Source: a virus
Lineage: Duplodnaviria; Caudoviricetes
Length of the DNA stretch: 64,000 nt
Reading direction: 5' to 3' (one strand)
Virus record (IMG/VR): IMGVR_UViG_3300034523_000162
Location: 1,842 to 65,841 of that record
Part shown: in pieces, positions 1 to 64,000 of the stretch
Layout of the letters: each line of letters begins with the position of its first letter
How positions within the stretch are numbered: the first letter of the stretch is position 1
The notes under the pieces: generated by a model
Databases searched by the model: none
What the model saw: the letters and a program-made list of their open reading frames with translations, nothing else
What the model was told of the DNA's origin: nothing
Made by a program: the position numbers and the translations under genes

Positions 1-491
1 TTGTCTGTCGCCCGGCAGAAGTGCCACCCCTCAACGATCGGCGCCTTGTCGGTCACCGCGTAATTCCCCCACCAATCGATGACGCAGTCGTTGACGTAGC
101 AGGCCAGGAGCCGGCTGGTGCGCTTGGCCTGGTTGAACGGGTTGCGGATCAGCCAGCGGTACTGGGCGCCGACGCTGCGCTCGTTGCCCTTCTCCCGGGC
201 GCTGTGCTTGCCGCTGGGCTCGCCGAGCAGTCCGTCTTCCAGGTTGTTCCAGAGGCGCAACAGCGGCCATGTGGTCGCCTTGTAGGCCCACAGGCCCGAC
301 GACCCCTGGGCGATGTACTTCGGCTCATGGCTGGCCAGCGCGGGGCCTTCCGGGCTGCGGATGAACCGCGCCGTGGCGATGACCAGCGGCCCCATGGGAA
401 AGAAGGTCAGCAGCACGCCGGCGCCGATGACGATCGCCAGCCAGGTCCATTGCCAGGCGGCGGCCAGGATGTAGCGCAGCGGGACCTTCAT
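1..491 (-). CDS. Phage membrane-associated hypothetical protein, partial (runs off the window edge)
   Basis: Not in the ORF track. ATG overlaps the upstream TGA (TGATG). Translates MKVPLRYILAAAWQWTWLAIVIGAGVLLTFF...YRWLIRNPFN..., open to position 1, with a hydrophobic N-terminus. Confidence 0.7.
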   Translation of the reverse strand, partial: MKVPLRYILAAAWQWTWLAIVIGAGVLLTFFPMGPLVIATARFIRSPEGPALASHEPKYIAQGSSGLWAYKATTWPLLRLWNNLEDGLLGEPSGKHSAREKGNERSVGAQYRWLIRNPFNQAKRTSRLLACYVNDCVIDWWGNYAVTDKAPIVEGWHFCRATD

Positions 492-1051
492 CAGGCACCT
501 CCCTTGGCTTTGACGGCCTCGACCAGCGAGTGCATGGCGTTGTCCTTGCCCTGGCTGCTGCGGCTGCTGCCGTAGAAGTAGGCGATGATGATCGGGATGA
601 TGGTGCCCAGCAGCACGCCGAGGATGGTGTCTGCAAAGCGCTGGCTGCCGGCCGGGATGTCCTGGAAGGTGATCCCCACCAGGTAGGCCATGGCGAACGC
701 CGACCAGGCGGCGGCGAAGTAGTAGACGAACCGCTTCGAGAAGACGTCGTCTTGCGCCAGCGCGGCCTTCTGCAGGTCGCGGGCGCTCTGGCGGTCCTGG
801 TGGTCGCGCAGGGCCTCGGCGTCGGCCAGCTCCAGCACGCGCTGGCGCAGCGCGGTGGCGGCGGCGGTGTTGGCCTTGAGCTGCTCGACGATCTCCTCGG
901 GGTTGCGCAGGCTGGTGACCTGCTGGGCGACGTCGACGACCTTGCCGGCGAAGTCGGCGCCTTTGTCGCCGCCGAGCCAGCGGCCGACGACCTGGTCAAT
1001 GCCCAGGGTCTTGATCAGGCCGGTGGCGGCCGCGATGGTGATAGGGTCCAT
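491..1051 (-). CDS. Holin-like membrane protein (3TM holin type)
   Basis: Directly after the endolysin; C-terminal hydrophobic helices ending IIAYFYGSSRSS. Confidence 0.65.
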   Translation of the reverse strand: MDPITIAAATGLIKTLGIDQVVGRWLGGDKGADFAGKVVDVAQQVTSLRNPEEIVEQLKANTAAATALRQRVLELADAEALRDHQDRQSARDLQKAALAQDDVFSKRFVYYFAAAWSAFAMAYLVGITFQDIPAGSQRFADTILGVLLGTIIPIIIAYFYGSSRSSQGKDNAMHSLVEAVKAKGGA

Positions 1052-1585
1052 TCAGTTGTCCTCTGCTGCGTATTCCAGGTTGCCGGCGACGCGGTTAACC
1101 CACCCACGGCCGAACTCGTCAAAGGTGCTGATCTGCGCGATGAAGCGCAGGCGCTGGGCGGCCAGGCGCATGATCAGGTCGTTGAGTTCCATCTTGGCCA
1201 GGGCGGCCAGGCTGATCGGTCCGACGCGGCCGTCATCGAGCACGCCGGCGGCGCGCTGCAGCATGCGGATGGTGTTGCCGAAGCCGTGGTTTATGCCCAT
1301 GTCGAACAGTTGGAACACCACCGCTGCCGGCAGCTGGCCCATCTGCGCCCGGTCCCAAAAGTCGCGGCGGTAGATGGCCTTGGCCTGCTCGAGCGTCAGG
1401 TTCTTGATGTCCAGGTCGGGATAGGCCATGGCGCTGATCCCGTACTTGGTGCCCTTGAGTTCGCCCTGGCCAACAACGCCGGTGGTCCAGTTGCCCCGGT
1501 CCTTGCGGTTGTCCTGGTACTTGCCTTCGTGCCCGACGACGCGCTCAAAGGCGACCGGGAAGGCTACTGCGGCTTGGAGGGTCAT
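1052..1585 (-). CDS. Endolysin, glycoside hydrolase family 108 with C-terminal peptidoglycan-binding domain
   Basis: HEGKYQDNRKDRGNWT..GTKYGIS, FDMGINHG, DGRVGPIS, FGRGWVNRV. Start re-called at ATG 1585 (ATGA overlap). Confidence 0.9.
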   Translation of the reverse strand: MTLQAAVAFPVAFERVVGHEGKYQDNRKDRGNWTTGVVGQGELKGTKYGISAMAYPDLDIKNLTLEQAKAIYRRDFWDRAQMGQLPAAVVFQLFDMGINHGFGNTIRMLQRAAGVLDDGRVGPISLAALAKMELNDLIMRLAAQRLRFIAQISTFDEFGRGWVNRVAGNLEYAAEDN

Positions 1586-1971
1586 ACGGCGGCCCCCTTG
1601 ACGCTGGCCTGCAGCTGCTTGACCTGGTCGGCCAAGGTGCGCGACAGCTGATTGACGTCGTCGCGCATGTCGTTGCGGATCTGGCGGGTTTCCTGGCGCA
1701 GCAGGTCGTACAGCTCTTTGATCTCGACCCGGCGCACGCTCTCCAGGTCGGCCTTGATGCCGTTGCGCAGCTCGTCCAGCTCCTGGCGGGTGACGAAGTT
1801 GTGCTGCTCGCGCTGCAGCTCGAGGATCTGGTTGCGGTTGGCCTCGCATTCCTTTTCGAGCCGCTGGTTGGCGGTGGCTTGGGCTGCGATCTGCTGGCGC
1901 AGAAGCCAGCCGAAGACGCTGGCGGCAAGGCCGCCGGCAAAGATAACGATGGTTAAGGTGTCGCCCGTCAT
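1582..1971 (-). CDS. Single-TM coiled-coil protein (putative holin/antiholin)
   Basis: N-terminal TM (LTIVIFAGGLAASVFGWLL) plus coiled coil, directly upstream of the endolysin. Confidence 0.6.
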   Translation of the reverse strand: MTGDTLTIVIFAGGLAASVFGWLLRQQIAAQATANQRLEKECEANRNQILELQREQHNFVTRQELDELRNGIKADLESVRRVEIKELYDLLRQETRQIRNDMRDDVNQLSRTLADQVKQLQASVKGAAV

Positions 1972-2075
1972 GAGCTGGCTCCCCGGTAGCGCTGCCGCGC
2001 ACGGCGGCTTGAAATGCCGCAAATGCGGCGCGTGCGCGGCTCTCCCGGTACCGCTGACCGGGAGTTTACAGGCGG

Positions 2076-2429
2076 CTATTCCGTGGCCACAGAACGGGCT
2101 GGACTGGTCGGGACGGAGAAATCCCGGGGCAGGTGTTCGTGCGCCAGCTCGCCCAGGTAGGCCAGCTGGCAGTGGCGGATGACGACGCCGCCGGGGAAGG
2201 TCTGCCGATCGCGCCAGAACAGCGCGTCGATCGCCGCCCGAGCCCAGCGCCAGCGCCGCTTGGCGTTGATGGCGCTGGCGCCCCGGTAGGCCCGGCTCGA
2301 CAGGGTTTCGTCGTTGTAGCCCCACAGCATCGCGTTGGCGAGCTGGTCGAGGCCGATCAAGACGCCGAGCCAATAGGCCCGGCGCCCGTAGTTCGCCTGG
2401 TACGTCGCCTGGTCTAGTTTGCTGGCCAT
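2076..2429 (-). CDS. Conserved phage hypothetical protein
   Basis: DQLANAMLWGYNDETLSSRAYR motif typical of small tail/lysis-region genes. Confidence 0.7.
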   Translation of the reverse strand: MASKLDQATYQANYGRRAYWLGVLIGLDQLANAMLWGYNDETLSSRAYRGASAINAKRRWRWARAAIDALFWRDRQTFPGGVVIRHCQLAYLGELAHEHLPRDFSVPTSPARSVATE

Positions 2430-2977
2430 ACGATCGCCTCTACTTCCGCCGTGGTGGTGGCCGCGTCCAGCTGGCCCTTAAGGGTCCATGCCTTCTGGTA
2501 GTTGCTGGCCAGGAACGTGGCGACCGCCATGCCCATGTCCACCATCTGCCCCGGGGTGAGCAGGTACGTCTCGTCGCTTTCGGCCCGGAACGGCATGGTG
2601 GCGGCCGTGACGCCGGCGGTCTGCAGGATCAGCGCGCTGGTGGTCTGCCCGTTGACGTTGGCAATGTCGCGCTCGTCTCGCAGCTGGACCACGTCCTGGA
2701 CGTTGCCCGGGAAGGCCCAGGGCATGCCGGCGGCCTCGGCGGCCTTGCGCCACTGCTCGATCTCGCGGCGCTTGCGCTTCTGCGCCTCCTCCATCGTCAG
2801 GTTCCAGGGCTCCACCGGGCCGAAGTCGCCGCGTTGCAGGCCCTCGAAAATGGCCTGATTCTCCAGGTCCGAGTCGTTCGGGCAGGCGGTGTACGGAATC
2901 CAGCCCAGGGTGGCGTGCTCCAGCTCCAGGTTGATCTGGCCGGCTTCGTTGTAGTGGGGGTTGCGGATGTTCGGCAT
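2414..2977 (-). CDS. Tail fibre assembly/accessory protein (DUF4376-like)
   Basis: Follows the fibre gene; LGWIPYTACPND N-terminus and ...AEVEAIVW C-terminus. Confidence 0.7.
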   Translation of the reverse strand: MPNIRNPHYNEAGQINLELEHATLGWIPYTACPNDSDLENQAIFEGLQRGDFGPVEPWNLTMEEAQKRKRREIEQWRKAAEAAGMPWAFPGNVQDVVQLRDERDIANVNGQTTSALILQTAGVTAATMPFRAESDETYLLTPGQMVDMGMAVATFLASNYQKAWTLKGQLDAATTTAEVEAIVWPAN

Positions 2978-4599
2978 CAGGAAACTCTCAGGAAAATGGA
3001 CACGCTGTCGCCGTCGTTGTCATCGGCGTTCTGGATGTACCCCATCATTCGCCAGGTACCGGCGGCGGTGATGACCGACGGCTTGGAGCCCCAGCAGTTG
3101 GACCAGCGCAGGTTGCCGCCGGCTACCAGCGTGCCGGGCGTGGTGCCGCCGTTGCCGGCGACGCTGAACAGGCCATAGGAGCCAACATCACCAGCGGCGT
3201 TGTTGGAGTGGCCGACCGGGTTGCCGGCGATCCACATGCCAGCGCCGGCGTATACGCCGCCGTTGCCCGTGACATTCGTGAATACGCCAGAAGACGCCGT
3301 TACCGATGCGCCGTAATAGCCGCCGGCAATAGACAGGGAGCCGTCGCCGCCGTTGTAGTTGAGCGTGTAGGTGGCGCTGTAGGCGCCGATTTTGAAGACG
3401 TTGTCGGAATCCAGGCCGGCCTTGATGGCGTAGTTGCCTGGCCGGTGGAACACGATCGCCGCTGCGCCGGGGCTGGCCCGGACCTCCAGCGCGCCCGAGG
3501 CGTTGCCGGCGTTGAAGTTGGCGTTCATTGGGCCGGCGTCGAACAGCGGAATGCCGTCGGAACCGATGGTGATACGGGAAACGCCGCCGGTGGCAAGCGC
3601 CAGCGTGTCCTTGGCGGGCAGGAACATGCCGGTGTTGTTGTCGGTGGCGAAGCTGTAAGCGGGCAGCGCGGCAGTGCCCGTTGCCCCCGACAGGTACTGG
3701 CCAGAGGTGTTCCACAGCGCGCGCTGGACGCCGCCGGTGGTGATGGCCAGCTGGTCGGCGGCCGGGCTGTAAATGCCGGTGTTCGGGTCGGCGTTGAACG
3801 AGAAAATCGGCAAATCCACCGTGCCGAGGCTGCCGGCGAGGTATTGGTTGCTGGCGTTGATGATCGCCGCCACGACGCCGGCGGTGGTGATGCCTACCTG
3901 GTCGGCCGCCGGGCTGTAGATACCGGTGTTCGGGTCGCCGTTGAAGCTGAAAATCGGCAAGGCCGCCGTGCCGAGGCTGCCGGCGAGGTATTGGTTGCTG
4001 GCGTTGATGATCGCCGCCACGACGCCGGCGGTGGTGATGCCCACCTGGTCGGCACCTGGGCTGTAGATGCCGGTGTTCGGGTCGCCGTTGAAGCTGAAAA
4101 TGGGCAGCGCGGCCGTGCCCAGGCCGCCGGCCAGGTACTGGTCGCTGCTGTTCCAAAGCGCGGCCAAACTGCCGCCGGCGGTGATCGCCAGCTGGTCGGC
4201 TGCAGGCTGGTACAGGCCGGTGTTGGTGTCGCCGAGAAAGGCCAGCGCGGGCAGCGAGACGGTACCGGCCGGCAGGCCGTATTCCGGGCTGATGACCTTG
4301 TCGGCCGGCAAGGTGCAGAACACGTCGCGCGTGCCGGCGGCCCAGTTGACCTTGGTGGTGCCGCCGGCGGAGCTGGTCAGCACGGTGTCGCGGCTCAGGG
4401 TGCTGGGGGTGCCGCTGGTGACGGTGCCGATCCCGATTTCCCACGCGGTGCCGTCGGTGATGCAGTAGTACGTGTTGTTGCCACTGCCAATGCCGGCGAC
4501 AAACGTCTGGTAGCCGGACGCTGCGCCGCCGAGCGACAGCGTGCCGGTACCAGTGGTGGTGGAAGTCTCGCGGACGCGATCCGCAACGTTGAACGCCAT
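2977..4599 (-). CDS. Tail fibre protein with five 49-aa repeats
   Basis: MAFNVADRVRETSTTTGTG N-terminus, repeated GTAALPIFSFNGDPNTGIY, C-terminal GTWRMMG...FLRVS. Confidence 0.85.
   Translation of the reverse strand: MAFNVADRVRETSTTTGTGTLSLGGAASGYQTFVAGIGSGNNTYYCITDGTAWEIGIGTVTSGTPSTLSRDTVLTSSAGGTTKVNWAAGTRDVFCTLPADKVISPEYGLPAGTVSLPALAFLGDTNTGLYQPAADQLAITAGGSLAALWNSSDQYLAGGLGTAALPIFSFNGDPNTGIYSPGADQVGITTAGVVAAIINASNQYLAGSLGTAALPIFSFNGDPNTGIYSPAADQVGITTAGVVAAIINASNQYLAGSLGTVDLPIFSFNADPNTGIYSPAADQLAITTGGVQRALWNTSGQYLSGATGTAALPAYSFATDNNTGMFLPAKDTLALATGGVSRITIGSDGIPLFDAGPMNANFNAGNASGALEVRASPGAAAIVFHRPGNYAIKAGLDSDNVFKIGAYSATYTLNYNGGDGSLSIAGGYYGASVTASSGVFTNVTGNGGVYAGAGMWIAGNPVGHSNNAAGDVGSYGLFSVAGNGGTTPGTLVAGGNLRWSNCWGSKPSVITAAGTWRMMGYIQNADDNDGDSVSIFLRVS
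3560..4266 (-). repeat. About five tandem 147-bp (49-codon) repeats in the tail fibre gene
   Basis: The same block GTATTGGTTGCTGGCGTTGATGATCGCCGCCACGACGCCGGCGGTGGTGATGCC occurs at 3841 and 3988. Confidence 0.9.
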
Positions 4600-5382
4600 T
4601 TAGAGCCTCTCCTCGATTCGATAGGCTTTGTTGTAAACCCCGAAGCTCGGGTTACTGATTTCTGAGGTGGATTCGAGCGTACCCCAGATGGCCTGCTCGC
4701 TCCGGTTGCTGCCGTCGACGTCCAGTAGTGCCAGCAGGTCGCGGTGCAGGCCGCAGTTGCGGTCGATCTCCAGGACGCCGCCCAGGGCCTCGGTTTGCGT
4801 CAGGAAGTCGAACTTGAAGGCGACGGCCCGGTACATCGGCTGGATGTCGATATAGGTCTGCCCGCCCCGGCTGCGGTTCTTGCGGCTGGGGTCGATGTAG
4901 GCGACGGACCAGTTGTAGGAGTAGTTGACCTTGGGCTGGAACATCGGGCCCATGAACAGGCGCCCGGCCTGCAGGTAGCCGCTGGCGCCGCTGTCCGTGA
5001 GGTCAATTTTCCAGTACCGGGCGCTGATCTCGCTGGCCATGATCAGCGACGCCAGGCCGTAGCGCGTGTCGATGCCGGCCGACACGGTGCCGCTGTCGTA
5101 CACGATGCCGGTGGCCACCAGGGGATCGCTGCTGCTGGCCCGCACGCGCCAGGTGGCGGCGGCAGTCAGGTTGGTGCCGATCAGCGCGACGACCTGGACC
5201 GGCTGGGCGCTGGCCATGTCGATGCGCAGGTTCTGACTGGTGACGCTGGTGGTGCGCCACTTTTTCGCAATGTGCGGGTCTTTGAGGTTCTCGGCCGGGA
5301 GGGTGGCCACCTCGGTGCTTGGCGTGATGATGGTACTGCTTGGGGCGGCCTTGTTGTCCCAGGCGAGGATGGCAGATGGCAT
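4600..5382 (-). CDS. Tail tip protein (distal-tail-like)
   Basis: Position in the tail module; beta-rich carbohydrate-binding-like segment (ARYWKIDL..GYLQAGRLFMG). Confidence 0.65.
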   Translation of the reverse strand: MPSAILAWDNKAAPSSTIITPSTEVATLPAENLKDPHIAKKWRTTSVTSQNLRIDMASAQPVQVVALIGTNLTAAATWRVRASSSDPLVATGIVYDSGTVSAGIDTRYGLASLIMASEISARYWKIDLTDSGASGYLQAGRLFMGPMFQPKVNYSYNWSVAYIDPSRKNRSRGGQTYIDIQPMYRAVAFKFDFLTQTEALGGVLEIDRNCGLHRDLLALLDVDGSNRSEQAIWGTLESTSEISNPSFGVYNKAYRIEERL

Positions 5383-5386
5383 AGGG

Positions 5387-7639
5387 TCACCCGAATACGG
5401 TTAGTTCGACTTTGTTGGTGCTGGCGTCCTCGCTGACCCGGACGATGGCGAACTGGCGCCCGTTGTCCAGGCCCCAGCGGGGGAACTTGAGGGTGATGAC
5501 GTCGCCCAGGTCCAGCAAGAAGGCTTGCGTCTTCAATTCCACGCGGTACATCGACCGGGCGGCGCCGTACAGGCCCAGCTGGCGGTCGGCCTCGACCTGG
5601 GCGGAGGATTCGTTGTTGAAGAACGCCACGATCGGGGCGCTGTCGGTGGCCAGCAGGTGCCGGCTCAGAATGCTGGCGTCCTGGGCGACCGCCAGCTTGG
5701 CGTCGATCGCCAGCTCGGCGCGGCGCTCGGCCGTGACCGAGCCGGCCAGGTCGCTGGTCTGCGGGGTCCAGTTGCGGGCGTACATGACGCGCCGGCGCCA
5801 GTTCGGCGGGTTGATGCTGTCAGGCAGCGGCAGGCGCTCGATGTCCAGGATCTCGATCGGGCCGAATTCCATTTCCGACACCCCGGCCGGGGCCTTGAAC
5901 ACGGCTGCCTGCAGCTTGCCGGCGCGGCTGAAGCCGTACCACCCGCCGATGCCCTTGGCCAAGGCTTCCAGGATGTCGCGCAGGCTGGCCTGCTCGTTGA
6001 TGTAGATCCCGACGGCGGCGCCGTTGGCGCTGCGGCAGGCGGCCATGGCGGCGCTGTCGATCTCGCTGTCGGCCAGGTTTCCGTGGCGCCTGGCCATGTG
6101 GTTGATGATGTCGGCCGTGGTGACGGTCATCGGGGCCACCAGGTTGACGACGTCCTGCAGGTAACGCTCGGCGATCGACAGCTCGCTGGCGCTGGCCGCC
6201 CGATCGAGGATGACGGCGCCATAGAACCGGCCGTTCCAGTAGGAGCCGGCGGCGGTGGCACCGGTGGCGCCCTGGCAGCCCAGGAAGAAGCTGGTTGCGG
6301 TGCCCGGGTAGGCGATGGTGCCGCCGGCGCCGGTGTAGCTGGCCTTCTCGACGGCCTCGACGCGCAGGTCGACGTCCTTGAGGTCGCACCAGGTGGTGAG
6401 TACGTGGTTGCCGGCGGCCAGGGTGGCCGGCGACAGCACGCTGCGCGCGGCCCCGCCCAGGGTGATCATGGTGCCGGTGTTGGCCGTGACGCCGTCGCTG
6501 TAGTGGCCGATCTCCCAGCCGTTGGCGCCGTTGCTGCTGGTGGTCATCAGTTTGCGGCTGACCAGCTCGCTCCAGCTGGCGGCCTGGGCGGCCACCACGG
6601 CGGTAACGCCGAGGCTGAATTGGTAGGCGGCGCTGGTGACCGACACCAGGAACTGGGCCCCGGAGAATTGCAGGTAATAGGCCCCGGTGGTGGCGTCCTT
6701 TTGCAGCGTCGGCCGGGCGCCGGCGCTGGGCTGCCACAGGTCGCGGGCGGTACCGCTCTTGTCGGCCAGGTAGCCGACCGGCTGGCCCACGGCCGTGACC
6801 TTGGTGGTGCGCGCCGAGTCCTGCCACATGGTCGAGAAGTCGCTGGGGTCAAGCCAGGCGCCGCCGGTACCGCCGGTGAACAGCGACGCCGGGGTCAGCA
6901 CCTCGCCCACCGCGTCGACGGTGATCTCGCCCGCCGGCATGGCCGACAGGGTGAAGCTGCCGGTGGCCAGGTCGACGCTGTAGCCCGTGCCCGGGGTGAG
7001 CAAGGCGCCCCGGTCGTACACGGCATCGAGCGAGCGCAGGGCGCCGTCGTGGACCTGGTACAGCAGCTGGGTGGCGTCGACCATCACCGCCGAAACGTTG
7101 AGGCACTTGCCGTAAAGCAGCGGCTTGGGCCGGCCCACGACGTTGGCGTCGCCCGCCAGGCCGCCGGCGCCGGTGTACAGGTCGCGCTGAATCGGGATCT
7201 CCAGCTTGTAGCCGAAGTCGCGCACCAGGAGCCGCACGCGGTCTTCGTCGACCTCCCAGCCGCGCGCGGTGCCGTCGAAGATGACCCCGAAGTCGCTATA
7301 GGCGAAGTCCTCGGCGCCGACCTTGACCGTCACCCGCCGGCCGTCGACGGCGCTGCCGGTAACAATGCTGTCGTAGTAGCCGTCGCTGTTGAGCATCTCG
7401 ATATCGCCCCAGCCGGTCGCGGCCTGGCCGGCGGGCTCGCCTTGGCCGATCAGGCTGCGCTCAAAGCGCAGGGGCACGTCCAGGCGGCCCTCGAAGTAGG
7501 TTTGCGACGGGGTGTCGGTGGCCTTGCTGATAAAGCCCTGGCTGGCGGCGTAGACGGTCGTGAGGCCGTAGGCCCCGGTCTGCTCGCCGATCAGGATGCC
7601 AAGGGGGAATTCGGAGAAGGCGTAGGCGCCAAAGAACAT
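5387..7639 (-). CDS. Tail tip/hub protein with an inserted LamG/lectin-like domain
   Basis: KPLLYGKCLNVSA..YQVHDG hub-like motifs; internal AWLDPSDFSTMWQD..VGYLADKSG..ARPTL module. Confidence 0.7.
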   Translation of the reverse strand: MFFGAYAFSEFPLGILIGEQTGAYGLTTVYAASQGFISKATDTPSQTYFEGRLDVPLRFERSLIGQGEPAGQAATGWGDIEMLNSDGYYDSIVTGSAVDGRRVTVKVGAEDFAYSDFGVIFDGTARGWEVDEDRVRLLVRDFGYKLEIPIQRDLYTGAGGLAGDANVVGRPKPLLYGKCLNVSAVMVDATQLLYQVHDGALRSLDAVYDRGALLTPGTGYSVDLATGSFTLSAMPAGEITVDAVGEVLTPASLFTGGTGGAWLDPSDFSTMWQDSARTTKVTAVGQPVGYLADKSGTARDLWQPSAGARPTLQKDATTGAYYLQFSGAQFLVSVTSAAYQFSLGVTAVVAAQAASWSELVSRKLMTTSSNGANGWEIGHYSDGVTANTGTMITLGGAARSVLSPATLAAGNHVLTTWCDLKDVDLRVEAVEKASYTGAGGTIAYPGTATSFFLGCQGATGATAAGSYWNGRFYGAVILDRAASASELSIAERYLQDVVNLVAPMTVTTADIINHMARRHGNLADSEIDSAAMAACRSANGAAVGIYINEQASLRDILEALAKGIGGWYGFSRAGKLQAAVFKAPAGVSEMEFGPIEILDIERLPLPDSINPPNWRRRVMYARNWTPQTSDLAGSVTAERRAELAIDAKLAVAQDASILSRHLLATDSAPIVAFFNNESSAQVEADRQLGLYGAARSMYRVELKTQAFLLDLGDVITLKFPRWGLDNGRQFAIVRVSEDASTNKVELTVFG

Positions 7640-9360
7640 TATGCGACCCTTACTTCTGGCTCGAATTCGAGCGTGTAGATTCGGTTGGCGTCCGGCGCCC
7701 TGACCACCTTGGCCAGGGGGTCCGTTGGCGCGGGGTTGACGGTGCCGCTGCTCGGCCCCGGGGCGCGCACCTGCATGACGCCGATTTCAACGGTGAACAC
7801 CCGTTTCTCCTCGGGGCGTAACAGCAGCTTGGCCACGGGGGTGCTGGGCAATGCGGCGGGGGCGCCCGGGGCCTTGCCCGGTACGCGGAAGGTTTCGGGG
7901 CTGATCTCGACCGCAAACACCCGCTGAATCGTCGGACTGGTCGCTAACAGCTCGAAAAGGCTAACAATTTTGGCCTTGACCGAAGAACTGCCGGCGAGAC
8001 TGGCGCGCAGCATCTGCTCCCGGCCGGCAAAGGCCGTAACAGAGCCGGCGCCGGCGACGCTGGCAGTAAACCCGTTGATCTTCTCCGGGTCGGCCTCCAA
8101 CACCGATCCGGCGCCGGTCAGGGTGGTGCTCAGGGCCTCGATGTGGTTCGGGTAGCCGGTGATGCTGCCTGCGCCCGCCACAGTGGCCTTCAACACCACT
8201 TCCATGATGTAGGCGGCGTCCAGGCTGCCGGCGCCGGCGACGGTGGCCACCGGCCCGCGAACGGCGCCCGGGGCGGCGGTGACGGTACCGGCGCCGTTCA
8301 GGTCGGCGTCAGCGGCGTTGATCAGCTCTGGCTCGGCGTCGATGCTGCCCGCGCCGGCGATCGATGCGGTGGCCACCGCGCGCAGGTCCTGGTCGGCAGT
8401 GACCGATCCCGCGCCGGCGACGCTGGCACCGGTGCCGTTGATCAGCTGCTCGTCGCCGTCGATATCGCCGGTACCGGCCACGCTGGCCGTGGCCACCGCG
8501 TACAGGTCCGGGTTGGCGGTGATCGAGCCTGCGCCCGCTACGGTGGCCGTGAAGCCCAACAGCAGGTCAAAGGCGCCGTCGATATCGCCCGCGCCGGCGA
8601 TCGACGCCGTGGGGCCCCGGATGGCCCCTGGAACGGCGGTAACGCTGCCGGCGCCGGCGACGTCGGCGTCCGTGTCCAGCCAGAAGCCTGTGAGCGTGCC
8701 CTGGCGGATACCGCCGCCGATCGGCGCCTCACCGAACGCGCCGCCGGCGAAGGGCACCACCTCCTCGGGGTCGCCCAGCCAGCCGCGCCCGTTCAGCACG
8801 TAGGCGTCGGTGCTCAGCGGGTAGCCGCCGTTGCCGGTGATGGTGCCGGTACCGGCCACGCTGGCCGTCGGGCCGTGGATCAGCTCGTCGTCGCCATCGA
8901 TGCTGCCGGCGCCGGCGACGCTGGCCGTTCCCACGGCGTACAGGTCAGGGTTGGCGGTGATGGTGCCCGCCCCTGCCACCGAGGCGGTGGCCACCGCCCG
9001 GCGGTCGGCCTCGCCGTCGATGCTGCCGGTACCGGCGACGTCGGCCTCGGCAACCGCGTACAGATCGGGGTTTGCGGTGATCGTGCCGGCGCCGGCGACG
9101 GTGATGGTGGCCACCGCGCGCAGGTCAGCGTCGGCCGTAAGGGTGCCGGCACCGGTGAGGGTGTCGGCGTCCAGCGGCTCGATTAGGTTGGGGACGGAGG
9201 TAATGGAGCCGGCGCCAGCGACGCTGGCGGTGGCCACCGCGCGCCGATCGGCATCAGCGGTGACGCTGCCGGCGCCCGCCAGGTCGGCGTCGACGTCGTG
9301 GGTGCCGGCGGTGGAAAAGGCCGCTAGGGGCGTGACCGAAAACGGCGAACTACTGAACAC
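7639..9360 (-). CDS. Repeat-rich acidic tail/virion protein
   Basis: Many ASVAGAGSI(T/D) repeats; TAATG coupling to the next gene. Confidence 0.7.
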   Translation of the reverse strand: MFSSSPFSVTPLAAFSTAGTHDVDADLAGAGSVTADADRRAVATASVAGAGSITSVPNLIEPLDADTLTGAGTLTADADLRAVATITVAGAGTITANPDLYAVAEADVAGTGSIDGEADRRAVATASVAGAGTITANPDLYAVGTASVAGAGSIDGDDELIHGPTASVAGTGTITGNGGYPLSTDAYVLNGRGWLGDPEEVVPFAGGAFGEAPIGGGIRQGTLTGFWLDTDADVAGAGSVTAVPGAIRGPTASIAGAGDIDGAFDLLLGFTATVAGAGSITANPDLYAVATASVAGTGDIDGDEQLINGTGASVAGAGSVTADQDLRAVATASIAGAGSIDAEPELINAADADLNGAGTVTAAPGAVRGPVATVAGAGSLDAAYIMEVVLKATVAGAGSITGYPNHIEALSTTLTGAGSVLEADPEKINGFTASVAGAGSVTAFAGREQMLRASLAGSSSVKAKIVSLFELLATSPTIQRVFAVEISPETFRVPGKAPGAPAALPSTPVAKLLLRPEEKRVFTVEIGVMQVRAPGPSSGTVNPAPTDPLAKVVRAPDANRIYTLEFEPEVRVA

Positions 9361-9390
9361 GGCCGCGCCCTCCTGCGGTTAAGGGGTGAC

Positions 9391-9801
9391 TTAGTCGATC
9401 GATACGGTCAGGTTGTTCGCTGCAAAGCGCAGGGAGTCACCGACCGCCACCGCCTTGCTCGCGGTTACCGGCCCGTAGAACAGCAGGTTGCCGGCGCCGA
9501 TGGTGGCGCTGTCGACGATGCCGATGTGGGTCACGGTGCCCCAGCTGGTGGTCACGCAAGGGCCGAAGTTGATGTCGGCCGCGTTCTGCGACGTCGAGCC
9601 GCCCGAGCTGGTCGACATGGTGCTGGTGATGGCCTGGCGCGCGTAGCCTCGGCTCGCCGGCACCTCGGCGGTCAAGGTGCCCGAATCGGTCGGGTCGGCG
9701 GTGAACAGCGCCAGGTAAACCGTGGTGGGCATGGTGTACGCGGCCTTGCCCAGGATGTGGTTGGTCAGCGCCGTTTCGGCGTAGTTGGTGAGTTTGCTCA
9801 T
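9391..9801 (-). CDS. Small tail structural protein
   Basis: VYLALFTADP..GYARQAI..WGTVTHIGI..GNLLFYG pattern of a common phage tail family. Confidence 0.75.
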   Translation of the reverse strand: MSKLTNYAETALTNHILGKAAYTMPTTVYLALFTADPTDSGTLTAEVPASRGYARQAITSTMSTSSGGSTSQNAADINFGPCVTTSWGTVTHIGIVDSATIGAGNLLFYGPVTASKAVAVGDSLRFAANNLTVSID

Positions 9802-9810
9802 GGGTGGCCC

Positions 9811-12800
9811 TTATGGTTTCTCGTTCATGCGGCGCAGCTCGCGGCGCATACCTTTCACTTCGTCCTGCAGCTCGCCGAACAGGTCGACCAGCTCGCCCAG
9901 CTGCTGGGTTTGGTCCTGGCCGGTGGTGACGATGGCTTTTACCACCTCACCGGCGCCGCCCTGCCCGCCGCCAGTCCCGCCAGCGCCAGCGGCCATCGCG
10001 GCCGATTGGCCGGCGGTGTAGACCTGCTCGCCGCCCCGGAAGGCGACCAGCTCGGGGCCTTGCTCGCCGACCCATGCCATGCCCCGGGGTGCGTTGTAGG
10101 TACCGGTGGCAAAGCCCGGCAGCTCCAGCTGCTTGCCCAGGTTCTCGATGGTCTTGCGGATGAAATCCGCCATCGTCGTGTACTGCTCGCTGCTGGCGTA
10201 GAAGTCGCGGCCGATCTTGAGCAGCTGGTCGGCGTAGCCGGTGATGCTGCCCTGGGCGTCCTTGTCACCGCCCCGGGCTTTCTCCAGCTGCGCGTCGAAC
10301 TGGCGCTGTGCCTCGGCCAGGCGCTCGGCCGGGGTCAGGGTGCTGGTGTCGCCCAGCTTCTGGCCGTCGAGCCATGCCTTGTAGCTCTCGCCCAGTTCCT
10401 TGGCGGCGGCGATCGCCTGCTCGTTGAAGTTCTTGATGGCCTGCAGGCGCTCAGCGGCCAGCACCTGCTCGAGCATCACGATGTCGAGGCCGTTGTGCTT
10501 GGCCTGCTCCAGCTCCTGCTCGGCCTGGGCGTCGAACACGGCCAGCATGGCCTTGCGCTTGGCCTCGGTGTCGTCGCCCAGGTCGGCCAGGCGCTTGGCG
10601 ATGCTGGCGTTACCGCCACGGATGGCCATATCGGCCTGTTTCATGGCGTCGGCGAACTCGCCGGCGAGCACGCTGGCCAGGCGCTCCAGCTGCGCGGCGC
10701 TGTAGCCGGCGGCCTTGGCGCTGGCCATCTCGGCGCGCTGCTGCTCTTTCAGGGCGATGACGGAGGCCTCGCGGTCCATGTAGCCGAGCACGGCCTGGCG
10801 CTGGTCCAGGTTGACGTCCAGCTTGCGGATCTGCTCCTGGTACTGCTCGATGACGGCCTTGCGACCGGCCTCGATGCCGGCTTCGATCAGGCCGAGGTTC
10901 GCGCCCACCAGGGCGGCGTCCTTGCGGGTCAGCGCGGCCTGCTTGTCGTAATCGCGCAGCGCCATGGCCTGCTGGTCGGTCAGGCTCATGCCGATCGACT
11001 GCTTGGCGGCGTCCTCGAGGCCGTCGGCCAGCTTGCGCAGGTTGGCGGCGCGGGTCTGCTCGATCTCGGCCATCTTGGTGGCGTCGGCCGCGACCGTCTC
11101 GAAGGCCAGCGAGGCCTCGGCCAGGGCGGCGTTGAGCGATTCCACCTGTTTGCTGATGTCGGTGGCGTCCATGTCCTTGATCGAGGCGTAGTTCTTGAAG
11201 ATCTGTTCCAGGCGGCCGAAGGCGTCCTGCGTCGTCTCGTCCTTTTTCTTGAAGTTGTCGATGTTCGGGGCGGCGGCGGTCAGCAGCTTCTCGACGTAGC
11301 CGTCCATCCACTCGCTGAAACCGTCGGTACCGCCGTGGTACTGGCCGTTGACGGCGGCGGTGCGGCTCAACAGGTCAATACCGGCGGTGTCGCCGACGCT
11401 GTCGATGTAGTCGGCCAGGCCGCCCAGCTTCTCGTTGACCTCGCTCTGGAAGCCGTCGGGAAGGTCCAGGTACTTGATCGACTTCTTCTTCTTGCCGAAC
11501 ATTTTTTTCTTGACCCACACCTGGTACTGGCGGCCGTCGGTCATTTCGGTACCGGAGAAGTTGGCCTCGATGCCCTGCTCTTTCAGCTTCTTGTTCGAGC
11601 CGAACAGCGAGCCGATCAGGCCGCCGATGACGGCACCGGCCAGGGCGCCGACCGGGCCGGCGAACGCGCCCACCTGGGCGCCCAGCGCGGCGCTGGAAAC
11701 GCCCGCCGCTGCGCCCACGACGGCGCCGGCCGAGCCGAGCGCGCCGGAGTACTTGCCGCCGCCGACCCAGTCGCCGATGTAGTTGCCGGCGATGCCGTAG
11801 CCCATGTAGCCGAGGTTGGAAATGGTGCCGGCGTTGGCGAACATGCCGCCGGAAATGTTGCCGCCGGCCATGGTCGCGCCCTGCAGGCCGCTGGTGCCGC
11901 TGGCCCAGCCACCGAACTGGGACAGGCCCAGGCCGACGCTGTTGCCGCCGAATGCGCCCTGCACGCCGTTCCACAGCCCGCTGACGCCGCTGCCGACGTT
12001 GGCCATAAAGCCCTTGCCCAGGGTGTACGCCTGGTTGAGGCTGCTCATGGTGCTCATGAGGTTGCCGCCGCCCCCGCCGCTGCTGGCGGCGCTGAAACCG
12101 CCGCCGCTGAACAGGTTGCTGAACCAGCTGGTGGCGTTGCTGGCGCCGGTGCTGACCACGTTGCCCAGGGACTGGAGGAACGACAGGCCGCTGCTGCCAA
12201 TGCTGCTGCCGCCGGTACCGGAGCCGCCGAACAGCTTCCCGAGGGACTGGAGCAGGCCACCGCTGCTGGTGACGCTGCCGCCGCCGACGCCGGCGGTGGC
12301 GCCGTTGCCGTTGCCCAGGACGTTGTTGAGGATTTGGGTCACGTTGCCGCTGTTCAGGCCCATCATCTGCCCGGTTCCCTGGAGGATCGGCAGCAAAATC
12401 GGCTTGATGGCGGCCTGGTAGGCCAGCTCGGCGACCAGACGCTTGAACATCGACTTGATGCCGTCGGTCATCTTCTGGAAGGCGTTCTCACCCTCGGTGA
12501 AGGCCGAAATGAACGACTCTTTAAAGCCGTCCTCGATCTCGCTGGCGATCGACGCGAACTTCTGCGCCATCGGGTCCAGTTGGTTCTGTGCCTCGATCAA
12601 CTCCTTTTTCGCCGCGATCAGCGATCGGCGGATGGCCTCGACCTGCTCGGGGGTCTTGGCGACCTTGGCCAGCTTCTCCAGGTCGGCGACCTGCTTGTTG
12701 TACTTCTCCTGGGCGTTGGCGGTGGACTCGACCATGCGCTGCAGCTCGGTGGCATGGTCGACGCGCAGGCGGGCGCTGTCGTTGGCCGCCTGGGCCTTGC

Positions 12801-15609
12801 GCAGCTCCTCGGCCTCGGCCTTGACCGCTGCCGCGTTCTTGCCCGACAGGGCCGCGCTGATGGCCTTCTCGTTGTTGTAGGCGCGCAGGGCGGCCTCACC
12901 CCCAAGGATGGCGGTGGCGTGCGCCTGCTGCTCGGCGGTGTCCTTCTGCAGCTCGGCGGTGGTCTTGGCCAGGTCGGCGCGATCGCGGGCGTCGTGTTCC
13001 TTGTTGATCAGGTCGACGACCTGCTGGCGGGCCGAGGCGTTGACCTTGAGCATCTCCTTTTCGACTTCGGCCTGGATGCCGGCGACGCGCACGGCTTCGG
13101 CGTTCTTGCCGTAGGCCTCGGCCAGCCGGTTGGCGTTGTCGATGGCGTTCTTTTGGTCCTTGATGAAGTCCTTGAGCGCGTCGGCCTCGCGGTTGGCGTC
13201 TTTTTGGGTGTCCTTGCTGGGCGTGGTGTTGGCCTTGATGGTCGCCAGGATGCCGGTCATGCGGTCCTGGGCGGCTTTCAGGGTGTCCTGGTACGCCTTC
13301 GCGCCGGCGGCACCGGTGCGGTTGGCGGCCTCGGTGACGGTCATAACGCCCTCAGCCACCAGCGGCGCCAGCATGGCGGCCTTCTCGGCGATGGCGATGG
13401 CCTGCATGGCGTTCGCCTCGAGCACGGCGGTGCGCATGGCGCTGTCCTTGGCCTTGGCGGCCTCGGCGGTGTTGGCGTCCTTGAGGGCTTTCTCGTACTT
13501 GTTCAGGGCCTCGGCCTGCTTGGCCAGCACCACCACATAGGCCTGGCGCTCGGGCGAGAAGCCCTTTTGCGCGGCCTGGTAGGCGACCTCCTCCGACTTG
13601 AGCATGCCGATGGTGTCGCGGGCGGCGACCAGCTTGCCGATGAACTTCGACCACTCCTCGCCGTTGGCGTCCATGCCGCTGGCGCCGTCGGTAACGTTCT
13701 TGTTGAGCCCCAGGATGGCCTGGGCGGCCATGTCGGCCGGGTTCTTGATCAGGTCGATGCGGGCCTGGTAGTTGGCCGCGCGCTTGGCGCTATCGTCCAT
13801 TTGGACGGCGGCCGCGCCCACCCGCATCTTGAAATCGTCCATGGCCTTGCCGGTCATGCCGGCCTTCTCGGCGATGGCGGTCAGCGATTCCAGCATCTGC
13901 TGGCTGTCGATCTTGCCGGTGCTGCCCTGCTCGAGCAGGTCGGCGACCTGCTTTTGCCGCGCCAGGGTGGCTTGCTGCTCGGCCATGCTGGTCGGTGCAC
14001 CGGTCTTGCCCGAGGCGTGCTGCAGGCGGGTGAGCTGCTCGAGCTGCTCGCGCATATTGGCCACGGCGCCCTTCATGGCCTCGTTCTCGGCCTCCAGGTT
14101 CTTGGCCAGGTCCAGGCGCAGCGATTCGCGCTTGGCTTCGTTCAGGGTCTTGAGGTGCTTCAGGTACTCCTGGGCGTTGCGGCCGGTGTCCACCAGGGTC
14201 TTGTTGAAGGCGGTTTCAGCCTCCTGGGCGGTGGTGGCGTTGGCCGCGTACAGCAGATAGACCGCCGCAACGGCGCTCAGGAGGCCCAGCAGCGCGCCCA
14301 GGGGGTTGGTGAGGGCAATGGCCGCCCCGAAGCCGGCAGCGGCCTTGGAGGCCGTGCCAAGGCTCAGGCCGAGGGCCGACGCGCCCACGGCCGCCGCCCG
14401 GGTGCCGACGCTGAAGGCGGTCAGGGCGCTGGTGGCGCTCAGGATGGCCCCGGCGACCTTGCCGGCGGCCCACAGGCCGATGAACACGTCCAGGTGGTCG
14501 ATCATGAACATCAGCGCCTTGGCGCCGACGTCCAGGGCGACGGCCAGCAGGTTGACGGCCGTGGTGGTGCTGTTGAGCGCTTCGTTGGACTCCAGGCGGG
14601 TGATCAGGTCGGCGATCGCCTTGCCGAACACTGCCGACGCGCCGGCGGCTTCGTCCGCGCGGCCCACCAGCTGGATCATGGTGCTGTCGACGCGAGCCAT
14701 GCTGTTGCTGACGCTGACGAATACGCCGGCGAATTCCTGGTCGATGTAGTCCTTTTGCTGCTGCAGGGCGCCGATCATCTTTTTGGCGGTGATCTGGCCT
14801 TCGGCGCCCATGGCGCGCAGCTGGCCGATCGAGACGCCCAGGCCGTTGGCGATCGCCTGGGCGAGCCGTGGCGCCTGCTCCATGACCGAGTTCAGTTCGT
14901 CGCCGCGCAGGGCGCCCGACGCCATGGCCTGGCTGAGCTGGAACAGCGCCGCCTCGGCCGACGCGGCCGGGGTCCGGCTGATCATCAGCGTCTTGTTGAT
15001 GGTGTCGGTGATGCTCACCAGCTGCGTCTGGTTGAGGTTCAGTTCCTGGCTGGCCCGGGCCATACGGGCGTACAGCTCGACGGTGCCCTTGAGGCTCTGC
15101 GCGGTCTGCTGGCTGATCTGGTACAGGTCGCGCCAGGCGCTGTTCATCGCCTGGGTGGACTCGGCGGTTAGCATGATCTGCCCGCGCAGGGCGCCATAGG
15201 TGTCGGCGTAGTTCATCAGCTGGCTGACGCCCAGGCTGATGCCGATCGCCGCCATGCCAGCCTTGAGCAGCTGCAGCGCCTTGCTGGTGGCCTTGGCCTG
15301 TTCTTCGTGCTTGCGCAGCTCGCTGGCGTTACCGGCCAGCGCAGCGGTCAATTTGAGGACGGAGCCGGTGGCTGCGGCCGTGGCCACCTCGTAAAGGGAC
15401 CAGGCGCGCGCCAGGCTGCCGATCTGTCGTGCAAGGGTGGTGGCGACGCCGGCGATCGACTTGAACGCCGACGTAACCATGCGCTCCATCCGAATCGCGG
15501 TTGTCTCGACCTGACGCCCCTGGCTCTCGAATCGGCCCAGTTCGTCCCGTGCTCGCTTGATGTCGCCCGTGTCGACCTCAAAGCCCAATACCGCGATGTC
15601 TTCGCTCAT
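9811..15609 (-). CDS. Tail tape measure protein
   Basis: 1932 aa; N-terminal tape-measure domain (QLSQAMASGALRGDELNSVMEQAP), Ala-rich helices, C-terminal FATGT..VGEQGPEL. Confidence 0.95.
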   Translation of the reverse strand: MSEDIAVLGFEVDTGDIKRARDELGRFESQGRQVETTAIRMERMVTSAFKSIAGVATTLARQIGSLARAWSLYEVATAAATGSVLKLTAALAGNASELRKHEEQAKATSKALQLLKAGMAAIGISLGVSQLMNYADTYGALRGQIMLTAESTQAMNSAWRDLYQISQQTAQSLKGTVELYARMARASQELNLNQTQLVSITDTINKTLMISRTPAASAEAALFQLSQAMASGALRGDELNSVMEQAPRLAQAIANGLGVSIGQLRAMGAEGQITAKKMIGALQQQKDYIDQEFAGVFVSVSNSMARVDSTMIQLVGRADEAAGASAVFGKAIADLITRLESNEALNSTTTAVNLLAVALDVGAKALMFMIDHLDVFIGLWAAGKVAGAILSATSALTAFSVGTRAAAVGASALGLSLGTASKAAAGFGAAIALTNPLGALLGLLSAVAAVYLLYAANATTAQEAETAFNKTLVDTGRNAQEYLKHLKTLNEAKRESLRLDLAKNLEAENEAMKGAVANMREQLEQLTRLQHASGKTGAPTSMAEQQATLARQKQVADLLEQGSTGKIDSQQMLESLTAIAEKAGMTGKAMDDFKMRVGAAAVQMDDSAKRAANYQARIDLIKNPADMAAQAILGLNKNVTDGASGMDANGEEWSKFIGKLVAARDTIGMLKSEEVAYQAAQKGFSPERQAYVVVLAKQAEALNKYEKALKDANTAEAAKAKDSAMRTAVLEANAMQAIAIAEKAAMLAPLVAEGVMTVTEAANRTGAAGAKAYQDTLKAAQDRMTGILATIKANTTPSKDTQKDANREADALKDFIKDQKNAIDNANRLAEAYGKNAEAVRVAGIQAEVEKEMLKVNASARQQVVDLINKEHDARDRADLAKTTAELQKDTAEQQAHATAILGGEAALRAYNNEKAISAALSGKNAAAVKAEAEELRKAQAANDSARLRVDHATELQRMVESTANAQEKYNKQVADLEKLAKVAKTPEQVEAIRRSLIAAKKELIEAQNQLDPMAQKFASIASEIEDGFKESFISAFTEGENAFQKMTDGIKSMFKRLVAELAYQAAIKPILLPILQGTGQMMGLNSGNVTQILNNVLGNGNGATAGVGGGSVTSSGGLLQSLGKLFGGSGTGGSSIGSSGLSFLQSLGNVVSTGASNATSWFSNLFSGGGFSAASSGGGGGNLMSTMSSLNQAYTLGKGFMANVGSGVSGLWNGVQGAFGGNSVGLGLSQFGGWASGTSGLQGATMAGGNISGGMFANAGTISNLGYMGYGIAGNYIGDWVGGGKYSGALGSAGAVVGAAAGVSSAALGAQVGAFAGPVGALAGAVIGGLIGSLFGSNKKLKEQGIEANFSGTEMTDGRQYQVWVKKKMFGKKKKSIKYLDLPDGFQSEVNEKLGGLADYIDSVGDTAGIDLLSRTAAVNGQYHGGTDGFSEWMDGYVEKLLTAAAPNIDNFKKKDETTQDAFGRLEQIFKNYASIKDMDATDISKQVESLNAALAEASLAFETVAADATKMAEIEQTRAANLRKLADGLEDAAKQSIGMSLTDQQAMALRDYDKQAALTRKDAALVGANLGLIEAGIEAGRKAVIEQYQEQIRKLDVNLDQRQAVLGYMDREASVIALKEQQRAEMASAKAAGYSAAQLERLASVLAGEFADAMKQADMAIRGGNASIAKRLADLGDDTEAKRKAMLAVFDAQAEQELEQAKHNGLDIVMLEQVLAAERLQAIKNFNEQAIAAAKELGESYKAWLDGQKLGDTSTLTPAERLAEAQRQFDAQLEKARGGDKDAQGSITGYADQLLKIGRDFYASSEQYTTMADFIRKTIENLGKQLELPGFATGTYNAPRGMAWVGEQGPELVAFRGGEQVYTAGQSAAMAAGAGGTGGGQGGAGEVVKAIVTTGQDQTQQLGELVDLFGELQDEVKGMRRELRRMNEKP

Positions 15610-16001
15610 GCACCACCCTGCTGCTTGGTAGGCGGTTTGTTCTCCGCCTGGTGATCTAGGTGCGCCTGGTCCAGTGCTCGCAGGGTTTCCACCTCCCAGG
15701 GGGATGGGTGGTTGCCCGTGAGCGCCGCCCAGGCGGCCATTTCTGTAAAGCCGATGGGGCTGGGTCCGAAGCCGCTACCACCGCGCGCGGCGTGCAGCTC
15801 CAGATACCAGCCCCATACGTGATCGACGGCGGCCGGCAGCTCGGGGCCATCGAGTTGGGCAGGTCTGCGGCCGGCGGCGCGCTCGACCTGCTCCAGGTTT
15901 TGCCTGTTGGTGATCGCCTTCGGGTCGGCGCTTATGCGGTCACCGAGCCAGAACTGGTGCTTGGCGAATTCGAGGATTGCGCCTCGGCACTCGGCAAAAA
16001 A
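15606..16001 (-). CDS. Tail assembly chaperone C-terminal extension (gpGT-like), reached by -1 frameshift
   Basis: The -1 frame after TTTTTTG is open to 15606 and encodes PELPAAVDHVWGWYLELHAARGGSGFGPSPIGFTEMAAW..WEVETLRALD; its stop overlaps the tape measure ATG. Confidence 0.8.
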   Translation of the reverse strand, partial: FFAECRGAILEFAKHQFWLGDRISADPKAITNRQNLEQVERAAGRRPAQLDGPELPAAVDHVWGWYLELHAARGGSGFGPSPIGFTEMAAWAALTGNHPSPWEVETLRALDQAHLDHQAENKPPTKQQGGA

Positions 16002-16393
16002 TTGGCGCGCTCGTTGATGAAGCGGTCGGCCTGGTCACGAATGAACGGGTACTTGGTGTACAGGGCGGTGGCGGACTGGCGGGTGCAGGCGATCGGCTGG
16101 CCGTCCAGGCCCAGGAAGCCTTCCCAGCGCACGGTGACGCCGGCGAGCATGTTGATGGTTTCCGCTTCCAGCTCCTCGGCGGTCATCTTGACGTTGCGCT
16201 TGGCCAGGCGCTTGTTCAGGTTGATGTTCTGCGCGGTGCGGTACGCCTGCGAGTCGGAGCCCTGCAGGAAGATGATCATCTTGGCGCGGCCGTGCTCGTC
16301 GCGGTCAACGACACCGTTCGGGCCTTCTACTTCCAGGGCGGCGCCTTGATCGGCGTGGGCTACGGTGTCGAACGATGCTGGCATTTGAAACAT
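15932..16393 (-). CDS. Tail assembly chaperone (gpG-like)
   Basis: Between tail tube and tape measure; ends ..PFIRDQADRFINERANFL. Confidence 0.8.
   Translation of the reverse strand: MFQMPASFDTVAHADQGAALEVEGPNGVVDRDEHGRAKMIIFLQGSDSQAYRTAQNINLNKRLAKRNVKMTAEELEAETINMLAGVTVRWEGFLGLDGQPIACTRQSATALYTKYPFIRDQADRFINERANFLPSAEAQSSNSPSTSSGSVTA
15995..16001 (-). other. Programmed -1 frameshift slippery site TTTTTTG
   Basis: AAT TTT TTG near the end of the chaperone gene; same heptamer as the P2 E/E+E' site. Confidence 0.75.
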
Positions 16394-16425
16394 GGGGCTT
16401 TCCTCGCTTGGGGTTTGGTGCGGCG

Positions 16426-16475
16426 CTTCGCTCTTTTAGCGGTTTAGCGAAATAGCGATATCGCTAAAGGGCGAA
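16426..16475. repeat. 8-bp unit array A (TTCGCTAW family, inverted orientation)
   Basis: Minus strand: TTCGCCCT TTAGCGAT ATCGCTAT TTCGCTAA ACCGCTAA; intergenic. Confidence 0.75.
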
Positions 16476-16486
16476 GCGCTCGCGGG

Positions 16487-17638
16487 TTAGTTAGAACGCT
16501 GGATGATTAGGGAGGTGTTGGTGGCCGAGTCGACCAGGGCCTGGTACTGGTACTGGCTGGTTACCGGGCCCTCCTGCGGCGGGTCCATGGTGCTGGAGCT
16601 GAACTTGGTGCGCGGCATGTGCACGGCCAGGAAGTCAGTCCCGTTCGGGTCATCCATCCGGCACGAAATGGCTTTCTCCAGCTCGTTCTCGAAGATGTTG
16701 TGCAGGGTCGCGTTCTCGAAGAACGCCGACAGGTTGCCGGTGACCTGGGCGGTGCCCTCGAACACGTCCGGGCTGAACCGGGAGCCGCACACCGGCTGCA
16801 CCGAGCGGCCGTTGGCGATGGTCAGGTCCAGGCTGGTGACAACGGCCTGCGGGACGCCGTCGACCAGGATGTTGGCCTGGAACGCCACCAGCGGGCTGTT
16901 GCTCGGGGCGGCGGCCGGGGTGCCGAGGGACGAGCCCGCGAAGGCGCCGCCGCTCATGCCCAGCAGTTCCAGCGTGCCGCCGATCATCTGGTCGGGCTGC
17001 ATGCTGATGCTCATGCTGTTGATGGCCACGCCGCGAAACACCTGGTACTGGGCAACGTCCGGGAAACGACGCTCAAGGGTGTAAGTGGTCAGGGTGCTGC
17101 CCACCTTGAGGATCTTGCCGACGCCGGCAATGGTGCGGCTGGCGGCCGAGGCCTCGGTGGTCAGGGTCTTGCTGACGAACAGGTCCAGGGCGGTGACCGA
17201 CACCACGGTCGCGCGGCCGTTGTTGCCGCCGGTGGCAAAGCCGGTGACGTTGACCTCGCAGCCCGGGAAGAAGCCGTCTGTCAGGAACGAGCCGCTGGCG
17301 CGGGTGAACTTGTTGGTGCCGGAAGCGGCCGCCAAGTTGACCGCTGCGTGGGTCGGGGCGTTGACCCAGGTGCTGGACATGGCGCCTTCGAGCATGTCGT
17401 CGAAGCTGGCCACGGACAGTTCATAACCCAGGCTGCCACCGACCTGCTCGAAGCCGTGGCGCATGTCGGCCACCTGGCGGTCCTGGCGGCGTTCCTGCGA
17501 CACGATCGCCGATCGGGTCTTGTTGATGTTGCGGCTCATGGCGCGCAGCGTCTTCATGGACGGCGAGCCGGGGGTGGTGCCGCGAGTGACCTCTTTGACG
17601 TAGCTGAGGCCGACGTTAGCGCCAGATGCAAGTGGCAT
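16487..17638 (-). CDS. Major tail tube protein
   Basis: LSYVKEVTRGTTP N-terminus, ERRFPDVAQYQVFRG; position after the tail terminator. Confidence 0.85.
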   Translation of the reverse strand: MPLASGANVGLSYVKEVTRGTTPGSPSMKTLRAMSRNINKTRSAIVSQERRQDRQVADMRHGFEQVGGSLGYELSVASFDDMLEGAMSSTWVNAPTHAAVNLAAASGTNKFTRASGSFLTDGFFPGCEVNVTGFATGGNNGRATVVSVTALDLFVSKTLTTEASAASRTIAGVGKILKVGSTLTTYTLERRFPDVAQYQVFRGVAINSMSISMQPDQMIGGTLELLGMSGGAFAGSSLGTPAAAPSNSPLVAFQANILVDGVPQAVVTSLDLTIANGRSVQPVCGSRFSPDVFEGTAQVTGNLSAFFENATLHNIFENELEKAISCRMDDPNGTDFLAVHMPRTKFSSSTMDPPQEGPVTSQYQYQALVDSATNTSLIIQRSN

Positions 17639-17661
17639 GGGGTGTCTCCTTTCCTGGTGGT

Positions 17662-18096
17662 TTAGCTATTGGGGCGGTGCAGGTAGTACGTGACGCTGAT
17701 GGGGATGCCGTACCAGTCAGGCTCGGGCATCGCCGGCCCGGCCTGGGCCTTGCGGCTGACCACGGTTGTCTCCCCGTAGGTCATGAATCCGCTAAGCCCT
17801 GGCCGGAAGGCCTGGCAGATGGCGCTGGCCATCTGTTCGGCTGCCTTGGTGCCCTTTCCCGCCGGGTAAAACACGGTGATCTGCCACACGCCGTCGTCTC
17901 GCAGCAGCCCGTCGCTCGCTCCATTGCTGCCGAAGCTGGCGACCGTCGTACTGGCCGGCATCAGCTTCTCTTTCAACCAGGGAGTGCCCGGGGTGGGATC
18001 GTACCCTTCGTTCTCCCAGGCGTGACCTGTGGGCAATCCGGCCACTTGCAGGAGCCGCTGCCGTAGGGCGGCGCGGACGTTGAAAAGCTCGCTCAT
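17662..18096 (-). CDS. Tail terminator-like protein (DUF4128-like)
   Basis: AWENEGYDP..GVWQITVFYPAGKG..WYGIPISVTY. Confidence 0.75.
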   Translation of the reverse strand: MSELFNVRAALRQRLLQVAGLPTGHAWENEGYDPTPGTPWLKEKLMPASTTVASFGSNGASDGLLRDDGVWQITVFYPAGKGTKAAEQMASAICQAFRPGLSGFMTYGETTVVSRKAQAGPAMPEPDWYGIPISVTYYLHRPNS

Positions 18097-18099
18097 GGG

Positions 18100-18486
18100 T
18101 TACTTCCCTCGAAGTCGGCGGGCGTGGCCTTCGGCGATCGCCTTGGCTTGCGCCAGGGCGATGCGGACCATGCCGTTGGGGGCTTGCTGGCTCCAGCCGT
18201 ACTCCAGCCGGAGGATGTAGCGGGTGTTGTTCAGGAAGAAGAACCGGTCGCCGGCCTGCATCTGCGCCGTGACCAGCGCCAGCTGGCTCAGGGGCTCGCC
18301 GGTACCGGTGGCTGTGCCGCTGTTGAGGCTGGGCTGCCAGCTGCCGCGTGCAAAGCCGGTGTCGACGGGGGTGCCCTCGACGACCAGCTGGCCCAGGTCC
18401 TGGCAGGTCAGGGCGGCGACGGCATCCATATTGGCGCCGGCCTTCCTGATGATCCTGGACAGGTCCGATGCAAAGCGTTTCCCCAT
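18100..18486 (-). CDS. HK97 gp10-family neck/tail completion protein
   Basis: TPVDTGFARGSW and YILRLEYGWSQQAPNGMVR. Confidence 0.85.
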   Translation of the reverse strand: MGKRFASDLSRIIRKAGANMDAVAALTCQDLGQLVVEGTPVDTGFARGSWQPSLNSGTATGTGEPLSQLALVTAQMQAGDRFFFLNNTRYILRLEYGWSQQAPNGMVRIALAQAKAIAEGHARRLRGK

Positions 18487-18487
18487 G

Positions 18488-18856
18488 TCAGGCCTCGGCG
18501 TAGAGCTTCCAGAGGATCGGGGCCCCGTCCGGCGCCAGCTCGTATTGCCAGAAGACGGTGCGGGTCTTGCCGCCGGCGATCAGCTGCCAGCCCTTCCCGG
18601 GGGTGTGCGGGGCGCCCTTGGCGGCCACCCAGCACTCCACGACGTCGCGGCCGACCAGGCTGCCGGGCTCAAAGTCCCGGCTTTTGCCTGGCGGCAGGAT
18701 GACGGCGCGGCGGTTCATGGTCAGGACCAGGCCGCCGGTTTCCTCCTGGCTGACAGGATCGCGCTCGCCTGGCTGCTCGAAGCGCAGCACGACGGGGCCG
18801 CCGGCCTCCTCGATCGCCTCCAGGGCGCTGTCGATCTCGTCGCCGTAGATGGTCAC
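18488..18856 (-). CDS. Head-tail joining protein
   Basis: Size and position; C-terminal LAPDGAPILW. Confidence 0.6.
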   Translation of the reverse strand: MTIYGDEIDSALEAIEEAGGPVVLRFEQPGERDPVSQEETGGLVLTMNRRAVILPPGKSRDFEPGSLVGRDVVECWVAAKGAPHTPGKGWQLIAGGKTRTVFWQYELAPDGAPILWKLYAEA

Positions 18857-19464
18857 AGGTCATAACCCTCGGGCGCGGCCGGGTTGAAGCCCGGGCGGTG
18901 GCTCGGGTTGTCGTGCATGCCGACGTCGAACTGGGCCGGGTCGTCGTTGCCCCACTGAGGCAGCATGCCGTCGACGTCCGATTCGCAGCGCAGGAGGCTG
19001 GCCAGCAGGCCGAGCGCCGCCTGGTAGACGGTGTGGCCCGGGGCGCCGGCGGCGTAAACGGTGGTGATAGGGCCGACGGTCTTGCTCTGCACCTGGCCGC
19101 CGCGCTTGAGCGCCGGCGTCAGGTCCTCGCCCTGGGCGACGAGGCCGGCCAGGTAGCAGGTGGCGTCGACGACTTGGAACGGCACGACGTTGTCGGGGAT
19201 GGCGTCGCCGTGGCGCTCCACAGCGCCGCTACGCGGCCAGGGCATGCGCTGGCCGTACCCTTGGGCCTTGCGGCCCTTGAACGCGTAACGCTGGGCGTCG
19301 CTGAGGCTTGCCGAGGCCTTCACCAGGGCGGCCTCCTTATCGCCTTCGGCCAGCGCCGCCCAGGCGGTGTCGCCCCGGGCGGAGAAGTAGGTGTCGGCAG
19401 CGGCCACGCTGGCCAGGCTGACGGCGTCGGTCTTGCCGGTACCGTCCTCGACAATGATCGTCAT
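18853..19464 (-). CDS. Head-tail adaptor (DnaT-like annotated family)
   Basis: MTIIVEDGTG..SVAAADTYF..QRMPWPR..KTVGPITTVY. Confidence 0.75.
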   Translation of the reverse strand: MTIIVEDGTGKTDAVSLASVAAADTYFSARGDTAWAALAEGDKEAALVKASASLSDAQRYAFKGRKAQGYGQRMPWPRSGAVERHGDAIPDNVVPFQVVDATCYLAGLVAQGEDLTPALKRGGQVQSKTVGPITTVYAAGAPGHTVYQAALGLLASLLRCESDVDGMLPQWGNDDPAQFDVGMHDNPSHRPGFNPAAPEGYDL

Positions 19465-19679
19465 GCTGGCAGCGCCTCCACCTCGCGGGAGAGGCCGGTG
19501 GCCTCGCCTACAACCTCAACCTGGACAACGTTCAAGCGGATCAGGGCCTGGCCCGGGCTGTCGTTGTCGATGTGCCAGGTGATGGCGGTCACGGGCAGCT
19601 TCAGCTCGGCGCCGGTGTCGGCGTCGAACAGTTTGGTGCCCATCGGGGTCCCGTCGCTCACAACCTTGACCCGGACCAT
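19461..19679 (-). CDS. Hypothetical protein
   Basis: Coupled start/stop overlaps on both sides. Confidence 0.6.
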   Translation of the reverse strand: MVRVKVVSDGTPMGTKLFDADTGAELKLPVTAITWHIDNDSPGQALIRLNVVQVEVVGEATGLSREVEALPA

Positions 19680-20398
19680 CAGCCGTTCAACTCGGCGGCG
19701 CGGGCGATGGCTTCGGCCTTGGCGGCTGGCTCGCCGACAGGCTCTTTGGTGGTGCTGTCGATGACGTACCAGCGGCCGGCGCCACGGTGCTCGGCGTGGT
19801 AGCGGGGCGCAACCTTCAGCTCGGCCAGGGCGGCCGCGTTCGGCGTCACCACGGGCGCTGCCGGGGCCGCCTGCGCGCCTTCCAGGATAGGGCCAGGGGT
19901 AGGGCCGTCTACGGGCGGAATCGTGACGTCATCGCCGTCCTGGGGGATTTCCAGCGGGATGGCGGTGATTGCCGCGACCAGGTCTTCCAGTGGCAGCAGG
20001 GCGGCGCCCTCGATCTCCAGGTCAAGGCCGAGGCGGCGCAGCTCCTCCTCGGGCAGCTGGGCCAGGGTCATGCCCTCCCCCAGGCTGTTGATGACGCCGA
20101 CCAGGTGGCCGGTGCGGGTGTCGGTTTCGTCGGCCGCTGGCGGCTCGATCGGCTCCTGGACTGGGGCCTGGATCTGCTCGGCCACGGTCACGCCGCGTAC
20201 CAGCGGGTAGCCGTTTTCGTCCAGGCACGCGTCGATGCGGCGGCCTTCGTACAGCTGGCGCAGGCGCGGCAGCAGGATACCGTCGGTTTCGACGGGGTCA
20301 CCGGCCTTGTGCTCGGTGCCGTTGAGGATCAGCGCGCGGGTGGCGATGAACAGGAAACTGGGGCTAAACGGGGGGCGTTTGTAGCGGTTATCGGCCAT
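19679..20398 (-). CDS. Hypothetical protein after the capsid gene
   Basis: AAGGAGG RBS; codon usage like neighbours. Confidence 0.7.
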   Translation of the reverse strand: MADNRYKRPPFSPSFLFIATRALILNGTEHKAGDPVETDGILLPRLRQLYEGRRIDACLDENGYPLVRGVTVAEQIQAPVQEPIEPPAADETDTRTGHLVGVINSLGEGMTLAQLPEEELRRLGLDLEIEGAALLPLEDLVAAITAIPLEIPQDGDDVTIPPVDGPTPGPILEGAQAAPAAPVVTPNAAALAELKVAPRYHAEHRGAGRWYVIDSTTKEPVGEPAAKAEAIARAAELNG

Positions 20399-20415
20399 GG
20401 GGGCCTCCTTTCGTC

Positions 20416-20445
20416 AAAGGGAAAGGGGCGCCGTAGCGCCCCCTG
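20416..20445 (-). terminator. Intrinsic terminator after the major capsid gene
   Basis: GGGGCGC-TACG-GCGCCCC followed by TTTCCCTTT. Confidence 0.6.
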
Positions 20446-20448
20446 CCG

Positions 20449-21441
20449 TTAGGCCATGTCTTGCAGGAAGTAGCCGAGGTCCTGGCCGACGATCTGCATG
20501 TCGAACGCCATGGAGATCTCGACGCGGTCGGATTCCAGCGTCTCGACGCGGAACTGCTTGATGCGGTTGCCCATCGGGCCGCTGCCGCTCTGGCCGGTCC
20601 AGGAGAAGGTGTAACCCGCCGTCGGGGTCATCAGGCCTGGCTCCGGGGTGACGTAGGTGAACAGGCAGTGGTTGCCGCCGATGAACTTGTGTACCGGCGG
20701 CTTGCCTTCCGGTGCGATGTTCTCGATGGCGTTCATCACCAGGATCTGGTCGATCTCGAACAGCGCGGCGATCGCCTCGCGGGTGATGTTGGCCGGGTTG
20801 CTGTTGCTGTTGCCGCCGGCGAACTTCACGCGGTCGATCAGGTCCGGGTGATCCTTCAGGGCGTCCCAAACGCGACGGCCGATGGTGATCTTGTTCGGCT
20901 CATAGCCAGTGTCTTCGGCCATGTCGGCCTTGATCTGGCGCACCACGGCGATCGGGTCCGAGTTGGCGTCGGTCCACTTGAGCACCTGGCTGCCCGACGG
21001 GTTGGAGGCCACGCCTACCTTGCCCTGGGTCCACACGCCTGCCTTGAAGTAGGTGTTGGCCCACAGCTTTTCGCGCTTGATCAGCGCCTTTTGGGTGACG
21101 AAGACGGTGGCGTCGCGGTCGACGTTGATCTGTACGTCGGCGTTGTCGCGGACCTGGTCAGGGATGTCCTTGTGGAACGAGTACACGCGGCAGAAGTAGG
21201 CCGGCGCGGTGTCGATGTTGTAGCCGCCGCCCTTCGATTCGGTACCGGGGGCGCGCTGCTCCATCTCGTCGCGGTTGAACTCGCCGCGATCGTAGCGGTA
21301 GTAGATGTCCGAACGGTTGGTGCTGGGGATGTTCGGGAACACCTTGGTGGCGATGAAGTTCTCGGCCTTCTGCATGTAGGCGATCGAGATGTTGGTCAAC
21401 GGCTTGTTTACATGCACGTTGTTGCTGGTAGGTCCTGCCAT
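20449..21441 (-). CDS. Major capsid protein
   Basis: 330 aa after scaffold and decoration genes; PLTNISIAY..FIATKVFP, PTAGYTFSW. Confidence 0.85.
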   Translation of the reverse strand: MAGPTSNNVHVNKPLTNISIAYMQKAENFIATKVFPNIPSTNRSDIYYRYDRGEFNRDEMEQRAPGTESKGGGYNIDTAPAYFCRVYSFHKDIPDQVRDNADVQINVDRDATVFVTQKALIKREKLWANTYFKAGVWTQGKVGVASNPSGSQVLKWTDANSDPIAVVRQIKADMAEDTGYEPNKITIGRRVWDALKDHPDLIDRVKFAGGNSNSNPANITREAIAALFEIDQILVMNAIENIAPEGKPPVHKFIGGNHCLFTYVTPEPGLMTPTAGYTFSWTGQSGSGPMGNRIKQFRVETLESDRVEISMAFDMQIVGQDLGYFLQDMA

Positions 21442-21463
21442 GGTGACTCCTTAACCTGTTGGG

Positions 21464-21835
21464 TTAGACGACCGCAGGGGCGCCTTTCTGGAAGATGCTG
21501 ATGACTTCGCCGGCGGCGGCGGCCGCGATCATGGCGGTGCCCAGGACGGCGTTGCCGGTGGTGGCGGTGACCGCGCGGCCCTGGTTGTCGGTGGTGATCT
21601 TCGCGTCGACGTTGATGGCGGCGCCGGCGATGATCTTGGTGACGCTGCCGTCAACCGAAACGGCGGCGGCTTCGTCGATGATTGGCTGGTTTTGCACCAC
21701 GCCCAAGGCGGCCTCGCCGGCGGTGGTGCAGCGCACGACCTTGCCGCCCGACGCCTTGACGAAGCGGTATTGCGAGGCGGTCAGGTCTTCCCCGGCCACC
21801 CGGCTCATGCACTTCACGTTTTCTTCATATGCCAT
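21464..21835 (-). CDS. Capsid decoration/cement protein (DUF2190-like)
   Basis: YRFVK..ALGVVQN..ITTDNQGRAV..AAAAGEVI. Confidence 0.8.
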   Translation of the reverse strand: MAYEENVKCMSRVAGEDLTASQYRFVKASGGKVVRCTTAGEAALGVVQNQPIIDEAAAVSVDGSVTKIIAGAAINVDAKITTDNQGRAVTATTGNAVLGTAMIAAAAAGEVISIFQKGAPAVV

Positions 21836-21889
21836 TTGCGTTTCCTCGACTGATGGCTGGGGGTGGCCGCCGGTGGACGGCCGGTACGG

Positions 21890-22738
21890 TTAGCGGGCGT
21901 TGCGTTCGGCGATGTACGCCTCGTACAGCTCTGGCTGTTGCATCAGGACTTGGGCCTCGGCTTCCTCGGGGGACAGCGAGCTGTCGGCCTTGCGCAGCTC
22001 GACCACGGCGCTGGCAATGCGCGCTTCGGCGTCGCCGCCGCCTTCGATGTGGCCTTTGCCAATCACGGTGGTGCGGTCTTTGCCGCCCTTGCCGGTGCCC
22101 TGGTCGCCGGCGCCGGTGGTGATGGCGTCCTGGGCGGCTTTAAACAGGCGCTCCAGCTCCTCGCCGTCAGCCTTGGTGGTCATGCCCTTCTCGACGCGCA
22201 TCAGCAGCGGGCCCAGCTTGTCGGCGCTGGTCGGCAGCTGGTCGAAGGCCTCGGCCTTGGCGATGAACGCCGCGACCGCCTTCTCGTCGGCCTGCTTGGC
22301 GATCAGCGCCTCGGCGGCGTCGACGCGGGTCTGCATGGCCTTGAACATCTTGGCCACCGGCTCTGGCAGCTCGCCCAGGGCCTTGGTGATGTCGTCGACT
22401 GGCTCACCGCCGGCGTTTTTGGCGATGGTCGCCTTCGCTTCGTCCAGCTGGGTGGTCAGGGCGGCGACTTGACCGGCGAGCTGGTCGTTTTTGGTGACCA
22501 GCTCCTCGTTGGCCAGGGTCAGCTCGCCCAGGGCCTCCTCGGCCTTGGTGACGGCTTCGGTCAGGGCATTCAGCTCGGCCTGGGTGGGTTCTTTCGGCAT
22601 TGGTTCGTCCTCGGTGTCATCGCGCTTGAACAAAAGGACCGCGCTGCCCTGGTTGGCACCGCGATCGACTAGGGAAATCTCGCCAAGCACCACGTTGTGC
22701 AGCGTGGTTTTCTTGGTTTTCTTTGCTGGGGCGGTCAT
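21890..22738 (-). CDS. Scaffold protein with an N-terminal protease-fold fragment
   Basis: EISLVDRGAN near the N-terminus, coiled coil, C-terminal PELYEAY. Confidence 0.75.
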   Translation of the reverse strand: MTAPAKKTKKTTLHNVVLGEISLVDRGANQGSAVLLFKRDDTEDEPMPKEPTQAELNALTEAVTKAEEALGELTLANEELVTKNDQLAGQVAALTTQLDEAKATIAKNAGGEPVDDITKALGELPEPVAKMFKAMQTRVDAAEALIAKQADEKAVAAFIAKAEAFDQLPTSADKLGPLLMRVEKGMTTKADGEELERLFKAAQDAITTGAGDQGTGKGGKDRTTVIGKGHIEGGGDAEARIASAVVELRKADSSLSPEEAEAQVLMQQPELYEAYIAERNAR

Positions 22739-23139
22739 TGCTGGTCCTCGTAATCGCGGCGGATGCCCTTACCGCCGATGCTGAAAGCGGCCAGGCTGCC
22801 GTTGCGAACGCGGGCCTTGATGCCTTCGTCGTGCAGCTTCATGCCGATGAACCACCCGGCTTTGCCCAGGTCGATGCCCAGGGCCTTCTGGATGTCGCGG
22901 GTCAGGACGATGCTCTCGACCACCTCGCCGACCGGCTGGCCGCCGTGCATGACCTTGGCGACGCGGGCCTCGCTCACGTAGCGGTGCGCCATCTTGCGCA
23001 CCTCGGTTTCGTCGATTGCGTCGTTCTGCCGGTCCCACACCAGTTGGCCGGCCTCCTCGTACACGGTCACGAAGCCGTAAACCACGCCCTCGTCCTCGTC
23101 GAACTTGGCGATTTCTGCCTGGTACTGGTATGAATCCAT
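22735..23139 (-). CDS. XkdF-like prohead serine protease
   Basis: VVYGFV..DRQNDAI..KVMH..VVES..GWFIGMK..AFSIGG. Confidence 0.85.
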   Translation of the reverse strand: MDSYQYQAEIAKFDEDEGVVYGFVTVYEEAGQLVWDRQNDAIDETEVRKMAHRYVSEARVAKVMHGGQPVGEVVESIVLTRDIQKALGIDLGKAGWFIGMKLHDEGIKARVRNGSLAAFSIGGKGIRRDYEDQQ

Positions 23140-23163
23140 AAAGCCACCTTTTCAGCCGGACGC

Positions 23164-23194
23164 AAAAAGGCCGGCGGTTGTAAATCCGTCGGCC
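23164..23194 (-). terminator. Terminator-like hairpin after the effector/partner pair
   Basis: GGCCGACGG-loop-CCGCCGGCC followed by TTTTT (one mismatch). Confidence 0.5.
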
Positions 23195-23234
23195 ATCCAG
23201 GGTTAAGGGGTCGTTGTGGGTGTTGCGGTGTCGC

Positions 23235-23765
23235 TTAGGCTTCGGGGTCGGCGTCGCTCTCGTCGTCGAGCCCGGTGGCCTCGTATTCGTGGTAGGGGAT
23301 GCCCATCAGCAGGGCTGCGGCGCTGTCGAGGCTCCCGTCGATCGCTGCTCGCGCGGTGTCCTCGCCTTCACCGTCATCGAGCAGCCGGGCGGCCGCGTAC
23401 ATGTCCTGGATAACCAGGATGAAAAGGGTTGCCAGGCGCTGGACCGGGTCGGCCTCGCCGATGTTGGCCTGCGCTGCGACAAAGTCGTCGATCTTGCCGG
23501 GCTCATTCCAGCCCTGGACGACGTTGTATTCGTCGTTCTGGCCCAGGAACACCTTAGCCAGGGCCGTGGCCTCGGCGACGTCGGCGGCGCTGACGGCCTC
23601 CTGGTCAATCTCCCCGCTGGAGAACTTGACCAGGCGGTTAAGCGCCTCGCTGCCCAGGTCGCCGACCAGGTCGCGCACAACGGCCTGGTCGCCAAGGTAC
23701 GGCTTGCCGTCCTTTTCCGCAGCGGCGATCGACAGGTCTAGCGTGTGGTCGGTTTTGTTAAGCAT
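23235..23765 (-). CDS. Acidic helical hypothetical protein (candidate partner/immunity protein)
   Basis: AGGAG RBS before ATG 23765; very D/E-rich; directly downstream of the ART-containing gene. Confidence 0.7.
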   Translation of the reverse strand: MLNKTDHTLDLSIAAAEKDGKPYLGDQAVVRDLVGDLGSEALNRLVKFSSGEIDQEAVSAADVAEATALAKVFLGQNDEYNVVQGWNEPGKIDDFVAAQANIGEADPVQRLATLFILVIQDMYAAARLLDDGEGEDTARAAIDGSLDSAAALLMGIPYHEYEATGLDDESDADPEA

Positions 23766-23821
23766 GACGTCTCCTATTGCCCTGAATCCTAAGCCCCACA
23801 CGCCGCGCCATCAAATCTGCC

Positions 23822-26800
23822 TCAACTGTTCGGCAATAGGGTCACGTCGACGACGATCTGGCTGGTGGAGCCATACCCGTCGCTCTGGCCGCCGTGGTGG
23901 ACGGCGGTGACCACCATCCGCTGGTTGGCCGGCAGCAGCACTTCCAGCTCCCCGGGGTGCTTGCTGATGGTTTCGCCCTTGGGCGTGCTCGATCCGGTAC
24001 CGGCATACAGACCTTTGACGCCGTCGCCGGCGGTCATGCGGAAATGTACGTTTCCGCCCCAAACCTTCGGGCTGATCGAGGTCGAGCTGATGCCGAATTC
24101 CTGGATGATCTTGCCCGATCCCGACTTGACGATCTGGTCCACCATGGCCGCGCTCATATTGACCTTGCGGCTCAGCACCGTGCCGGGCTTGAGCGTCACG
24201 CCCGCATCCAGGATGCCCTGGTGGGCGTCCAGCGCCTGCTTGCTTGGCTTGCCGGAGCGGAAACTGGCGTTGATGTCGTGGTAAGCGGCGCCGGTGTAGG
24301 CGCGCACGGCGTTCTGCTTGGTGGAGTCCAGCTTGGCAAAGTTGGCCGACGATTGGGCCGCGTAGGTGCCCTGGGTAAGGCCTGCGCCGTGCTTGAGGGT
24401 CTGCGGCACCGCCGCATGGCTGGCGCCCTCGGCCTTGCCCAGCACCGGATACAGCGCCAGCTTGGCCAGGACCTGCTGGGGGCTTTTCAGCGGCTTGGCC
24501 TGCTCGGCCAGGGCCTTGATGGCCTGCGCCATGGTCTTGCCGCTGCCGACGTCGATCGACTTGAGAGGTGGCGGCGGATTCAGCTGGAGGTTTACGTCCT
24601 CGATGACCTGCTGCAGGTAGCTCGCAACGTGCTTCGACGGCGACTGCGGCTGGTAAGCCTTGAGCGCCTGCAGGTTGCCGGCGACGGCCATGGAGTGGAT
24701 CGCGCCGACCTCGTCCTGGTTGGCCTTGTTGTTCTCCGCCTTCGACGACAGCCCCTTGCCGGCGCCGTTCCAGTTGTGGAAGTCCGGCGCTTCGGTCAGG
24801 CGCTTGGGGTCGATCTTGACTGCGCCCTTGGTGGCGGCCTTGGCCTTGGCGCTGACGGCCGCTGCGGCGGCGGTGGCTTCCTGGGCGGCCCCTGCCAGGG
24901 TCTTCGGCTTGCCGGCGGCCGCCTTGACCGCTGCCGGGGTGATGTCGGCGCCGCCGATCGCCGCCAGGGTGTCGGCCTTGTACGCGGCGGCTTTCTTGCC
25001 GTAGGTGTTGCTGCCGAAGGTGATGGCGGCCAGCTGGGCCTCGGCGTCGGCCTTGGATAGCTTACCGGCGTGGAAACCGGCGCCGATCGCCTCGACCTGG
25101 TCGACCTTGGCCAGCAGGGTCTTGTTGGGGTTGGCGGCCGACGACAGCGCCGCCGTGGCGGGCTTGCTCGGCATCGCCGGCGCGACCTTTGGCACGCTGG
25201 TGGTGGCGACGGCGGCGGCCGTGGCGCTTTCAACGGCGGCGGTGGCCTTTGCTCGAGCACTGGTCGGCGTCGGCATCTGCCCGGCCGCGTAGGCCATGAA
25301 CTTGACCATATTCGCCTTGTTGTTGGGCGATTTGGCGGTGCTCATCTTGTCCTGGACGTCGTTGATGATCTTCTGTGCGTGCTCGGTGTCGCCGGCGGCG
25401 AGTGCGTCGTCGAGCGCCTTGGTGGTTTTGTTCCAGAAGACGAGCCCGGTGGGTGCGGTGGCGGTGTAGTTGGGCTTTTTGGCTGCCGGCTTGGCCGCTG
25501 CGGCGGCGCTGGTGGCGGCCTGGACGGCGGCGGTGGCCTTCACCCGGGCGGCGCCGCCTTGTTTCAGGGCGCCGGCCAGGTTGCCGATCGACTCGTACTG
25601 GGCCATGTCCACCGCTCGATCGCCCAGGGTGTCCATCAGGCCGGTCATAAACGACTGAATCTTGTCTGCCGGCTGGCCGGCCATGCCTTTCAGCTCGGTG
25701 TGCTTCTGCGCCCACCACTGAGACGAGTTGACCTTGGCGCCAGCGGCTGCCGGCGTCGCCCCGGGCTGCGCGGCCACCCAGTTAGCGAGGGTCTTGAGGT
25801 TGTTGGCCTCGGTGACGCTGTTCCCCGGGCCCAGGCCCTTAAGGTACGCCTCGGCCGAGGCCGCCCCGCCTTGTTTCATCTTCGTCTCGATGGCGGCCAT
25901 GTGCGCCACGCCGATCGTCTTTTGGTACGACGAGCCCTCGAAGTCCTTTGATTTCAGCGCGGCAGGTGCGCCCGTCGGCGCCGGCGGGATGGCAAAGGAG
26001 GCCGGAGCCTCGGCGGCCTTGACCTTCACTGGGGCGGTGGCCGGCTTCGCGGCAGCCTTGGCCTGCGCGGCGGCGGCCTTTGCGCCGACTGCGCTGCCGC
26101 CGCCGGCGACCAGGGCCTCGTTGAACGCCGTGGGGTTGGCCTCGTAACCCTTGAGCATGATCGCTTCCTTGCGCGCGATCAGGGTTTCGGCCAGCTCGGC
26201 CTTGCCCTTGGCGTCGCCCGGGCCGTGCTTGTCGACCAGCTGCTTGATGGTGGCGTCGCTGATCGAATCCAGGCGGGCCGCGCTCTGCGCCAGCTGGGTG
26301 GAGGTCATGCCGGCGAACACAGCCGCCGACTGGGGGTTGCTCTTGGCGTCGCGCAGGGTGTCCCACTCGTTCGCGTGCTTGTTGAACGCGGCGCCCTTGG
26401 GAGCGCCCTGGGCGCGGTACAGCAGCGCCCCGCCCGGGTCGATGCGCGAGGCCGTGCCGTTGCCGGTGACGGCGATGTTGTCGAAGCCCAGGCCGACGGC
26501 GTCCCAGTTGGCCAGCCAGGCGTCGACCGCGAAGTGCTTCTGTGCCTGGGCGATGTTCTGCGGGCTGGCGTTCACCTTCTCCAGCGGGCCGTCCAGCATG
26601 CGGCTGGCCACGCCGGTACCGCCGCCGTGCTCGGTGCCCAGGTCGACCGGGCGCATTTCCGGGGCGTGGGCGCCGGCGGCGTTGTACAGCCGCGACGCCA
26701 GCACCTCGTTGTGCGCCATGTCGGGGTTGCCCTTGGTGCCCTTGACCAGCCACTTGGCGCCGCTGGCGTCGGTGTAGATGGCGCCCGGGTTGGAGCCGCC

Positions 26801-28216
26801 GGGCTTGGGCGCGGAGTACTTCAGGTCGCTGACCTTCATCGGCCCGCGTGGCGAGGCCTTGCCGCCGGTACCGGGCGTGGTGCCGGCACTGGACAGGCCC
26901 TGGGCGTGGCCCACGGCCTTCTGCCACTCGTTCCACACGCCTTTCTGGTACGGGTTGGCGCCCTTCCCGGGCTCGGTGGGCTTGATGGCGTGCAGGCCGA
27001 CCAGGTCGCCGTCGTTGGCCATGGCGGCGATCGCCTGGATTTTCTTGTTGGCCGACTTGAGGGCGCTGTTGTCCGGGTTCTTGCCGGTGAGCATGGTGGG
27101 CGCGAAGGCCCCCAGCTGCGCCTTGGCGCCGGCGATCGCCTGGGCGGCGGTGACGGCCTCGGCCCCGGGCTTGGCGGCCGCTCCCACAGCACCTGGTGCG
27201 GCGCTGGCCATGGCTGCGCCTCCCTTGGGCTTGAACTGGCCCCCGCGCGGGTCGCCCTTCGGGTAGCGGGCCTGCTTGGCGTTGCCGCCCTTCCCCTTGC
27301 CCTTGCCGTCGCGCTTGAGCAGCTCGGCGACGAAGTCGGCGATGCGGGTGGCGCGCTCGGCCTCGGCCTTGGCCAGCGGCCCGGACAGCAGGTCGATGGC
27401 GATCTGCTTGTCACGCATGCGGTTGAGGTGCTTGCCCAGCTGCATCGGCGGTACCAGCTTCACGCCCTGGGTTTCCCAGCCTGCGTCGGCCGGGGTGCCG
27501 CCCACGCGCTTGGCGGTGTAGTACCGCGCGACGCTGGTGTCGCCCTCGTAATCGCCCAGGATGCCGGTGATCTCGACCTTTAGGCCGCTCTCCTCCCACG
27601 CTTCCTTGATGGCGTTGGCCTGCAGGCGCTTGATGCCCGGCTCGGCGCCGCCCTTGGGGAAGGTGTGCTCATACCCGCCGAAGTGGTTGGTCGGCTCGAC
27701 GACCCACACGCGGCCATCGGGCTCCTGGATGACCACGCCGGCGCCGGGGCGCTTGGGGTTGCCCTGGTAGTCGAACTTCTGCGGCAGGGGCGGCTCTTTG
27801 CCCGGCATCTGGCCCGCCACGGCGTTCCAGCCTGCCTTGGTGGTCGGCGGGGTCCAGGGGGTGAACGGGACGCCGTTCAGCGCCTTCGGTACCGAGCTGC
27901 CCGGGGCGAAGGTGGCCACCGCCTTGCGGTCTATCCAGGTGGCGCGCGGGCTCGGGGCGGTGGGGAAATGCACGGTGACGGGGTTGCCGGCGTCGTCTGC
28001 CTTGGGGTGTGGCGCGGCATTCAGGGTCGCGCCCAGCGCTTCCTTGGCTTGCGCCAGGGCCTGCTGGGCGGTGTGCACGGGGCTGGAGCCGAAGCCGCCC
28101 CCGCCGCCCTTGGGCTTGAACTGGCCACCCTTGGGGCTGCCCTTGGGGAATCGGGGCTGTTTGGCCCCCTTGGTGACAGCTTCTAAGCGTTCCAGCAGTT
28201 CGGCGACAGACGCCAT
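23822..28216 (-). CDS. Multi-enzyme head-module protein: Nudix hydrolase + HipA/PI3K-like kinase + VIP2-type ADP-ribosyltransferase
   Basis: Nudix box PKGGAEPGIKRLQANAIKEAWEESGL; kinase GSNPG..LVK..NEVLA..DAWLANWD..DN..RIDPG; ART YT..Y..IN..LSR..SSTS..ELEVLL. GAGGGGGAG RBS before ATG 28216. Confidence 0.85.
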   Translation of the reverse strand: MASVAELLERLEAVTKGAKQPRFPKGSPKGGQFKPKGGGGGFGSSPVHTAQQALAQAKEALGATLNAAPHPKADDAGNPVTVHFPTAPSPRATWIDRKAVATFAPGSSVPKALNGVPFTPWTPPTTKAGWNAVAGQMPGKEPPLPQKFDYQGNPKRPGAGVVIQEPDGRVWVVEPTNHFGGYEHTFPKGGAEPGIKRLQANAIKEAWEESGLKVEITGILGDYEGDTSVARYYTAKRVGGTPADAGWETQGVKLVPPMQLGKHLNRMRDKQIAIDLLSGPLAKAEAERATRIADFVAELLKRDGKGKGKGGNAKQARYPKGDPRGGQFKPKGGAAMASAAPGAVGAAAKPGAEAVTAAQAIAGAKAQLGAFAPTMLTGKNPDNSALKSANKKIQAIAAMANDGDLVGLHAIKPTEPGKGANPYQKGVWNEWQKAVGHAQGLSSAGTTPGTGGKASPRGPMKVSDLKYSAPKPGGSNPGAIYTDASGAKWLVKGTKGNPDMAHNEVLASRLYNAAGAHAPEMRPVDLGTEHGGGTGVASRMLDGPLEKVNASPQNIAQAQKHFAVDAWLANWDAVGLGFDNIAVTGNGTASRIDPGGALLYRAQGAPKGAAFNKHANEWDTLRDAKSNPQSAAVFAGMTSTQLAQSAARLDSISDATIKQLVDKHGPGDAKGKAELAETLIARKEAIMLKGYEANPTAFNEALVAGGGSAVGAKAAAAQAKAAAKPATAPVKVKAAEAPASFAIPPAPTGAPAALKSKDFEGSSYQKTIGVAHMAAIETKMKQGGAASAEAYLKGLGPGNSVTEANNLKTLANWVAAQPGATPAAAGAKVNSSQWWAQKHTELKGMAGQPADKIQSFMTGLMDTLGDRAVDMAQYESIGNLAGALKQGGAARVKATAAVQAATSAAAAAKPAAKKPNYTATAPTGLVFWNKTTKALDDALAAGDTEHAQKIINDVQDKMSTAKSPNNKANMVKFMAYAAGQMPTPTSARAKATAAVESATAAAVATTSVPKVAPAMPSKPATAALSSAANPNKTLLAKVDQVEAIGAGFHAGKLSKADAEAQLAAITFGSNTYGKKAAAYKADTLAAIGGADITPAAVKAAAGKPKTLAGAAQEATAAAAAVSAKAKAATKGAVKIDPKRLTEAPDFHNWNGAGKGLSSKAENNKANQDEVGAIHSMAVAGNLQALKAYQPQSPSKHVASYLQQVIEDVNLQLNPPPPLKSIDVGSGKTMAQAIKALAEQAKPLKSPQQVLAKLALYPVLGKAEGASHAAVPQTLKHGAGLTQGTYAAQSSANFAKLDSTKQNAVRAYTGAAYHDINASFRSGKPSKQALDAHQGILDAGVTLKPGTVLSRKVNMSAAMVDQIVKSGSGKIIQEFGISSTSISPKVWGGNVHFRMTAGDGVKGLYAGTGSSTPKGETISKHPGELEVLLPANQRMVVTAVHHGGQSDGYGSTSQIVVDVTLLPNS

Positions 28217-28226
28217 TGGCTCCCCC

Positions 28227-29654
28227 TCATGCCGCAAGTGCGGCCGGTACGTATCGGATGAAAATCGTGCAACGGCAGGCGGGGTGCAGCGGGGGCATCT
28301 GCACGCCGTAGCCGTGGCCGGTGTTGAATTGAACGTTGATGTGGATGCCATAGCCTTCGGCGCCCCTGTTCAGCGCCGGCATGGGCAGACAGATGGGACA
28401 GGTGCGCTCGTCTTTGGCAGTGAGCCAAGTTTTCCGCATCGCATCCTCGTCCACAAGACCGGCCTGTGCGGCCTGCTGCCAGCTGGCCAGGATGCCGGCG
28501 TTGGTGGCGCGCAGGCTCTCGGTGCGGGCGATCATCTCGCTCCGGTACCGGCGGTACTTGCGCGAGTAGGCCTCGACCATCTTGTCGATCTGCGCCGGCG
28601 TCAGGGGCTTGCCGGTGTCCATGGCCGCTTGCAGGGTCTTGTCGTACCGGAAGTCACGCAGGCGCCGGTCGAAGATGCCGTCCAGGGGCTTGCCGGAGCC
28701 GTCGACGGCGAACGTCTGCGCCCCGCCGGCGGCCCGGCTGACCTTGCCGCCCAGGTTCATGCGGCTGGCGCTTTTCTTCTCATGGAACGTCTGCAGCTGC
28801 TTGCGGAAGGCGCCCACGGCGGCGGCCTGGCGCTCGGTGAGGCCGACGATCTGGCGCACGTCGCGTGCGGTGTCGCGGGGGTTGGCGCCGTTCTTGAGGC
28901 CCTGGTTGACGACGTGGCGGATGCCTTCCCGGGCCTTTTCGTCGATCTCGACGATCAGGTCCAGCTCGTACTTGTCCAGAAAGCTGGTCACCTTGGGGTT
29001 CAGGGCGTCGAACTGGAAGACGGCGGCCTTGGGCTTGAAGTCCGGCTTTCCACCTGGTGTAAAGCCGTCATCCCCGCCCCCGCCGCCTGGCCCTTTACCA
29101 CCTGGTGGTAAAGCGTTGCCGCCATTTGGTAAAGCCAGGGCCGGTTTTGGTAAAGCCTGGACGGGTTTTGGTAAAGCGGCCCCGGGCTTGGCCAGGTCGC
29201 GCAGCGTCTCGATGTAGGCGTCCTCGATCTCGCCGACGGCGTGCTCGATCGCGCGCAGGGCGCCCCGGCCGATGGTGGCCCGGCCGACGCCGGTACCGGC
29301 GCCGTAAATCGTGGCCAGCGACGCCATGGCGCCGATCCGCGGTGCCTCACCCTGGGCGCTGGTGACGAAGGCCTGGCGCAGGGCCTGGCGGGCCTCGACC
29401 AGGTAGTCGCTGGGGTCGCCCATGCCCAGGGCCTCGAAGACGGCGGCCAGGTCGCCGGTGGCGATGGCCACTTCCAGCGCCTCGAGGTCGGTCTTGCGGT
29501 ACAGGCGCGCATACGCGGCCTCTACGGCGTCGGCCAGCGGCCCCTCGAAGCGCTTGGCCAGGGCGTCGAGGGCGTCGGCGATCGCCGCCTCACGCCCGCC
29601 GGCGGCCTTCTCGATGCGGGTGGCCGGCGCGGTCGGTCGGTTGAATACCCACAT
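28227..29654 (-). CDS. Minor head protein (MuF/SPP1 gp7 family)
   Basis: IARTES..KTWLTAKDERTCPIC..PPLHPACRC; follows the portal. Confidence 0.9.
   Translation of the reverse strand: MWVFNRPTAPATRIEKAAGGREAAIADALDALAKRFEGPLADAVEAAYARLYRKTDLEALEVAIATGDLAAVFEALGMGDPSDYLVEARQALRQAFVTSAQGEAPRIGAMASLATIYGAGTGVGRATIGRGALRAIEHAVGEIEDAYIETLRDLAKPGAALPKPVQALPKPALALPNGGNALPPGGKGPGGGGGDDGFTPGGKPDFKPKAAVFQFDALNPKVTSFLDKYELDLIVEIDEKAREGIRHVVNQGLKNGANPRDTARDVRQIVGLTERQAAAVGAFRKQLQTFHEKKSASRMNLGGKVSRAAGGAQTFAVDGSGKPLDGIFDRRLRDFRYDKTLQAAMDTGKPLTPAQIDKMVEAYSRKYRRYRSEMIARTESLRATNAGILASWQQAAQAGLVDEDAMRKTWLTAKDERTCPICLPMPALNRGAEGYGIHINVQFNTGHGYGVQMPPLHPACRCTIFIRYVPAALAA
29106..29177. repeat. Four TGGTAAAGC repeats at exact 21-bp spacing inside muF
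   Basis: Copies start at 29106, 29127, 29148 and 29169. Confidence 0.85.
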
Positions 29655-29657
29655 GGC

Positions 29658-31121
29658 TTATGCCTCCTCCCGCTTGGGCTTGGCGGGCTTGGCTGGGCCC
29701 TGCTGGGGCTTTTCCTGGCCAGCCGGTGCCTTGGCCCCGGGGTTGCCCTCGTCGCCGTACAGGCGCGCGTCGCGCTCGACGGTGTCCTGGTCGGTGTCCT
29801 CGGGCGCCTCGGGCAGGCCCATGCGGCTGCGCAGGGCGTTCTCCAGCTCGCGGTCGGGGAACAGCTGCGCCCCGGAGCCGGTCATGGCGGTGAGCATGCG
29901 GCCCAGCTGGTCCAGGTCCAGGTTCTCGATGTCGCCCGGGGCCAGGGTTGGCATCAGCTCGTACTTGAGCCCGTTCTTGCGCCACAGCTCGGGCAGCAGG
30001 ATGCGGTTGATCGGCGCCGCGACCTGCTTGAGGAAACTGCCGATCGCCGTGGCAAACAGCGCGGTCTTGTCGCTGGACAGGGCGAAGCTGCCGGCGGCGG
30101 TCTGCCCCAGGAACAGGAAATCGGCCAGGACGGTCATGGCGATGCGGCGGTCGTAACGGTCGACGATCGCCGTGGTGTCGAACTGGCGGGTGCCGCCGCT
30201 GCTCAGCAGGCTGACTTCGTACAGGTATTGGCCCTTGTCGTCGCGGGTGTTGGGCAGCAGCAGCCCCTCGTTGGTGTCGCGCTTGATCCCCCGGGCGAGG
30301 TCCTTGTACGCCTTGAGCGTGCGCTTGTCCTCGGGGCTGGCGTCCTGCCTGAACAGCGAGCCCGGGGCGCGGACCACCGGCAGGCCGGCCAGGTCGCGCT
30401 CGATGCCGATGCCCTCGATCTCCTCGATGCGGGTCTTGAAGAACCACGGGCGGTAGGCGCTGCGCAGGATCGACCGGCCCTCGGGGTTGTTCTTCACGCT
30501 CTGCGTGCGGAACAGCAGCATGTTCTCGATCGGGATGAACACCTGCGAGCCGTTCTCGGGCTGCTGGTACAGGCCGAGGATGTCGCCGTTCTCGGCGATC
30601 TCCCAGCGCTCGACGGTTTCCTGGGCTCGAAGCGCCATCTTGCGGATACCCCAGTACCCGTCGTCGAAGTTGGAGCGCAGGGACGGGTCCTTGTTGTCAC
30701 GGCCCTTGCGGCGCTTGAGGGGCACCTCCATCGGCGCGAAACCGAACGGCAGCATGGTGAGGATTTCCGTCAAGGTGTCCTCCCAGGTGCTCTCCATGTC
30801 CTCAAACAGCATTCCGGCGGCCAGGTCGGCCATTTCCTGGGCCTTTTCGGTGTCGTCGGCCGGCTGCATGCTCCAATCGCTCTGCCGGATCAGCATGTTG
30901 ATGGCAAACAGCATTGCCCCGACGACGGGGTCGTTGTCGGCCATCTGGCGGTACACGCGCATGCCCTTGCGGCCTTTCAGCTCGGGCAGGAACTCCTCGT
31001 TGACGTAGCCGCTGGCGTGCTTGAGACCGGTGCTGCCGACCTCCTCCGGGGCAAACTTGCGGATGTCTTCGGTGGGTTCCTCGGTGGCGTCGAGGATCTT
31101 GGCGACGGCTGGTTCGGTCAT
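29658..31121 (-). CDS. Portal protein
   Basis: Follows TerL; NPEGRSILRSAYRPW..EGIGIERDLAGLP..GSFALS (DUF935-type portal). Confidence 0.9.
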   Translation of the reverse strand: MTEPAVAKILDATEEPTEDIRKFAPEEVGSTGLKHASGYVNEEFLPELKGRKGMRVYRQMADNDPVVGAMLFAINMLIRQSDWSMQPADDTEKAQEMADLAAGMLFEDMESTWEDTLTEILTMLPFGFAPMEVPLKRRKGRDNKDPSLRSNFDDGYWGIRKMALRAQETVERWEIAENGDILGLYQQPENGSQVFIPIENMLLFRTQSVKNNPEGRSILRSAYRPWFFKTRIEEIEGIGIERDLAGLPVVRAPGSLFRQDASPEDKRTLKAYKDLARGIKRDTNEGLLLPNTRDDKGQYLYEVSLLSSGGTRQFDTTAIVDRYDRRIAMTVLADFLFLGQTAAGSFALSSDKTALFATAIGSFLKQVAAPINRILLPELWRKNGLKYELMPTLAPGDIENLDLDQLGRMLTAMTGSGAQLFPDRELENALRSRMGLPEAPEDTDQDTVERDARLYGDEGNPGAKAPAGQEKPQQGPAKPAKPKREEA

Positions 31122-31123
31122 AT

Positions 31124-32689
31124 CTAGCTCCAGGGGGATTCTCGTTCCAGGCCAATGGCGGCCAGAACGTGGTCATCGACGCCTTCGGGGGCGAACGTCA
31201 GTAAGAGGGAGTCGGCGATGTCGGGGCTGTGCCCCAGGCGTTTCTTCATTTCGTCTTTCGACTCGGCCAGCAGGCGGCCGCTGGAGTCGATGCTGTACTT
31301 GACCGTGGCCAGCTCGGCGGCCAGGTCCTGGGCGATCTCGTTGTCGATCATCGAGAACGACGGCTTTTCCTGGGCGATCCAGCGGGCGCCCTCTAGCCAC
31401 AGGTAGTCGCGCAGGCGGAAGCCCTGGGCCTCGACGCTCTCCTCGCCATCCTCGTAGGGGTTGAAGCGCTTGGGCGAGGCCTGGGCGACGTTGACCTCGA
31501 TGATCTGCGCCTTGACCTTGCCCTCTTTGCGGATCTCGCGCAGGCGGTCGACCACGCCGGCGCCGAGGCCGACGACGTCGACGAACACCTTACGGGCGCC
31601 GAAGCTGTTGGCCAGGTTCACGATCATGCCGGCCGTGGTCATGGTGTCCTGCTTGGCGTGAATCTCGGCGTGCAGCAGGTTGCGTTCCTGGCGAACGGTC
31701 AGCACCACCCGGTCGTTACCGAAGCGGGCGACGTCGGCGCCGATGCGGATCTCGCCGGTGTCGTCGTATGGCTCGCGGGTGATGCAGGGCTCGCAGTGCT
31801 CGAGCGGGATCAGCGTGTCGTCGTCTTGCTTCGGAAACTCGCCGTCACAGCGGACGCGGACCACGTTGCTGCCCTCGCCGTACTTGCGGACCAGGCCGGC
31901 GCGGTAGTCGCTCGAAACCAGCGGGCTCTCGGCCGAGCTGAAGTGCAGGCAGGTGAATTCCGACCGGCCGTGGTGGTGGCTCATGTGGAAGTAGCCCGAC
32001 GTCCTGGTCGGGTTGCCCAGCATCAGCAGGCGGGCGCCGTGGCTGGACAGCGCGCCCTCGGCGACCTCGAACACCTTTTCAAAGACGCCCGACGCCTCGT
32101 CGATGATGAAGAAGATCTTGCCTTCGCCGTGCTCGTCGCCGACGACGCCCATGCCGTCCTCGCTGATCTCCAGGTCGGAGGCGTGGAAGCCCTGGAGGGC
32201 GTCGGGGTTGTCCCGGCCGCTGGTGCGCGCCACCGCGAACCATTCCGACGCGGCGCTGGTGTCGTAGATGCGGTCCTTGGTGAAGGTGAACAGGTTGGTA
32301 AGCCAGAAACGCGGGTGATCGCCGCGCTTGAGGCTGACGTCGGCGCTCTTTCGCGCCCACTTGCCGATCTCGGCCCACAGCACGTCGCGCAGCTGGTGGC
32401 TGGTGGGCGCGGTGCAGGGGATCTTGGCGTAATCCCGGGTTTCCAGGAACCACAGGGCGGCGCCGCTGGTGCAGCCCGACTTGCCGATACCGTGGCCTGC
32501 GCGGCACGAAACCTTGGCCCCCTCGGGTGCCAATGCCTCAAATAGCTTTTTCTGCTGCCAGGTTGGGCGAAGGCCCAGGCGCTCTACGGCGTAGCGCACG
32601 GGGTCTTCGGCCCATTGTTTGCGGAGGGTTAGGTATGCATGCAGCTCCTCCTCTCGCACCGGCGGCATCTGTGCCTTGGCGCTGGCCAT
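31124..32689 (-). CDS. terL: Terminase large subunit
   Basis: Walker A AGHGIGKS, Walker B FIIDEASG, GNP coupling motif, nuclease GADVARFGND and SPDIADS. Confidence 0.95.
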   Translation of the reverse strand: MASAKAQMPPVREEELHAYLTLRKQWAEDPVRYAVERLGLRPTWQQKKLFEALAPEGAKVSCRAGHGIGKSGCTSGAALWFLETRDYAKIPCTAPTSHQLRDVLWAEIGKWARKSADVSLKRGDHPRFWLTNLFTFTKDRIYDTSAASEWFAVARTSGRDNPDALQGFHASDLEISEDGMGVVGDEHGEGKIFFIIDEASGVFEKVFEVAEGALSSHGARLLMLGNPTRTSGYFHMSHHHGRSEFTCLHFSSAESPLVSSDYRAGLVRKYGEGSNVVRVRCDGEFPKQDDDTLIPLEHCEPCITREPYDDTGEIRIGADVARFGNDRVVLTVRQERNLLHAEIHAKQDTMTTAGMIVNLANSFGARKVFVDVVGLGAGVVDRLREIRKEGKVKAQIIEVNVAQASPKRFNPYEDGEESVEAQGFRLRDYLWLEGARWIAQEKPSFSMIDNEIAQDLAAELATVKYSIDSSGRLLAESKDEMKKRLGHSPDIADSLLLTFAPEGVDDHVLAAIGLERESPWS

Positions 32690-32692
32690 TCC

Positions 32693-33157
32693 TTACGCTT
32701 TCCCCGCTCCCATCGCCTTGGCGGTGTTCTCGGCGGCCTTGAGCAGCGACGCCAGGCCGGCGCCGACGATGCTCAGGGCGCCTGGCTCGCCGTCCGGGTC
32801 GGTGATGGCGGCCTTGATCGGGCTGTCGAGGCCCAGGTACTTGGCCCGGCGGTCCATGACCTTGAGGCCCTTGTCGATCGCCTGCAGGTGGCCTTTGCGG
32901 ATCTGCCCTTCCAGCGCCATCCACATTTGGTCCAGGCGCATCAGCTCCAGCTGCTTGACCACCTGGGCGTCTTCCTGGGTGGCCTCGCCCAGCTGCTTGA
33001 GCAGCTCGCTGACGTAGCCGTGGGCGGTCGAGACGCTGATGCCCAGGGCGTCGGCGATCTCGGTGTAACTGGCGCCGCCCTTGCGCAAGGCGAAGGCCTT
33101 ACGCTTGCGCTCCTGGGCCAGGAGCTGGTCGGGGCGGGTGCGGCTCTTTTTCGTCAT
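32693..33157 (-). CDS. terS: Terminase small subunit (HTH)
   Basis: LRKGGASYTEIADALGIS HTH, RRAKYLGLD; directly upstream of terL. Confidence 0.75.
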   Translation of the reverse strand: MTKKSRTRPDQLLAQERKRKAFALRKGGASYTEIADALGISVSTAHGYVSELLKQLGEATQEDAQVVKQLELMRLDQMWMALEGQIRKGHLQAIDKGLKVMDRRAKYLGLDSPIKAAITDPDGEPGALSIVGAGLASLLKAAENTAKAMGAGKA

Positions 33158-34518
33158 GCGGTCACTCCTTTGCTGGCGCGGGACTTGCCGAGGCGCTCGG
33201 CCTCAACCTGGGAGAACTGCTTTTGCTCCTCGAAGTGGACGGCCACCATGCCGGTCCAGTCCTGCCACCGGCGGATGATGATGTCGGCGTACTTCTCGTC
33301 CAGCTCGTTCAGGCGGGCCCGGCGGCCGATCTTCTGGCAGGCGATCAGGGTGGTGCCGCTGCCGCCGAAGGTGTCCAGGACGATCTCGCCGCGCTTGCTG
33401 CTGTTGGCGACGAAGCGCTGCACCAACTTCACCGGCTTCATGGTCGGGTGCAGCTCCGATCGGCTCGGCTTGTCCTCGTACACGACGCTGGTGATGACCT
33501 GGTCGAGCAGCTCCTGGCACAGGGTTTCGAGCTGGCCACGGCTCAGGGCCTTGAGGTCCTTGGTGTCGTCGACGACGGTGGTCTGCGTGAAGTCCTGGCA
33601 GTAGTAGTGCGCGGCGCCTGGCTTCCAGCCGTACAGGATGGGTTCGTGGCGCCAGTTGTAGTCCTGGCGGCTCAGGGTGGCGCTGGACTTGACCCATATC
33701 AGGTTCTGCTTGAGCAGCCAGCCGGCGTCGATCATGGCCCGGCGGAAGTTCAGGCCCTCGCTGTCGGCGTGGGCGATGTAGACGGCGCCGCCTGGGCGGG
33801 TGACGGCGATCGCGGCCTGGTAGAAGCCCAGCAGGAACTCATAGAACTGCTGGTCGCTCATGTCGTCGTTCTGGATGCTGCCGGCCTTCGTCTCGTAGGC
33901 GACGTTGTACGGCGGGTCGGTCCACACCAGGTCGGCCTGGTCGCCCTGCATCAGGTAGCCCAGGGCCTGGACGCTGGTGCTGTCGCCGACGTGCAGGCGG
34001 TGCTCGCCCAAAATCCACAGGTCGCCCTGGCGGCTGACCGTCTCCTCGCGCTCGCCCGGGACGTCGTCGTCGTCGGTTAGACCCTGCTCCTCGGTTTCCT
34101 CCAGCGGGCCCTCGGCGTCGACGACGAGGCTGTCGATCAGCGCCTGGAGCGCCGGGTTGTCCGTCTCAACCTCGGCCAGGAGGCTGTTCAGCATCTCCTG
34201 GTCGGTGGTGGCCATGCCCCCGATCGGGTCGAGGGTGGCCAGAATCAAAGCCTCCTCCTCCTCGCTCAGCTCGACGTAAACCACCGGCACCTCGGCCTCG
34301 CCGCGCTCCAGGGCCACGCCCACGCGCAGGTGGCCGTCGACGATGTAGCCGGTCAGGCGGTTGACGATGACGTTTTGCACCCAGCCGACCTCATCGAGCA
34401 CGGCCTTGATGGCGCTGCGCTGGAGGTCGTTGTGGACCCTCCAATTCCTTGGGTTCGCTAAAAGCTGGCCTGGCTCCTCAGTCCCGCTCCCGACAATGCG
34501 ACTCTGCCAGCTGCTCAT
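33154..34518 (-). CDS. ParB-N domain + amino (N6-A/N4-C) DNA methyltransferase
   Basis: NPRNWRVH..IVDGHLR (ParB-N); TDPPYN, HPTMKP, LDTFGGSGTT (MTase). GGAGG RBS before ATG 34518. Confidence 0.9.
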   Translation of the reverse strand: MSSWQSRIVGSGTEEPGQLLANPRNWRVHNDLQRSAIKAVLDEVGWVQNVIVNRLTGYIVDGHLRVGVALERGEAEVPVVYVELSEEEEALILATLDPIGGMATTDQEMLNSLLAEVETDNPALQALIDSLVVDAEGPLEETEEQGLTDDDDVPGEREETVSRQGDLWILGEHRLHVGDSTSVQALGYLMQGDQADLVWTDPPYNVAYETKAGSIQNDDMSDQQFYEFLLGFYQAAIAVTRPGGAVYIAHADSEGLNFRRAMIDAGWLLKQNLIWVKSSATLSRQDYNWRHEPILYGWKPGAAHYYCQDFTQTTVVDDTKDLKALSRGQLETLCQELLDQVITSVVYEDKPSRSELHPTMKPVKLVQRFVANSSKRGEIVLDTFGGSGTTLIACQKIGRRARLNELDEKYADIIIRRWQDWTGMVAVHFEEQKQFSQVEAERLGKSRASKGVTA

Positions 34519-35080
34519 GCGGACACCTCCCGCCATTGCGGTGTTTGCCCGCATTGCAGTTGAAGCAAAGGATTTGGAATCCCTCCGGGAAGTCGTTGTG
34601 GTAGAGCCATTTCCACATATCGGTTTTGCCGATCTGCCGGCGATGGATTGCCCCTCCACCATTCACATGGTCGATGGTCAGGAATAGCGGCTCCCTCTCG
34701 CCGCAGCACGCGCACTTCCCTCCCATGCGCTCCAGGACCATGTCGCGGATCTCTAACCGTTTCTGGTTGCGATAGGCGCGCTGCTGCGATTGATATTTCG
34801 GCGCATTGGACGCCTTCCATTCCTTGTTTCTGACGGATATCCCCGCCTTGTTTTGCTGGTAGTCGGCGGCTGCTCGGGCGGCCTTTTTCTTCTGTGCAGC
34901 GCCGCTCTGCCGGCATTCCCGGCATCCCTTCGACGTCTCTTGCGGGAAGTCTTGGATAGGCTTTTGCTTCCCGCAGGTGTAGCACTTTCTGGTCGCGGCG
35001 CACTCCGCGCACTTGCGAAGCGATACGAAGCTCTCGGTCGGGCGTTCTTGTTTGCAGTAATGGCATGTTTTCGTGTTCAT
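34478..35080 (-). CDS. HNH endonuclease with N-terminal CxxC zinc ribbons
   Basis: CACCGE..LTIDHVNGGG..QILCFNCN; visibly lower GC than flanks. Confidence 0.85.
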   Translation of the reverse strand: MNTKTCHYCKQERPTESFVSLRKCAECAATRKCYTCGKQKPIQDFPQETSKGCRECRQSGAAQKKKAARAAADYQQNKAGISVRNKEWKASNAPKYQSQQRAYRNQKRLEIRDMVLERMGGKCACCGEREPLFLTIDHVNGGGAIHRRQIGKTDMWKWLYHNDFPEGFQILCFNCNAGKHRNGGRCPHEQLAESHCRERD

Positions 35081-35353
35081 GCGCACCAACATACCAAACC
35101 CTTTTCCCAAAAGCAGGGTTTGCTAGCAGGTGTTCTTGGTTGTTCCAGGTGGAAGTCATGGGGACGGGGGTCCTTGCGGGGGCGTGCTGTGGGATTTTTC
35201 CAGTGGGAGTCGTTATACCTGCGGGTTTGGCGGCCCCACAAACCGGGCCGGAGTGGCGGAGAGGGGGCCCGGGGCAGGCCTGGCGCGGGTTTGGCGAGAC
35301 TGGAGGCCGCGCCGTTCCTTATGTCTGTGGGTTATAAAAGCGCACCTTTTGAC

Positions 35354-35388
35354 TTGCTAGCGTCTTTTACAGTGGGTACAGTGTACCT
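35354..35388 (+). promoter_or_regulatory. Sigma70-like promoter with palindrome GGTACA-G-TGTACC over the -10
   Basis: TTGCTA-17bp-TACAGT upstream of ORF 35413. Confidence 0.6.
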
Positions 35389-35412
35389 ACTCCCTAACGA
35401 GGAAACGCCCCC

Positions 35413-35616
35413 ATGAGTCAGTCAATGTTTCTCTGCTGCGGCTTGCTCGAAGCCGCCGAAAAGGCCGCCATCAAGACCGTGGCCGAAGTCACCCACGCTC
35501 AGCGCCAGGCCTCCAATGACCACCCCGTGTTGTCCCTGCTGCTCACCGACCTGATCAAACAGGCCGCCGACCTGCAGGTGCGTATCCGCCAGGTGCGCCT
35601 GGCTGCCTGCCCTTAA
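35413..35616 (+). CDS. Hypothetical protein
   Basis: GAGGA RBS; downstream of a promoter. Confidence 0.6.
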   Translation: MSQSMFLCCGLLEAAEKAAIKTVAEVTHAQRQASNDHPVLSLLLTDLIKQAADLQVRIRQVRLAACP

Positions 35617-35641
35617 TCCTTGCCCCCGAGGAGTTGCCCCC

Positions 35642-36067
35642 ATGATTGATTCCCTGTCCCCGATCCTGCCCGGGTTCCCTTGCACTGCGGAGGACCTGCA
35701 CCAGGTCAACCGCGCCCTGCTGGCCGCCGACGCCGCCGGCCTGCACGCCGACAAGTTCGTCGTGGTGCTGACCTCGCATTGCGCCATCGGTGTTGTGTCG
35801 ATGTCCGGTGGCCCGAAGCTCGGCAACCTCTGCCCGTCCCTCAAGGGGCGCCGTCGCTTCGACTCCATGGCCGAGGCCAAGGCCGCGATGGTGGCGTGCT
35901 TCCAAGCGGATCTGCCGCCGGTGATCGTCATGCCGGTGTCGCTGTGGCAGATGCATGTGCGCTCGTTCCTGCGGGTGGCGCTCGCCTGCTCGCAGTCCCA
36001 TGACGAAATGAACCAGAACGCCGCTGACGTCGTGTCAGCGGCCCTCCAACAAGCCGCCAAAGAGTGA
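35642..36067 (+). CDS. Hypothetical protein
   Basis: GAGGAG RBS. Confidence 0.65.
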   Translation: MIDSLSPILPGFPCTAEDLHQVNRALLAADAAGLHADKFVVVLTSHCAIGVVSMSGGPKLGNLCPSLKGRRRFDSMAEAKAAMVACFQADLPPVIVMPVSLWQMHVRSFLRVALACSQSHDEMNQNAADVVSAALQQAAKE

Positions 36068-36447
36068 CCGCCATGACCGCTCCTGCTCCCTTCCCGCTGT
36101 CCCTGAAACCGGGCGATCGCGCCCACTACCAGCCAGGCGTGTTCGGCACGCAAACGGGCGGTAAGCCGGTGCTGATCGCCGAGGTGGGCCGCCAATACAT
36201 CCGCGACACCATGGGCCGCCAGTTCCAGATCGCCGACGGGATCAACACCAAGGGCGCCGCGCAGGGGCGCCTGTGGGCCTCGGAGGCCGCGTACAAGTCG
36301 GAGATCCGCTGCGCCCTGGCCATCGTGCGCCTGACTAAGCGCCTGGAGGGGATCGCGCGCACCACGCGCGGCTCCCGGCCGTCGCTGGAGAACGTCCTGG
36401 CGGCGGCCTCGCTGCTGGGGGTCAACCCCGAGCACATCCTGCAATGA
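36064..36447 (+). CDS. Hypothetical protein
   Basis: GTGA overlap with the previous gene; ATGA overlap with the next. Confidence 0.65.
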   Translation: MTAMTAPAPFPLSLKPGDRAHYQPGVFGTQTGGKPVLIAEVGRQYIRDTMGRQFQIADGINTKGAAQGRLWASEAAYKSEIRCALAIVRLTKRLEGIARTTRGSRPSLENVLAAASLLGVNPEHILQ

Positions 36448-36725
36448 CGCCCGCCATCCTCCTCCCGCCGCACCATATCGAGGTGTTGCGCGGAATGGCT
36501 GACGATGCGGGCGACGTCCTGGTGCCCGCTGGGGAGCTGCACACGCTCCTGGCGGCGCATGAGGACGCCCGGACGCTGGCGGCCTCGCTCCCGGTCCTGC
36601 TGGGGCGCCTGGACCGCTGCGACGCTCTACTGCGCGCCCTGGTGCGCAACGGTAGTGCCCCCGAGGTGCTTGCCGGCGTCGAAGCCTATTTGTCTCAACG
36701 ATCCCAGGAGGTACCCCGTGGCTGA
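36444..36725 (+). CDS. Hypothetical protein
   Basis: ATGA coupling. Confidence 0.6.
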   Translation: MTPAILLPPHHIEVLRGMADDAGDVLVPAGELHTLLAAHEDARTLAASLPVLLGRLDRCDALLRALVRNGSAPEVLAGVEAYLSQRSQEVPRG

Positions 36726-36954
36726 TCATGTGGTCTTGCAGGATTTCCTGCGCCGTCATCGGCTCCAGCACAACGAGGTCGGCAAAGTGACGGGCTACTC
36801 GCTCGACCTGGTGCGCTCGGTGCTCTACCAGAAGCGCGCTATGCCCGAGCCGATGCTGGCGGTTATCCAGGCAATCGACGCTTTGGCTGCGGTTGGCCAG
36901 GATCGGGCTGCAACCTTCATCCTACAGCGGCTGCGCGAGCGGCCTCGGCTGTAA
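36718..36954 (+). CDS. Small HTH (XRE-like) DNA-binding protein
   Basis: AGGAGG RBS then GTG; LQDFLRRHRLQHNEVGKVTGYSLDLVRSVL. Confidence 0.6.
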   Translation: MADHVVLQDFLRRHRLQHNEVGKVTGYSLDLVRSVLYQKRAMPEPMLAVIQAIDALAAVGQDRAATFILQRLRERPRL

Positions 36955-37002
36955 CGATTGCGTAAAGATGTGTTAAGGAAACGACTTTAACCATTTGTTC
37001 AC

Positions 37003-37038
37003 TTGCATCGGCTTCGCTGGCTGGGTACTTTGTACCCA
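37003..37038 (+). promoter_or_regulatory. Sigma70-like promoter with perfect palindrome TGGGTAC-TTT-GTACCCA over the -10
   Basis: TTGCAT-17bp-TACTTT. Confidence 0.6.
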
Positions 37039-37369
37039 ACCAGTTAACGCTTTAGCCTCAATGCGCGCGGGCCTTACCACCCCGCGCCGCCCTACCGAAT
37101 GCCCCGCCCGAACCAGGCCATACTGGATCGGGCTTTCGTGCTAGACGCTTCGGCAAGGCCTACTAAACTGATACCCAGTACCAACGTTTGAGACGAATTA
37201 CCCGCAAATTGACTTGCTCTATCGGTCCTTAGCGGGTATCAGTACGGCCCTGCGCGCCCCCGCGCAGAATTGCAGGATGCAAAATGCCGTTTTTGCTGGT
37301 CCGAACACCCCCGGCTGCCCCCGCCGGTCTAGCTCGCTGCTTTGCACAACGAACATGGAGTGCCACCAA

Positions 37370-37756
37370 ATGTCCCAGCTCGAATACCTGCGCAAGGCCC
37401 GCACGCAAATGGCCGCCGCGATCAAGACCTTGTCCTCCGCCCTGGAGCACTTCGGGACCTGCCTGACCGGTAAGCCCTACATCCTGTCCCTGGCCGACTG
37501 CCAGTCCCATTGCCTCTCCCGCGCCGACGGTGAGTGGATGGTCTGCGCCGCCTCCGACCTGCTCACCGATGTTGCCCGCTTTAACCTGGAAGACGCCGAA
37601 CAGTTGGCGGCCGCCATGGTCGAACAGGGCGAGTCGGAGCTGGTCGCTGTGCTGGCGCTCGACTGGCAGCGCGCCCGCCTGGTGGAAAGCCGCCAGGCCT
37701 TGGCCTCACTCGACGACTTGATCGCCGAGCAAGAGCCTCTTGCACCCGCCGCCTAA
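37370..37756 (+). CDS. Hypothetical protein
   Basis: GGAG RBS before ATG 37370 (MSQLEYLRK). Confidence 0.65.
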   Translation: MSQLEYLRKARTQMAAAIKTLSSALEHFGTCLTGKPYILSLADCQSHCLSRADGEWMVCAASDLLTDVARFNLEDAEQLAAAMVEQGESELVAVLALDWQRARLVESRQALASLDDLIAEQEPLAPAA

Positions 37757-37788
37757 AAACGAACAACGAACACCCTGGAGTCCCCCTT

Positions 37789-38220
37789 ATGTCGCAAGCG
37801 TCGCAAGAGCGTTATGTGCGCCACACCATCGCCATCCTGGACAAGGCCATTGCCGCCCTGGACAGCGCGATCAACCCTGGAAGCCCGGCCACGGCCGAAG
37901 CCCCCTACATCCTGGTCGAGCCCTCCGACCCTGACCGTGGCCTGGTGCTGCTGGGTTCGCCTGCTGCCCCGTCGGTAGCCCTGCTGCCTGACCTGCTGAC
38001 CGGTGTGCCGCGCTATCAGATGGATGATGCAGACCAGGCCGCGCGTAACTTTGCCGCCAAGACCGGCCGCTCGCTGCTGCGGATCAATGCTCGAATCTGG
38101 CAGCTGCAGCGCCTCCAGGAGCTGTACGAATGCCGCGAAGGCCTGGAAGCCCAGCTGTTCACCATTCCGCGCCAAGTCATCCACGTTCACCCGGACTTCT
38201 GCTCGCAGGCATTGCAATGA
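37789..38220 (+). CDS. Hypothetical protein
   Basis: GGAG RBS. Confidence 0.65.
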   Translation: MSQASQERYVRHTIAILDKAIAALDSAINPGSPATAEAPYILVEPSDPDRGLVLLGSPAAPSVALLPDLLTGVPRYQMDDADQAARNFAAKTGRSLLRINARIWQLQRLQELYECREGLEAQLFTIPRQVIHVHPDFCSQALQ

Positions 38221-38366
38221 TGCCTGCGCTGCGCCGCCTACGGCGCCACCGTGGCGTGCTTGGCGGCCTGCTCTTTGTCCTTGTGGCCTCTGGCAGTCTT
38301 GCGCTTGCTGGGGCCTTTGCCGTGGGCGCCGCCTGGCGCAACTGGAGGGCCCGCCAGCGGCCGTAA
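38217..38366 (+). CDS. Small membrane peptide
   Basis: ATGA overlap; basic-hydrophobic-basic profile (GVLGGLLFVLVASGSLALAGAFAVGAAW). Confidence 0.5.
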   Translation: MMPALRRLRRHRGVLGGLLFVLVASGSLALAGAFAVGAAWRNWRARQRP

Positions 38367-38402
38367 AATAGGCGTCCCTTTCCGCCCCCGGACGCCTTCC
38401 CC

Positions 38403-38723
38403 ATGCAGCCCCCGAACACCATCAAGATCACCCGCGACGCCGACGGGCGTGTCGTGTCTGTCCTCCTCCCGGTGCGCGACCATGAAGTGCTCGCCCCGCT
38501 GATCACCTGGGCCTCTCGCCGCACGCGCTACACCTACCTGGCCGAAGCGGCCGTGTTCACCTCCACCCTGGCCGTCTCCTCGATCGTCGACAGCACCTGG
38601 TTGACCGTCCTCTGGTACCTGCTGACCGCTCCTGTGCTGTTCTGGTCCAGCGAGGTGGCGAGCCGCGAGTTTGTGGTCGAGCGCTGGGCCGACCAGATCG
38701 CCAAGACCAAGGGGGTGTGGTGA
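38403..38723 (+). CDS. Hypothetical membrane protein
   Basis: Two hydrophobic segments; TGATG coupling to the next gene. Confidence 0.55.
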   Translation: MQPPNTIKITRDADGRVVSVLLPVRDHEVLAPLITWASRRTRYTYLAEAAVFTSTLAVSSIVDSTWLTVLWYLLTAPVLFWSSEVASREFVVERWADQIAKTKGVW

Positions 38724-39115
38724 TGGCTGCGTGCGTGATCGACGGTGCGCGGTGCACCGCCTGCTGCCAGGCGATCGGCCTGCATAGCAAGCGCCAAAAC
38801 CTCCGCAAGGCAGCCTTGCGCGGCGTGTGGGGCGACGTCCAGTTTGTCGCGGCCAACTGGAAGCCGATCAGCTGGCGCCGGGCGAAGAAGCGTAACCCCC
38901 ACATCGCCACGACGATGGTCAAAACGGCCAAGTCCTACTGGGTGTGCAAGCAGCTGACGCCGAAGGGCTGCGGCGCGTACCTGGACAGGCCGAACGTGTG
39001 CCGGGGCTTCCCCCGGTACGGGAACAGCCCGGAGGTGTTCAACGACCGCGTGCGCAAGCACGGGCCGGAATACCACCCGCGCTGTACCGAGTGGCAGCTG
39101 ATCGCTGTGCAATGA
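38723..39115 (+). CDS. YkgJ/CxxCxxCC-family cysteine cluster protein
   Basis: C..CTACC...CKQL..CGAYLDRPNVCRGFP. Confidence 0.75.
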   Translation: MAACVIDGARCTACCQAIGLHSKRQNLRKAALRGVWGDVQFVAANWKPISWRRAKKRNPHIATTMVKTAKSYWVCKQLTPKGCGAYLDRPNVCRGFPRYGNSPEVFNDRVRKHGPEYHPRCTEWQLIAVQ

Positions 39116-39116
39116 C

Positions 39117-39143
39117 AAAGGGCGCCGTAGGGCGCCCTTTTTG
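39117..39143. terminator. Bidirectional intrinsic terminator at the convergence point
   Basis: AAAGGGCGCC-GTAG-GGCGCCCTTTTT; a second hairpin AAAAAAGCCACC..GGTGGCTT lies at about 39168-39196. Confidence 0.75.
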
Positions 39144-39324
39144 TTGGCCTGGCCAAACGCCGGGCACAAAAAAGCCACCTTTGTGGGGTGGCTTGTTTGT
39201 CCGGCGGTGTTGCTACCGGGGGCGCTTCGCATGCAGTGATCGTCGGGTGTGACGCGACGAGGGGGAATATACCCGCCCTCCCCTGGCCCTGGTAGGCGAC
39301 CGTAAACAGCCCCAGTGTGGCCAG

Positions 39325-39690
39325 CTAGATCGGCTTGCGGTTCAGGTGCCAGTTTGGCAAGCCGCGCGGCCCTGGCTCAGGCGGCCATGGCGGGTCGACG
39401 GGCTCAGGCTCAGGCGTTGGCGCCGGCCGTTCCTTGCGATCGCTGCACACCAGGCGATAGAAGCCCCCGTCGTGGGGGTCCTCCCAGGGCTCGGGCATGC
39501 GAAAGCGCATGATGTGGCGCTTGCTGCATGGGTTGTAGTCCTCGGGCATCGTCCTGCGGCTCGTCCAGGGCTTGAAGCGGGCGCAATCCTCGCAGGACAG
39601 AATCTCGCCCTCCTCCAATACCGCGCGGGCCTTGGCGCGCTCCTCCAGCTCGTCGCGGAGCGCCTGGTCGCTGGCGTCCTCGACGCGCAT
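39325..39690 (-). CDS. Cys-containing hypothetical protein
   Basis: TGATG coupling; CEDC..C..C. Confidence 0.6.
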   Translation of the reverse strand: MRVEDASDQALRDELEERAKARAVLEEGEILSCEDCARFKPWTSRRTMPEDYNPCSKRHIMRFRMPEPWEDPHDGGFYRLVCSDRKERPAPTPEPEPVDPPWPPEPGPRGLPNWHLNRKPI

Positions 39691-40130
39691 CAGATGATGG
39701 TCACGCTGTCGCGGTCGGCCCGGTCCTGGATCTGCTCGAGCGTGAGGCCTCGGCAGCGCAGCTGGCGCATGTCATTGAGCTCGTCGTGGTGCTCGACGAC
39801 GGGGCCGCTGTGCTCGATGCCGTCCTGCATCCAGCGGATGGTGTCGCCGCGCTTGATCGGGGCGCGCACGCTGCCGCTGAAGTCGTGGGCCTTGAATCCG
39901 TCGCCCTTGGGCTGGGCCTGCTGGGTGATGGTCACCTCTGCAACGTGCTCGCTGCCGGCGGTGCCGGTGACGGCCCTGGTGGTGAACCATACCTTCTGCT
40001 CGACGCCGGCGGCGTCCAGGTCAATGCCGGCCGCCTGGGCGACGGCCTGGGCAATGACGCGCTTGAGTTCGTCGCCCGCCAGGCTGGCGGTGGTGGTTTG
40101 GGCGTGGGTGGTGGTGCGGTTCAGTTTCAT
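39690..40130 (-). CDS. Hypothetical protein
   Basis: AGGAG RBS; ATGA overlap at 40130. Confidence 0.6.
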   Translation of the reverse strand: MKLNRTTTHAQTTTASLAGDELKRVIAQAVAQAAGIDLDAAGVEQKVWFTTRAVTGTAGSEHVAEVTITQQAQPKGDGFKAHDFSGSVRAPIKRGDTIRWMQDGIEHSGPVVEHHDELNDMRQLRCRGLTLEQIQDRADRDSVTII

Positions 40131-40516
40131 GGCTGCTCCTGGGCAGGCTGTGGTGCTGGCAGGTACTCGCAAACCAGCGGAATGCAAAAGGTCATGGTCA
40201 GGATGGTGTCGACGCCGTCCTTGCACTGCTCGATGCGGCTGGCCAGCCAGAACCAGGAGTGAACCAGGCGGCGCTCGGCCGGCACGTTGGCCTCCAGGTC
40301 GGCTTTGAACTGGTCGTAGTTGGCCTGGGCCTTGGCGAAGGCCTCGGTGCGGCGGTAGATCGCGGCCGCGAAGCGCAGATTGTCGGCGCCGGCGATCAGC
40401 AGCACCTCGATGTCGGCCTCGCAGCTGATGAAGCCTGCCATTTTCTCGAACAGGCCGCCCACCAGGGCCTCGGCCTGCTGCATTTCGTGGGCGGTGACGG
40501 GGTGCAGGAGGTCCAT
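40127..40516 (-). CDS. Hypothetical protein
   Basis: GGAGG RBS. Confidence 0.65.
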   Translation of the reverse strand: MDLLHPVTAHEMQQAEALVGGLFEKMAGFISCEADIEVLLIAGADNLRFAAAIYRRTEAFAKAQANYDQFKADLEANVPAERRLVHSWFWLASRIEQCKDGVDTILTMTFCIPLVCEYLPAPQPAQEQP

Positions 40517-40519
40517 GGC

Positions 40520-41104
40520 TCAGGCCTCCCCTACCGCTGGCGCAAGGCCCAGGCTTTCGAGGCTGACGCCCTTGATGCTGGCCCAGCCGCGCCCGTACTC
40601 CTCGACCTTGGCCGCCTCCTCGGGGCTCAGGTCCTCGACCGACTCGACCGGGTATTGCAGGAGCACCGCCTTGCCCGTGGCGCGCGACACCACCTCAATG
40701 GCGGAGCCTGGCGCAAGCTGCGCCTGGTTGAGGACCTTGATGCCTACCCACACGCTGCCCTGGGCTGGCTGGCAATCGATGACGATGCCGTCGCGCACGT
40801 ACCACTCGGTGAAGTCCTGGTCGTGGTCCTCCAGGGTGATCTTCTGGACCTTGACCGGCGCCGGCTCGCCCTCGCGCACGGGGGTGCAATGATCCAGGGC
40901 GACGCAGCCCGACTTGCCCAGTAGCCAGATGACGGCGCTGTGGCCGCTCAGCACCTCGGCCTCGCCGTTGGTGCGGTAGCGCCCCGTCTCGCCCTTGCCC
41001 TTGATCGATTCATAGCTGACGAGGGTGCCGGATGGGTTGTCGCGGTTCCAGGCGTTGCACTGGGCTTGGAGCTGGTCTTCGGTGGGGCGTTGTGGTGCTG
41101 GCAT
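40520..41104 (-). CDS. Hypothetical protein (two-module)
   Basis: AEVLSGHSAVIWL..GCVAL and LEDHDQDFTEW..DCQPAQ..W modules; start uncertain. Confidence 0.65.
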   Translation of the reverse strand: MPAPQRPTEDQLQAQCNAWNRDNPSGTLVSYESIKGKGETGRYRTNGEAEVLSGHSAVIWLLGKSGCVALDHCTPVREGEPAPVKVQKITLEDHDQDFTEWYVRDGIVIDCQPAQGSVWVGIKVLNQAQLAPGSAIEVVSRATGKAVLLQYPVESVEDLSPEEAAKVEEYGRGWASIKGVSLESLGLAPAVGEA

Positions 41105-41160
41105 GACGGTGTACCTGTTGTGGTGTGTTGGTACTGGCAAAGCCCCGTCAGGCCGGGGCG

Positions 41161-41240
41161 TGCGCTATTTCGCTGGTTAGCGGCTTAGCCGCTTCGCTCT
41201 TTCGCTAAACCGCTAATTCGCTAAAGCGCGAAATAGCGGC
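41161..41240. repeat. 8-bp unit array B (about 10 units)
   Basis: TGCGCTAT TTCGCTGG TTAGCGGC TTAGCCGC TTCGCTCT TTCGCTAA ACCGCTAA TTCGCTAA AGCGCGAA ATAGCGGC. Confidence 0.85.
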
Positions 41241-41457
41241 GCACTTTGGTGTCGGGGCTCGGGCACTCGCAGCCCTTGATCTCGACGACTACGGTGTCTC
41301 CCCAGCGGGGCTGGACGGTGTAGCCGGCGAACAGCCATTGCCCCAGCAGCTTGCCCAGGTCGGCGCGGTCGGTGCGCTTTACGTCGGCGGCGCCAACATG
41401 GTTCAGGCAGCCGCCGCAGGTGGCCACAAAGGTGTTCGGGTGGACGGCGTTGCTCAT
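41221..41457 (-). CDS. Small Cys-containing hypothetical protein
   Basis: ATGA overlap, AGGAG RBS; MSNAVHPNTFVATCGGC... Confidence 0.55.
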   Translation of the reverse strand: MSNAVHPNTFVATCGGCLNHVGAADVKRTDRADLGKLLGQWLFAGYTVQPRWGDTVVVEIKGCECPSPDTKVRRYFAL

Positions 41458-42131
41458 GCCTGGGGCTCCTGGCGGGTGTAGGGGCGGCCGCGCACCAGCT
41501 CGATCACCTGGGCGTCCTCGTAGACGTCGGGCAGCTCCTCGCGGGTGGTGGCGACCATGTAGCGGTTGCCGCTGATGCCGTAGGCCAGGGTGGGGCGGTC
41601 GCGCAGCTCCTGGATTTCGGCGCGCAGGGCCTTGGCCGTCTCCTCGGCGGCCTCCATGTAGTCGGTCTTGTGCTGGCGCAGCTGGTCGATGGTGGCTTGC
41701 AGGGCCTTGTTCTGCTCCCGCAGGTCGTCGGCCTGCTGGCCGTACTCGCGGTATTCCTGGCGCAGCTGGGCCAGCCATGCGCTGCTGACCTGCTCGGTGC
41801 CCTCGGGCAGCTTCGGCGCTGGTGCGTGCATGGCGGGGGCGCACAGGTTGCACTTGGGGTCGCGGCAGTGGGGGCCGGCGCACCTGTTGGGCCGGTAGCG
41901 CTCCTCCCACTCGGCGGCACTGATACCGAGCCGGTCGGCCTCGACCATGGACGCCATCTGGATCTCGGCTTGGCTAACGTATTTGCCGGCCTCGATCTTG
42001 GCCAGTATCTCGGCCACCTTGGGCAGGACTGGGCTGGCGACGTCGGTTGGCGGGCTGTCGTTCCAGCACTCGGGGTCGGCGCAGCGGGGGCCGCCGTGGT
42101 TGCCGTCGCACTTGGTGGGCTTGCCGGTCAC
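41454..42131 (-). CDS. Hypothetical protein with Cys motifs and a coiled coil
   Basis: AGGAG RBS, GTGA overlap; CDGNHGGPRCADPECWND. Confidence 0.65.
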   Translation of the reverse strand: MTGKPTKCDGNHGGPRCADPECWNDSPPTDVASPVLPKVAEILAKIEAGKYVSQAEIQMASMVEADRLGISAAEWEERYRPNRCAGPHCRDPKCNLCAPAMHAPAPKLPEGTEQVSSAWLAQLRQEYREYGQQADDLREQNKALQATIDQLRQHKTDYMEAAEETAKALRAEIQELRDRPTLAYGISGNRYMVATTREELPDVYEDAQVIELVRGRPYTRQEPQA

Positions 42132-42439
42132 TTGTTGTTCTCCTTTGGCTTGGGCTTGATGCTGTCGGTGGGCCACCCCTTGCGGTCCATGAACTCGATC
42201 ATGGCCGTCTTGAAGATGGCGACGTGGTTGGCGTCGTGGGTGGCGCAGAACAGCCGAAACTGTTTGCGAAACTCGGCCTCCACCTTGAAGTTGCAGTCCA
42301 CCAGGGCTTTCGCCTGGGGTGTCTCGGTGTTGGTGGCCACGACGACGGTGTCTGCCGCGCTCTGTGGTGGCTCGCCCTTGCCGTGGGCCTTGCTGCCCGG
42401 GGGCTTGGGCATCTTCAATGCTGGCGGTTGGGTGGTCAT
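42128..42439 (-). CDS. Small ParA partner, putative centromere-binding (RHH/ParG-like) protein
   Basis: After parA; disordered basic N-terminus then DCNFKVEAEFRKQFRLFCATHD (beta-alpha-alpha pattern). Confidence 0.65.
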   Translation of the reverse strand: MTTQPPALKMPKPPGSKAHGKGEPPQSAADTVVVATNTETPQAKALVDCNFKVEAEFRKQFRLFCATHDANHVAIFKTAMIEFMDRKGWPTDSIKPKPKENNK

Positions 42440-42454
42440 GGGGGCTGACTTCCT

Positions 42455-42534
42455 TTCGCTGTTTCGTTCTATCGCTAGGCCGCGAATTCGTTATTTCGCG
42501 GCTTCGCTATTTCGCTATTTCGCTAATTCGCGGC
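42455..42534. repeat. 8-bp unit array C (10 units) filling the parA-partner intergenic region; candidate centromere
   Basis: TTCGCTGT TTCGTTCT ATCGCTAG GCCGCGAA TTCGTTAT TTCGCGGC TTCGCTAT TTCGCTAT TTCGCTAA TTCGCGGC. Confidence 0.9.
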
Positions 42535-43179
42535 TTAGCTGATTAGCTCGTTGAAGCGGTCGACGGCGGCTTGGACCACCTTGCCGGCGCGCTTGTTGAG
42601 GCTCGGGTATGGCGTCTCGATGATCGACCGGCCCTGGTCGTGCGCGGTGCGGTAGCCCGGGCGGTCGGGGATTTCCCCGTCCAGGGTGTGAAAGCGGGTC
42701 TTGTCCAGGTAGGTGCGGGCGGCGGCGATCTCGACGTCGCTGTTGCCGACCTTGTTGAGCGCGTAGACGATTCGCTCGATGGGTACACCGTGCTTATCCG
42801 CCAGGGTGTTGGCGAGGGTGACGGTGGGCTCCAGGTCGTCGAGGCAGAGGCCGGTGGGCAGGATCAGCAGGTTGACCGCCTTGGCCATGGCGACCGTCTC
42901 GTCGGTGGCCTGTGGCCCGCCGTCGATGATGATCATGTCGGCGTCACCGACCTGGGCGATGCCCGAGGCGACGCTGCCGCTCATCTGCACATGCAGCTCG
43001 GGCAGCACGTTGTTGACCAGCCGCCGGCGCATCCAGCTGGTGACTGTGCCCTGGCGCACGTCCAGGTCGATGATCTTCGTCTTCCAGCCGGCGTTGGTGA
43101 AGGCGACGGCCAGGGCGCGGTCGATCGTCGACTTGCCCGGGCCTCCTTTCTGCGATGCGCATCCGATCATGTAGGGCAT
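42535..43179 (-). CDS. parA: ParA family partition ATPase (short, type Ib)
   Basis: QKGGPGKST deviant Walker A, IDLD.RQ, IIIDG.P; 214 aa with no N-terminal HTH. Confidence 0.9.
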   Translation of the reverse strand: MPYMIGCASQKGGPGKSTIDRALAVAFTNAGWKTKIIDLDVRQGTVTSWMRRRLVNNVLPELHVQMSGSVASGIAQVGDADMIIIDGGPQATDETVAMAKAVNLLILPTGLCLDDLEPTVTLANTLADKHGVPIERIVYALNKVGNSDVEIAAARTYLDKTRFHTLDGEIPDRPGYRTAHDQGRSIIETPYPSLNKRAGKVVQAAVDRFNELIS

Positions 43180-43210
43180 GTGGCTCTCCTGGTGCTGCTG
43201 GGGGTCGTTG

Positions 43211-43558
43211 TTAGGCGTTGAGCTGTGGCAGGGCGGCGTCGATCTGCTTGCGCAGCCAGGTGCTGCCGCCCAGGGCGATAAAGCGCTTGCGGTAGTCCTC
43301 AGTCATGCGGGCGTGTACCCGGACGCTCTTGCGGTCTACGCCGTAGAAGCGCTGACGCTTGGGCTGGGTGCCCCGGGTTTCCGGCTCGATAGCGGTCGGG
43401 GCGTCCTCGGCCTGCAGCTCCTCAAGGGTGTTGAGGGCGCGGCCGTCGGTGGTGTAGACGCGCTGGCCGCCGGTGCTGACCATGGTGACGGCGCGCCGGA
43501 ACCAATCGCGGCCCTGGTAGCGCTTGACGTCTTCGCGGGTGATGAGGGTGGTGGTCAT
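43211..43558 (-). CDS. Hypothetical protein with a C-terminal putative DNA-binding module
   Basis: RMTEDYRKRFIALGGSTWLRKQID; AGGA RBS. Confidence 0.6.
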   Translation of the reverse strand: MTTTLITREDVKRYQGRDWFRRAVTMVSTGGQRVYTTDGRALNTLEELQAEDAPTAIEPETRGTQPKRQRFYGVDRKSVRVHARMTEDYRKRFIALGGSTWLRKQIDAALPQLNA

Positions 43559-43706
43559 GGGTCCTGGCTCCCGTGGTGTGCGTGCGTGGATTGTGTACGC
43601 ACACTAGCGGAAGCGCAAGGGGTAGGCCGTGGGTTATTTCCTACAGCTACAGTGCCGCCAAGTGGCGGCGGCTGCGGCTTGCGACGGGTTATGTGGTGTT
43701 GCAGCG

Positions 43707-44135
43707 CTACAGGGGGAGGCAGGTCTGGTGATGGATCTGCTGTAGGCCGCGCCAATCGAACGTGGCGGGCAGGCTGAATGCCTGGTCGATGGTGAGGCCG
43801 TGCTGAATGCGACGGCGGATGGTGCGCTCGCTTGCGTCGGCGAACGCGGCCAGCTCGGCGACGGTGCCGGTGCGGCCGTTCCAAGTGTAGAGGTGCCGGG
43901 CGCGGCGTGCTGCTCGAGCACGCGCCAGCGCCTCGGTGACGGCCGGGCTGGGGCTGCGGCTGACGCCCAGGCTGGAGCGACGCCCCGACCAGGTGAGCGG
44001 GGGCATGACGCCCAAGATCGCCCAAAACTTGTTGGTGCTCAGCTCCAGGGCCTTGCGGGTCTGCGTCTTCGACCAGCCCCGTTCTGCTGCGGCCTTGATG
44101 AAGGCCTCGATGTCTACGTTGTCGTGCGCTGCCAT
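43707..44135 (-). CDS. Putative DNA-binding (HTH) protein
   Basis: YTWNGRTGTVAELA..SERTIRRRI..G; GGAGG RBS. Confidence 0.6.
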   Translation of the reverse strand: MAAHDNVDIEAFIKAAAERGWSKTQTRKALELSTNKFWAILGVMPPLTWSGRRSSLGVSRSPSPAVTEALARARAARRARHLYTWNGRTGTVAELAAFADASERTIRRRIQHGLTIDQAFSLPATFDWRGLQQIHHQTCLPL

Positions 44136-44136
44136 G

Positions 44137-44325
44137 TCATGCCTCCTCAGTCTGGAACTGCCCGCTGGCCGGGAAGTACCTGGTGCAAGTTACCACCACG
44201 TCGACGCCGTCACGGCGATAGACGGGCATGTCTTGGAAGGGTAGGCGAGTGCAGTCACTCTCGCGCATGGCGCAAGACTGGCAGCGCCCGATGCGCGGGT
44301 GGTACTGCGTCTTGAGCTTTGTCAT
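44137..44325 (-). CDS. Small Cys-rich hypothetical protein
   Basis: ATGA overlap; CQSC..DCTRLPFQDMP. Confidence 0.6.
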   Translation of the reverse strand: MTKLKTQYHPRIGRCQSCAMRESDCTRLPFQDMPVYRRDGVDVVVTCTRYFPASGQFQTEEA

Positions 44326-44672
44326 GGCGTATCTCCCGCGCCCCTGGCCTCTGCGGCAGCGGACAACAGCTCCAGGCGGCGCGCGGACTCGTCGGCCAGC
44401 TCTTTGCGGTCCTGGTCGTTGTAGGCGGGCATGGGCACAAAGTCGATGCCAAAGCGGACCATTTCATTGACGGCGTCCATCACCTTGCGCAGGTGGCCTG
44501 GGTTGACGCGGTTGGTGTTGATCCAGGCGCTGTCGTCGGCTTCCAGGGCGTGTGGGTTGCCCGGGTGGGTGCAGTGGCTGCATGGCGCTCCGCCGAGGTG
44601 GCAGGCGCAGCCGCGTCCCTCGTTCTTGAATTCGTCGTGCAGGGCTTGGGCGGCGGGGGTGAGTGTCTTCAT
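44322..44672 (-). CDS. Hypothetical protein with CxCH..PCxxCTHP motif
   Basis: AAGGA RBS. Confidence 0.6.
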   Translation of the reverse strand: MKTLTPAAQALHDEFKNEGRGCACHLGGAPCSHCTHPGNPHALEADDSAWINTNRVNPGHLRKVMDAVNEMVRFGIDFVPMPAYNDQDRKELADESARRLELLSAAAEARGAGDTP

Positions 44673-44759
44673 TGACGAGGTTCCTTGGGTTCGTTGTGTT
44701 GTGCTTGTTTGCGGTGGAGCTGCTGGCGGCCGTCCCTCCCCGGTCGGGCCGCCTGCGGG

Positions 44760-45215
44760 TCAGGCCTGCGGGCCTGGGGCTTTTGCTTCGGGTGCCAGTG
44801 CTGCTGGGTCCAGCGCCAGCAGACGCTCGGCCAGGTGGCCGATCTGGCCCTCGGCGTGGGCGATGCGCTGGCGGGCCTGGCCAAGCTCGGCCAAGGCTTG
44901 CTGCTGGGCGGCGACGGCGCCTTTCAGCTGCTGGGTCAGCTCCGCGATGATCTCGATGGCCAGCGGGGCGCTGCCCTCGGCCTGCTGCTGGCGCAGGGTT
45001 TCATCTTGTCGGCTGGCGATCATCTGGCTAAAGGCCTGGTCGTCGAGGCCGGTGGATGCCTGCATGAAGTCCGGGACCATGGTGTCGGCGCGCAGGTAGC
45101 GGCCGTCCTTGTCGACCAGCTCGGCGGTGTACTGGCGGGTGCCGGCGGGCTTTACGTCCTGGAACGATCGGCGAACGCCCTGGAGCGGGGCGAGCGGTAC
45201 GGGTGCGATGGTCAT
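44760..45215 (-). CDS. Hypothetical coiled-coil protein
   Basis: ATGA overlap. Confidence 0.6.
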   Translation of the reverse strand: MTIAPVPLAPLQGVRRSFQDVKPAGTRQYTAELVDKDGRYLRADTMVPDFMQASTGLDDQAFSQMIASRQDETLRQQQAEGSAPLAIEIIAELTQQLKGAVAAQQQALAELGQARQRIAHAEGQIGHLAERLLALDPAALAPEAKAPGPQA

Positions 45216-45547
45216 GCTGCGTTCTCGGTGTTGGTTTCGGGGTCGGCTGGCGCGTCCAGGATCTGCTGGGCGGCGGCCAGCAGGGCGTCGTGGCTGGCCT
45301 GGATGGCGGCCGGCTCCATGGTGTCGCTCACCAGCGCCATGATTTTCTCCAGCACGGTGACGGCGTCGGCGGTGTGGCCTTCGATCTCGACGCCGTGCAG
45401 CAGGGTGGCGGCCTCGGGCATGGCGTCGAGCTGCTCAAAGATGGGGGCGAACAGGTCGTTGACGCGCTCGCTCAGCTTCTCGATGGCCATGTCGCGGATC
45501 TTCTGTTCCAGGGCGCTGATGGCGGCGCTGGTGTTGGCTTCTGTCAT
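45212..45547 (-). CDS. Acidic hypothetical protein
   Basis: GGAG RBS. Confidence 0.6.
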   Translation of the reverse strand: MTEANTSAAISALEQKIRDMAIEKLSERVNDLFAPIFEQLDAMPEAATLLHGVEIEGHTADAVTVLEKIMALVSDTMEPAAIQASHDALLAAAQQILDAPADPETNTENAA

Positions 45548-45562
45548 GGGGTGTCTCCGGGG

Positions 45563-45949
45563 TTAGTAGTCGCTGCTGGGGCTGCTGGAATCGCTGGAGC
45601 TGCTGCAGGAGCTGTGATCGCTCCCGCCACCCCAGCCACCGCTGTCGCGGCTGTCGTCTCGGCTCGGGGCGCATTCCTGGCGCGCGCTATCGCGCCCGGC
45701 GCCGGCTTCGCTGCTGTAGCGGGCCGGCTCCGGGGCTGGGGCGACGTAATAGACCTGGTTGGCGGGGTTAAGCGGGTTGAGCGGGTGCAGCGGGTTGCCC
45801 GTGATCGGGTCGGGGCTGGAGCTGCTGCCCACGGCGGTACTGGACGGGCCGCTGCCACTGCCGCTCGGGCGGCCTGGTGCGGGCTGTTTCATGCGGGGCG
45901 CGGGCGGGTTCTGCTTGGGTCTGAACAGGCGTCGGAAGCGGGAAATCAT
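45563..45949 (-). CDS. Ser/Gly/Pro-rich low-complexity protein
   Basis: GGAGG RBS before ATG 45949; NPLHPLNPLNP and a poly-Ser tail. Confidence 0.6.
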   Translation of the reverse strand: MISRFRRLFRPKQNPPAPRMKQPAPGRPSGSGSGPSSTAVGSSSSPDPITGNPLHPLNPLNPANQVYYVAPAPEPARYSSEAGAGRDSARQECAPSRDDSRDSGGWGGGSDHSSCSSSSDSSSPSSDY

Positions 45950-45983
45950 GTGCCCTCCGGGGCTCAATCTGGCCCGCCAATTC

Positions 45984-46001
45984 TGTAGGATTTTTCCCAT
46001 A
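45984..46001. promoter_or_regulatory. 18-bp operator-like palindrome
   Basis: TGTAGGA-TTTT-TCCCATA; related copies at 43628, 50753, 50869, 57881, 59695. Confidence 0.55.
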
Positions 46002-46156
46002 CCCGCAAGGGGGCACGCGGGGCCTTATATCGGCCTCCTCCCATGCCTTGTTGATGCTCCTCAAGCCCGCTATTGCCGTGGCTTCTGGCTCGCTGTTCAT
46101 GTCGAGCGCCGTGGCCGTTTTTCCGTCCTTGAATGTCACGATATATACCGACGCAC

Positions 46157-46438
46157 TCACAGCAGATTTCCTTGCACCGGACCCACGCTGCGGGCGACCA
46201 GGCGGCGCAACCGGCGGTAGATCTTGGCCCAGCGCTTGGGCTCGTCGTATTCCATGGACCAGTGCGGGCCGATCTGCTGGCCCTCGGTGTCCTGGGGCGC
46301 GTCCTCGTCGGGGTACTTGGCTTTGATGATCGCCCGCGTCTCGGCGTTGATGGCGGCGGCCTTGGACAGGTAGCGCCGGCCGGCGGTGGGTGCCCGGTAG
46401 ACCAGGGCGTGGGTGACGGCGATGCCCTTGGGGGTCAT
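46157..46438 (-). CDS. Hypothetical protein
   Basis: ATGA overlap; VYRAPTAGRRYLSKAAA. Confidence 0.6.
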   Translation of the reverse strand: MTPKGIAVTHALVYRAPTAGRRYLSKAAAINAETRAIIKAKYPDEDAPQDTEGQQIGPHWSMEYDEPKRWAKIYRRLRRLVARSVGPVQGNLL

Positions 46439-47061
46439 TGCAGGCCCTCCCCGAGGCAGTTGGGGCAGCCGAACGGGCCCAGGCTCTCGGCGAACTCATG
46501 GCCGCAGCCCATCGGGCAGCGACGGGTGGCCTCGCCCAGGAACAGGTCGCCCTGGGCCGCCAGGAAGCGCTGGCGGGCCTCCTCGTCGGGGCTTGGCGCC
46601 CCAGCCTCGGCCTGCAGCGTGCGTGCGGCCAGGCTGAGCGCCCGTTTGGCCTTGCCGACGTCCTGGCGGGCGGCTTTGCGCTCCTGGACGATGCGGTGGG
46701 CCCTGGAGCAGGCCGGGCACTCTGCGACGTCGTCGGGGACGTCCAGCACAGCGCCTTGGCCTGGCTCGATGCGACTGGCCTCGTAGAACGCCGACAGGTG
46801 GGTCGGGTCGGCCGGGTCGTAGTGCGGGTGGAGCATGTCCTTGCGCCAGCCATTCACCCCGGGGCATTCGTCCAGCGAACGCGCAATCGCGGTGGTGGCG
46901 GCCTTCACGACGGCGGTGTGCCGAACGTAGGCCAGGCAGGCGGCGACGGCTCTCTCCGTCCCTTTGCTGGCGGAAGGGGCAGGGTGAAGCGCCCCTAGCG
47001 CGTCCTCCTCTCCCTTTCGCCCCTTATGTTCCGATGTTTCTCTGCTGCGAACTGCTCTCAT
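46435..47061 (-). CDS. Hypothetical protein with a C-terminal zinc ribbon
   Basis: CPAC..RKAAR and CPMGC..GCPNCLGE. Confidence 0.6.
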   Translation of the reverse strand: MRAVRSRETSEHKGRKGEEDALGALHPAPSASKGTERAVAACLAYVRHTAVVKAATTAIARSLDECPGVNGWRKDMLHPHYDPADPTHLSAFYEASRIEPGQGAVLDVPDDVAECPACSRAHRIVQERKAARQDVGKAKRALSLAARTLQAEAGAPSPDEEARQRFLAAQGDLFLGEATRRCPMGCGHEFAESLGPFGCPNCLGEGLQ

Positions 47062-47096
47062 GTACAGGGCCTGCTGGCGGGGCTTTCAGATGCCTC

Positions 47097-47876
47097 CTAT
47101 TTTGCCGCAGGCGCTGCGCTAGGGATCGACCCGCTACCGTCGGGTGGGGTTTGGCCGGATTGGGGCTCTTTTGGGCCTGCCAGCTCGTTCTGGCGGGTAT
47201 CGCCTCCCCCTTGGGTGGGGCCCTTGACCAGTTTCAGGTGTTTCATTCCAGAAATCAGGGACTTAACCGGGTTGGCCTCTCCCACCGGGTTGCCCAGGCT
47301 CATGACCCGCTGTGCCCGTGCCTTGGCCTCGGGGCTGCGGCCGATCAGTTCGACCTGGACCTTGTGCGGGCGGCCTGCTGCGCGGTTGAACGCTTCGGCG
47401 GAGCCGATCAGGTAACTCGGGAAGTCGTGGCCGAGCTTGTCGCCCAGCCAAAAACCCCTGCAGCGCTTCTGGAACTCGATCCCGCGAAAGCGCAGGTCTT
47501 CCTCGGTGCCCGTCTCGCAGAGCCGTACCCATCCCCCCATGTCCTCGATCACGCGGTGGATCACCCCGTCCTGGAACGCGACGCTGGCCACCGGTCCGAT
47601 CTGCCGTATGGCGCGCTCGACCAGGGCCCAGGCGTCCATGGCGCGATCGCTGGTGCTGCCGGCGATCATCCGCACGATGTCGGCGGGCTGGGGTACGTGC
47701 ATCCCGGTGTCGGGGTTGCGCATGTGGGCAAACATCGCCTTGCACACCGCCTCGATGTCGTACTCCTCGAGCGTCACGAAGAACAACTCGACCAGGGCGG
47801 GGCTGATGGATTTGGTCTTGGCGGCGTAGATCACCGCCAAGGTTTCCGCGAGTTTGATCCGGTCAATGGGTTGCAT
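47097..47876 (-). CDS. Replication accessory protein (DUF6475 / lambda P-position helicase-loader-like)
   Basis: HMRNPDTG..P.PADIVR..AW..SVAFQD..IHRVIEDMGGWVRL; directly after the initiator. Confidence 0.75.
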   Translation of the reverse strand: MQPIDRIKLAETLAVIYAAKTKSISPALVELFFVTLEEYDIEAVCKAMFAHMRNPDTGMHVPQPADIVRMIAGSTSDRAMDAWALVERAIRQIGPVASVAFQDGVIHRVIEDMGGWVRLCETGTEEDLRFRGIEFQKRCRGFWLGDKLGHDFPSYLIGSAEAFNRAAGRPHKVQVELIGRSPEAKARAQRVMSLGNPVGEANPVKSLISGMKHLKLVKGPTQGGGDTRQNELAGPKEPQSGQTPPDGSGSIPSAAPAAK

Positions 47877-49029
47877 GGGTGTACTCCCCCTCCAGGTCGT
47901 CAGAACCGTCGTGTGGTGGTGGGTTTTGCTGGGTGTCGCTCACCCCGTACTGCGCCTTGAGCATGGCGATCACGTCGGCGCTCTGCTGCTCGACGTCGGC
48001 CTGGATGTTCCGGGTCTTGAAGCCGCCGGCAGGCGCTCCGGTACCGGTGTTGCGCTTGCCCTTGCCCGTCGCGGGCTGTTCCTGGGCGGTGATCGGGTTC
48101 GACTGCGCCTTGGCCATGGCCAGCTCCTGGTTGAGCCTCACCTGGATCTTCTGCTCGACGATCGGCGTCAGGTACTTGATCGAGCCGGGCCCTTGCTTGG
48201 GGTTGCCGTGGCGGTCATGGGTGGCGTGGTACACCGCTGCCTCGACGTCGGCGCCGGTGGCCTCCATCGCTCGCCAGAGCACCAGCTCGGCGTTGACCTC
48301 GGGGTCGAGCAGTTTGGTCAGTTTCCAGAGGCGTCCGAGCGGCCTGCGCAGTTCCTTCAGGCTGTCCGCTGGAAAGTTTCCAGTTTCCTCGCTCTCGTCG
48401 TTCGCCTCCCCGACCGTGGGGGGAGGGGGGGTATCTCCATCATCATCTATATATTCTTCTCTTCTCTTCTCTAGGGGCGTTACGCCGTTACTTTTTCCGT
48501 GTTGCGTAACGTCACCCGTAACGTCACCCGTAACGTCACCGTGTGGCGGTTCTTGCGGGGCATTCCCCTCCTGGGCGGCCTTGAGGGCGCGGAGTTTTTC
48601 CCGGTGTTTGCGCGATCGCTCGCGGCCCTTCTGGAGGTGCAGCCCGCGCCGGTCGTGGCTTGCGGTGTTGTACTCGTCGAAGTTGGGCAGCGTGATGGTG
48701 GCTGCTGCGTCGTCGCAAACCGCCCACCCGACCATCTCCAGGGCGGCGGTGAAGCCGGGCATCTGGACCAGGTCGTCTATGTAGAAGCGGTCGACATTTT
48801 CGAGCACGCCGTCTCGGGCCTCCTCGTTGGCCGTTCCCCACAATGTCACCAGTAACGACACCGTGACGTTACGCATACCGTTACGCACGCTCTTATCGGT
48901 GTAGTCCAGCCCGGGTTGCATGCCAACTGCCGCGAGGCACTGCGGGTTGCTGGCGAGCCGCCTGGCGATGGCTTCAACCTTGCGGTTGGTCACCATCTTG
49001 GAGCGGATCTTGATCCATTCGTTGGCCAT
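47863..49029 (-). CDS. Phage replication initiator (lambda O-position)
   Basis: MANEWIKIR..LVTLW..PGFTAALEMVGW..LPNFDEYN, internal GDVT repeats (iterons) and EKRREE tract; start ATG 49029. Confidence 0.8.
   Translation of the reverse strand: MANEWIKIRSKMVTNRKVEAIARRLASNPQCLAAVGMQPGLDYTDKSVRNGMRNVTVSLLVTLWGTANEEARDGVLENVDRFYIDDLVQMPGFTAALEMVGWAVCDDAAATITLPNFDEYNTASHDRRGLHLQKGRERSRKHREKLRALKAAQEGNAPQEPPHGDVTGDVTGDVTQHGKSNGVTPLEKRREEYIDDDGDTPPPPTVGEANDESEETGNFPADSLKELRRPLGRLWKLTKLLDPEVNAELVLWRAMEATGADVEAAVYHATHDRHGNPKQGPGSIKYLTPIVEQKIQVRLNQELAMAKAQSNPITAQEQPATGKGKRNTGTGAPAGGFKTRNIQADVEQQSADVIAMLKAQYGVSDTQQNPPPHDGSDDLEGEYTHATH
48440..48540. repeat. Candidate replication origin: three tandem 12-bp iterons plus an AT/pyrimidine tract
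   Basis: CGTAACGTCAC at 48505, 48517, 48529 next to CTATATATTCTTCTCTTCTCTTCTC. Confidence 0.7.
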
Positions 49030-49031
49030 GC

Positions 49032-49559
49032 TTACCCCTGGGCGCCGCTGTTGAGTGGTGGAATCGTGACGGTGCGTGACGTTGCGTCGTAATGGGCCCA
49101 GCCCACTGAGGCCATCGCCTCGCCGAAGCCTGGCGTCTCGCTGATGAAGTCGAGGGTGGAGAGGTCGGCGTCGCGCAGGATGCCGTCCGGGGCGTGCTGG
49201 TGCAGGTAGACCGCGAAGCGGTAAAGCACGCCGGCTGCGTAGGTGCGGATGGTCGCGGGCGGCAGGTCCTGCAGGCCGGTGGCCGGGTTGGCTGCCAGCA
49301 GGCGGGCGACGTTGAATAGCCGCGGATCGTTGGGGAGCTGGCTGGGCAGGCGAATCAAGCCGCCGCCGGCCTTGCGCAGGTTCGCGGCGACCTGCCGGGC
49401 GCGTATCGCGTTGCACTCGACGCAGGTGCCGGAGCTGGTGAAGCGGTTGGCCACATGCCCGTGTGCGCATGGCTTGCCGGTGAAGTACTGCGGGGTGCCG
49501 GCGGCGATCGCGGCGGCCCTTGAAGTCGGTAGGTCAGGCATCTTTTCTGCGGCTGCCAT
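49032..49559 (-). CDS. Zn-motif + initiator N-domain paralogue
   Basis: YFTGKPCAHGH..CVEC followed by a segment that aligns to the downstream initiator; AGGAGG RBS. Confidence 0.75.
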   Translation of the reverse strand: MAAAEKMPDLPTSRAAAIAAGTPQYFTGKPCAHGHVANRFTSSGTCVECNAIRARQVAANLRKAGGGLIRLPSQLPNDPRLFNVARLLAANPATGLQDLPPATIRTYAAGVLYRFAVYLHQHAPDGILRDADLSTLDFISETPGFGEAMASVGWAHYDATSRTVTIPPLNSGAQG

Positions 49560-49674
49560 TGGGTTAAGCCTCCTGGCTTGGTTGTTCTGCGGCGGAGTAT
49601 GGTCAAGGAATCGCATCAAAGCAACGTTGCGCGGCGTGGAAATAACGCCGTTTAGCGTATTTTTCCTGTGGGAA

Positions 49675-49853
49675 ACGTCATGCGTAACGTCACGCGTAAC
49701 GTCACGCGGCTAAAGGCGTGCGCGATTTTGCCCTGGTGGCGGCCTGGTGGCGGCCTGCTGGCGGGTGGTGGGTGCTGGGGGTCGGGCTGGAGCCCATCAA
49801 AGCCGAGGGGTGTGGCATTTTTAAGCGTGCGTAACGTCACGCCGTCACGTCAC
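49675..49853. repeat. Intergenic iteron copies
   Basis: CGTAACGTCAC at 49683, 49695, 49830 plus degenerate copies. Confidence 0.75.
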
Positions 49854-49893
49854 GCGCCGGCGTTTAACATAATTCTGATTATAGGAAGTGCGG

Positions 49894-50466
49894 CTATTGG
49901 GCGTGCAGGGCGAGTGGGCTACTTAGGGCGCTGAGCAAGCCTGGGGAAGGCTTGCTGGTGACGGTCGCGGGGAGCGCGGCGAGGGGTGTGACCTGGACAA
50001 CCAGGCCGGGGCGCTCCTGTACATAGTAAGCGCGGACCAGCTCCTCGACAACCTGGCAGTCGTCGGTCCACAGCACACCGTTGCAGCCGTCCTTGACCGC
50101 CTTGAGGACGTTGTCGCTGTCGGGCTTGGTGGTCGGGCGGATCAGGCCGCTGATGGCGAGGGCCTTTTTCCAGGCGGGCCAGCTGGGCGGGATGGCCTTG
50201 CGGATGTCCAGCACCAGGCCGATCGGCGCCGTGCTGGGCGGGTGGTTGCGCGCGTCGGCCGCCAGCCAGGCGATCTCCTCCTCATAGCAGCGGGTCTTCT
50301 TCGGCGTGACGTGGCCGATGGCCACGCGGCCGCGCTCGTTCAGCGCCAGCTTGCCGGCCCGGTCCCGCTTTACATAGCTGCGGGCGCGTCCTTTGCCCTG
50401 GGGGGTGCCGGGTACAAAGAACGTCGTCACGCGGGTGTCGGTGACGCTCGGTGACGTTACGGTCAT
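49894..50466 (-). CDS. rusA: RusA family Holliday junction resolvase
   Basis: VPGTPQGKGRAR..KPDSDNVLKAVKDGCNGVLWTDDCQVV. Confidence 0.9.
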   Translation of the reverse strand: MTVTSPSVTDTRVTTFFVPGTPQGKGRARSYVKRDRAGKLALNERGRVAIGHVTPKKTRCYEEEIAWLAADARNHPPSTAPIGLVLDIRKAIPPSWPAWKKALAISGLIRPTTKPDSDNVLKAVKDGCNGVLWTDDCQVVEELVRAYYVQERPGLVVQVTPLAALPATVTSKPSPGLLSALSSPLALHAQ

Positions 50467-50699
50467 AAGCCCGCCTTATCGGCTTTCGCCGCTTTTGCCT
50501 TGGCCTGGCGCCTCGCCTTGGCGGTATAGGCGCGCATCCACAGGCGGATCTTCTCGGCGGTGTCTTCACGCACGCGCCGGCCTTCCCGGATCTGGCGAAC
50601 CAGGCCGGGGTCATTGAGGGCCTCGCGGCCGATACGGCACTCGCCCACTTCGGGGTGGGCGGCGAGGAACTTGGCGATTGCGTCTTGGATTTTTCCCAT
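50463..50699 (-). CDS. Small Cro-like HTH regulator
   Basis: FL..GECRIGREALNDPGLVRQIREGR..TAEKIRLWM; first gene of the leftward unit. Confidence 0.7.
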   Translation of the reverse strand: MGKIQDAIAKFLAAHPEVGECRIGREALNDPGLVRQIREGRRVREDTAEKIRLWMRAYTAKARRQAKAKAAKADKAGL

Positions 50700-50910
50700 G
50701 GCTGCAAGGCTATATGTGGTCGGCCGGGCGTGCAACTCGTCGCTGTACGCCCGTTAGGATGTTTCCTACAGCAAGCGGCGGCGTGCTGGCGCCATCTTTT
50801 GAGCCTACTTTTGTTGCCTCTGACCGGACTGCAAGCCGCGTATTATTTCGTTTTGGGACTTGCAAGGGTGTAGGATTTTTCCTAACGTATGGCCATCGCA
50901 AAGGAGGTCC
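50700..50910. promoter_or_regulatory. Divergent promoter region with two inverted 18-bp operators
   Basis: Rightward TTGCAA-17bp-TAACGT (50860-50888) overlaps the operator at 50869-50886; second operator at 50753-50770; leftward TTGCAC-17bp-TAGCCT. Confidence 0.65.
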
Positions 50911-50913
50911 CGA

Positions 50914-51756
50914 ATGTCATCTTTCCAGCTGCTCAACTATGACCCCGTGTCGCAATACCCGATGGGTGAAGGCATTTACCTGGGCCTCCCGGACGAGACC
51001 TATTTCGCGCACCACGCGGTGTCCAACTCCCAGCTCAAGGTGTTCTCCACCAAGTCGCCGGCGCACCTCAAATACGGCGAGCGCAACGAAACCCGCGCCC
51101 AGTCGTTCGGCAAGCTGATGCACTGCGGAATCCTGGAGCCCGAGGACTTCGAGAAACGCTTTATGGCCTCCGACGCCACCCGTGTCGGCACCAAGGAATG
51201 GGACGCCGATGTGGCCCGTGCTGCGGGCCGCCAGGTCGTCAAACGCCCCGAGTTCGAGGAGGCCTTGCGCCTGCGTGACACCGTGCTGGGCCGCCCCGGG
51301 GTGCTGCGTGACCTGGTGCTGCACCCGGGCTGCACCAAAGAGTTCGCCTTTTTCTGGCGCGACCCGCTGACCGGCGTCGAGTGCCGGGGCAAGGCCGACG
51401 GTGCGCTGCTCGAGCACGGCATCGGCTTCGACCTCAAGTCGTGCGAGGACGCCGGCGAGAAGTTCATGTCGTCGGTGCGCGAGTACCGCTACCACTGGCA
51501 GAACGCCTTCTACTGCGACGGCCTGGCCGCCCTCGATGCGCCGCTCGAGGAGTTCCTGTTTATCGCCATCGAGAAAACCTACCCCTACCAGTACCAGGCC
51601 TGGGATCTGCCGCGCTGGCTGATCGCCAAGGCCCGCGAGCGGTACCAAGACACCCTGATCGAGTACGCCAAGTGCCTGCACAACGATGTGTGGCCGGGCT
51701 ACCGCCAGAACATTCAAACGCTGCCCTACCCCGAGCGCTGGGCCCAGTACGAGTAA
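50914..51756 (+). CDS. RecE/exonuclease VIII-like PD-(D/E)XK nuclease (DUF3799)
   Basis: VSNSQLK..SPAH..FG.LMH..ILEP..CRGKADG..DLKS..YHWQNAFY; AAGGAGG RBS. Confidence 0.9.
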   Translation: MSSFQLLNYDPVSQYPMGEGIYLGLPDETYFAHHAVSNSQLKVFSTKSPAHLKYGERNETRAQSFGKLMHCGILEPEDFEKRFMASDATRVGTKEWDADVARAAGRQVVKRPEFEEALRLRDTVLGRPGVLRDLVLHPGCTKEFAFFWRDPLTGVECRGKADGALLEHGIGFDLKSCEDAGEKFMSSVREYRYHWQNAFYCDGLAALDAPLEEFLFIAIEKTYPYQYQAWDLPRWLIAKARERYQDTLIEYAKCLHNDVWPGYRQNIQTLPYPERWAQYE

Positions 51757-51774
51757 CCCCCGGAGACTTTCGCC

Positions 51775-52941
51775 ATGACCGCTAACCCGCTGAACCAATA
51801 CCGCGACACCGACAACCAGAACGCCCCGGCCCAGCGCCAGCGCCCTGCGCTGCTGGACATGCTCGATTCCGATCGGGTCAAACAGGGCATCGCCGCCGTG
51901 GTCGGCAAGCATATGTCGCCCGAGCGCATGTGCCGCCTGATGGTCAATGCCGTGCATAAAACCCCGGCGCTGCTGCAGTGCGATCCGAAAACCGTCCTTG
52001 GCGCCTTCATGACGTCGGCGGCGCTGGGGCTGGAGCCCAACACCCCGCAGGGCCTGGCCTACCTGATCCCGTACAAAAAGCGGGTCAAGAAGGGCAACCA
52101 GTGGGTCGACTCCTACGATTGCCAGTTCCAGATCGGCTACAAGGGCCTCATCACCCTGGCCGGCCGGGCCGGCATCCAGATTCAGGCCGGCGCCATCCAT
52201 AAAGGTGACCTTTTCGACTACATGGTCGGCTCCGACTCGTTCCTCCGGTACCGGATCAACCTGGACACCGAGCGCGGCGACCTGATCGGCGCCTTCGCCT
52301 ACTCGAAAACCGAGGTCGGCGAGATGGCCACCGTGCTGCCGCTGTCCGAGCTGCACAAGATCCGCAGCCGTTCCGAGACCTTTAACGCCCTCGAGCGCAA
52401 CCTGCAGAACGCCGGCAACCAGGGCGAGCGCGACAAGGCCGCTAAAAAGCTGGCCGAGACGCCCTGGGTGATGTGGGAAGACGATATGGCCATCAAGTCG
52501 GCGATCAAAAAGCACGCCAAGCTGCTGCCGATGGGCAATGCCGCCCTGAGCCTGGCCGTCGAGCTGGACAGCCAGAGCGACGCCGGCGTGATCGATCTGG
52601 CCGCCGTCTCCGATGCCGACGCCGCCCTGGCCATGGTCAACGATGGCGAGATTCCGCGCGCTGCCGAGCTGCTCGAGCATGAGGAGGTCGAGCAGCTGGA
52701 GGGCCTGCACGCGGTCAAGACCCAAACCCGCGAGCCCGAGCCGGTGGCGGTCCAGGAACAGCAGCAACAACAGGCCCCGCGCCAGCAGCGCCAGCGCCAG
52801 CCGGCGGCCGAGACGCGCCAGGCTGCGCCGGTCCAGGAGCAGCAGCAGGCCCAGGACCCTGAGCCCGATCCGGTCGACGACGTGCCGCCGGGCCGCCCGC
52901 TCGGTGATAACCCGCCTGAAGACCTGTTCAACGCCGAATAA
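51775..52941 (+). CDS. recT: RecT single-strand annealing protein
   Basis: LGLEPNTPQGLAYLIPY..QFQIGYKGLI.LA..MAIKSAIK...KLLP. Confidence 0.92.
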   Translation: MTANPLNQYRDTDNQNAPAQRQRPALLDMLDSDRVKQGIAAVVGKHMSPERMCRLMVNAVHKTPALLQCDPKTVLGAFMTSAALGLEPNTPQGLAYLIPYKKRVKKGNQWVDSYDCQFQIGYKGLITLAGRAGIQIQAGAIHKGDLFDYMVGSDSFLRYRINLDTERGDLIGAFAYSKTEVGEMATVLPLSELHKIRSRSETFNALERNLQNAGNQGERDKAAKKLAETPWVMWEDDMAIKSAIKKHAKLLPMGNAALSLAVELDSQSDAGVIDLAAVSDADAALAMVNDGEIPRAAELLEHEEVEQLEGLHAVKTQTREPEPVAVQEQQQQQAPRQQRQRQPAAETRQAAPVQEQQQAQDPEPDPVDDVPPGRPLGDNPPEDLFNAE

Positions 52942-52989
52942 CCCCTGTCGCGGGGCCCCGTGCCCCGCTGCCCCTGGAGGGCTGCCCAA

Positions 52990-54798
52990 TTGAAACTGAC
53001 CCAGCTGCAACTGACTAACTGGATGCCGCACCGCGCCCTGACCCTGTCCTGGGACAAGGCCCCGATTGTGCTGCTGTGCGGGCCCAATGAGATCGGCAAA
53101 TCGTCGGTCATCGAAGGCCTGGACTTCGCCTTGAGCGGCGAATGCGCCCGCCTGGAAACCAAGGGCGCCCGTAAGGCGCTGATCACCGAGGGCGAGAAAA
53201 AGGGCGCCGTGGCCCTGACCCTGGGCGACGCGGCGATCGTGCGCAACGTCGGCGACGGCAAGGCCACCCTGGCTGGCGACTTCGCGGCGGCGGCCGGCCG
53301 GCCGGAGCTGTGGCCGTTCCTGGTCAACCACCAGCACTTCTCCTCCCTGGGCCTGGACGCGCGTCGTAAGGCGCTGTTCGGCGCCCTCAACGTGTCGACG
53401 TCGGTGTCGGCGGTGGCCCAGCTGCTGGTGGAGCGTGGCCACGACCAGCGCCGCGTCGACGCGCTGCTGCCGGCGATGGAGCGCGGCCTGGATGCGGCCG
53501 TGAAGGTCGCTAAAGAGCGAGTTAGCGAAGCCCGGGGCGCCTGGAAAGAGGTCACCGGCGAGGTCTACGGCTCGGCCAAGGCTCTGACCTGGACGGCGCC
53601 GGTACCGGAGCTGCCCGAGGACATCCAGGCGCAGATCGACGACCTGCAGGCGCGGCGCGATCGCATGGCCGCGCGCCGTGAGGTGCTGATCGCCGAGCGC
53701 CAGAAGGTGCGCAGCGACGAGGCCGCCGAGTCCGAGCGCGAGGACAAGGCTATTCAGGCCAGCGAGGCCCTGGCCGAACTGGGGTGCCCGCAGGGCGTCG
53801 AGTTTAATATCTGGCTGCTCGAGCTGGACCATTACATTCGCAACGGCGCCGAACTGCGCGGCAAGGCCCAGGGCGAGCTGGACCGGTTGACGGCCGAGCT
53901 GCTGGCGCTGCCGGCGCCGTTCGCGCCGCCGCAAACCCTGGCCTGCCCGTGCTGTGACAAGCCGCTGGTGATGAAGGGTGGCGCCCTGGTCGAGTACGTT
54001 GGCCAACTGGAAAGCGTCGACGAGTACGCCGAGGAGCGTGTCCGTCTGAAGAATGAAATCGAGCGCTTTTCCGAGAAGGTGCACAGCCAGCAGCGGGCGA
54101 TCGACGCCGCGTCGAACCGCCTGGCCCAGGCCCGCCCCCTGGTCGACCGCGTGCATGCGCACCTGGCCGCCCTGGACGAGGCCGAGGACACCCCGCAGCC
54201 GCGTTCGGTGGAGGACATCACCGCCGATATCTCCGCGCTCGATCAGGCCGGTACCGCCGATATGCTCAAGCGCAACGAGCTGGTGGCCAAGCAGCAAGCG
54301 GCCGCCGCCGCCGGTGACAAAACCCAGCGCGCCCTCCAGCTGCACCACGCGCTGGAAGCCTGGGACGCCCTGGCCACGGCCCTGGAGCCGTCCGGCGTGC
54401 CTAACGAGCTGCTGACCAAGGCCCTCAAGCCGCTAAACGACCGCCTGCGCGTGTCGGCCGGCGCGACGGGCTGGTCGCAGGTCCAGGTCGGCGCCGATAT
54501 GACCATCTACTACGGCCAGCGCCTGGCGTCCCTGGCGTCGGAGTCGGGCCGCTGGCGCGCTGACGCGATGCTCACCGAGGCGATCCTGCACCTGGCCGGC
54601 GTGCCGTCGCTGATCCTCGATCGGGTCGACGTCCTCGATCTGCGCAGCCGCTCGGCCTGCCTGCGCTGGCTGCATGGCCTGGCCACTTCCGGCGAGCTGG
54701 CCACCGCGCTGGTGCTGGGCACGCTCAAAGAGCCGCCGAAGCTGCCGGGCACCTATGACGTTCAATGGCTCGGTGAGCCTGTGGCGGTGGGCGCGTAA
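52990..54798 (+). CDS. SMC/SbcC-like ABC ATPase
   Basis: Walker A GPNEIGKS, coiled coil with central CPCC hook, degenerate signature ASESGRWR, Walker B LILDRVD; GGAGG RBS then TTG. Confidence 0.8.
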   Translation: MKLTQLQLTNWMPHRALTLSWDKAPIVLLCGPNEIGKSSVIEGLDFALSGECARLETKGARKALITEGEKKGAVALTLGDAAIVRNVGDGKATLAGDFAAAAGRPELWPFLVNHQHFSSLGLDARRKALFGALNVSTSVSAVAQLLVERGHDQRRVDALLPAMERGLDAAVKVAKERVSEARGAWKEVTGEVYGSAKALTWTAPVPELPEDIQAQIDDLQARRDRMAARREVLIAERQKVRSDEAAESEREDKAIQASEALAELGCPQGVEFNIWLLELDHYIRNGAELRGKAQGELDRLTAELLALPAPFAPPQTLACPCCDKPLVMKGGALVEYVGQLESVDEYAEERVRLKNEIERFSEKVHSQQRAIDAASNRLAQARPLVDRVHAHLAALDEAEDTPQPRSVEDITADISALDQAGTADMLKRNELVAKQQAAAAAGDKTQRALQLHHALEAWDALATALEPSGVPNELLTKALKPLNDRLRVSAGATGWSQVQVGADMTIYYGQRLASLASESGRWRADAMLTEAILHLAGVPSLILDRVDVLDLRSRSACLRWLHGLATSGELATALVLGTLKEPPKLPGTYDVQWLGEPVAVGA

Positions 54799-54834
54799 GC
54801 GCCCCCTCTCCCCCCTTTTCCTGGAGTACTCCCT

Positions 54835-55308
54835 GTGATTGTGTTCTCGATCGTCAACCCGTCCGACCCGTACACCCTGGTTGCCCCGTCCCTCAAGATC
54901 GCGGCGGTGGCCACCTGCATCTTCGGCGAGGGCCGCTATGGCCTGCGCCAGTGCGATGGCCACGGCGACGCCGCCATGCCGGTGTTCCTGGAGTTCGGTC
55001 ATGAAACCTGGTTTCAGCGTAAATTCGGCGAAACCTTCGAGCAGGCTCTGTACGACGTACATAGTCGGCATCGTGAAGCAATGGTGCGCTGCCTGGGCTC
55101 GGTGCTGTGGGGGCAGCTGCCCGACCGCCTGGAAATAGGCCCCGAGCTGGACAAGCTGGGGGTCGAGGCCCGCGCCCAGCGCCTCCTGGAGTGGCATGAC
55201 AGCAAGCGCAGCTCGGCCGACGATATCGGCCGCCGCGCCTGGGATTACAGCAATCGCCTGGCCCTCACCCTGCAGGCTGACGACTACGCCCCCGCCCCGG
55301 TCCACTGA
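54835..55308 (+). CDS. Hypothetical protein
   Basis: GGAG RBS, GTG start; IVNPSDPYT motif. Confidence 0.65.
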   Translation: MIVFSIVNPSDPYTLVAPSLKIAAVATCIFGEGRYGLRQCDGHGDAAMPVFLEFGHETWFQRKFGETFEQALYDVHSRHREAMVRCLGSVLWGQLPDRLEIGPELDKLGVEARAQRLLEWHDSKRSSADDIGRRAWDYSNRLALTLQADDYAPAPVH

Positions 55309-55323
55309 TAAGGAATCCTCGCT

Positions 55324-56562
55324 ATGTTCTTCACCAATCTGCGTCTCTACACCCTCACGCAGCCGCTGGCGCTCACCGCCAGCGCGCTGGAATCGGCGCT
55401 GGCCAGCAAGCCGCACCGCGAGCCGGCCTCGCAGGAAATGTCGACGGCGGGCTTCGTGCCCGCCCTGGGCGAAGGCGCCACCCTGCTGGCGCACGCTGGC
55501 CAGGGTGCCTACCTGGTGGCCATGAAGACGTCCACCCGCGACCTCAAGGGCTCGGTGGTCAACGAAGCGGTCAAGGCCAAGGTCAAGGCGATTGAGGCCG
55601 AGCAGCAGCGCAAGGTCTACAAAAAGGAGCGCGACCAGATCAAGGACGAGCTGCTGCAGACCATGCTGCCGCGCGCCTTCGTGACCCATAAAACGACGTA
55701 TGCCGTGCTCGACCTGGTGGAGCAGCGCGTCCTGGTCAACACGCAATCGCCTGGTGCCGCCGAGGCGATCCTGTCGACGCTGCGTGAGTGCCTGGGCTCC
55801 CTGCCCGTGCGGCCGCTGACGGTGAAGATCAACCCGCAGGCGACCATGACCCACTGGCTCAAAACCCAGGAGACGCCCGAGGGCTTCTACCTGGCCGACA
55901 ATTGCGAACTTGAGGAGACGGCGGACGGCGGTGGCGTGGTCAAACTCAAGCGCATTGACCTGTCGAGTGAGGAGGTGCAGATGCACCTGGCCACCGGCAA
56001 GCTCTGCCGCAACCTGTCGCTCGCCTGGGGCGACAAACTGACCTTTGACCTGGTCGACGATATGGGCATCCGCCGGCTGTCGTTCGCCGACCTCCTCGAG
56101 GAGCAGGCGGCCGACGAGGCCGACAGCGAGGACCCGCTGTCCTACCAGGATGTGTCGTTCGTGATCATGCTGTTGACGCTGCGCGAGTTCCTGGCCGAGC
56201 TGCTGCCGGCGCTGGGCGGCGAGGAAATCCCCCAGGGCGTGTCGGTCGAGCAGCTGACGGCCGCTCCCGCAGCTGTCGGCGCCGGCGTGGACGTCACGGG
56301 CCTGATCGGCCTGGCCGGTACCGGGATTACGGCGACGCTGTCGATCCCGCCCGCTCCCACAGATGCCGAGGGCGATGGCCCCGACCCGATCATGCAGGAG
56401 GCGCGCGATTTCGTGCGGGCGGCTGGCCGTGGTTCGGTGTCCGGCATCCAGCGCCGGTTTAAGGTCGGGTACAACCGTGCGGCTCGGGTGATCGAGGCCC
56501 TGGAGGCCGAAGGCATTCTGTCGCCTATGCGTTCCGACGGATCGCGCGTGGTGCTAGCCTAA
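55324..56562 (+). CDS. rdgC: Recombination-associated RdgC fused to an FtsK gamma domain
   Basis: MFFTNLRLY..KKERDQIKDE..LPRAF..LRECLGSLPV; C-terminal SVSGIQRRFKVGYNRAARVIEALEAEGILSP. Confidence 0.9.
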   Translation: MFFTNLRLYTLTQPLALTASALESALASKPHREPASQEMSTAGFVPALGEGATLLAHAGQGAYLVAMKTSTRDLKGSVVNEAVKAKVKAIEAEQQRKVYKKERDQIKDELLQTMLPRAFVTHKTTYAVLDLVEQRVLVNTQSPGAAEAILSTLRECLGSLPVRPLTVKINPQATMTHWLKTQETPEGFYLADNCELEETADGGGVVKLKRIDLSSEEVQMHLATGKLCRNLSLAWGDKLTFDLVDDMGIRRLSFADLLEEQAADEADSEDPLSYQDVSFVIMLLTLREFLAELLPALGGEEIPQGVSVEQLTAAPAAVGAGVDVTGLIGLAGTGITATLSIPPAPTDAEGDGPDPIMQEARDFVRAAGRGSVSGIQRRFKVGYNRAARVIEALEAEGILSPMRSDGSRVVLA

Positions 56563-56840
56563 TGACCGCCGCAGTCACCCTCCCCCTGCCCGCTTCCGAA
56601 TCCCTGGTGCTCGCCATCGAGCACCAGCGCCAGTTCTTGTTCACCGACGAGGTGGTCGCCCGCTATCAGGGGCGCATCGCGGTGTCGACGCTGGAAAAGT
56701 GGCGCACCGCCGGCAAGGGTCCGCTGTTCGCCTACCTGGGCACCGTCCCGGTCTACCCGCTCGACGCCCTCGTCTCCTGGGAGCGCCAGCTCACGCTGCA
56801 CGTTAAGCCCGGGCAGGAAGCCGGCCGCGTCGTGCTGTGA
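56562..56840 (+). CDS. Excisionase-like winged HTH protein
   Basis: EVVARYQGRIAVSTLEKWRTAGKGP..VYPLDAL..WE. Confidence 0.7.
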   Translation: MTAAVTLPLPASESLVLAIEHQRQFLFTDEVVARYQGRIAVSTLEKWRTAGKGPLFAYLGTVPVYPLDALVSWERQLTLHVKPGQEAGRVVL

Positions 56841-56859
56841 CCAGTGACCGGATTGGCCT

Positions 56860-57140
56860 CTGTAGCCTTTCGTCGGTGCCGTGGGTAGTCTCGCCCTCGC
56901 TGCAGACATGCGGCCTCCAACCGTAGCCATAACGGTATCGTTGCCCGTACATCACGGGGTATCCCAGGGGGGCCTGGGTTACATGGCAGATGTCGCCTGA
57001 TCGGCGTAACCGGTCCCGACTCACTCGGTGACGGACCTCCCTCCGGCACTTAGGCGTATCGGCCTGGACCTTGGGAAAGCCAATCAGGATCACCCGCAGC
57101 TGGGTGGGTTTTTCCAGGGTCCAGACCGATGCGTAGTCCA
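56860..57140 (+). ncRNA. Candidate structured non-coding RNA/leader
   Basis: About 320-nt intergenic region with several hairpins and a long G-U-containing stem at 57054-57134. Confidence 0.4.
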
Positions 57141-57167
57141 CGATCCCCCTTGAAATTTGGAGCGCCC

Positions 57168-57485
57168 ATGCGCCAGCCTTCCCCTTTTCAGACGCTGTCC
57201 TTCAGCCAGGCGCTCGACGCTGCCAAGGCTGGTCATTCTGTTCGCCGCTCCTCCTGGGAGGCCACTGGCCTTTCGATCATCTGCCAAGTCGGCCAGCACG
57301 GCTTCGGCGCCTCTGCCCCTGCTCAAATCGGCGGCATCCCCTCTAAGCACTTCCAAAGCGGCGAGCCCGGCCTGCCTGTGCGCCTGCCGTGCCTGTTGAT
57401 GACGTCCGTCCTGGGCGCTCTCGCCGTTTGGGTCCCGACCCCTACGGATCTGTTTGCTGACGATTGGTGCATCCTGGAGGCGTGA
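57168..57485 (+). CDS. DUF2829 / Thoeris anti-defence Tad2-like protein
   Basis: FSQALDAAKAGHSVRRSSW...WVPTPTDLFADDW; GGAG RBS. Confidence 0.75.
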   Translation: MRQPSPFQTLSFSQALDAAKAGHSVRRSSWEATGLSIICQVGQHGFGASAPAQIGGIPSKHFQSGEPGLPVRLPCLLMTSVLGALAVWVPTPTDLFADDWCILEA

Positions 57486-57487
57486 CG

Positions 57488-57757
57488 ATGGGCTCGCAGT
57501 ACAACCCGAATTCCCTGTTAAACCCTGAGTGCGGCTCCCTGGCGCAGCCTGACGTCGGCCCTGGCGCCCTGGTCGCCCTGCAGAAGCGCATGAACCGTGC
57601 CCTGCTGGTGCTGCGCGCTGCCGCCGACGAGTCCGGTGCCCTGGACCATGAGCTGTCGATCGACGGCATGTGCGAGCCGCTCACCGGTGCCGAGCTGGAG
57701 GGGTTCCGCGCCGGCGCCCGCCTGGCCCTGCAGCTGCTCGGCGAGCCCTTCGCCTAA
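57488..57757 (+). CDS. Hypothetical protein
   Basis: GGAGG RBS before ATG 57488. Confidence 0.6.
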   Translation: MGSQYNPNSLLNPECGSLAQPDVGPGALVALQKRMNRALLVLRAAADESGALDHELSIDGMCEPLTGAELEGFRAGARLALQLLGEPFA

Positions 57758-57796
57758 ACGCTATTCCGCGAAATCGCTAATTCGCTATTTCGCTAA
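57749..57796. repeat. 8-bp unit array D (5-6 units)
   Basis: TTCGCCTA AACGCTAT TCCGCGAA ATCGCTAA TTCGCTAT TTCGCTAA. Confidence 0.85.
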
Positions 57797-57851
57797 AAGG
57801 CTTCACCGTTGGACCGTTGAAGATTGCGACACTTGTAACTCCAGACCTTGC

Positions 57852-57878
57852 GGCCCGCCTAGCGCGGGCCTTTTTTTG
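57852..57878 (+). terminator. Intrinsic terminator
   Basis: GGCCCGC-CTAGC-GCGGGCC followed by a T8 run. Confidence 0.8.
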
Positions 57879-57880
57879 GG

Positions 57881-57937
57881 TGTAGGAAATATCCCACACA
57901 AATTACTTGCTTTGAATTAAAAGGCGAGCTTATATAG
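57881..57937 (+). promoter_or_regulatory. Operator plus promoter cassette
   Basis: TGTAGGA-AATA-TCCCACA then TTACTTGCT..AAAAGGCGAGCTTATA. Confidence 0.65.
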
Positions 57938-57969
57938 ACCCATCGAAACGAACAACGGAGCACCAGGAA

Positions 57970-58455
57970 ATGGCCAAGAAAATCACCCTTAAGCACGCCC
58001 TGCCTTGCGGCGCCATCGCCACCCGCACCACCGCCCGCGAATACAGCCATGTCGTGATCCTGCGCACTGACCTGGTCGCCGCTCGCGCCCAGCTGGACTG
58101 CATCAGCCAAACCGTCCTGGACAACTTCGCCTACAGCCAGAAGATCGTCGGCATCGGCGCCGGCGGCCTGATCCGCGCCAGCAACGGCCGCAGCTACCCG
58201 GTGACCCAAAAAGACGTCGACAGCGCCCTGGCCTCGATGCGCGGCTTCACCGACGCCCAGGCCTTCGCCGAGGCCCACCGCGCGGAGCGCCTGGCCAAGT
58301 TTGATGCCGAGCACGGCGACGCCACCCGGGGCCCTTGGATGATCGTCGGCTGGTGCGGCCGCCTGGACCTGGCCACCAAGCTGGCGGCCCAGCAGCAAGG
58401 CTACGCCTGCCGCACCGACGTCCAGGTGCAAGCCGTCAACAACGGGGTGCTGTGA
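57970..58455 (+). CDS. Hypothetical protein
   Basis: First gene after the promoter; GGAG RBS. Confidence 0.7.
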   Translation: MAKKITLKHALPCGAIATRTTAREYSHVVILRTDLVAARAQLDCISQTVLDNFAYSQKIVGIGAGGLIRASNGRSYPVTQKDVDSALASMRGFTDAQAFAEAHRAERLAKFDAEHGDATRGPWMIVGWCGRLDLATKLAAQQQGYACRTDVQVQAVNNGVL

Positions 58456-58459
58456 GGGC

Positions 58460-58499
58460 TTCGCCCTTTCGCCCTTTCGCTAATTCGCTAATTCGCTAC
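58460..58499. repeat. 8-bp unit array E (5 units)
   Basis: TTCGCCCT TTCGCCCT TTCGCTAA TTCGCTAA TTCGCTAC. Confidence 0.9.
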
Positions 58500-58513
58500 C
58501 CGGAGCCGCCGCC

Positions 58514-59095
58514 ATGCGTGAACTCAAAGCCCTGCTGTTCGCCAGCACCAAAGAAGCCTATGACGCCACCCAAACCGGCGAGGCGCCGCTGGGTAGCGTG
58601 CTGCTGATCCCTTCCGAGGGCGTGGTCGGCCTGGCCTGGACCTGGCCCGTCGCGGTCACCGTCGCCTGTGGCGAGCTGCACCAGGTCGCCGACGTCTTCC
58701 AGGCCGACAACATCATTGCCGAGGCCGCCTGGGGCAAAGCGCAGCTGGAGACGGCGCGCGACTTCGCCCTGATCGGCCACATGCCGCTGGAGGCCTGGGC
58801 GGTCAATGCGCTGATCGATCCGCTGCACTTCCCGCGCCTGGAGGCGCGCCAGCCGCCCTACACCGTGCTGGCCAGCGCCACCGCCGGCAACTTCGTCAAG
58901 GTGCGCGTGCTGCTCGAGGGCGACGACCTGCCGGGGGCGGAAACGCTGACCCTGGAGGTGCTGTCCGTCGACGGCGAGCGCCTGATCGGCCGCATCAGCG
59001 GCCCCACCCTCTATGCCCATGAGCACGACCTTCGCCGTGGCGATCGCGTGGTCTGCGGCCACCACCACCTGTTCCCCGAGGAGGCCTCCCAGTGA
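58514..59095 (+). CDS. Hypothetical protein
   Basis: GGAG RBS; EAYDATQ..EGVVGLAWTWPVAVT..GELH. Confidence 0.7.
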   Translation: MRELKALLFASTKEAYDATQTGEAPLGSVLLIPSEGVVGLAWTWPVAVTVACGELHQVADVFQADNIIAEAAWGKAQLETARDFALIGHMPLEAWAVNALIDPLHFPRLEARQPPYTVLASATAGNFVKVRVLLEGDDLPGAETLTLEVLSVDGERLIGRISGPTLYAHEHDLRRGDRVVCGHHHLFPEEASQ

Positions 59096-59322
59096 GCCTG
59101 TTGGAAAACGTATCCCCCGCCTACTCCACCGAGGACGGCGCCCGCGTCGAGGCTGTGGCCAAGACGCTGATGGAGGCCTTCCACGGCCGTGTCCTGGAGG
59201 GCGAAGCCGCCGAGCGCACCACCCTGCGTGCGCTGGCGCTGAAAGGCGAGCCGCGCGCCGAGCAGTGCGTGATGGTCGCCGGTGTCATCGTCAATTACCT
59301 GCGTGAGGAGCTGGACCAGTGA
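59092..59322 (+). CDS. Hypothetical protein
   Basis: GTGA overlaps; GGAGG RBS. Confidence 0.6.
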   Translation: MSLLENVSPAYSTEDGARVEAVAKTLMEAFHGRVLEGEAAERTTLRALALKGEPRAEQCVMVAGVIVNYLREELDQ

Positions 59323-59699
59323 CCATCGCCATCAACTTCAACAAGTCCGAGGCCGAGGTGGTGCGCCACCGCCTGGCCTTCCTGGCCACCCTGGACCTCG
59401 ACGACATGCAGCAGCTGTTCGAGGAGGAGGGGGAGCTGGACTGCCTTGTGCTGCTCGAGTACGCCGCCAAAGCCGAAGCCGCCCTGCGCGACCCGATGCA
59501 CCGCGTGCTGGTCGAGCGGCCGGAGCATGTCGCCATCCTGGTCGAGGCGATCGAGGGCGCCACCGTGCACGCGGTGGCCAGCGACGAGGCCGCCGCCGGG
59601 CGCATCACCCGCATTGCCGCTGTCAACGTGCGTCACTCGCTACGCTCGGCAGGCCGCAAGGTTACGGCCGCCACGGGTTCGGCGGTTCGCGCGCCGTAG
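59319..59699 (+). CDS. Hypothetical protein
   Basis: GTGA overlap; GAGGAG RBS. Confidence 0.6.
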   Translation: MTIAINFNKSEAEVVRHRLAFLATLDLDDMQQLFEEEGELDCLVLLEYAAKAEAALRDPMHRVLVERPEHVAILVEAIEGATVHAVASDEAAAGRITRIAAVNVRHSLRSAGRKVTAATGSAVRAP

Positions 59700-59749
59700 G
59701 AAATTTCCTATACTTTTTACTTGCTAGGATCAAAAGGTGATCTTATAGT
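59695..59749 (+). promoter_or_regulatory. Operator plus promoter cassette
   Basis: CGTAGGA-AATT-TCCTATA then TTGCTA-17bp-TATAGT. Confidence 0.7.
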
Positions 59750-59793
59750 CACCTCACCCAAACACACCACCCACTGCTACGGAAAAGCCCCCC

Positions 59794-60381
59794 ATGTCGA
59801 CAATCGCCCGCTACGGTTACAGCCCTTCTGCCGCCGGCCAAGCCCTCGTCACCTGGTGCATCAATGCCCGAAACTCCCTGATCGATCTGCTGCAAAAGCC
59901 GACTCGCCCGATCTCGGACGCGTCGGTCGATATGTGGGAGGCCTACTTCCGCAAAATCGCGGCCATCCGCGCCATGGACCATAAAGAGCTGGCGACCGCC
60001 CTGGCCGCCGCCAAAGCCGAGGCACCTGCAGCCATGACCAATGCCACCCCGTCCACCGATTACCTGCTGATCAACGTCGACGGCACCGAGGAGCGCCGCT
60101 CCGCCGAGCTGCCGGCCGACCCGGGCTATCGCGCTCTGGCCGACCTGATCGACCCCATCCTGGGCGTACTGGCCTGGGAGCAGGTCACCGTCCTGTTCAA
60201 CGGTGAGCCCTGCGATATGTTCGTCGACGAGGTGGGCGCCATCACCGGCCTGCCGCGCAACGAGCGCGCCACCGCGATCTATCGCGCTAACGCCCTGGCC
60301 CAGCACCCGGGCACCGACCCCGAGAGCCTGCCGGCCATCTACGGCCGTGTGGTGCTGTTCACCCGCCGCGTTTGGTTCTGA
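59794..60381 (+). CDS. Hypothetical protein with a DUF3846-like C-terminal domain
   Basis: MFVDEVG..LPRNERAT..IYGRVVLF. Confidence 0.7.
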   Translation: MSTIARYGYSPSAAGQALVTWCINARNSLIDLLQKPTRPISDASVDMWEAYFRKIAAIRAMDHKELATALAAAKAEAPAAMTNATPSTDYLLINVDGTEERRSAELPADPGYRALADLIDPILGVLAWEQVTVLFNGEPCDMFVDEVGAITGLPRNERATAIYRANALAQHPGTDPESLPAIYGRVVLFTRRVWF

Positions 60382-60399
60382 GCCCCCTGGAGAGCCGTC

Positions 60400-60810
60400 A
60401 TGTCTACCCCGACTACTGCTGAGGCGATCTTCGCCAACCTGACGCGCGGCCATGCCGTGACCGTCACCACCGCTTCCCTGCTCGTCATGCGCGTCGGCCT
60501 GGTCGACGTCGCCGGTGGCCGCCTGAGCGGCCTCAACATCGAAACCGGCGAGCCTTGCGAGTGCGTCGTGTCGCAGGTCCGCAACGTCAGCACCGCCCTG
60601 CGCCGCTGCGTGGGCACCATGCGCGCCGCCGATGTGGTGGTGGGCATGGATATCCGCCTGATGACCGACCAGGGCAGCGCCGGCGCCGTCATCGACAAGG
60701 TGGTCCAGGGCGACGACGTCGACCTGGAGCTGCGCATGGATACCGGCGAGGTGGTGACCTTCCACATGGACGCCCACCGTTCGGTCGAGCGCCTGGAGGC
60801 CCGCCTGTGA
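60400..60810 (+). CDS. Hypothetical protein
   Basis: GGAG RBS. Confidence 0.6.
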   Translation: MSTPTTAEAIFANLTRGHAVTVTTASLLVMRVGLVDVAGGRLSGLNIETGEPCECVVSQVRNVSTALRRCVGTMRAADVVVGMDIRLMTDQGSAGAVIDKVVQGDDVDLELRMDTGEVVTFHMDAHRSVERLEARL

Positions 60811-61304
60811 TCGATCCACGCGCCAACAGCAAGGGGCCGCTTGCGGCCCCAGCTCCCCTGCCGCACGTCTCCCGGCGCGCCCTGGGGCGCATCGACGACG
60901 CCCTGCCGATCCCGACCGAATGCCGCTACTGCGCTGGCCCGGTCGCCCTGGTGGACAACTCGGAGATCTATCGCGGCCGCTCCTACGGCGGCTGGCCCTT
61001 CGCCTACTGGTGCAAGGACTGCGACGCGATGGTCGGCCTGCACCCCGACACCGACCTGCCGCTCGGCACGCTGGCCGACAAGGCCCTGCGCACCGCGCGC
61101 CAGCAGTGCAAGGCGCCCTTCGAGCGCATCTGGCGCGTGCTGCGCCTCAAGTCGCGCAAGGGCGCCTATGCGTGGCTGGCCGAGCAGCTGGGTATCCCGG
61201 TTGCCGAGTGCCACTTCGGGCTGTTTGAGGTCGAGCAGTGCGAACGGGCCCGCGACGCCTCGATGCGCTTCCTGCAGGCTCAGGAGAAGGCCCATGTCGC
61301 CTAG
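60807..61304 (+). CDS. DUF3268-family zinc-finger protein
   Basis: CRYC..YWCKDCDAMVGLHP..PLGTLAD..AYAWLAEQLGI..CHFGLF; GTGA overlap. Confidence 0.8.
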   Translation: MIDPRANSKGPLAAPAPLPHVSRRALGRIDDALPIPTECRYCAGPVALVDNSEIYRGRSYGGWPFAYWCKDCDAMVGLHPDTDLPLGTLADKALRTARQQCKAPFERIWRVLRLKSRKGAYAWLAEQLGIPVAECHFGLFEVEQCERARDASMRFLQAQEKAHVA

Positions 61305-61470
61305 AAAGCCAATGCCGGCGATGGTCGATCGCCAGTGCCTGTGCTGTAACAACACTTTCCAAGCCACCGCCTCGGCCGTGCGCCGGGGCTGGGGCACTTA
61401 CTGCGGTAAACCCTGCAAAGCCCGCCATGCGGCTCAATTGAAAGCGCAACCTGCCCACCTGGAGTCCTCA

Positions 61471-62331
61471 ATGTCTAACGCCCCTGTTCTCCCAACCGAC
61501 GCCGTCCAGGCGCCCGCTCCTACGGCCGCCCCAGGCGTCGAAGTGCCGGCCCGTGGCCTCACGCTCGAGCAGCTGATGGTCGAGCGCGTCTCGGCCTACG
61601 CCATTTCCGATCGCCCCCGCGAGCTGATCGACGAGGGCCTGGACAAGCTGTTTAAGTCGGTGATCGAAGACCTGACCCGCTCCTACGGCGACCTGGGCAA
61701 GGCGATCAAAGAGGCGCTCGCCGCCGCGATGCCGGCGAACGTGGGCGATATCTTCGAGCTGACCCGCTATAACGCCCTGGTGGCCAACCAGCTCAAGCAG
61801 CGCTGGGAGGCCTCTGCCGTTGGTGAACAGCTGCTGCTGCAGGCCAACAAATCGATTGACGAGGTGCTGTCGGGCGGCGGCCTGATCCAGGGCGAGGTGT
61901 CGCTGCAGGAGCTGCTCGAGGCGTTCATCGAGGACAACAAAGAACGCGCCGCCGAGGAGCGCTGGAGCGAGCCGGAGATCCGCTTCGAGGAGTCCAACAC
62001 CTACGGCCCGACGCTGGTTGTCGCCTTTGACCCCATGCCCGAGGAGGCGCACCGCAACAGCGCCTACAATCGCGCCCGCCGCTACGACTACGAGCTGAAG
62101 CACCGGATGCAAATCCGCATCACCGACGAAACGCGCCCGGCGCCGTTCCCGCATCACCCGGTGATCCGCGTGGGTGAGGTCTATGCCGCCACCTTGGATG
62201 ACAAGAAGATCGCCCTCGACATGCAAATCTACACCCCGTGGGAGAAGCAGCTGGCGGCCCTGTACTTCGGCAATGCCAAGCTGCTGATTGACTGCGACGC
62301 CGACGACTTCACCTATGGCTTCGATGACTGA
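61471..62331 (+). CDS. Hypothetical protein (possible longer form from ATG 61294 with a zinc finger)
   Basis: GGAG RBS before ATG 61471; the upstream in-frame segment has CLCC..YCGKPC. Confidence 0.7.
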   Translation: MSNAPVLPTDAVQAPAPTAAPGVEVPARGLTLEQLMVERVSAYAISDRPRELIDEGLDKLFKSVIEDLTRSYGDLGKAIKEALAAAMPANVGDIFELTRYNALVANQLKQRWEASAVGEQLLLQANKSIDEVLSGGGLIQGEVSLQELLEAFIEDNKERAAEERWSEPEIRFEESNTYGPTLVVAFDPMPEEAHRNSAYNRARRYDYELKHRMQIRITDETRPAPFPHHPVIRVGEVYAATLDDKKIALDMQIYTPWEKQLAALYFGNAKLLIDCDADDFTYGFDD

Positions 62332-62341
62332 GGCGCCCCTG

Positions 62342-62911
62342 ATGAAAGAGCATGACCTGAACACCAGCGCCGGCGGCCGTGGCTTCGTGAAAGAGCTGTT
62401 CAACGAGCACCTGGGGACCCACTCCTACAACCGCTATATCGACGAGCGCCTGGCCGCCGACTTCGCCTGCGCCCTGGGCCTGTGGGCTGGCCCGGTGCTG
62501 GCCAAGTTGGCCGCCTACGAGGCGATCGACGCCATGGCCGAACCGGTGCGCGTGTCGACCTTGTACGCGGCCACCCAGGAGCGTGACGCGGCCCTGGCGG
62601 ATAACGACCGCCTGCGCGCCGCCCTGGAGGAGGTCCTGGTAAACGCCGAGCGCGGCCTGCCCCCGGCGCTGCACCGGAAGCTGCGCGACCTGATCCCGAA
62701 GGCGCCGCCGGCGCCGGCGAACGAGGCCGAGCGCCCTGGCTTCGAGGCCTGGCACTGCGACCGCTTCAAAACCGAGTACACAACCGGCGCGCCGACCCGC
62801 GATTTCGACGGGTCCCGCCATGCACCTGAATACGGCCCTCCCGCCCAGCAGTTCATGTGGGAGGCCTGGCAAGGCCGCGCGGCCAAATGCACCTGTGGGG
62901 GTGGCAAATGA
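62342..62911 (+). CDS. Hypothetical protein
   Basis: DLNTSAGGRG..YIDERLAADFACAL; GAGG RBS. Confidence 0.65.
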   Translation: MKEHDLNTSAGGRGFVKELFNEHLGTHSYNRYIDERLAADFACALGLWAGPVLAKLAAYEAIDAMAEPVRVSTLYAATQERDAALADNDRLRAALEEVLVNAERGLPPALHRKLRDLIPKAPPAPANEAERPGFEAWHCDRFKTEYTTGAPTRDFDGSRHAPEYGPPAQQFMWEAWQGRAAKCTCGGGK

Positions 62912-64000
62912 AGCAAGTGAAAACGGCCATATCTGCTGGCTATCTGACGATCGAATCGGGCGCCGACAAGCACCAGGTGGTGCTTTCCTTCCAGACCATG
63001 GAGGCCATGCACGCGGCCCATGTCGAGCTGCACGCCCTGCGCCAGCTGCCCGACGTGCCGCTGGTTTGGGCCAACCGCGAGCAGCTGCTGCTGTGCACTC
63101 GCCAGCCGCGCGAGCATGCCCCGGGCACGCTCCTGGACGGCCAGCCGCGCAACGTCGCCGGCAGCGCCCTGCGCACCGACTACTGCAACACGCCGCTGTA
63201 CCCCCGCCCTGCGGCCCTGCCGGCGTCCTGGAAGCTGATCGAGCGCCACCTGGTGGCCGAGCCTGTCGCCGAGGCCGGCGCCGGCATCGTGGCCCGTTTC
63301 AAGGGCAACCCGGCGTTCGACGACCTGGCGCTGGCGCTGGCCGTGTGGGATGCCATGCTGCTGGCCTCGTCGGAGGTCACCCTGGGCGACCTGTTCCCGC
63401 TCCTCGAGGAGGAGCAGGCCGTGGAGATCGAGGAGGACGCCAACCACCGCTGCCCCGATCGGGCCCTGCAATCGGCGCTGTTCGCCTGCCTGGCCGGCGG
63501 CGCCCTGCCCCGCCGCTACGGCGGCGTGCAGATCGATGGCGGCCGCTATGCCTGGGTGACCTTCACCACCGTCGGCGCCGATGACCCGACCCCGGAGCCG
63601 GTGAAGTGGTGGAACGGCTGCGACAGCACGGTGCCGGCGGCCCTGCGCTTCCTGGCCAACAACGAGCGCCCGATCGGCGGCGAGAGCCGGTTTAACGCCG
63701 AGCACCTGTACCAGCTCGCTGGCGAGGTCGAGCGCATGGCCAAGACCCGGCTGTATGCGGCCGCGCCCGACTTCGAGCAGCTGGTGCAGGTAAACGTGGC
63801 GCTGGTTGCCCAGCGTGACCATGCCATCGAGGTGCGCGACAACCTTTCCCGCCAGCTGCGCAGCGCCGAGGAGCGCGTCCGGGAGCTGCTGCAGCCGCTT
63901 GGCGACGGCGAGCCGGTGCTGGGCTGGGTTGACCCCGAGCGCGACGAGTTCTTGAGCGTGAAGGGCCGCCAGCAGGCCGAAAGCATGGGCCACGGCGAAG
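62908..64000 (+). CDS. Hypothetical protein, partial (runs off the window edge)
   Basis: Not in the ORF track; ATGA overlap, MKQVKTAISAGYLTIES..., open to the end. Confidence 0.7.
   Translation, partial: MKQVKTAISAGYLTIESGADKHQVVLSFQTMEAMHAAHVELHALRQLPDVPLVWANREQLLLCTRQPREHAPGTLLDGQPRNVAGSALRTDYCNTPLYPRPAALPASWKLIERHLVAEPVAEAGAGIVARFKGNPAFDDLALALAVWDAMLLASSEVTLGDLFPLLEEEQAVEIEEDANHRCPDRALQSALFACLAGGALPRRYGGVQIDGGRYAWVTFTTVGADDPTPEPVKWWNGCDSTVPAALRFLANNERPIGGESRFNAEHLYQLAGEVERMAKTRLYAAAPDFEQLVQVNVALVAQRDHAIEVRDNLSRQLRSAEERVRELLQPLGDGEPVLGWVDPERDEFLSVKGRQQAESMGHGE

What the first reader, a model, noticed from the sequence alone, without database searches (positions are those of the whole stretch)
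23822..28216. Three-enzyme head-module protein: Nudix hydrolase + kinase-like + ADP-ribosyltransferase
Seen: a 1464-aa gene between muF and the prohead protease, with a Nudix domain (~27440-27750), a HipA/PI3K-like kinase domain (~26160-26810) and a C-terminal R-S-E ART domain (~23830-24330), joined by Ala/Lys-rich linkers. Established: ExE in R-S-E ARTs (here ELE) is typical of Arg-specific transferases such as T4 Alt/Mod; Alt is capsid-packaged and injected; MuF loci can carry toxin domains. Inference: a virion-packaged, injected host-takeover or anti-defence effector. The Nudix could trim ADP-ribosylated targets, recycle ADPR, or destroy nucleotide immune signals. Here the enzymes are in a separate gene rather than fused to MuF.
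Basis: partly seen in the sequence, partly recalled or inferred. Interest (0 to 1): 0.88.

Follow-up and report, generated by a model that had tools for sequence, protein, structure and literature searches.

The report
Phage head gene with three enzymes
A 1464-residue protein encoded in the head-assembly genes of a 66-kb Pseudomonas phage joins a Nudix hydrolase, an unnamed atypical kinase and an ADP-ribosyltransferase, and is most likely carried in the capsid and delivered into the host with the DNA, a known phage strategy in a new combination.

Summary

The gene follows MuF in the head module of a complete 65.8-kb siphovirus-type genome. One correction: a conserved 176-aa acidic gene lies between it and the XkdF-type protease.

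The same three modules recur in 74 of 80 related viral loci. They are fused in this head-module type and split in ~90-kb phages (giant kinase-ART protein, acidic protein, Nudix protein). In Yersinia phage fHe-Yen8-01 the depositors label all three split products particle-associated. Relatives are fused to MuF, portal and the anti-CBASS enzyme Acb1.

Best reading (0.7): a capsid-packaged, ejected multi-enzyme ("polyvalent") effector for host takeover or anti-defence. The kind is known (T4 Alt, MuF toxins, polyvalent proteins). The conserved triad and the very large unnamed kinase family (4535 clusters) are new variants. Targets, substrates and packaging are untested.

The parts
23822..28216 (-). 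The 1464-aa three-enzyme gene (P0002); stop TGA 23822-23824
   Evidence: ORF and translation; start with SD GAGGGGGAG 10 nt after the MuF stop; GC3 0.90; 99% identical protein named only 'NUDIX domain-containing protein [Pseudomonas juntendi]'
28118..28150 (-). Motif copy 1, FPKGSPKGGQF (residues 23-33), N-terminal to the Nudix unit
   Evidence: Only two such motifs lie in real frames of the window, both in this gene. 69 motifs in 237 related proteins against 0 in one shuffle
27347..28009 (-). Nudix unit (residues 70-290): Pro-rich conserved lead-in plus Nudix fold (Pfam 155-269 = 27410-27754)
   Evidence: Pfam NUDIX E 2.2e-13. Aquifex Ap4A hydrolase 3i7u E 4e-7. Residues 70-280 match the separate Nudix proteins of ~90-kb phages at 51% identity. 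K204-E205-x2-E208-E209 conserved
27233..27265 (-). Motif copy 2, YPKGDPRGGQF (residues 318-328), between Nudix and kinase
26117..26848 (-). Atypical protein-kinase-like domain (residues 457-700)
24821..26116 (-). Basic Ala/Lys-rich middle region (residues 701-1132, net +21, 29% Ala); holds a small three-helix unit at ~1027-1091
   Evidence: Composition. Variable among even close homologues. Model residues 20-90 are confident and helical; 91-131 have low confidence
24407..24820 (-). Conserved pre-ART region (residues 1133-1270) that always travels with the ART
   Evidence: BLASTP blocks q1133-1462 in homologues. G1153, S1157, N1163, N1166, A1177 conserved in at least 85% of 166 rows. Confidently folded, no fold match listed
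23825..24406 (-). C3/VIP2-like R-S-E ADP-ribosyltransferase (residues 1271-1464): R1350, S1378-T-S1380, E1423-x-E1425
23235..23765 (-). Conserved 176-aa acidic protein (pI 4.1, net -25) directly downstream; no known family
   Evidence: ATG with AGGAG RBS. Homologous to fHe-Yen8-01 gp130 'particle associated protein' (tblastn E 5e-13) and Dolphis gp118 (1e-8). 11 homologues. Found after the ART in 11 of 44 fused and 17 of 30 split loci. No Pfam, PHROG or NCBIfam hit
28227..29654 (-). MuF-like head morphogenesis gene directly upstream
   Evidence: Pfam Phage_Mu_F E 7.5e-13; PHROG 3517 E 9.7e-58
29658..31121 (-). Mu-type portal gene
   Evidence: Pfam Portal_Mu E 6.8e-25; PHROG 113 E 6.5e-75
22735..23139 (-). 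XkdF-type prohead serine protease (134 aa)
   Evidence: Pfam Peptidase_S78_2 E 1.5e-15

Best explanation
The gene encodes a capsid-internal 'polyvalent' effector. It is made late with the head proteins and taken into the prohead next to MuF and portal. The basic Ala/Lys-rich linkers probably lie against the packaged DNA. The protein is then ejected into the next host cell with the DNA.

Once there, three pre-made enzymes act before any phage gene is expressed:
- An Arg-type (ExE) ADP-ribosyltransferase modifies host proteins, as T4 Alt does.
- An atypical CtkA/HipA-fold kinase phosphorylates host targets. T7 kinase is the functional analogue.
- A divergent Nudix pyrophosphatase removes an NDP-X compound, such as ADP-ribose, an NAD-derived alarm signal or an RNA 5' cap.

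Shown here: the three folds, their catalytic residues, the head-module position, and the conserved linkage of the three modules across phage types. Inferred: packaging, ejection, processing, and every substrate.
For: Folds and catalytic residues:
- Nudix reaches Pfam E 2.2e-13. E205, E208 and E209 are present in 127 of 129 aligned rows; the other 2 are gaps.

Head-module position: the order is TerL, portal, MuF, this gene, acidic ORF, XkdF protease, 282-aa ORF, cement/scaffold, MCP.

Physical link to head proteins in relatives: of 110 homologues, 6 carry MuF and 6 a portal domain in the same chain. One of them, P0082, reads portal, Hint, kinase, Nudix, ART.

Split versus fused: of 80 viral loci, 44 have Nudix before kinase. 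Of those 44, Nudix and kinase share one ORF in 42, and all three modules share one ORF in 27. Another 30 have kinase and ART in one giant ORF (27 of 30) with Nudix as a separate gene downstream.

Particle association: the depositors label fHe-Yen8-01 gp129 (kinase-ART), gp130 (acidic) and gp131 (Nudix) 'particle associated'.

Anti-defence link: 13 of 110 homologues carry an Acb1 domain. In P0012 it scores E 3e-34 and lies N-terminal to the Nudix.

Precedents read in passages: T4 Alt is head-packaged and injected, and ARTs and Nudix proteins fused to MuF or portal are predicted to be packaged (PMC9503650). Polyvalent proteins are described in PMC5512222. T7 kinase as a broad anti-defence enzyme is seen as listing and abstract start only (PMC13645617).
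Against: - There are no proteomic, expression or ejection data for this phage. The 'particle associated' label is an annotation on homologues only 33-51% identical; no paper was found and the method is unseen.
- No capsid-targeting signal or protease site was identified.
- The Nudix box departs from the canonical GX5EX7REUXEEXGU. The first Glu is Ile195 (Leu in 92 of 129 family rows), Arg is Lys204, and this protein has one extra residue. Hydrolase activity is plausible but not assured.
- The kinase has no sequence-level match to any solved kinase or Pfam family. My assignment of catalytic residues rests on motif order and the model's secondary structure, not on a superposition.
- In 17 of 44 fused-type loci my ART query was not found in the same ORF. 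I did not separate contig truncations from other C-termini.
- All survey sets were gathered with this protein as query, so the co-occurrence figures are biased towards its own architecture.
- 43 of the 150 best kinase-domain representatives show neither Nudix nor ART by BLASTP. The kinase therefore also works outside the triad.
Confidence: 0.7

Rival explanations
1. The gene is a toxin-immunity module of the MuF polymorphic-toxin kind. The ART is a growth-arresting toxin carried by the phage, for competition between strains or for steering lysis against lysogeny. The acidic 176-aa protein directly downstream is its stoichiometric immunity protein or chaperone. The Nudix is an enzymatic safeguard that processes ADP-ribose marks or the NAD pool in the producing cell.
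For: [quoted passage not shown]
- The acidic ORF is conserved after the ART in both architectures, in 11 of 44 and 17 of 30 loci.
- The order ART, small protein, enzyme in the split phages parallels Bxa with a binding immunity protein Bsi and an ADP-ribosylhydrolase BAH (PMC11699363, abstract).
Against: - MuF is a separate gene here, not fused.
- The acidic protein's homologue is itself labelled particle-associated. That is odd for a pure immunity protein, unless it travels bound to the toxin.
- The triad occurs in ~86-95-kb isolated phages of five genera and in a genome with no tyrosine integrase. Jamet et al. found MuF toxins almost only in temperate phages.
- At 176 aa the ORF is larger than the <150 aa class of that paper.
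- A Nudix enzyme cannot restore an unmodified residue (established chemistry, recalled).
Confidence: 0.12
2. The three activities form one coupled NAD/ADP-ribose pathway rather than three independent effectors. For example, the ART writes ADP-ribose on a target, the Nudix trims it to phosphoribose so that host erasers cannot remove it, and the kinase-fold domain phosphorylates the same target or a ribose or nucleotide hydroxyl.
For: - The three modules stay together whether fused or split, in 74 of 80 loci.
- 44 of the 150 best kinase representatives carry both Nudix and ART.
- Nudix enzymes are known to convert protein ADP-ribose to phosphoribose in vitro (recalled, not from a call).
Against: - The modules also occur apart: 43 of 150 representatives have the kinase alone and 17 have Nudix and kinase without the pre-ART or ART region.
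- Other unrelated effector domains (Acb1, WGR, ChaB, ART-PolyVal) are added freely. That fits a cargo rack better than a pathway.
- There is no biochemical precedent for the kinase step.
Confidence: 0.1
3. The protein is not delivered at all. It is a late-expressed cytoplasmic or prohead-bound enzyme set that acts in the producing cell, for example by modifying head or scaffold proteins or managing nucleotide pools during assembly. Its place in the head module reflects only co-expression.
For: - It lies inside the late head operon.
- Iyer et al. 2022 note that such contextual associations may have alternative meanings; I saw only the opening words of that sentence in a truncated passage (PMC9503650).
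Against: - Homologues are covalently fused to portal or MuF.
- The split homologues are labelled particle-associated.
- Fusion to Acb1, an enzyme whose known role is to destroy host immune signals, points to action in the infected cell.
Confidence: 0.08

Closest known systems
T4 Alt (head-packaged, injected Arg-specific ADP-ribosyltransferase)
   Same: R-S-E ART with an ExE motif. PHROG 802 'Alt-like' matches residues 1268-1390 (E 1.4e-6). Encoded with head genes and expected to be delivered with the DNA (Alt biology as described in PMC9503650).
   Different: Alt is a single-enzyme protein with a T4-specific capsid-targeting sequence cut by gp21. Here the ART is the C-terminal third of a 156-kDa chain with two other enzymes, in a siphovirus-type head module with a MuF gene and an XkdF protease. 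The PHROG match covers only profile positions 392-513 of 674.
MuF polymorphic toxins (Jamet et al. 2017, PMC5576092; e.g. the E. faecalis EFV ART toxin)
   Same: A toxin-type ART in the packaging module beside MuF, followed by a small ORF, with delivery on DNA injection hypothesised. 6 of 110 homologues are true MuF fusions.
   Different: The enzymes are in a separate gene after MuF. There are three enzymes rather than one C-terminal toxin. That paper's text has 0 occurrences of 'Nudix' or 'kinase'. The triad is also present in ~90-kb isolated phages.
Polyvalent proteins (Iyer et al. 2017, PMC5512222) and virion-packaged NAD/ADPr enzymes (Iyer et al. 2022, PMC9503650)
   Same: Several unrelated enzymes in one phage polypeptide, predicted to be packaged and injected. 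ARTs are the commonest modifiers. Nudix fused to MuF, portal or protease is described. Kinases are listed among the domains.
   Different: The polyvalent kinase they describe lacks the whole C-terminal subdomain, has an insert between a conserved His and Asp, and is mainly in Verrucomicrobia-Chlamydia and Bacteroidetes. The domain here has a helical C-terminal half, a W-L-A-N-W-D catalytic loop, and is found in Pseudomonadota and actinophages. The 2022 paper has 0 occurrences of 'protein kinase', 'HipA', 'PI3K' or 'Acb1'. Their supplementary architecture lists could not be opened and may contain this architecture.
Helicobacter pylori CtkA (3akj/3akk/3akl), an atypical Ser/Thr kinase
   Different: 11-15% identity, with no HMMER-level similarity. 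CtkA is a stand-alone protein of a conjugative element acting on eukaryotic cells. This domain is embedded in phage virion proteins.
Yersinia phage fHe-Yen8-01 gp129-gp130-gp131 and relatives (Dolphis, Jeremy, ECML-606-1, phiT5282EW, Touem01, Mecenats66, ST4)
   Same: The same four modules. Kinase (41-44% identity) and pre-ART plus ART (33-35%) sit at the end of a giant protein, followed by the acidic protein and a Nudix protein (51%).
   Different: They are split over three genes in the order kinase-ART, acidic, Nudix. They sit near tail-fibre and terminase genes of ~86-95-kb genomes, not fused in a MuF-protease head module.
T7 protein kinase gp0.7
   Same: A phage kinase reported to disarm many defences by pervasive phosphorylation (PMC13645617, listing and abstract start only). 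It is the most plausible functional analogue for the middle domain.
   Different: It is an early gene product made after injection, not a virion protein, and no sequence or fold relation was tested here.

Membership tests
Nudix hydrolase superfamily (PF00293) | Match to the family profile above the curated threshold | tested here: met
   50.8 bits against a cutoff of 21.1, E 2.2e-13, residues 155-269. Ap4A hydrolase 3i7u E 4e-7.
Nudix hydrolase superfamily (PF00293) | Canonical Nudix box GX5EX7REUXEEXGU (motif recalled) | tested here: inconclusive
   The core Glu residues E205, E208 and E209 and G211-L212 are present and near-invariant (127 of 129 rows). The first Glu is I195 (L in 92 rows), Arg is K204 (K in 122 rows), and this protein has one extra residue, K196.
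Nudix hydrolase superfamily (PF00293) | Pyrophosphatase activity on an NDP-X substrate | not testable with these tools
   Needs enzyme assays.
R-S-E clade ADP-ribosyltransferases (PF03496, C3/VIP2/Alt-like) | Profile match above threshold and the ART fold | tested here: met
   [not shown]
R-S-E clade ADP-ribosyltransferases (PF03496, C3/VIP2/Alt-like) | Catalytic Arg, Ser-Thr-Ser and E/Q-x-E motifs | tested here: met
   R1350 (151 of 166 rows), S1378 (111 S, 48 C), S1380 (142), E1423 and E1425 (165 of 166 each). That ExE implies an Arg target is recalled knowledge.
T4 Alt family | Full-length similarity to Alt, with packaging through a capsid-targeting sequence | tested here: inconclusive
   PHROG 802 matches only residues 1268-1390 to profile positions 392-513 of 674 (E 1.4e-6). 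Packaging is not testable here.
HipA kinase family (PF07804 / PF20613) | Profile match above threshold | tested here: not met
   [not shown]
PI3K/PI4K catalytic family (PF00454) | Profile match above threshold | tested here: not met
   [not shown]
Protein-kinase-like superfamily | Bilobal fold with beta3 Lys, alphaC Glu, catalytic Asp, Mg-binding Asn and DFG-type Asp in order | tested here: met
   [not shown]
MuF polymorphic toxins | N-terminal MuF domain fused to a C-terminal toxin domain | tested here: not met
   MuF is the separate upstream gene 28227-29654, with its own stop. 6 of 110 homologues do have the fusion.
Polyvalent proteins (Iyer 2017) | Two or more domains of disparate biochemical activity in one polypeptide of a phage or plasmid | tested here: met
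   Nudix, kinase and ART lie in one ORF of a complete phage genome.
Polyvalent proteins (Iyer 2017) | Delivery into the host with the DNA | not testable with these tools
   Only indirect evidence: fusions to portal or MuF and the 'particle associated' annotation of homologues.

The most novel reading that the evidence does not exclude
The triad is one coupled, pre-loaded 'write-and-lock' system built on NAD/ADP-ribose, delivered at time zero. The ART marks host immune or transcription proteins. The Nudix trims the mark to phosphoribose, or erases ADP-ribose-based alarm signals. The unnamed kinase family, arguably the most widespread virion-borne kinase of phages, phosphorylates the same targets or the ribose. 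Together these would disarm signalling immunity before any phage gene is read. The fused and split forms would be the signature of this functional coupling.
Probability: 0.15. Interest if true: 0.85.

Novelty: new variant of a known kind. Interest (0 to 1): 0.6.

Why it matters
Phage proteins delivered with the DNA act before any phage gene is expressed, so they are the first line against host immunity. Only a few, such as T4 Alt, have been studied.

This gene gives a compact, testable example of a very large family. Its kinase-fold domain alone has 4535 cluster representatives at E<=1e-3, yet it has no Pfam model and is labelled 'hypothetical' everywhere I looked.

The fused and split forms, together with the Acb1 fusions, single out the kinase, the divergent Nudix and the conserved acidic partner as candidates for new anti-defence activities. 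This is timely given the report that T7 kinase broadly disarms defences (listing and abstract start only).

Tried and rejected
- Nucleotide search of isolated phages with the gene found nothing. The nearest TerL in isolates is below 38% identity, so there is no characterised close relative.
- Literature: 0 papers mention fHe-Yen8-01. The Mecenats66 paper has 0 occurrences of Nudix, ADP-ribosyl or kinase. The search MuF+Nudix+kinase+ADP-ribosyltransferase+phage returned only the two Aravind-group papers. The searches on CtkA+phage, HipA-like+phage+ART, virion+kinase+anti-defence and Nudix+Thoeris showed no description of this triad in the listings. Supplements are closed and may hold it.
- A profile search of solved structures with alignment A1 matched only ARTs, not kinases.
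- Self-BLAST found no internal repeats. My impression of a repeated helical motif before the kinase and before the ART was not tested further.
- I predicted a complex of the C-terminal module (1133-1464) with the acidic protein. It gave no verdict (score 0.00, controls not run), which is neither for nor against binding.
- The ESM Atlas gave nothing usable for the acidic protein.
- The [HFYW]P[RK]..G[QKR][FWY] motif as a general targeting or cleavage signal is not supported. It occurs in only 14 of 80 loci and is absent from the six split-form proteins checked.
- A MuF-effector fusion by frameshift: the effector frame is open for 45 codons upstream of its ATG, but it is +1 relative to MuF and I saw no obvious slippery site. 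I judged this to be chance in a GC-rich genome and did not test it.
- The Acb1 search of the phage's own genome found nothing, but the control rang nowhere, so it is uninformative.

Full report
**1. The observation.** The window is GC-rich (0.63-0.71). On the minus strand one ORF runs 23822..28351.

- Its upstream 45 codons overlap the end of the preceding gene in another frame.
- The preceding gene stops at TGA 28229-28227.
- GC3 in this frame is 0.90.
- Pfam places NUDIX at residues 155-269 (E 2.2e-13) and ADPrib_exo_Tox at 1294-1461 (E 1.5e-8). Both are above their curated cutoffs. There is also a sub-threshold HipA_C hit at 483-527 (E 0.039).
- The segments between the domains are basic and Ala/Lys-rich: 291-456 net +13; 701-1132 net +21 with 29% Ala. 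The whole protein has pI 9.7 and net charge +53.

The next gene downstream is not the protease but a 176-aa acidic ORF (23235-23765; ATG behind AGGAG; pI 4.1, net -25). The XkdF-type protease follows it (22735-23139, Pfam Peptidase_S78_2 E 1.5e-15).

**2. Where it sits.** The window is bases 1842-65841 of a 65,841-bp IMG/VR virus record with direct terminal repeats, rated 100% complete.

- Minus-strand order: DNA methylase, small HTH protein, TerL, Mu-type portal, MuF, this gene, acidic ORF, XkdF protease, 282-aa ORF, cement/scaffold protein, major capsid protein. Then come the adaptor, tail terminator, a minor tail protein, a 1932-aa tape measure and fibre-like proteins. This is a siphovirus-type layout.
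- The other arm has RecT/exonuclease genes, a RusA-like resolvase and a ParA-like protein.
- No tyrosine integrase and no tRNA were found.
- A 99% identical protein is recorded from Pseudomonas juntendi, named only 'NUDIX domain-containing protein'.
- No isolated phage is close: megablast found nothing, and TerL is below 38% identity.

**3. Nudix.** Besides Pfam, the best solved relative by sequence is the Aquifex Ap4A hydrolase 3i7u (E 4e-7). NCBIfam gives only sub-threshold Nudix and RppH hits.

- In 129 aligned family members the box reads P-K-G-x2-E-x-G-[L/I]-...-K-E-A-[W/Y]-E-E-[T/S]-G-L.
- E205, E208 and E209 are present in 127 rows; the other 2 rows are gaps.
- The first Glu of the canonical box (recalled motif) is replaced: Ile195 here, Leu in 92 rows.
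- The canonical Arg is Lys204 (Lys in 122 rows).
- The metal-binding core is therefore kept in a consistently divergent box.
- The unit that travels as a separate Nudix protein in other phages starts at about residue 70, so the Pro-rich lead-in belongs to it.

**4. Kinase-fold domain.** Residues 440-720 alone find 4535 cluster representatives (50% identity clusters) at E<=1e-3 and 1070 at E<=1e-30. Some proteins hold 2-5 copies, and stand-alone forms of 251-291 aa exist.

- Six sequences (five stand-alone forms and this domain) give only sub-threshold HipA_C, HipA_2 or APH hits to the N-lobe.
- ESM Atlas neighbours are all 'hypothetical protein' without a common Pfam family.
- With a 47-sequence alignment, AlphaFold2 gives pLDDT 92.4 and pTM 0.88.
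- Foldseek ranks H. pylori CtkA first (E 2.6e-6, TM 0.58). It is followed by an aminoglycoside phosphotransferase, actin-fragmin kinase, PI3K/Vps34 and LepB.
- Conserved positions follow the kinase order: G-S-N-P-G loop, V-K492 in the third strand, N-E504 in the following helix, W-L-A-N-W-D572, D579-N580, and I-D593-P-G-G.
- In the viral structure library the same domain appears in Gordonia phage proteins, in an HK97-type portal fusion, and in proteins named ADP-ribosyltransferase or Nudix.

By sequence it belongs to neither family.

- In 166 aligned rows R1350 is R in 151 and K in 14. S1378 is S in 111 and C in 48. S1380 is S in 142. E1423 and E1425 are each present in 165.
- ExE, rather than QxE, points to arginine targets (recalled rule).
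- A confidently folded, conserved region (1133-1270) always precedes the ART in relatives. It has no listed fold match.

**6. The family.**

- A full-length search gave 110 proteins among 8000 scored candidates. By precomputed Pfam, 68 carry NUDIX, 48 PF03496, 21 WGR, 13 Acb1, 3 ChaB, 6 MuF and 6 a portal family. I confirmed Acb1 (E 3e-34), WGR, ChaB, ART-PolyVal, portal and Hint on six of them.
- tblastn against isolated phages matched 25 records. Eight phages of ~86-95 kb (Escherichia, Enterobacter, Pseudomonas, Yersinia, Morganella, Aeromonas) matched in three pieces. One faecal contig matched the Nudix only. Twelve actinophage records matched the kinase only. Four Pseudomonas phages matched the ART only.
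- In fHe-Yen8-01 and Dolphis the kinase and the pre-ART plus ART lie back to back at the end of a 2146- or 1222-aa protein, and the Nudix is a separate gene two genes downstream. The small gene between them is homologous to the acidic ORF here (E 5e-13 and 1e-8).
- The fHe-Yen8-01 record labels all three products 'particle associated'.
- In 80 IMG/VR loci (112 confirmed, the best 80 kept):
  - 44 have Nudix before kinase. In 42 of them the two share one ORF, and in 27 all three modules share one ORF. MuF lies upstream in 33, the XkdF protease downstream in 28, and the acidic ORF was detected in 11.
  - 30 have the split order. In 27 of them kinase and ART share one ORF. The acidic ORF was detected in 17; MuF and XkdF in none.
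  - 6 show only a Nudix hit.
  - One locus (L060) counted as fused is really a split locus whose Nudix is fused to a second kinase copy.
- Among the 150 best kinase-domain representatives, 83 carry the Nudix (82 of them N-terminal to the kinase), 62 carry the ART, 44 carry both, and 43 carry neither.

**7. How it most likely works.**

- Shown: three enzyme folds with conserved catalytic residues in one late head-module gene; conserved linkage of the same modules, fused or split, in unrelated phage types; covalent fusion of relatives to portal and MuF; fusion of relatives to an anti-CBASS enzyme.
- Annotated by others, method unseen: particle association of the split homologues.
- Inferred: the protein is incorporated into the prohead near portal and MuF; its basic linkers lie on the DNA; it may be cut by the XkdF protease; it leaves the capsid with the DNA. 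The ART, kinase and Nudix then reprogram or disarm the host at time zero.

I put this at 0.7. Its weak points are listed in the Against line.

**8. Rivals.**

- A toxin-immunity reading, with the acidic ORF as immunity protein or chaperone and the Nudix as enzymatic safeguard. It borrows from MuF toxins and Bxa-Bsi-BAH. Confidence 0.12.
- A coupled ADP-ribose pathway. Confidence 0.10.
- Action only in the producing cell. Confidence 0.08.

**9. Comparison and novelty.** The kind is known. Relevant precedents are T4 Alt, MuF polymorphic toxins (PMC5576092, passages), polyvalent proteins (PMC5512222, passages) and the survey of virion-packaged ART, Macro, NADAR and Nudix proteins (PMC9503650, abstract and passages).

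I did not find these points in the text of those papers or in eight literature searches:
- the conserved Nudix, CtkA-like kinase and ART triad;
- its fused and split forms;
- the conserved acidic partner;
- the Acb1 fusions.

The polyvalent-protein kinase of Iyer 2017 is described with features (no C-terminal subdomain, His...Asp insert, Verrucomicrobia and Bacteroidetes) that do not fit this domain. I therefore rate this a new variant of a known kind, interest 0.6. A specialist would not be astonished, but a huge unnamed virion kinase family with a ready test case is useful.

**10. Limits.** There is no experimental evidence for this phage. The survey sets were seeded with this protein. tblastn thresholds decide the presence or absence calls.

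Noticed in passing
window 23235-23765 (-): A 176-aa strongly acidic protein (pI 4.1, net -25) with no family hit lies directly after the ART. It is conserved in that position in both fused and split phage types. Its homologue in fHe-Yen8-01 is labelled 'particle associated'. It could be a chaperone, an inhibitor or a DNA mimic.
   Followed up: partly
window 28118-28150 and 27233-27265 (-): The motif [WYFH]-P-K-G-x-P-x-G-G-Q-[FW] occurs twice, flanking the Nudix unit. Related H-P-R-x3-G-[KQ]-F motifs precede stand-alone kinase domains. There are 69 in 237 proteins against 0 in one shuffle, but the motif occurs in only 14 of 80 loci, so it is clade-limited. Its function is unknown.
   Followed up: partly
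window 28217-28351 (-): The effector frame stays open for 45 codons upstream of its ATG, overlapping the MuF C-terminus in the +1 frame. This is probably chance in GC-rich DNA. A frameshift-made MuF fusion was not tested.
   Followed up: no
whole window (G000:C1:1842-65841): This is a complete 65.8-kb genome with terminal repeats. It has no tyrosine integrase and no tRNA, and it has a ParA-like gene (42535-43179). A near-identical copy sits on a ~65.7-kb contig of a Pseudomonas juntendi assembly, so it may be a plasmid-like prophage. The nearest isolate TerL is below 38% identical.
   Followed up: partly
window 33154-34662 (-): A 502-aa N6/N4 DNA methylase (Pfam E 2.6e-31) sits directly upstream of the small HTH (terminase-small-like) gene, at the head of the packaging operon.
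   Followed up: no
proteins P0113 (3416 aa), P0139, P0145 (7004 aa); locus L060: Some relatives carry 2-5 copies of the kinase-fold domain in giant proteins. In L060 the separate Nudix gene is fused to a second kinase copy.
   Followed up: no
[not shown]
   Followed up: partly
window 22735-23139 (-): The best PHROG for the 134-aa XkdF-type protease is labelled 'DNA methyltransferase' (phrog_1530, E 5e-21), matching profile positions 236-357 of 379. This suggests that the PHROG is built on fusion proteins and its label is misleading.
   Followed up: no
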